Below, one piece after another: positions 1-17,392 of a stretch of 17,392 nt of DNA. Position 1 is the first letter of the stretch. Each line of letters begins with the position of its first letter. The notes under the pieces are model-generated. The model did not search any database, had not been told where the DNA came from, and was given only the letters and a program-made list of their open reading frames with translations. The translations under genes and the position numbers were made by a program. The stretch comes from a virus (lineage: Duplodnaviria > Heunggongvirae > Uroviricota > Caudoviricetes): IMG/VR virus record IMGVR_UViG_3300021140_000485; one strand, given 5' to 3'.

Positions 1-48
1 GATTAAAATTATAATGCTAAGATACAACTTAATTTCTAAATAACCAAC

Positions 49-2421
49 CTATTGTATAACATTTGATACGTTATCATCCTTTTTAATCTTAACGATATTG
101 TCAGCCCAGTTGGACACTAAAGGATTGTGTGTGATAACAAATATCTTTTCAAAGTAATCTTTAATCTTAGAAAAGAACTCACCAACTAATTCCAGATTCT
201 CATTGGAGATTTTACCGAATACCTCATCCCAAACAATAACATTTGGTTTTGGTAGTGAACATATCTTACTTAAGACTGAACGAAGTGCCATACTTGCAAT
301 TGTTCTCTCATACCCTGAACCAGAAGCCATAAGTTTTTCAACTCCAGTAGAATTATCAATCATAATGAACTCAACCTCATTCTTATCATTAATTCTAATT
401 TCAAGGTTGAAATAACAAGAGTCTTGTAAAAGTCTTTGTAATTCTTGGTTGATGACAGGCATCATAGTCTTCATAATAATTTTAGAAATACCATTCTTAC
501 CATACAACTCCAAATACAATTTATAGACCTTTTCACGTTCAAACTCTTGTCCAATTTTAGTAATCAAATCTGTATTCTTACTAATTTTATCTTCAAAGTT
601 TTGAATTTGATTCGCGTTTTGTACTTGTTGTCTCTCAAATCCTCTTTTTTGATTTATAAGTTCATCAATACGAAGTTGTGCCTTTAAAATCTGAGCTTCA
701 AGTTCCTGGTTCTTTTTAATTTTTTCTTGAGACTCCTCATATCTTCTTAGTTTGTCCTTAACTCTTTCAAGTTTCAACTTTGTTGCCTCGAGAGAAACCT
801 CATACTTTTCACGAATAAGTTTATTCTTCTCATATTCGTCAAACTCTTTTTTAAGTTGTGTGAATCCTTGTTCTTTGACGGTTAAATCCTGCATTAACTT
901 CAATTTCTCGTCTTTTTGCACGATAAATCCGTCAAGCTCGGCGATTTTTGCCTGTGTAATTGCAGCGTTCATTAATTCAATCCCACAGTGCTCACACTTT
1001 ATGCCACCTGAAACCTCAGACTTTAATTTCTCCAACCCTTCAATTTGAATCTCAATCTGAGCAATTTGAATATTAACGTCACTAATCTCACGTCTAACCA
1101 CATCGTGTTTATCCTCGTGATAATATTGAGTCGGTTCTTTAACAACAACTGACTTTATTTGTTGTTCTATTTTTTCACATTCACCCTCAACATTTGATAT
1201 CTCACTTTTAAGTGATAGTGGGTTTAATGATAACAATTCTTGGTCAATGTCACTAAATTTGGCATTTAATAAACCATCTTTATATTCTTGACCTCTTGAT
1301 AAACGGTCACTAACATCTTTTAACTCTTTCTCAAGATTTTCATCACTTTGTTTAACAGTTATAATTTGTTCCTGTGATGTGGTAATCTCTTGCTTTAAAG
1401 TCTCTGAATTGTAAACGTTAGACAACATACCTTTTGAAAATTCACTGTAAATCTCCTTGGCAGCTTCTTCTTTTCTTTTTAGAAACTCAAGTCCCATAAA
1501 TCTTGATAACACTTGTCCACGAGCAGTTGGTTTGGAATCAATAAGTTCTTCAAGATTACTAGAGGTTGTTAAAATTGTCATCAAGAAATCATCCATTTCA
1601 CCAATAGAATTTTTGATAAACTTTTCAGTCTCTCTACGTTGTTCACCAGTAAAATTTTGATAACTACCATCAGGTAATTTTTTCAAGAAGTCCAATTCTG
1701 TTTTAACATTCCAATCACCAGACTTTGCTTTTTTTCTTTCAATGTTACGACTAACAATGTATTCATCACCGTCAATAACAATTTCACCTCTTACAGAAAC
1801 TTTATTAGAATCTCGGAACCTGTTAAAGATTTCTTCAGCCTTTTGAGTTTTGGATGTTGTGTTGAAAAACAAAAACATCAATAAATCTACAGTTAATACT
1901 GTCTTACCACCAAAGTTTGGTGGGTCTGATTCCACAACCGTAATACCATTACATTTTTCAAAATCCAAAACTTGATTGTCCCCATAACTTAGAAAGTTTG
2001 AAAAATGTATTTTCTTAATGAACCATTTTTTGAATGGTGTTAGTTCAACATCTTCAACCAACAATTTATTATCAACCGCACCATCAATAGAAATTATTGA
2101 GTCATACAAATCCATAGAACCTTTAGACTCCAACATACTTTTAATAAGTTCTCGTTGGTAGTTCTTATCCATAATATTGAAAGACACGTCAACTGTTTGA
2201 GTAACTTCTTCAGATTGTTTACTCTTTGTAATAACGTTAACGTTGGTTGTGTTATACTTTTTAGTGAAGTATTGTTTAACACTTTTAATTCTTTCTTGAG
2301 TAAAGTTCTCGGGCGTATCTTCCCATATAACTTGTACGTATGGATTTTCGTATTCTTCTATTTTAATTTTTTTAGGCATATTTTTGTAATCAAATAATTT
2401 TGGTGGGTTGAATAAGTCCAT
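49..2421 (-). CDS. gp46: SbcC/Rad50/T4 gp46-like recombination ATPase subunit (790 aa) with ~130-aa N-terminal extension
   Basis: KKIHFSNFLSYG N-terminal strand at aa ~136-147, Walker A variant ESDPPNFGGKT (aa 164-174), long coiled coil with central CEHC zinc hook, signature-like SGYE, Walker B VWDEVFG, H-loop VITHN. Alternative start at Met15 (2379). Confidence 0.93.
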   Translation of the reverse strand: MDLFNPPKLFDYKNMPKKIKIEEYENPYVQVIWEDTPENFTQERIKSVKQYFTKKYNTTNVNVITKSKQSEEVTQTVDVSFNIMDKNYQRELIKSMLESKGSMDLYDSIISIDGAVDNKLLVEDVELTPFKKWFIKKIHFSNFLSYGDNQVLDFEKCNGITVVESDPPNFGGKTVLTVDLLMFLFFNTTSKTQKAEEIFNRFRDSNKVSVRGEIVIDGDEYIVSRNIERKKAKSGDWNVKTELDFLKKLPDGSYQNFTGEQRRETEKFIKNSIGEMDDFLMTILTTSSNLEELIDSKPTARGQVLSRFMGLEFLKRKEEAAKEIYSEFSKGMLSNVYNSETLKQEITTSQEQIITVKQSDENLEKELKDVSDRLSRGQEYKDGLLNAKFSDIDQELLSLNPLSLKSEISNVEGECEKIEQQIKSVVVKEPTQYYHEDKHDVVRREISDVNIQIAQIEIQIEGLEKLKSEVSGGIKCEHCGIELMNAAITQAKIAELDGFIVQKDEKLKLMQDLTVKEQGFTQLKKEFDEYEKNKLIREKYEVSLEATKLKLERVKDKLRRYEESQEKIKKNQELEAQILKAQLRIDELINQKRGFERQQVQNANQIQNFEDKISKNTDLITKIGQEFEREKVYKLYLELYGKNGISKIIMKTMMPVINQELQRLLQDSCYFNLEIRINDKNEVEFIMIDNSTGVEKLMASGSGYERTIASMALRSVLSKICSLPKPNVIVWDEVFGKISNENLELVGEFFSKIKDYFEKIFVITHNPLVSNWADNIVKIKKDDNVSNVIQ

Positions 2422-2627
2422 TATCCTTGAATTCCGCTGAATCCTGTGGTTCCGCTATTTTGTACGTCACCTTCTTGTTCTTGTTGTTTAAGAGCGTTTT
2501 CTCTCAAGTCAGCTAAATACTTTTGCATTTGCTCGTTCATCATTTTTTGATAAGCGTTCTGAGCCGCTTTAATTTGTTGGTTGCGAGCAGCAACCTTTTT
2601 ACGATGTTCTTTTGCTTTTTTTCCCAT
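2421..2627 (-). CDS. Small hypothetical protein with basic helical N-terminus (68 aa)
   Basis: Fills the gap between neighbours on the coding strand, A-rich leader, TAATG overlap with gp46. K/R-rich then Q-rich helix. No family recognised. Confidence 0.75.
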   Translation of the reverse strand: MGKKAKEHRKKVAARNQQIKAAQNAYQKMMNEQMQKYLADLRENALKQQEQEGDVQNSGTTGFSGIQG

Positions 2628-2632
2628 TTTAA

Positions 2633-2968
2633 TTAATTTCTGTGTTCAAACCATTCTACAATGGAGTTAATTGCCCAAACACCACCTGAAGCTAATAGTC
2701 CATCAAAGAACCAAGAGATTTTAATTGGTGTCATAAAAAAGGCGTTAATTGGAGAGAAGATAGTCAATCCCAAGAAGAATCCCACCCAAGTGCTAGTACA
2801 CATCATACAAGCAATCAAACCTGACAAGAATTTCCCAATGAATTGGAACGGAGCATAATCATTACCTCCCCATTTATGAATTCCTTCACGCAAACCGCTG
2901 AAGATACTTCCGAAAACTAAAATTTGACTAAATCCATAAGCCAAAAGTAACCAAGTTAATAACAACAT
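2633..2968 (-). CDS. Small membrane protein with CxxC motif, DUF1360-like (111 aa)
   Basis: About 3 hydrophobic segments. GLIACMMCTSTWVG resembles the DUF1360 L-x-x-C-x-x-C-x-S/G-x-W-V motif (recognised from memory, not searched). Confidence 0.65.
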   Translation of the reverse strand: MLLLTWLLLAYGFSQILVFGSIFSGLREGIHKWGGNDYAPFQFIGKFLSGLIACMMCTSTWVGFFLGLTIFSPINAFFMTPIKISWFFDGLLASGGVWAINSIVEWFEHRN

Positions 2969-2975
2969 ATTTTTT

Positions 2976-3869
2976 TTATTTATAAAGTTTATCGTCTAAA
3001 TTAGAACCTCTTAAATATAACGCTTTTTTTTCATCTTGTAACCTCATAAGTTCAGAAATCTTACTTTCAAGTTCAACTATTTTAGAATCTTTATCCAAAA
3101 TATTTTGTCTTAATTTTACAAGAGTATCTTGTAGTTTCTTACTATTATCGTTATCAGACTGTTTTTCAATGTAAACTTCTTTTACAATTTCAACTGGTGG
3201 TTTGTCTAAAACTTCGTCTAAACTACGTCTAAGTTCATCTAGTTCTTCATCCTTTTTAGACATTTTATCGTGGAAAATATTTTCCATTTCTGTCGTTTTA
3301 GTGGAAAATATTTGTAGTTTACCCTCAGTTTCTGTTAGTTTAGTGGAAAATTTTTGTTTTTCAGTTTCCAACTGTTGTATTTTTAACAACAGTTCAGTTC
3401 TCTCAATATCCAACTTTTCAATTTTACCACCAAGTTCCTTCACCTGTTCGTCATCGGTTATGTAAACTTCTTTTTCAACTACTCTGTCTACAGGTACCTC
3501 TTTGACAACTTCTTTGATAACAACTTTTTCAACAGGGATTTCCCTGATAACTTCCACAGGAACTTCCACAGTAACTTCCACAGGAACTTCCACAGTAACT
3601 TCCACAGGAACTTCCTTGATGACCTCAATTTCCTTGATTACTTCAACCTCTTTAATGACTTCAACGGGAATTTCCACCCGTTTTTCTCGGATTACCTCCT
3701 TTTCCACCCATTTTTCTTGTTCTCCACCCATTTTACCCAAAAGACCATATCTCTGAATATCAAACCCCTGTTTGAAGCTATCTTGCACAAACTTGTTGAT
3801 ATCTGTGATTCCATTCATCATACAGAAATCGTAAATCTCTTTGGTATTTTTAAGTTGGACTGAATACAT
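2976..3869 (-). CDS. Hypothetical protein with E/K/V/P-rich (VPVEV/EVIKE) repeats followed by a coiled coil (297 aa)
   Basis: aa ~53-137 are VEKEVIREKRVEIPVEVIKEVEVIKEIEVIKEVPVEVTVEVPVEVTVEVPVEVIREIPVEKVV..., followed by heptad-rich K/E/L/Q helices. TAATG overlap with gp47. Confidence 0.85.
   Translation of the reverse strand: MYSVQLKNTKEIYDFCMMNGITDINKFVQDSFKQGFDIQRYGLLGKMGGEQEKWVEKEVIREKRVEIPVEVIKEVEVIKEIEVIKEVPVEVTVEVPVEVTVEVPVEVIREIPVEKVVIKEVVKEVPVDRVVEKEVYITDDEQVKELGGKIEKLDIERTELLLKIQQLETEKQKFSTKLTETEGKLQIFSTKTTEMENIFHDKMSKKDEELDELRRSLDEVLDKPPVEIVKEVYIEKQSDNDNSKKLQDTLVKLRQNILDKDSKIVELESKISELMRLQDEKKALYLRGSNLDDKLYK
3548..3615. repeat. Perfect 24-nt tandem repeat, ~2.8 copies (12-nt subunit), coding (VPVEVTVE)n
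   Basis: taacttccacaggaacttccacag at 3548-3571 and 3572-3595, partial third copy 3596-3615. Confidence 0.95.
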
Positions 3870-4651
3870 TACCCTGCGTTTACCAATCTTTCAGACCCTT
3901 CAACAAGGTCATCATAAGAACTAATTTTAAATGCCAAAAATGGTTTAGGATTTGGTAGGTCAATAAACGTATATTCATCTTTTTTAACCTCGTAGACACC
4001 ATATCCGTGTTTAGTTAATGTCTCACCAAAGTTTTGTTGAATCGTAGACCCTACCATATAAGCCTTCTTTTTACCAGGAATATCAAACACTTGTCTTTTA
4101 TGGATATCACCACAAAGAACTAGGTCACACCCTTTGAATTTAGAAGAGTCGAACCCATCTTCAAACTTGTATCCAATATCTGTAGATAAACCAACTACAG
4201 GTCCGTGGAACAACCCAATCTTAACCCTATCACTCTTTTCAATGTCAGGCGGGATGTTATGGTCCATCAATGAATATACCACCCAATCAATGTTTTCATC
4301 TTCATACACACCCCTGTTTTTATAATAAACAATTTCAGGATTATTCAATGAATCGATAATAGGTGTCAGAGCGTCTAATCTTGACTGGTTGTTTTCAAGG
4401 AAGTCGTGGTTACCGATTATCAAAACTGTTTTAGCAATTTTAGAACACTCGGTAAGTGTCCAAGCAACCATATCAATAAGCTCAGGTGTCATTTGGTTCT
4501 TAGAATGCACCAAATCACCCGTAAAGACAATCCTGTCAGGATTCAATGCTCTCCACTCATCAAATGCTTTTGCCAGAATGGATTTATACAATTCGTGGTC
4601 TTTAAACAAACGAATATGTAAATCAGAAAAGTGAATTAATCTGTTTATCAT
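3869..4651 (-). CDS. gp47: SbcD/Mre11/T4 gp47-like metallophosphoesterase nuclease subunit (260 aa, C-terminally short)
   Basis: Five phosphoesterase motifs: FSDLH, TGDLVH, GNHD, FHG, GDIH, followed by GSTIQQNFGE...KHGYG typical of SbcD. Confidence 0.92.
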   Translation of the reverse strand: MINRLIHFSDLHIRLFKDHELYKSILAKAFDEWRALNPDRIVFTGDLVHSKNQMTPELIDMVAWTLTECSKIAKTVLIIGNHDFLENNQSRLDALTPIIDSLNNPEIVYYKNRGVYEDENIDWVVYSLMDHNIPPDIEKSDRVKIGLFHGPVVGLSTDIGYKFEDGFDSSKFKGCDLVLCGDIHKRQVFDIPGKKKAYMVGSTIQQNFGETLTKHGYGVYEVKKDEYTFIDLPNPKPFLAFKISSYDDLVEGSERLVNAG

Positions 4652-4857
4652 TCTGGCATTGCAAATTCAGGATTTATATGTCCACAAGCATCACACTTGT
4701 AGATTGGGAAGGGTACGATAGAATCGTTTGCCGAACCTGTAAGTAGTTTACTCACTTTCTTGAAAGAGAGGACTTCTTGGAAGGTTTCATTTTCGCAGGC
4801 ATCACATTTAATTGTTTCTGCGTCTTTAAGACTAATTTGTGGTCGTAAATCGTTCAT
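4648..4857 (-). CDS. Zn-ribbon protein (69 aa)
   Basis: Two CxxC pairs (KCDACE ... KCDACGH). ATGA overlap with gp47. Confidence 0.8.
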   Translation of the reverse strand: MNDLRPQISLKDAETIKCDACENETFQEVLSFKKVSKLLTGSANDSIVPFPIYKCDACGHINPEFAMPE

Positions 4858-4858
4858 A

Positions 4859-5731
4859 TTATTTGTTTAATTGTAAATTTAGTTTAGTTATTAAGTTACT
4901 CAAGGATTCATTAGCCATTCTAACAAGGTCTGAGTCCAATTCTTGTCCAGCAGCAATTGCAATGTTTTTTTGGATACTACTTAAGTCAATATTTTTGATT
5001 GTGTTAACCATCTTGTTAATGTCTTGTTTTGCTCTTCTTTTTCTGAACTCTTTAGCACATTCAACACGGTAAAGAGTTATACAGGTCATCACATCATCCC
5101 ATTCCCATCCATTTGATACTAGCGTTGAATCATTAACAGTTATGTCTGAAGGGTTGTAAATACTCACTTCACCACCCATAGGATTAGAAGTTTCCTCATT
5201 GAATAATGCAAATTTAGAATAGTTTCCTGAAACTTCTTTTTTAGAAATTACATACACTAAAAAACCATTTTTCACGTAACGATTAAATGTTGATTCATTG
5301 GTTTTAGATGCCGTACACCATCTTGTTGCCGCACCATACTTAAGGGAACCTTTGTGAGTTAAAGGTTGTAACATAAGTAAATTTTCATTCTCCCAAAGAA
5401 CTCTAATATGAGCATCTCGGTCAAATGTTTTTTCTTCGTGTTTTAAAATGGCGTCTTCAACAGTTTTTTTCAATGTATCAAAATTTTGGTACATTGGATT
5501 GTAAATGTCCTTAACCTCTATGTAATTTTGATACAACTCAAAACTTCTAACTAAATTAATTAGTGTTTCTGATGTAAAGTTTTTACCAATTTTTTTCTTA
5601 TTAGCCCATACTTTTAAAAGAAATGGTAAATATTTGTGTGTGCTGGTATTATCCGCAGCACGAAATTTATTAAAAATACCAGCACTTACGTTACTACTAT
5701 AAGTCTTCCACAATTCATCTACTTTCGACAT
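4859..5731 (-). CDS. Hypothetical phage protein with P-x-T...YG-x-x-T-x-WCT motif (possibly PcfJ-like fold) (290 aa)
   Basis: QPLTHKGSLKYGAATRWCTAS...FNRY...LVYVI at nt ~5240-5370. Preceded by a Bacteroidota-type promoter. The PcfJ link is tentative. Confidence 0.7.
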   Translation of the reverse strand: MSKVDELWKTYSSNVSAGIFNKFRAADNTSTHKYLPFLLKVWANKKKIGKNFTSETLINLVRSFELYQNYIEVKDIYNPMYQNFDTLKKTVEDAILKHEEKTFDRDAHIRVLWENENLLMLQPLTHKGSLKYGAATRWCTASKTNESTFNRYVKNGFLVYVISKKEVSGNYSKFALFNEETSNPMGGEVSIYNPSDITVNDSTLVSNGWEWDDVMTCITLYRVECAKEFRKRRAKQDINKMVNTIKNIDLSSIQKNIAIAAGQELDSDLVRMANESLSNLITKLNLQLNK

Positions 5732-5745
5732 AATAATATTTTTTT

Positions 5746-5777
5746 CAAAGATAAGAATTAAACCTTAGTATGACAAA
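5746..5777 (-). promoter_or_regulatory. Bacteroidota sigma-A (SigABfr-type) promoter: -33 TTTG, 20-nt spacer, -7 TATCTTTG
   Basis: Minus strand reads TTTG(5777-5774)-tcatactaaggtttaattct-TATCTTTG(5753-5746), then a 14-nt A/T-only stretch to the ATG at 5731. Matches the established TTTG-N19-21-TAnnTTTG consensus and sits in an intergenic gap. Confidence 0.85.
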
Positions 5778-6638
5778 CTATCCAAGGATATTTTTCATAT
5801 CCATATTAAGAACTGTATTGATAACATCTTTAGGGACACGGTATTCTTGGTAATCCCCATCATCTTTGAGTAATACCACAATACTACCCAACAACTTCAT
5901 ATCACCATACTTTGTACCTTCCAACATCTTTAACAATAGTTTACCGTAGAAAGGTAACTGAAGATAGTAGTGTCCCAAAGCATTATTAGGATATAAGTCA
6001 AATGGATGATACATTGTCTTGGTAAACTTATTGGTTTCAAAATTCTTCTGTTTATTTGTTTTCCAATCAGTAACCAAGAAACCAATTTCAGTGCCAGTCG
6101 CATTAAGTGTTAACCATACTTTGTCACCTTGTCCTGTATAACCAAGTTCAGGATGACCCAAGACAACTTCAGTATCCAATAATACCAATCCTCTGTCGTC
6201 ACATAAATCCAAATATTTGTGACCAGCACGAATCATACTTTCACTTCTAGCTTCAGAAAAAATATCACACTCAAAGACAGGTTGTCTAACTTCTTTGGTA
6301 AGTCCAAAACGAGACAAAGCCTCAACTTCCAAATGATAGTGTGTTCTACTACCCAAGTTAGTGGATTCGTCTGCCAACATCTTCCACTCTTCTTTTAATC
6401 TTTCGGCTTCTTTATAATCACCTTTCGCCTTCTTAAGTGCCGCCTCTTCTGTCGGGAACTCCTCGTAAAAGTTTTTCAGAAGTTTTGATACCGATGGGAA
6501 ATCAGAACGTAATTCCCCATCAAGACCTTTCATATTATATTTGTGATTATCCTCAAAAAACTCAAGTCCAAATTCTTTTCTTTTATCGTCCAAAATTTGA
6601 CGAATTTCTTCAGCAGCAATTTTTAAATCTAACATCAT
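5778..6638 (-). CDS. PD-(D/E)XK superfamily nuclease (RecB-nuclease/Cas4-like fold, no Fe-S cysteine set) (286 aa)
   Basis: PSVSKLL; GSRTHYHLE; DTEVVLGHPELGYTGQGD (motifs I/II); DWKTNK (motif III, D-x-K); YYLQLPFYG (QxxxY). Confidence 0.85.
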   Translation of the reverse strand: MMLDLKIAAEEIRQILDDKRKEFGLEFFEDNHKYNMKGLDGELRSDFPSVSKLLKNFYEEFPTEEAALKKAKGDYKEAERLKEEWKMLADESTNLGSRTHYHLEVEALSRFGLTKEVRQPVFECDIFSEARSESMIRAGHKYLDLCDDRGLVLLDTEVVLGHPELGYTGQGDKVWLTLNATGTEIGFLVTDWKTNKQKNFETNKFTKTMYHPFDLYPNNALGHYYLQLPFYGKLLLKMLEGTKYGDMKLLGSIVVLLKDDGDYQEYRVPKDVINTVLNMDMKNILG

Positions 6639-7553
6639 CTATTTTATTTCGTAATAATACTCGTCAATTTTACCCCCCAAGTCACATACGTCCTTGTCTT
6701 TAGGTAATTTCAAAATTTTAATTTTATCATATAACACACCACCATTTAAAGTGTGATATAGTTTAAGTGCGTTACTCCAAGCGTCACCATCCAAACATAT
6801 GTGAATATAACCCTGAACATTATTGTATAGTTTTTCAAACAACAAATTTGAAAGGTGTTTACCTAACATTGGGATTGGATTTGGTAGGAAGAACGCGTCA
6901 AACACACCTTCACATAGATACACATCTTTGGTCCAATCAATCCTACTTTCGTTGAAGATTATTTCATCTTTTGGTACCGCAGGGTTTTTATACTTCATCT
7001 TTTTATTTGCCCAAGCTCGTCCAACAAAATAATTCAACTGACCGTTCATATCAAATGAGGGAACAATAATACGATATGCGTAATCACCGCTTACGGTATA
7101 ACCAATATCATACTTATCAATCATCTCATCAGTAATACCACGGGAGTGTAAGTAATTTAATGCTTCTCTGTGTGGAATAAATCTTGAGTTAGAGTCTTTG
7201 AATTTAACAAACCCCTCAGGTAAACGTAACTTAACTTTTGGTTTTTCATCCTCCCCTTCTTTTTTTGGTCTGATTAACTCAAAAATCTGTTTTTGTTTTT
7301 TGGTTGCGAACTGGTCAAATAGTTTACCCAACGCTCCTTGAGTTCCATAGGTTTCGGAACAAGCCCAACATTTGTATACACCTATGTTATAGTTAATTTC
7401 TAAGTTACCTTTACCATCTCCCTTGTCTAACCCTTTCTCCATAGAGCAAACGGGACAGTCGAAAGATATTTGACCTTTCGACTCGTAATGAAGTTTCTCC
7501 TTTCCTAAGAAATCTTTAAGTAACTCAACTATAACTTCAGATTCTTCACTCAT
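6639..7553 (-). CDS. DNA primase, DnaG/T4 gp61-like (Zn-binding domain + Toprim) (304 aa)
   Basis: CPVC...CWAC zinc ligands; YLHSRGI; RIIVP...YFVGR; KYKNP; Toprim CEGVFDA and DGD; ends KLPKDKDVCDL. Confidence 0.92.
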   Translation of the reverse strand: MSEESEVIVELLKDFLGKEKLHYESKGQISFDCPVCSMEKGLDKGDGKGNLEINYNIGVYKCWACSETYGTQGALGKLFDQFATKKQKQIFELIRPKKEGEDEKPKVKLRLPEGFVKFKDSNSRFIPHREALNYLHSRGITDEMIDKYDIGYTVSGDYAYRIIVPSFDMNGQLNYFVGRAWANKKMKYKNPAVPKDEIIFNESRIDWTKDVYLCEGVFDAFFLPNPIPMLGKHLSNLLFEKLYNNVQGYIHICLDGDAWSNALKLYHTLNGGVLYDKIKILKLPKDKDVCDLGGKIDEYYYEIK

Positions 7554-7557
7554 TTTA

Positions 7558-7926
7558 TCAGTTTAATTTGAGTTTCCACTCTACTTTTTTTATGATGAAA
7601 CTCCACTGGTTTATCCCAAATAACTCAATGTCCTTTCTTATTGCGTATTCCGCACATCTTCTAATCATTTTATTGAGTTTAACTTTAGAAATGTTGTGTG
7701 TAACTAAAATCTCAGACGTTAACCATTCAGAGTATCTGTTGTCAAGTCTGGCAAAGATTACTCCGTCGAAGATGATATCGATTTCATACACGTGAGGTCC
7801 GCCCTCATTGTATTTACGGACTTTTTTAACCTTTAAGGAACCATTGATTTTGTCATAGACACTGAAAGGATATGATGCCATAACCTTGTTCAAGTAAGAA
7901 ATGTGAGTGTCTTTGACCATTTTCAT
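7558..7926 (-). CDS. Hypothetical protein (122 aa from ATG 7926; ATG 7920 is also possible)
   Basis: The ORF-track start at 7941 (MYLCT) lies upstream of and reads through the -7 promoter box TATCTTTG (7938-7931), so the true start is more likely 7926 or 7920. Tandem TGA TAA stops. Confidence 0.7.
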   Translation of the reverse strand: MKMVKDTHISYLNKVMASYPFSVYDKINGSLKVKKVRKYNEGGPHVYEIDIIFDGVIFARLDNRYSEWLTSEILVTHNISKVKLNKMIRRCAEYAIRKDIELFGINQWSFIIKKVEWKLKLN

Positions 7927-7930
7927 AGTA

Positions 7931-7961
7931 CAAAGATACACATATTTTTTAAATTACCAAA
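7931..7961 (-). promoter_or_regulatory. Bacteroidota sigma-A-type promoter: -33 TTTG, 19-nt spacer, -7 TATCTTTG
   Basis: Minus strand TTTG at 7961-7958 (inside the last RuvC codons TTT TGG TAA), 19-nt spacer, TATCTTTG at 7938-7931. Same -7 octamer as at 5746-5753. Confidence 0.82.
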
Positions 7962-8553
7962 ATTTTTCTTGTTTCATAAATCCTAACACACAAGTATATG
8001 AGTCACTCATATCAAAGTTTTCCTTTTTAAGTGTGTTGTTTCTGGTGTATAACCAAGTGATTTGAGGTTCTCGTTTGGCAACCATATCCCAAATGACTTC
8101 TTTCTTATCAATCGTTTTTGGGTACCCCCCAAATAATACAAACTTACCCTTATCATTCTTTTGTACCAATTCAGGGAATGCACATTTACGAGCATTATAA
8201 GTAGATATCAACTCAGGTACAATACCAAACACATCATATACATCTTTACAGATAAGTGTGTTGTATCTCATAAGAGTTCCAACAGTGTAAACGTTATTTG
8301 AGTTTAATAGTGGTTCTTCAATAATGACTTTGGTGATACCAAGATTTTGATACTCCATAAGTTTTTCTTTAAAAATTATACTTTTGGTAATCAACTCTTC
8401 AATCTTATTTTCAGATTTTGGTTTTGGTTGAGGGGATAAGTGAGTAAGTTCTAATAGTTGTTGAGTTTGGATATCGAACAATGCGAATCCAATAGTTTTC
8501 GTACTAACATCTAAACCTAATACTTTAGGAGAATTTTTTTGAAGTTTTGCCAT
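7954..8553 (-). CDS. ruvC: RuvC-like (RNase H fold) Holliday junction resolvase (199 aa)
   Basis: VLGLDVSTKTIGFA (catalytic Asp), VIIEEP (Glu), DMSDSY (D-x-x-D) C-terminal acidic pair. Confidence 0.85.
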   Translation of the reverse strand: MAKLQKNSPKVLGLDVSTKTIGFALFDIQTQQLLELTHLSPQPKPKSENKIEELITKSIIFKEKLMEYQNLGITKVIIEEPLLNSNNVYTVGTLMRYNTLICKDVYDVFGIVPELISTYNARKCAFPELVQKNDKGKFVLFGGYPKTIDKKEVIWDMVAKREPQITWLYTRNNTLKKENFDMSDSYTCVLGFMKQEKFW

Positions 8554-8554
8554 A

Positions 8555-10723
8555 TTAAAAATCTAATTTAACTACAAACTGTTGTATACCCGCTCTTAGA
8601 ACAGGAGATTGTAGTTTAGATATAACAATAAGGTCTAAATTAGAATCGTAAAGCCCAATTTCAGTAATGTAAGGGTTTGTCCCTGTTACAAATGTTGGGT
8701 TTGAACTCGTTGTAAATTGATTATTACCCAAGTTGATTAGATATCTCATCTCGTATATTGTCGCCGCAACATCAGTTTGTAGATTACCATAGAAATAATA
8801 TTCATCCCCAAAGTTGAGTAACTCTGTTTGTCCGTTTTGAGGTATGTCTATGTAATTCGCTAAATTGTATGTGGTTGCACCTGTGTAATCCTCCAAAGAT
8901 ATTTGGAACACTTGGCTAGTAATACCTGAAGCGGTTATGAAATCATTTATTGTTGTTCCCGATAATTGGTCGGTAACATCAATTTCTCTCCATAAGTTTG
9001 GTTGTGGTCTTGTATCACCTGAAACTAACTGACAAATAATCTTCATACTTGTTGCAGTAAACCCTTCAGTAGAACCAGTACCTAAGAATGGGAACTCATT
9101 ACCAAATCTAATTGCAACGTTCTGTGAATTCTCGGTACAAGCAGTTGTTGGTCCAAGAATACTTGAATAGTAGTTACAATGTAACGAATCAGTGAATCCT
9201 GTTGAATCAAATCTATAAGTGACCCACATCTTTTCAGTTTCATTATTCATCACACCTTGACCTGAATTGTTATTTGTAAAACAAGTGTTAGGCGTAATCA
9301 AACTAAGTTGTGGTGCAGGTATCGTCCAGTTTCTATTTGCCTTATATGAAAGTGCAGCAACAACTTCTTCATCATCTATAATAACAATTTCTTGGTCAGG
9401 GAATACCTTACCAATTCTGTTAAGATTATTGTTATCGTCAGGGTTGGTATCATATAAATGATAATATCTAATACCCGGGTCATTCATATCAGGATTTGGA
9501 ACCGACTTAATATAATATGGGACACATAAGTCATATCCCGGAGGGTCTATGTAAAATACTTCACCCGTTGTATTACCAGTTGACTTGTGCCACATCAATG
9601 TTGGAATTGTCAACTTAAAGTTTCTTGCTAATCCTGGGTCTGATGTTGGGTTTTGTGGGTCAAAAGGAACTGTTGCAAATTTCTCAGCATAAACATTATC
9701 AATAGATTGATTAGTGTAGTGGATAATTGCAATAGTTTTTTGGTCCTTAGGTTGAACCACTACTTTTTCATCAAAAGAATTATAATAAAAAGTTTGGCTT
9801 GTATCAGTCTGACCACTATTTTCTTGATAACCAAGATATTCTTTGGTTCCAATATAAGTAACAGAATTGTATTGATTAAACCCTTCATATGTTGATGTGA
9901 AAACTCCTGCGGGTGATTCGCTCCAAGGAATATTCATATTCCAAATTAAAGTACTTTCTTTTTCACACTCATCAGTTGGTAGTGTCGGAACAATAGTATC
10001 GTAAAGTTCTGTCATACCTGAAGGATATACTAAACATCTTGCAATAACACCCGCAGACTGACCAGTATAAATTGGTACAGCTCTGTCTAATGTTAGTGTC
10101 CAAGTTGTTGTTCCTGTTGTTCCTGTTGCAGGGTCAATATCCTGTATCTTGTATGTTAAAACAGGAGATGTTGTAAATTCACCTGTATTGTATCCATTAC
10201 CATCAAAGAAGAATGTAATGAAATCACCGATTGATGGTGTCCCTGTTGTTGACGCGGCAAAGTCATAAGTAATTGAAACCCCACTTGTTTGTCCTGATAA
10301 AGTATTCATCTCAACAACATAGTTAGATGTAACTGTGTAGGCTGAACTTGTCTGAGCACTAAATGGGTAGGTATTACCTGTCACAAAAAACCCATAAGGA
10401 ACTTGTGAATTATAAATGTAGTCGATATTGGAATCCATAAACGGTATTCCGTAAGTATTTCCTGTTACTCCTTTAACAAATAACGGGTATTTAATATTCT
10501 CTTTGTTAGACTGTGGGACACCGTTATCATTCTGAGCATTAAATGCCGGCATCAATATGTCATTATTTGTAACACTATAACTTGGTACCGCAGTGTAATT
10601 TACTTCACTGTCCCCAATTGAAAAATAGGAAATCTGGAAACTTCCCTGAGAAATGTTTCTTCTTCCAACATCAGTAAGTCTAGTGTTGATTAACCCTGAA
10701 GTATTTTTAATGATATATCCCAT
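8555..10723 (-). CDS. Putative baseplate/tail-collar structural protein (722 aa) with P2 gpH/DUF3751-like termini
   Basis: N-terminus LTDVGRRNISQGSFQISYFSIGD and C-terminus YITEIGLYDSNLDLIVISKLQSP resemble the two halves of the tail-fibre collar domain (ITTAG...ITTMAVGD / MRELGLYDDAGTLIAVAN). The interior is T/G/S/N-rich and beta-like. Confidence 0.6.
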   Translation of the reverse strand: MGYIIKNTSGLINTRLTDVGRRNISQGSFQISYFSIGDSEVNYTAVPSYSVTNNDILMPAFNAQNDNGVPQSNKENIKYPLFVKGVTGNTYGIPFMDSNIDYIYNSQVPYGFFVTGNTYPFSAQTSSAYTVTSNYVVEMNTLSGQTSGVSITYDFAASTTGTPSIGDFITFFFDGNGYNTGEFTTSPVLTYKIQDIDPATGTTGTTTWTLTLDRAVPIYTGQSAGVIARCLVYPSGMTELYDTIVPTLPTDECEKESTLIWNMNIPWSESPAGVFTSTYEGFNQYNSVTYIGTKEYLGYQENSGQTDTSQTFYYNSFDEKVVVQPKDQKTIAIIHYTNQSIDNVYAEKFATVPFDPQNPTSDPGLARNFKLTIPTLMWHKSTGNTTGEVFYIDPPGYDLCVPYYIKSVPNPDMNDPGIRYYHLYDTNPDDNNNLNRIGKVFPDQEIVIIDDEEVVAALSYKANRNWTIPAPQLSLITPNTCFTNNNSGQGVMNNETEKMWVTYRFDSTGFTDSLHCNYYSSILGPTTACTENSQNVAIRFGNEFPFLGTGSTEGFTATSMKIICQLVSGDTRPQPNLWREIDVTDQLSGTTINDFITASGITSQVFQISLEDYTGATTYNLANYIDIPQNGQTELLNFGDEYYFYGNLQTDVAATIYEMRYLINLGNNQFTTSSNPTFVTGTNPYITEIGLYDSNLDLIVISKLQSPVLRAGIQQFVVKLDF

Positions 10724-10730
10724 ATAATAT

Positions 10731-10736
10731 TAAATA
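10731..10736 (-). promoter_or_regulatory. Candidate phage late-promoter or leader motif TATTTA, 7 nt upstream of ATG
   Basis: Minus strand cTATTTA-atattat-ATG(10723). Same hexamer and spacing as at 13399-13404. Confidence 0.45.
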
Positions 10737-10752
10737 GTTTTACAATATTTTT

Positions 10753-12744
10753 TTATTGTACTGTTACTTGTGATGCATTTATTGTATGACTTAATTTAGC
10801 CTCTCCTTGATTGTATAACGCTGAACAACAATTACATCCGTTAATTGAAACGTTACTTAAGTATACTGTAATATTTTGTGTTACCTCAGTCATACATCCA
10901 TTAACATTCAACGGAGTGGTTATATTAACATTTGAGTTACAAGCTCCACTTACCACATCACCAGCAACCATAGTAATTGGGTATGTATTAACATAATCAG
11001 TTGTGTATTGGTTATTTGGTGCACAGAATGGTCTTGGGTCAACAGATGACGAACCTGTTGTTGTAGGTGTAAGTACGTTTGTATTCTTCTTAGTTGTCAG
11101 TGTGTAAGTTGCACTACCATCACCAGGTTGTTTTTCAATTTGTTCAACATCGATTCCTAAATCAAATGATAATGTAACACCAGGTGATAAAGGTGGCAGT
11201 ACATTTACTCTCCAAGTAATATTTCTACTAAATGTAGCGTTAGTCGCTTGGGTTAATTGTTGTATTCCAACTGAGTATGTTACCGGTGATGCTTGTGAAG
11301 CAACTACGACAGTTTGTTGGTATTGAGCGTTATTTTGGTCTTTTACCACTACAGAATATGCGCCAGGACATAATCCGTTTACGACATTGGTTCCATTGAA
11401 TGTAACTCCGTTATCTGTTGAATATAAATAAGGTCCGATTCCGCCAGATGGTAAAATTGTTATCGCTCCATCACAACTACTTAGACAACTTGATGCCTGT
11501 GCAGTTACTTTAGCACTTATAACATTAATTGTTGAACAAGTACCAGTGTAAACTGTTACGTTAGCATTTTTAGTAGCTCCAACAGGATACCATCCTGATA
11601 ATGGTACTGATGAAGCGTCTTGAGAAGCAACAGTTCCACCATATTGAGTGTAACCAGTTACATACCAAGTACTATTCTGTGGGTTCCATACCATACCATA
11701 AGTTGAACCATTTGACCAACTTGGTTTACCATTAATACTACCATTCGGGAAGAATTGGATTTGTTCAGGAGTGTTCTGACCCCATTGGATAAACATACAT
11801 AAGTTTGGATACACAGGTGTTGCAGATGGTGTGATTGAAGGTGTTGGTGTATTAGTTGGTGTAGGTGATGGTGCTATTAACGAACAAGATGTATATGCTG
11901 TGAAATCACCATAAAAGTCGGATACAACAACTTGGTAAGACCCCCCCTTTAAGTTAAATAAGTAAGGTGTTTTTTGTCCACCCTCCCAAGTTATATCGTA
12001 AGGTGGTGTTCCACCTGTGATAGTTAGATATAATTTACCATCAAAACTTTTTGGTGTTGATGGGTTAACACCATAACAACTAACTCCCATTGGGAATACT
12101 GTGAACACATCACAATCATTCTTTGGGACATAAATAACATTGTTTGTTGGTGTCGGAGTTGGTGTTGGTGTATTAGTTGGGCTTGAAGTTACGGTTGATG
12201 TAACTGTTGGAGTAACTGTAGCAGTTGGTGTTGAATAAGGTGTAGCCGTTGGTGTTTGAGTTGGGCAAGTTGTAGATGCCGGAACAAATAGTTTTGTAAC
12301 TCCGTTATGTGGTTTAGTGTAGTCAAATATAATTGTTGTGCCAGAACTTGTTCCATATACATAGTTTCCACAACAATCGTAGTAATAACACTTCTCACTA
12401 GTCGTATATCCTGAACCACAAACAATAGATGTTGGTGTTGGAGTATAATTAGGTGTTCTAGTTGGGAATGGTGTTGGTGTTATACTTGGCTCGGGTTCAT
12501 CAACACAAGGATTTAATAAAATACCATTAAAATTTATAAAACCACTTCCACCATTTTCAATATAAACATCTTGACTCGTTGCGTATGAACCACTTTCTTG
12601 ACAACCACAAACACTATAAAAATTACCAGGTTGTATGGTTGCACTTTGTGATGTAGTTCCATCATTACAAGAATACGAATAAAAAATCTGAGGAGATTCA
12701 GACTCATTCCATACCATCCATCTAATACAAGTAGTACAAGCCAT
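10753..12744 (-). CDS. Cys-rich modular putative virion/fibre protein with PT linkers and two SprB-like repeats (663 aa)
   Basis: SprB-like units VSCYG...DGKLYLTITGGTPPYDITW...NLKGGSYQVVVSD (11908-12084) and SSC...DGAITILPSGGIGPYLYS...GLCPGAYSVVVKD (11329-11502). Three PT tracts. No signal peptide. Confidence 0.75.
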   Translation of the reverse strand: MACTTCIRWMVWNESESPQIFYSYSCNDGTTSQSATIQPGNFYSVCGCQESGSYATSQDVYIENGGSGFINFNGILLNPCVDEPEPSITPTPFPTRTPNYTPTPTSIVCGSGYTTSEKCYYYDCCGNYVYGTSSGTTIIFDYTKPHNGVTKLFVPASTTCPTQTPTATPYSTPTATVTPTVTSTVTSSPTNTPTPTPTPTNNVIYVPKNDCDVFTVFPMGVSCYGVNPSTPKSFDGKLYLTITGGTPPYDITWEGGQKTPYLFNLKGGSYQVVVSDFYGDFTAYTSCSLIAPSPTPTNTPTPSITPSATPVYPNLCMFIQWGQNTPEQIQFFPNGSINGKPSWSNGSTYGMVWNPQNSTWYVTGYTQYGGTVASQDASSVPLSGWYPVGATKNANVTVYTGTCSTINVISAKVTAQASSCLSSCDGAITILPSGGIGPYLYSTDNGVTFNGTNVVNGLCPGAYSVVVKDQNNAQYQQTVVVASQASPVTYSVGIQQLTQATNATFSRNITWRVNVLPPLSPGVTLSFDLGIDVEQIEKQPGDGSATYTLTTKKNTNVLTPTTTGSSSVDPRPFCAPNNQYTTDYVNTYPITMVAGDVVSGACNSNVNITTPLNVNGCMTEVTQNITVYLSNVSINGCNCCSALYNQGEAKLSHTINASQVTVQ

Positions 12745-13391
12745 TATACGCAGAGTGTAAAGTTGATTATGATTCCACTTGAATCTATTTGTACCGCATA
12801 TGTGTTAGCTCCGAATATCATTTTTCTCCATCTATTACCTTGATTTACAGGGTTGAATAAACTACCACCAATGTTTGTTTGATAAACTGTTGCACCTATT
12901 ACAGGTGTTGATGGTGTCGCAACATAAGAAGTATAGTAATAGTCATCTAAAAGTGTATCCAAACACGCACTTGATGAATTAACATATAAATTTCTACCTA
13001 TTTGATGCGGATAAACCAAACTTGTTGGTGTTGGAGTAGGCGTGTTACTTGATGTAGGTGTTGGGGTCGCTTGAAGTGTTGTTGAAGGTGTTGGTGTAAT
13101 ACTAGCGGTTGGTGTTGTAGTTGGAGTATGTGTTTGTGTTGGAGTTTGTGTTGGCGTATTAGTTGGTGTTGGAGTTGGTGTTATGTAAAGAGTCTGATAA
13201 ACGGTACAACCCGCAGCATCAACAATTTTAATCACAAAGTCTAATGAAGAATATGAATCAGGAACATCAAATGTATAAGGGGCACTTGCAACAGTTGCAA
13301 CTGAAACACAGTTCCCACTAAAACTATCGCAATAAAAAACCTCAAACGGTAAGTTTGCTGTAATATTAGGTATGGTAACTGTTTGACTCAT
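12744..13391 (-). CDS. Putative virion protein: conserved N-terminal 3-Cys domain + PT linker + ~90-aa C-terminal domain (215 aa)
   Basis: The N-terminal ~68 aa align by eye with the N-terminus of 13421..15028. PT tract at about 13025-13185. TAATG overlap with the downstream gene. Confidence 0.75.
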   Translation of the reverse strand: MSQTVTIPNITANLPFEVFYCDSFSGNCVSVATVASAPYTFDVPDSYSSLDFVIKIVDAAGCTVYQTLYITPTPTPTNTPTQTPTQTHTPTTTPTASITPTPSTTLQATPTPTSSNTPTPTPTSLVYPHQIGRNLYVNSSSACLDTLLDDYYYTSYVATPSTPVIGATVYQTNIGGSLFNPVNQGNRWRKMIFGANTYAVQIDSSGIIINFTLCV

Positions 13392-13398
13392 TTATCTA

Positions 13399-13404
13399 TA
13401 AATA
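13399..13404 (-). promoter_or_regulatory. Candidate phage late-promoter or leader motif TATTTA, 7 nt upstream of ATG
   Basis: Minus strand gtTATTTA-tagataa-ATG(13391). The plus strand here reads TATAAATA (13397-13404), the T4 late consensus but in the antisense orientation. Confidence 0.45.
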
Positions 13405-13420
13405 ACATTTTTCATTTTTT

Positions 13421-15028
13421 TTATTGTCTAACTCCAAGTCCTCTGACTCTGTCTGTAAATATTGTATTACCATTTGTGGTTGGTGTCCAAATTTCTCCGT
13501 CATTTGAAACCGCAAGTTGATTTGTTCCAATACCACCCATAATCCATTGGTTACCGTCCCAAGCAACTGAATACACTAATACAGTAATTATACCACTAGC
13601 GGTACTTGATGGTTGCCAACTGAACCCATCAGTTGAATATGCAATTTTATTTGTCCCTCCACCACCGGCTAAGAATCTTAAACCATTGTGAGATACTGCG
13701 TATGTATCTGATGTAAATACGGTGTTTCCGTTTGTGGATGCAGACCAAGTAATACCATCGTAAGAAATTGCAACCTTATTTGTTCCACTTCCAACCGCAA
13801 CGAATCTATCATTATACCAAACAATACTTCTAACTGCACTGTTTATAATTGAATTACCATTTGCCGATTGGAACCAAGTAACCCCATTATCATCAGAATA
13901 GAATATTGTTTGAGTAACTAAACCTCCAGCTTGTCCACCAATAACCCATCTACTTCCATTTGAAGCCGTACATAACAGTGCGTTGTTACCAAACACACCA
14001 CTGGCTGAACTTCCTGTCCAAGTTATACCATCATTAGAATATGCAACTTTTGACGCTCCTGAATTAATACCAACCGCCATCCAAAGACCATTATACCAAT
14101 TCACCCCATAAACCAATGTACCAAATATTGAACTTCCATTCGCCGAGTCGACCCAAGTATCACCATCATACGAGTATAGTAACTTGTTAGTACCAGATGC
14201 TCCAACAACAAATTTAACACCGTCACTCGCAACGCTCCAAGTTGTACTTGATGCCAAAGCATTTCCGTTTGTAGAATTAGTCCAATTTAATCCATCCGTA
14301 CTATACCCAAGTTTATTAATTGTTCCCGCAGCAACTATCAAAGGAGGTAGTGGTGCGGTTCCACTTGGTGTTTGTGTTGGGGTATAACTTGGTGTTGGTG
14401 TATTAGTGTTAGTTGGTGTATTAGTTGGTGTATTTGTAGGTGTTTGAGTATTCGTAGGAGTATTTGTTGGTGTTTGAGTATTCGTAGGTGTATGTGAAGG
14501 AGTATTGGTTGGGGTATTTGAATTTGTAGGAGTATTAGTATTTGTCGCAGTGTTAGTAGGAGTGTTTGTAGGCGTACTTGAATTTGTTGGGGTATTTGTT
14601 GTAGTATTTGTTGGTGTAGTAGTTGTTGTAGGCGTTTGAGTATTTGTCGGTGTATTTGTCGGAGTATTTGTCGGAGTAGATGTCGGAGTATTTGTTGTAG
14701 TATTAGTTGGTGTTACAGTTTGTGTATTTGTATTAGTCGGAGTGTTGGTATTTGTTGGGGTGTTTGTTGGTGTAGTAGTAGGTGTCGGTGTTGGAGTAGG
14801 TGTAAAATATATTAAAGACGTTCCTGTAAGAACACAATTTGACGCATCCACAACTTTCAAAACATATTCATCTGAATTATCGTATGGTGATGGTATGTTA
14901 AATGTATATGGTATCTCAGAAGTCGTAATTCTATCAATATAAAAACAGCCTGTCCCATCAAATTGACAGATGTAAACGTCATAAGGACTTGTTCCTGTTA
15001 ACCCATTTATTGTTACTTGAATTGCCAT
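13421..15028 (-). CDS. Putative virion protein: conserved N-terminal domain + ~146-aa PT/TN linker + BNR/Asp-box beta-propeller (535 aa)
   Basis: Seven Asp-box motifs spaced ~44 aa: YSTDGLNW, YSYDGDTW, YSNDGITW, YSDDNGVTW, ISYDGITW, YSTDGFSW, VSNDGEIW. Confidence 0.82.
   Translation of the reverse strand: MAIQVTINGLTGTSPYDVYICQFDGTGCFYIDRITTSEIPYTFNIPSPYDNSDEYVLKVVDASNCVLTGTSLIYFTPTPTPTPTTTPTNTPTNTNTPTNTNTQTVTPTNTTTNTPTSTPTNTPTNTPTNTQTPTTTTTPTNTTTNTPTNSSTPTNTPTNTATNTNTPTNSNTPTNTPSHTPTNTQTPTNTPTNTQTPTNTPTNTPTNTNTPTPSYTPTQTPSGTAPLPPLIVAAGTINKLGYSTDGLNWTNSTNGNALASSTTWSVASDGVKFVVGASGTNKLLYSYDGDTWVDSANGSSIFGTLVYGVNWYNGLWMAVGINSGASKVAYSNDGITWTGSSASGVFGNNALLCTASNGSRWVIGGQAGGLVTQTIFYSDDNGVTWFQSANGNSIINSAVRSIVWYNDRFVAVGSGTNKVAISYDGITWSASTNGNTVFTSDTYAVSHNGLRFLAGGGGTNKIAYSTDGFSWQPSSTASGIITVLVYSVAWDGNQWIMGGIGTNQLAVSNDGEIWTPTTNGNTIFTDRVRGLGVRQ
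14365..14803. repeat. Degenerate coding repeat for a Thr/Pro/Asn mucin-like linker (TPTNT units)
   Basis: About 146 codons almost entirely T, P, N, Q, S. Synonymous codons are varied, so this is not a perfect DNA tandem array. Confidence 0.9.
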
Positions 15029-17391
15029 TAGTTACACTCAGTTATTGTTGATGGGGTTATGGAAATAATTCCGTCTACGATTGAAGTTACAGTATCGTTT
15101 AGGTTTGTTGAAGGACATATGTCACAAGTTGTAACAGTATATGTTTTACTAGCAGATGTCTGACCTTGTGGTATACTAATAACCAAATTGGTGGTACCAT
15201 TTCCTAAACAGTCACTAGTTGATAACTCAATTGTTACCGTAACATTTGTAGGTGCCGGATATGGTGTTCCACCATTTCTTAGTGTAACCGTTACCTGATT
15301 ATCTTGTCTTGTATATCCACCACATTGGTCAGGTAAACCTGTTCTAAATATAGATTCGGATAATGTAACACATAACGCCAATGGTGACGGTGTTGGTGTT
15401 AAACCAGGTGTTTTAGTAACACCAGGTGTTTGAGTTATCAATACCACAGGGTTCGCTAAACAATCAACACAATTAGCATAAATGGTTGGTTTATTTAAAT
15501 TGAAATAATTTCCTGTGAAGTAAGTTAAAATTGTTTGACCTGCAGGGTAGTAATTCAAGAATTGTCCAACATAAGTCCAACATTCACCATTTACAGTTTG
15601 GAATGTTTGTCCTGTCATAATAGCAAAATTCGTAGGTTGAGTTTGCATTATTGTGGACTGAGGATAGTTAGACTGATTCAATGCACAAGTTTGGAATACA
15701 TAAACAAAGTCTGCCGGTGATGCGGTAGGTGTCATAGTTGGGCTTGGAGTTATAGTTGGTGTCGGTGTGTTTGATGCTGTAACACTTGGTGTAGGTGTCA
15801 ATGTGAATCTACAATCAGTGCAGTTAGCATAAAGTTGAACAATAGAATTAAGAACCGAGTTTGGTTGTGTATTACTATCGTTTCTATCATATGTTAAACA
15901 GAATAGGTCACCATTCACGTATCCGCCAAAAGTTGTTCCAATTGAAATAGGTATTCCGTTAAATGTTAATGTGTCGGATACATAGAACTCAAGATTACTA
16001 TCACAATCTTTAAGAACTTTAGATGTTGGGCAAGTAAACGCCTCTTCAAAGAATGTATAAACTAATTGTCCACCAACTTCAACTGTTCTCGTAGGACTAA
16101 TCGTAGGAGTCAATGTTGGCGATGGTGTTGTTGGTGTATAAGCTGAGAATGAGAATGACATATCACCAGCACAAGTAGATGTTGACGGTGTTGGGGTTGG
16201 AGTTGATGGAATAGATGTAACACTAAATGTTACATTATCACAAGTAATCGATGGTGTTGGTGTTGGGAATGGTACAAAATCACAATCAAAATATGCCGTA
16301 AAATCTAAAGTGTTACAATTTACCGAAGAAGGTGTTGGTGTAGGACAAGGTCCTGTTGAGAAGTAATTAGACGATATGTCGGGACATATTGAATAACAAG
16401 GGTATGTCCCCTCTAATAAACAAGTTCCACCTAAAGAATTACTTAAACACCAAACATCACCAGTATGATAGATGTAACCTGTGGTGATACCGTCTCCTGT
16501 ATAGTAGAGTCTTGAATTGTATGTTCCAGCAACTTCAAAATTACCACTATAACCTGAAAGGGTTGGATAGTTTGTTCTAAAACAAAATTCTGTGTATGGA
16601 CAAGAACTTGGTGTTGATGAAACTGTTGGTGTATTTGTTGGTGTTGGGTTTGGTGTTGGGGTTGGTGTAGGTGTTAAAACACAACTACTACAATCGCTAT
16701 ATGATGGAACACCTAATGAAGGTCCACCTGGTCCTGAGAATTCAACAAATGAATAACAACTACCATTGTAAAGATATGTTGCACCCACAAAAGCAGTGTC
16801 AGTGTCAACTAAGGCGTAAAATATGGTACCATCACTACACTTAGTTAACAATGCAGAATCTTGAGGTCCTGTTCCTGTCGCAGTTGGCGTAGGTGTTGGT
16901 GTTCCTGTTGAAGTACTTGTTGGTGTTTGAGTTGGTGTCGGGGTGTTAGTCGCTGTTTGGCTATTGGTTGGTGTTACTGTAGGTGTTTGGCTATTGGTTG
17001 GTGTTACTGTAGGTGTTGGTGTCACACAAGGAACCGATATCAAACAAGTTGCACAATCGACTTGTAATGTGAACACAACTCCAACTGAGGAATAAAGATT
17101 ACCAACAGCTGAATATGGAACCACAGTTCCACAACCATTATATCCTGAACCACCAATTATACTATAAACCTGCCCAACTGTTAAAGTTCCTGGAACGTTT
17201 TCATATCGGTAATAATTACCGTAACAACAATCTTGAAATAAATAAATGTCATACGGTTCAGTTGACGTTGGTGTCGGTGTAGGGGTAGTTGTTGTGGTAT
17301 TTGTGGGTGTTTGAGTCGGAGTAGTTGTTGTGGTATTTGTAGGTGTTTGAGTTGGAGTATTAGTTGCCGTATTTGTAGGTGTTTGAGTCGG
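15028..17391 (-). CDS. Large Cys-rich modular putative virion protein with PT linkers, 5'-truncated (at least 787 aa)
   Basis: I translated the frame upstream of the track's GTG at 17124. It stays open to the window edge (PTQTPTNT...STEPYDIYLFQDCCYGNYY...), so the real start lies beyond 17392. Four modules end in [DN]CxxC, separated by PT tracts. Confidence 0.85.
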   Translation of the reverse strand, partial: PTQTPTNTATNTPTQTPTNTTTTTPTQTPTNTTTTTPTPTPTSTEPYDIYLFQDCCYGNYYRYENVPGTLTVGQVYSIIGGSGYNGCGTVVPYSAVGNLYSSVGVVFTLQVDCATCLISVPCVTPTPTVTPTNSQTPTVTPTNSQTATNTPTPTQTPTSTSTGTPTPTPTATGTGPQDSALLTKCSDGTIFYALVDTDTAFVGATYLYNGSCYSFVEFSGPGGPSLGVPSYSDCSSCVLTPTPTPTPNPTPTNTPTVSSTPSSCPYTEFCFRTNYPTLSGYSGNFEVAGTYNSRLYYTGDGITTGYIYHTGDVWCLSNSLGGTCLLEGTYPCYSICPDISSNYFSTGPCPTPTPSSVNCNTLDFTAYFDCDFVPFPTPTPSITCDNVTFSVTSIPSTPTPTPSTSTCAGDMSFSFSAYTPTTPSPTLTPTISPTRTVEVGGQLVYTFFEEAFTCPTSKVLKDCDSNLEFYVSDTLTFNGIPISIGTTFGGYVNGDLFCLTYDRNDSNTQPNSVLNSIVQLYANCTDCRFTLTPTPSVTASNTPTPTITPSPTMTPTASPADFVYVFQTCALNQSNYPQSTIMQTQPTNFAIMTGQTFQTVNGECWTYVGQFLNYYPAGQTILTYFTGNYFNLNKPTIYANCVDCLANPVVLITQTPGVTKTPGLTPTPSPLALCVTLSESIFRTGLPDQCGGYTRQDNQVTVTLRNGGTPYPAPTNVTVTIELSTSDCLGNGTTNLVISIPQGQTSASKTYTVTTCDICPSTNLNDTVTSIVDGIISITPSTITECN
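16954..17017. repeat. Perfect 30-nt tandem duplication (codes PTVTPTNSQT twice)
   Basis: tgtttggctattggttggtgttactgtagg at 16954-16983 and 16984-17013, plus 4 nt. Confidence 0.95.
17285..17356. repeat. Near-perfect 36-nt tandem duplication (codes PTQTPTNTTTTT twice)
   Basis: Copies at 17285-17320 and 17321-17356 differ at 2 positions, both synonymous Pro third positions. Confidence 0.9.
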
Positions 17392-17392
17392 A

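What the first reader, a model, noticed from the sequence alone, without database searches (positions are those of the whole stretch)
10753..17391. Cassette of tethered, interchangeable-head virion proteins (shared anchor + PT linker + variable domain)
Seen: four consecutive, mostly TAATG-coupled genes are all built from small Cys-containing domains joined by Pro/Thr linkers. The 215-aa and 535-aa proteins have paralogous N-termini (V-T-I-x-x-[IL]-T...P-[FY]-[ED]-V-[FY]-x-C-x6-C...PYTF-x-[VI]-P-x-x-Y...[FY]-V-[IL]-K-[IV]-V-D-A-x-x-C). They then have PT linkers of different length (~55 vs ~146 aa) and unrelated heads (a ~90-aa domain vs a beta-propeller). None of the three complete proteins has a signal peptide. 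Inference: a constant domain plugs into a common virion socket and displays different binding heads on flexible tethers of graded reach, organised like a cellulosome or adhesin array rather than rigid trimeric fibres. The shared PT-coding DNA could act as recombination joints for head swapping. This is the best candidate here for an undescribed system.
Basis: partly seen in the sequence, partly recalled or inferred. Interest (0 to 1): 0.78.

Follow-up and report, generated by a model that had tools for sequence, protein, structure and literature searches.

The report
Phage proteins: shared anchor, swappable heads
A large uncultured lake phage, probably of Bacteroidota, carries proteins built from one small constant N-terminal domain, a long flexible Pro/Thr tether and interchangeable binding domains; this design recurs in hundreds of related phage proteins, but whether and where they sit on the virus particle has not been shown.

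Summary
The 215-aa and 535-aa proteins share a real N-terminal domain of about 68 aa (BLASTP E 2e-12). It defines a phage family of at least 510 clusters at 50% identity. The domain starts at or within a few residues of the first residue in 143 of the 145 phage-type proteins among the best 150. In 44 of those 145 it is a free 70-80-aa protein. In 73 of the other 101 a Pro/Thr/Ser linker follows it directly (10-285 aa, median 60). The first module after the domain falls into 49 unrelated sequence clusters among 75 proteins. The same heads also occur on other N-terminal domains: the window's seven-bladed propeller usually sits on a different anchor.

The constant domain is a small FN3/Ig-like sandwich, distantly related to the stalk repeats of Bacteroidota T9SS adhesins. 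In complete relatives the cassette lies at the far end of the same-strand gene block that starts at the baseplate gene. It always lies next to a conserved protein of about 725 aa.

Not shown: virion location, the "socket", and recombination at PT tracts (only 15-21-nt shared words; no strain-level breakpoints). Complete relatives have only two or three copies per genome, so this is not an array. A first-stage note of this scan had already flagged the same block on near-identical DNA. My verdict is a new variant of the known "conserved anchor, variable receptor-binding tip" design.

The parts
15028..17391 (-). C-terminal 787 aa of a 1126-aa protein. It is a string of small modules, each with 4-5 Cys and ending in C-x-x-C, joined by PT linkers. 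The window ends inside its first long PT tract.
   Evidence: The full length is read from L020:6621-10001. Orthologous modules are present in L001, L006, L008 and L011.
14816..15028 (-). Constant N-terminal domain (aa 1-71) of the 535-aa protein, of the 'MAIQVTIN..TG' subtype.
   Evidence: BLASTP E 2e-12 to its paralogue. The AF2 model has pLDDT 83 and is a six-strand beta sandwich. The family search found 510 clusters.
14342..14815 (-). Pro/Thr/Asn linker of about 158 aa (aa 72-229). The DNA is a degenerate repeat with 12/18-nt periods.
13421..14341 (-). Head of the 535-aa protein: a seven-bladed Asp-box-like beta-propeller (aa 230-535) plus the stop codon.
   Evidence: There are seven S-x-D-G-x-x-W motifs, one with an extra residue. 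At least 1084 homologues exist, and most of the best hits (about 25 of the 45 I inspected) are C-terminal domains on proteins with a different N-terminal domain.
13197..13391 (-). Constant N-terminal domain (aa 1-65) of the 215-aa protein, of the 'MSQ.VTI..TA' subtype.
13008..13196 (-). PT linker of about 63 aa (aa 66-128).
12744..13007 (-). The 87-aa second domain of the 215-aa protein plus the stop codon. It is conserved in 21 family representatives and has no known family.
   Evidence: The only hit is PHROG 21885, of unknown function, at E 5.6e-4.
10753..12744 (-). The 663-aa protein. It has variable N-terminal Cys modules, then a conserved SprB-like repeat module (aa 205-289) and a conserved 353-aa C-terminal region that holds a second SprB repeat (aa 419-448).
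   Evidence: Pfam SprB scores 27.0 bits against a cut-off of 28, in two stretches. The C-terminal parts are conserved in four relatives while the N-termini differ.
8555..10723 (-). The conserved 722-aa neighbour, a phage-only family. The constant-domain gene lies one to four genes upstream of it in all ten contexts inspected.
   Evidence: It has no Pfam, PHROG or PDB match. Its fold is inconclusive.

Best explanation
**What it is.** The four genes are the variable end of the baseplate and fibre gene block of a roughly 300-kb T4-type lake phage that probably infects Bacteroidota. The 215-aa and 535-aa proteins are paralogues of a phage-specific family. The family is defined by a strictly N-terminal FN3/Ig-like sandwich of about 68 aa.

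**How the family is built.** The commonest form is the free domain. Many times independently, a Pro/Thr-rich tether and one or more C-terminal modules were fused behind it. The modules include lectin-like, LRR, propeller and Cys-rich domains. They come from a pool shared with neighbouring fibre-like genes.

**How it most likely works (inferred).** The invariant N-domain is the part that docks onto a conserved virion component. The variable modules are monomeric binding heads held on long flexible tethers. They would widen the capture radius and the range of host or particle surface ligands in reversible adsorption.

**Shown and inferred.** Shown: the family, its strict polarity, the head diversity, the sharing of heads between different anchors, the conserved gene neighbourhood, and the structural-protein-like composition. 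Inferred: virion location, docking through the N-domain, and ligand binding by the heads.
For: - **Paralogy and family.** E 2e-12 between the two N-termini. An exhaustive profile search found 510 clusters at E<=1e-3 and 182 at E<=1e-10. The domain starts at or within a few residues of the first residue in 143 of the 145 phage-type proteins among the best 150.
- **Architectures.** Of those 145, 44 are free proteins of 80 aa or less. In 73 a PT/S linker follows the domain directly (10-285 aa, median 60).
- **Head diversity.** Among 75 extended members, the first domain after the N-domain falls into 49 BLAST clusters. The N-domain tree needs at least 19 changes between the free and extended states. 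Pfam names a few heads: Fib_succ_major, DUF285, DUF5122 propeller, BspA LRR and Laminin_G_3.
- **Orthologue comparison.** At the same locus the gene is a free domain, carries a Cys module, or carries the propeller.
- **Heads shared between anchors.** The propeller is mostly the C-terminal domain of proteins with a different N-terminus, 'MATTRPFAYNTG', some with collagen repeats or a Peptidase_S74 domain. A head of about 195 aa sits on the N-domain in some phages and on another N-terminus in G001 and G002.
- **Fold.** The model has pLDDT 83 and is FN3/Ig-like (Z 6.2, rmsd 2.4 A over 66-68 residues). The profile also matches the 90-aa Ig-like repeats of T9SS adhesins.
- **Genomic context.** In complete relatives the block runs on one strand from Baseplate_J to the cassette. 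The sheath and gp23-type capsid genes lie elsewhere. The N-domain gene lies one to four genes upstream of the 722-aa family in ten of ten contexts, including one where that protein is only 33% identical.
- **Composition.** K+R is 2-5% in the cassette proteins against 10-18% in all but one of the replication-side genes of the window, as is usual for fibre and surface proteins.
- **General principle (established knowledge, from memory).** In phage fibres the conserved end attaches to the particle and the variable end binds the receptor.
Against: - There is no direct evidence that any of these proteins is in a virion. No cultured phage carries the domain, so no proteomics exists.
- The partner of the N-domain is unknown.
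- Ig-like and FN3 domains on phages are usually accessory binding or spacer modules, not anchors.
- The neighbouring 663-aa protein has the opposite polarity, with a variable N-terminus and a conserved C-terminus. So "conserved end = N-terminal anchor" is not a rule within this block.
- The 215-aa subtype largely keeps one second domain.
- Cys-rich modules would have to fold in the reducing cytoplasm, unless they bind metal or oxidise only after lysis.
Confidence: 0.5

Rival explanations
1. The small domain is a fibre-associated adaptor or assembly protein. It is a small gene wedged between two large fibre-like genes, as tail-fibre assembly proteins are. It would bind a neighbouring fibre protein, not a general virion socket, and may stay attached to it, sometimes bringing extra modules along.
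For: Its position is fixed between a very large modular protein and an SprB-repeat protein in all ten contexts inspected. In this window it is translationally coupled (TAATG) to the upstream gene. The distant paralogue in G001 and G002 also sits directly after an SprB-repeat protein or a relative of the 663-aa protein. The free 70-aa form is the commonest.
Against: The ends of the flanking large proteins that face the gene are not conserved between relatives, whereas the N-domain is. The fold is a plain FN3/Ig sandwich and is not like known fibre chaperones, as far as my memory of those goes. The long tethers and lectin-like heads suit display better than chaperoning.
Confidence: 0.17
2. The proteins are Hoc-like accessory decorations in which the Ig-like N-domain is itself a weak glycan-binding or spacer module. 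Attachment to the particle, capsid or tail, would be through something else, and the shared N-terminus would reflect only common descent of the gene's 5' end.
For: The domain is homologous to the stalk repeats of T9SS surface adhesins. Ig-like domains on phages are classically accessory, as in T4 Hoc (from memory). An SprB-repeat protein in the same block gives weak PHROG hits to 'Hoc-like head decoration' and 'virion structural protein'.
Against: The free 70-aa form has nothing else to attach with. The C-terminal parts are far too variable to hold a common attachment site (49 clusters). The strictly N-terminal position in 143 of 145 phage-type proteins points to a role for that end.
Confidence: 0.18
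3. They are not virion proteins. They would be made late and released at lysis as soluble modular binding proteins, for example to coat debris, decoy receptors or modify the host surface or matrix.
For: The build resembles secreted modular enzymes and adhesins (PT linkers, Cys-rich modules, lectin-like heads), yet there is no signal peptide. One relative has a reprolysin-type protease domain in the neighbouring SprB protein.
Against: The genes lie in the same-strand block that begins with the baseplate gene. Their composition matches the adjacent conserved structural-like protein. A strictly conserved terminal domain is hard to explain without a docking partner.
Confidence: 0.1

Closest known systems
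Modular phage tail fibres and receptor-binding proteins: a conserved N-terminal attachment region with horizontally exchanged C-terminal receptor-binding domains (for example T4 gp37/gp38, P2 gpH, lambda Stf)
   Same: Same polarity, with a constant N-terminus and a hypervariable C-terminus. Heads are exchanged between different proteins and phages. The genes lie in the baseplate and fibre block.
   Different: There is no trimeric shaft (no coiled coil, beta-helix or collagen) in these two proteins. A long, low-complexity Pro/Thr tether joins the parts, the anchor is a 68-aa FN3/Ig-like domain, and the commonest form has no head at all. Whether the protein is monomeric was not tested.
T4 Hoc and other Ig-like-domain decorations of phage particles (Ig-like domains on bacteriophages; knowledge from memory)
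   Same: Small Ig/FN3-like sandwiches on phage structural-type proteins, which are thought to mediate weak adhesion to glycans.
   Different: Hoc anchors through its C-terminal domain and displays Ig domains. Here the Ig-like domain is the constant N-terminal part and the displayed modules are not Ig-like. No sequence match to Hoc was found for the N-domain.
SprB-type and other T9SS-secreted adhesins of Bacteroidota (Ig-like_POM152, SprB and Kre9/Big_7 repeats with a Por_Secre_tail)
   Same: The N-domain profile matches their 90-aa Ig-like repeats (13-21 bits per repeat in P0005, E 2e-47 overall). The neighbouring 663-aa protein carries SprB-like repeats.
   Different: The phage proteins have one copy at the extreme N-terminus, no signal peptide and no T9SS sorting domain. 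Pfam's own models do not reach the N-domain.
Cellulosomes and modular glycoside hydrolases (a catalytic or binding module, a PT linker, then a CBM or dockerin)
   Same: Beads-on-a-string build with Pro/Thr linkers. FN3-like modules of such enzymes are among the best structural matches (CtXyl5A, Z 6.2). The heads are lectin-like.
   Different: No cohesin or dockerin pair was found, no scaffoldin was identified and the proteins have no secretion signal. The likeness is architectural only.

Membership tests
N-terminal ~68-aa phage domain family (defined here by alignment A1) | Significant profile match over the whole domain, with conserved C21, C28, P-Y-x-F, K-x-x-D and C65 | tested here: met
   Both window proteins score 105-113 bits. 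The columns are invariant in A1 and nearly invariant in 68 long members.
N-terminal ~68-aa phage domain family (defined here by alignment A1) | The domain occupies the extreme N-terminus of the protein | tested here: met
   The match starts at or within a few residues of the first residue in 143 of the 145 phage-type proteins among the best 150. The five multi-repeat exceptions are T9SS-type adhesins.
SprB repeat (Pfam PF13573), for the 663-aa protein | Score at or above the Pfam gathering cut-off (28 bits) | tested here: inconclusive
   It scores 27.0 bits, E 3.6e-6, in two stretches, just under the cut-off. Orthologues carry weak or faint precomputed SprB hits. A paralogous block protein in G001 scores 86.5 bits.
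Ig-like_POM152 / T9SS adhesin stalk repeat (PF24312), for the N-domain | Match to the Pfam model | tested here: inconclusive
   Pfam gives no hit on the window proteins at E<=0.1. In the other direction, the A1 profile matches 16 repeats of P0005 at the places where Pfam calls Ig-like_POM152.
BNR/Asp-box (sialidase-type) beta-propeller, for the head of the 535-aa protein | Repeated S-x-D-x-G-x-T-W motif, one per blade | tested here: met
   Seven S-x-D-G-x-x-W motifs at residues 243, 286, 331, 378, 422, 465 and 508; the one at 378 has an extra residue.
BNR/Asp-box (sialidase-type) beta-propeller, for the head of the 535-aa protein | Sequence membership (Pfam BNR or a sialidase) and the catalytic residues of sialidases | tested here: inconclusive
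   No Pfam hit. The best PDB sequence match is an exo-alpha-sialidase at E 0.24 only. Catalytic residues were not examined and the head was not folded.
T4 Hoc-type head decoration | Homology to Hoc, or a C-terminal capsid-binding domain behind Ig-like domains | tested here: not met
   No Pfam or PHROG Hoc hit for the four window proteins. The polarity is the reverse of Hoc.
Cellulosome-type cohesin-dockerin assembly | Cohesin and dockerin modules | tested here: not met
   No such Pfam hits in the window proteins or in 68 family members.
P2 gpH-type tail-collar fibre N-terminal domain (PF12571), for the 722-aa neighbour | Match to the family model, or the same fold formed by its N- and C-termini | tested here: inconclusive
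   No HMM hit on the termini or in five related phage records. In the AF2 model (mean pLDDT 53) both termini are of low confidence, and the best structural matches reach Z 7.7 or less. The resemblance of the motifs is from memory only.

The most novel reading that the evidence does not exclude
These phages use a true plug-and-display system. One universal 68-aa Ig-like plug docks monomeric proteins onto a conserved site of the particle, perhaps on the ever-adjacent 722-aa protein. Whatever is fused behind the plug through a Pro/Thr tether is displayed. New heads are captured from a pool shared with the other fibre genes by illegitimate recombination in the low-complexity tether DNA. That would give a natural, evolvable phage-display scaffold for host-range change.
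Probability: 0.22. Interest if true: 0.8.

Novelty: new variant of a known kind. Interest (0 to 1): 0.6.

Why it matters
If the small domain is a self-sufficient docking module, it explains how very large uncultured lake phages diversify their adhesins. New binding modules would be bolted behind one constant plug through a flexible tether, not built into new trimeric fibres. It would also offer a compact natural tag for displaying arbitrary domains on such phages.

The family is large: at least 510 clusters at 50% identity. It is unannotated and common in lakes. The stretch 12700-15100 of this window is held nearly word for word by 17 lake metagenome runs dated 2016 to 2024, though some of them may be the sample the window was assembled from.

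Naming the family and its head repertoire would help annotate a sizeable part of the dark matter in freshwater viromes. It would also help predict what these phages bind to.

Tried and rejected
- **Docking test.** Complex prediction of the N-domain (A1) with the 722-aa neighbour (A4) gave no answer: score 0.00 and the controls were not run. This says nothing either way.
- **Fold of the 722-aa protein.** With 21 sequences the mean pLDDT was 53. The structural search gave only Z 7.7 or less, to small barrels of phage tail proteins and other barrels. The ESM Atlas model is also poor. The idea that its two ends form a split tail-collar domain found no HMM support.
- **The window's own contig.** An exact 50-nt word was not found in IMG/VR and no whole genome is held. 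So genome-wide counts come from relatives.
- **Cultured phages.** There is no nucleotide match for the window, no tblastn match for the N-domain apart from one E 0.5 hit, and none for the 722-aa protein.
- **Block upstream of the cassette in G001 and G002.** PHROG and Pfam scans of these proteins named nothing except SprB repeats.
- **Strain-level breakpoints.** Contigs 99.85-100% identical to the window have no gaps in the PT tracts. Laid contigs show no indels. The many 'joints' between PT tracts have sides of only 21-28 nt at 90% likeness, which the tool warns are repeat or foreign artefacts. I reject them as evidence of recombination.
- **Transcription.** RNA-library contigs match parts of three of the genes exactly, but DNA carry-over is not excluded, so I do not count this as expression.
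- **Literature.** Four searches aimed at this design found no description of it. A fifth, on virion glycosylation, turned up a paper on large aquatic 'moraphages' of Bacteroidota (PMC12619734), which may concern related phages; I did not test whether this phage belongs to that group.
- **Second domain of the 215-aa protein.** An Atlas feature search gave only sub-threshold leads to viral proteins of about 85 aa.

Full report
**Setting.** All sixteen genes I take as real (the longest non-nested ORFs) lie on the minus strand. Downstream of the finding lie a RuvC-like resolvase, a DnaG-type primase, an exonuclease and SbcD- and SbcC-like nuclease subunits. The primase is nearest to those of Flavobacterium phages and of a 484-kb uncultured phage, at 33% identity. 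No cultured phage matches at the DNA level. Earlier notes of this scan call the genome an uncultured giant freshwater phage of Bacteroidota. My own results fit that host: SprB-like repeats in the 663-aa protein and homology of the shared domain to T9SS adhesin repeats. Contig L021 is 100% identical where it overlaps the window and L020 is 99.85% identical. They show that the fourth gene is really 1126 aa. They also show that an ADP-heptose-like sugar-activation cluster lies just upstream.

**The observation.** The four ORFs, their coordinates and the TAATG overlaps at 15028 and 12744 are as described; the third junction is a 29-nt spacer. Each protein is a string of domains joined by Pro/Thr tracts. 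P+T is 24-32% of residues and K+R only 2-3%. All but one of the replication-side genes in the same window have 10-18% K+R. The two large proteins hold 3.8% and 4.6% Cys.

The N-termini of the 215-aa and 535-aa proteins align at 34% identity with E 2e-12. The linkers are about 63 and 158 aa by my mask. The heads are unrelated. One is an 87-aa domain. The other is 306 aa with seven S-x-D-G-x-x-W motifs (one carries an extra residue) spaced 43-47 aa apart, which indicates a seven-bladed Asp-box-type propeller.

**The shared domain is a large family.** I aligned eight copies from the window and related viral contigs (A1) and searched 1.84 billion representative proteins with the profile. This found 510 clusters at E<=1e-3 and 182 at E<=1e-10. 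Five of the best 150 are long multi-repeat proteins. At least three are Bacteroidota T9SS cargo: they carry Por_Secre_tail, and their repeats are Ig-like_POM152, SprB or Kre9/Big_7.

- In 143 of the other 145, the domain starts at or within a few residues of the first residue.
- 44 of the 145 are free proteins of 80 aa or less.
- In 73, a Pro/Thr/Ser linker follows the domain directly (10-285 aa, median 60).
- The remaining 28 are short extensions, fragments or linker-less fusions.

There are two subtypes. The 'TG' type includes the 535-aa protein and has 97 representatives: 38 free, 39 with other extensions and 20 short. The 'TA' type includes the 215-aa protein and has 47 representatives. 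Twenty of these keep the same 88-aa second domain, and eight of those twenty add further modules behind it.

**Heads are interchangeable.** Among 75 extended members, the first domain after the N-domain falls into 49 BLAST clusters, of which 43 are singletons. On a tree of the N-domain, the free and extended states change at least 19 times. The tree rests on 68 columns, so noise may inflate this count. Pfam names only a few heads: Fib_succ_major, DUF285, a DUF5122 propeller, BspA-type LRR and Laminin_G_3. These are all typical surface-binding modules.

At the orthologous locus of close relatives the 'MAIQVTIN' gene takes three forms. It is a free domain of 69-74 aa in three lineages. It is a 218-aa protein with a Cys module in one. 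It carries the propeller only in this window's phage.

The reverse also holds, because the same heads occur on other anchors.

- The propeller has at least 1084 homologues. About 25 of the 45 best hits I inspected carry it as the C-terminal domain, behind a roughly 70-aa PT linker, on proteins with another N-terminus ('MATTRPFAYNTG...WWMGPDE'). Some relatives also carry collagen repeats or a Peptidase_S74 chaperone domain, which are hallmarks of phage fibres.
- A head of about 195 aa sits on the N-domain in several phages. In G001 and G002 it sits on a different N-terminus.
- Other heads recur inside the large neighbouring proteins.

**What the domain is.** AF2 gives a confident six-strand sandwich (pLDDT 83). 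It matches FN3/Ig-like domains only generically: Foldseek E is 0.07 or worse, and VIA gives Z 6.2 with rmsd 2.4 A over 66-68 residues. Its close structural neighbours are unannotated viral proteins of 73-74 aa. The profile matches 16 consecutive 90-aa repeats of a T9SS adhesin at 13-21 bits each, at the places where Pfam calls Ig-like_POM152. So it is a distant relative of the stalk domains of host-phylum adhesins.

**Context.** Two complete relatives (309 kb and 295 kb) carry only two or three copies each. One or two are in the cassette, and a divergent paralogue of 103-106 aa lies upstream (13.5 kb in G001; about 33 kb across the contig ends in G002). In G001 one same-strand run leads from a Baseplate_J gene to RuvC and primase. 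On the way it passes large unannotated proteins, a six-repeat SprB protein, the paralogue, more modular proteins, a glycosyltransferase pair, the cassette and the 742-aa orthologue of the 722-aa protein. The sheath and the gp23-type capsid genes lie far away.

The cassette order is big modular protein, N-domain gene(s), SprB-like protein (or another large protein in the two most rearranged contexts), then the ~725-aa protein. The N-domain gene lies one to four genes upstream of that protein in all ten contexts inspected. This includes one where the ~725-aa protein is only 33% identical. That protein belongs to an abundant phage-only family with no Pfam, PHROG or PDB match, and it folded poorly.

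**Mechanism.** Three things point to the N-domain as the part that meets a conserved partner, with the C-terminal modules as displayed binding heads. These are its strict N-terminal position, its conservation against hypervariable C-termini, and the existence of a free form. Virion location is inferred from the gene block, the composition, the lack of export signals and the fibre-type relatives of the propeller. None of this is direct. The docking test with the 722-aa neighbour gave no answer.

I give 0.5 to "virion-displayed, N-terminally anchored tethered adhesins". The main rivals are a fibre-bound adaptor or assembly protein, a Hoc-like accessory with no anchoring role for the domain, and soluble proteins released at lysis.

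**PT tracts as recombination joints.** Module borders coincide with PT tracts throughout, which fits the idea. The DNA evidence is thin, however. The tracts are degenerate 12/18-nt repeats at 60-75% identity. The longest exact words shared between genes are 15-21 nt, against 11-12 nt between non-PT genes. Near-identical strains show no indels. Recent slippage does occur within one tract, where the first linker of the 1126-aa protein holds 96-nt repeats at 96-99% identity.

**Comparison and novelty.** The logic matches that of modular tail fibres: a conserved attachment end and exchanged binding tips. The execution differs. There is a 68-aa Ig-like plug, a low-complexity tether where a trimeric shaft would be, heads drawn from a lectin-like pool, and a headless form as the commonest state. 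It is not Hoc, since there is no homology and the polarity is reversed. It is not a cellulosome, since there is no cohesin or dockerin. Four literature searches aimed at the design found no description of it. I rate it a new variant of a known kind, with interest 0.6. A first-stage note of this scan had already flagged the same block on near-identical DNA.

Noticed in passing
L020:3172-6292 (just upstream of the full-length fourth gene; beyond window end 17392): A sugar-activation cluster with a PfkB-type kinase, a CTP_transf_like nucleotidyltransferase, a cupin and an NAD-dependent epimerase (ADP-heptose-like). A SET-domain gene and a methyltransferase-like gene lie further upstream (L020:1-3119). 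Relatives instead carry GT9, GT1 or sulfotransferase-like genes at this position (L001:5370-7129, L013:933-4981). Whether these enzymes modify the PT linkers is untested.
   Followed up: partly
window 17100-17392 and L020:7466-7744: The first long PT linker of the 1126-aa protein holds tandem 96-nt units that are 96-99% identical, which indicates recent repeat expansion. The window ends inside this tract.
   Followed up: partly
window 15028-17391: A module of 58-92 aa with 4-5 Cys recurs four times in the 787-aa fragment. Its pattern is C ... C ... C-x-x-C at the C-terminal edge. A fifth C-x-x-C lies in the last domain. Structural zinc or post-lysis disulfides are both possible. The module was not folded.
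   Followed up: no
L024:1-13501: In a distant relative, the gene before the free 72-aa domain encodes a protein of more than 6500 aa. The gene after it encodes a 1760-aa protein with SprB repeats and a reprolysin-type metalloprotease domain. This would be an enzymatic module in the same cassette.
   Followed up: no
L016:7750-9117 and L017:2290-4708: A second, divergent copy of the small domain (106 and 103 aa) lies upstream in complete relatives (13.5 kb in G001). It sits directly after an SprB-repeat protein or a relative of the 663-aa protein. It sits directly before a PT-linked protein whose head of about 195 aa is found fused to the small domain in other phages.
   Followed up: partly
window 8555-10723: The 722-aa protein is very conserved (57-100% identity across the lineage, at least 2891 database hits) and poor in charged residues. 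Its first 40 and last 40 residues recall the opening and closing motifs of a tail-collar fibre domain. No HMM or fold result supported this resemblance.
   Followed up: partly
window 12740-12997, 14439-14588, 16034-16259: Contigs from three freshwater metatranscriptome libraries match these stretches with no differences. Seventeen lake metagenome runs (2016-2024) hold 12700-15100 at 97% or more of the sampled words. DNA carry-over into the RNA libraries is not excluded.
   Followed up: partly
window 10753-12744 versus L001:10322-12640, L008:11408-13444, L011:10213-12423: The 663-aa protein has the opposite polarity to its small neighbours. Its N-terminal Cys modules differ between relatives, while the SprB-like module and the C-terminal 350 aa are conserved.
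   Followed up: partly
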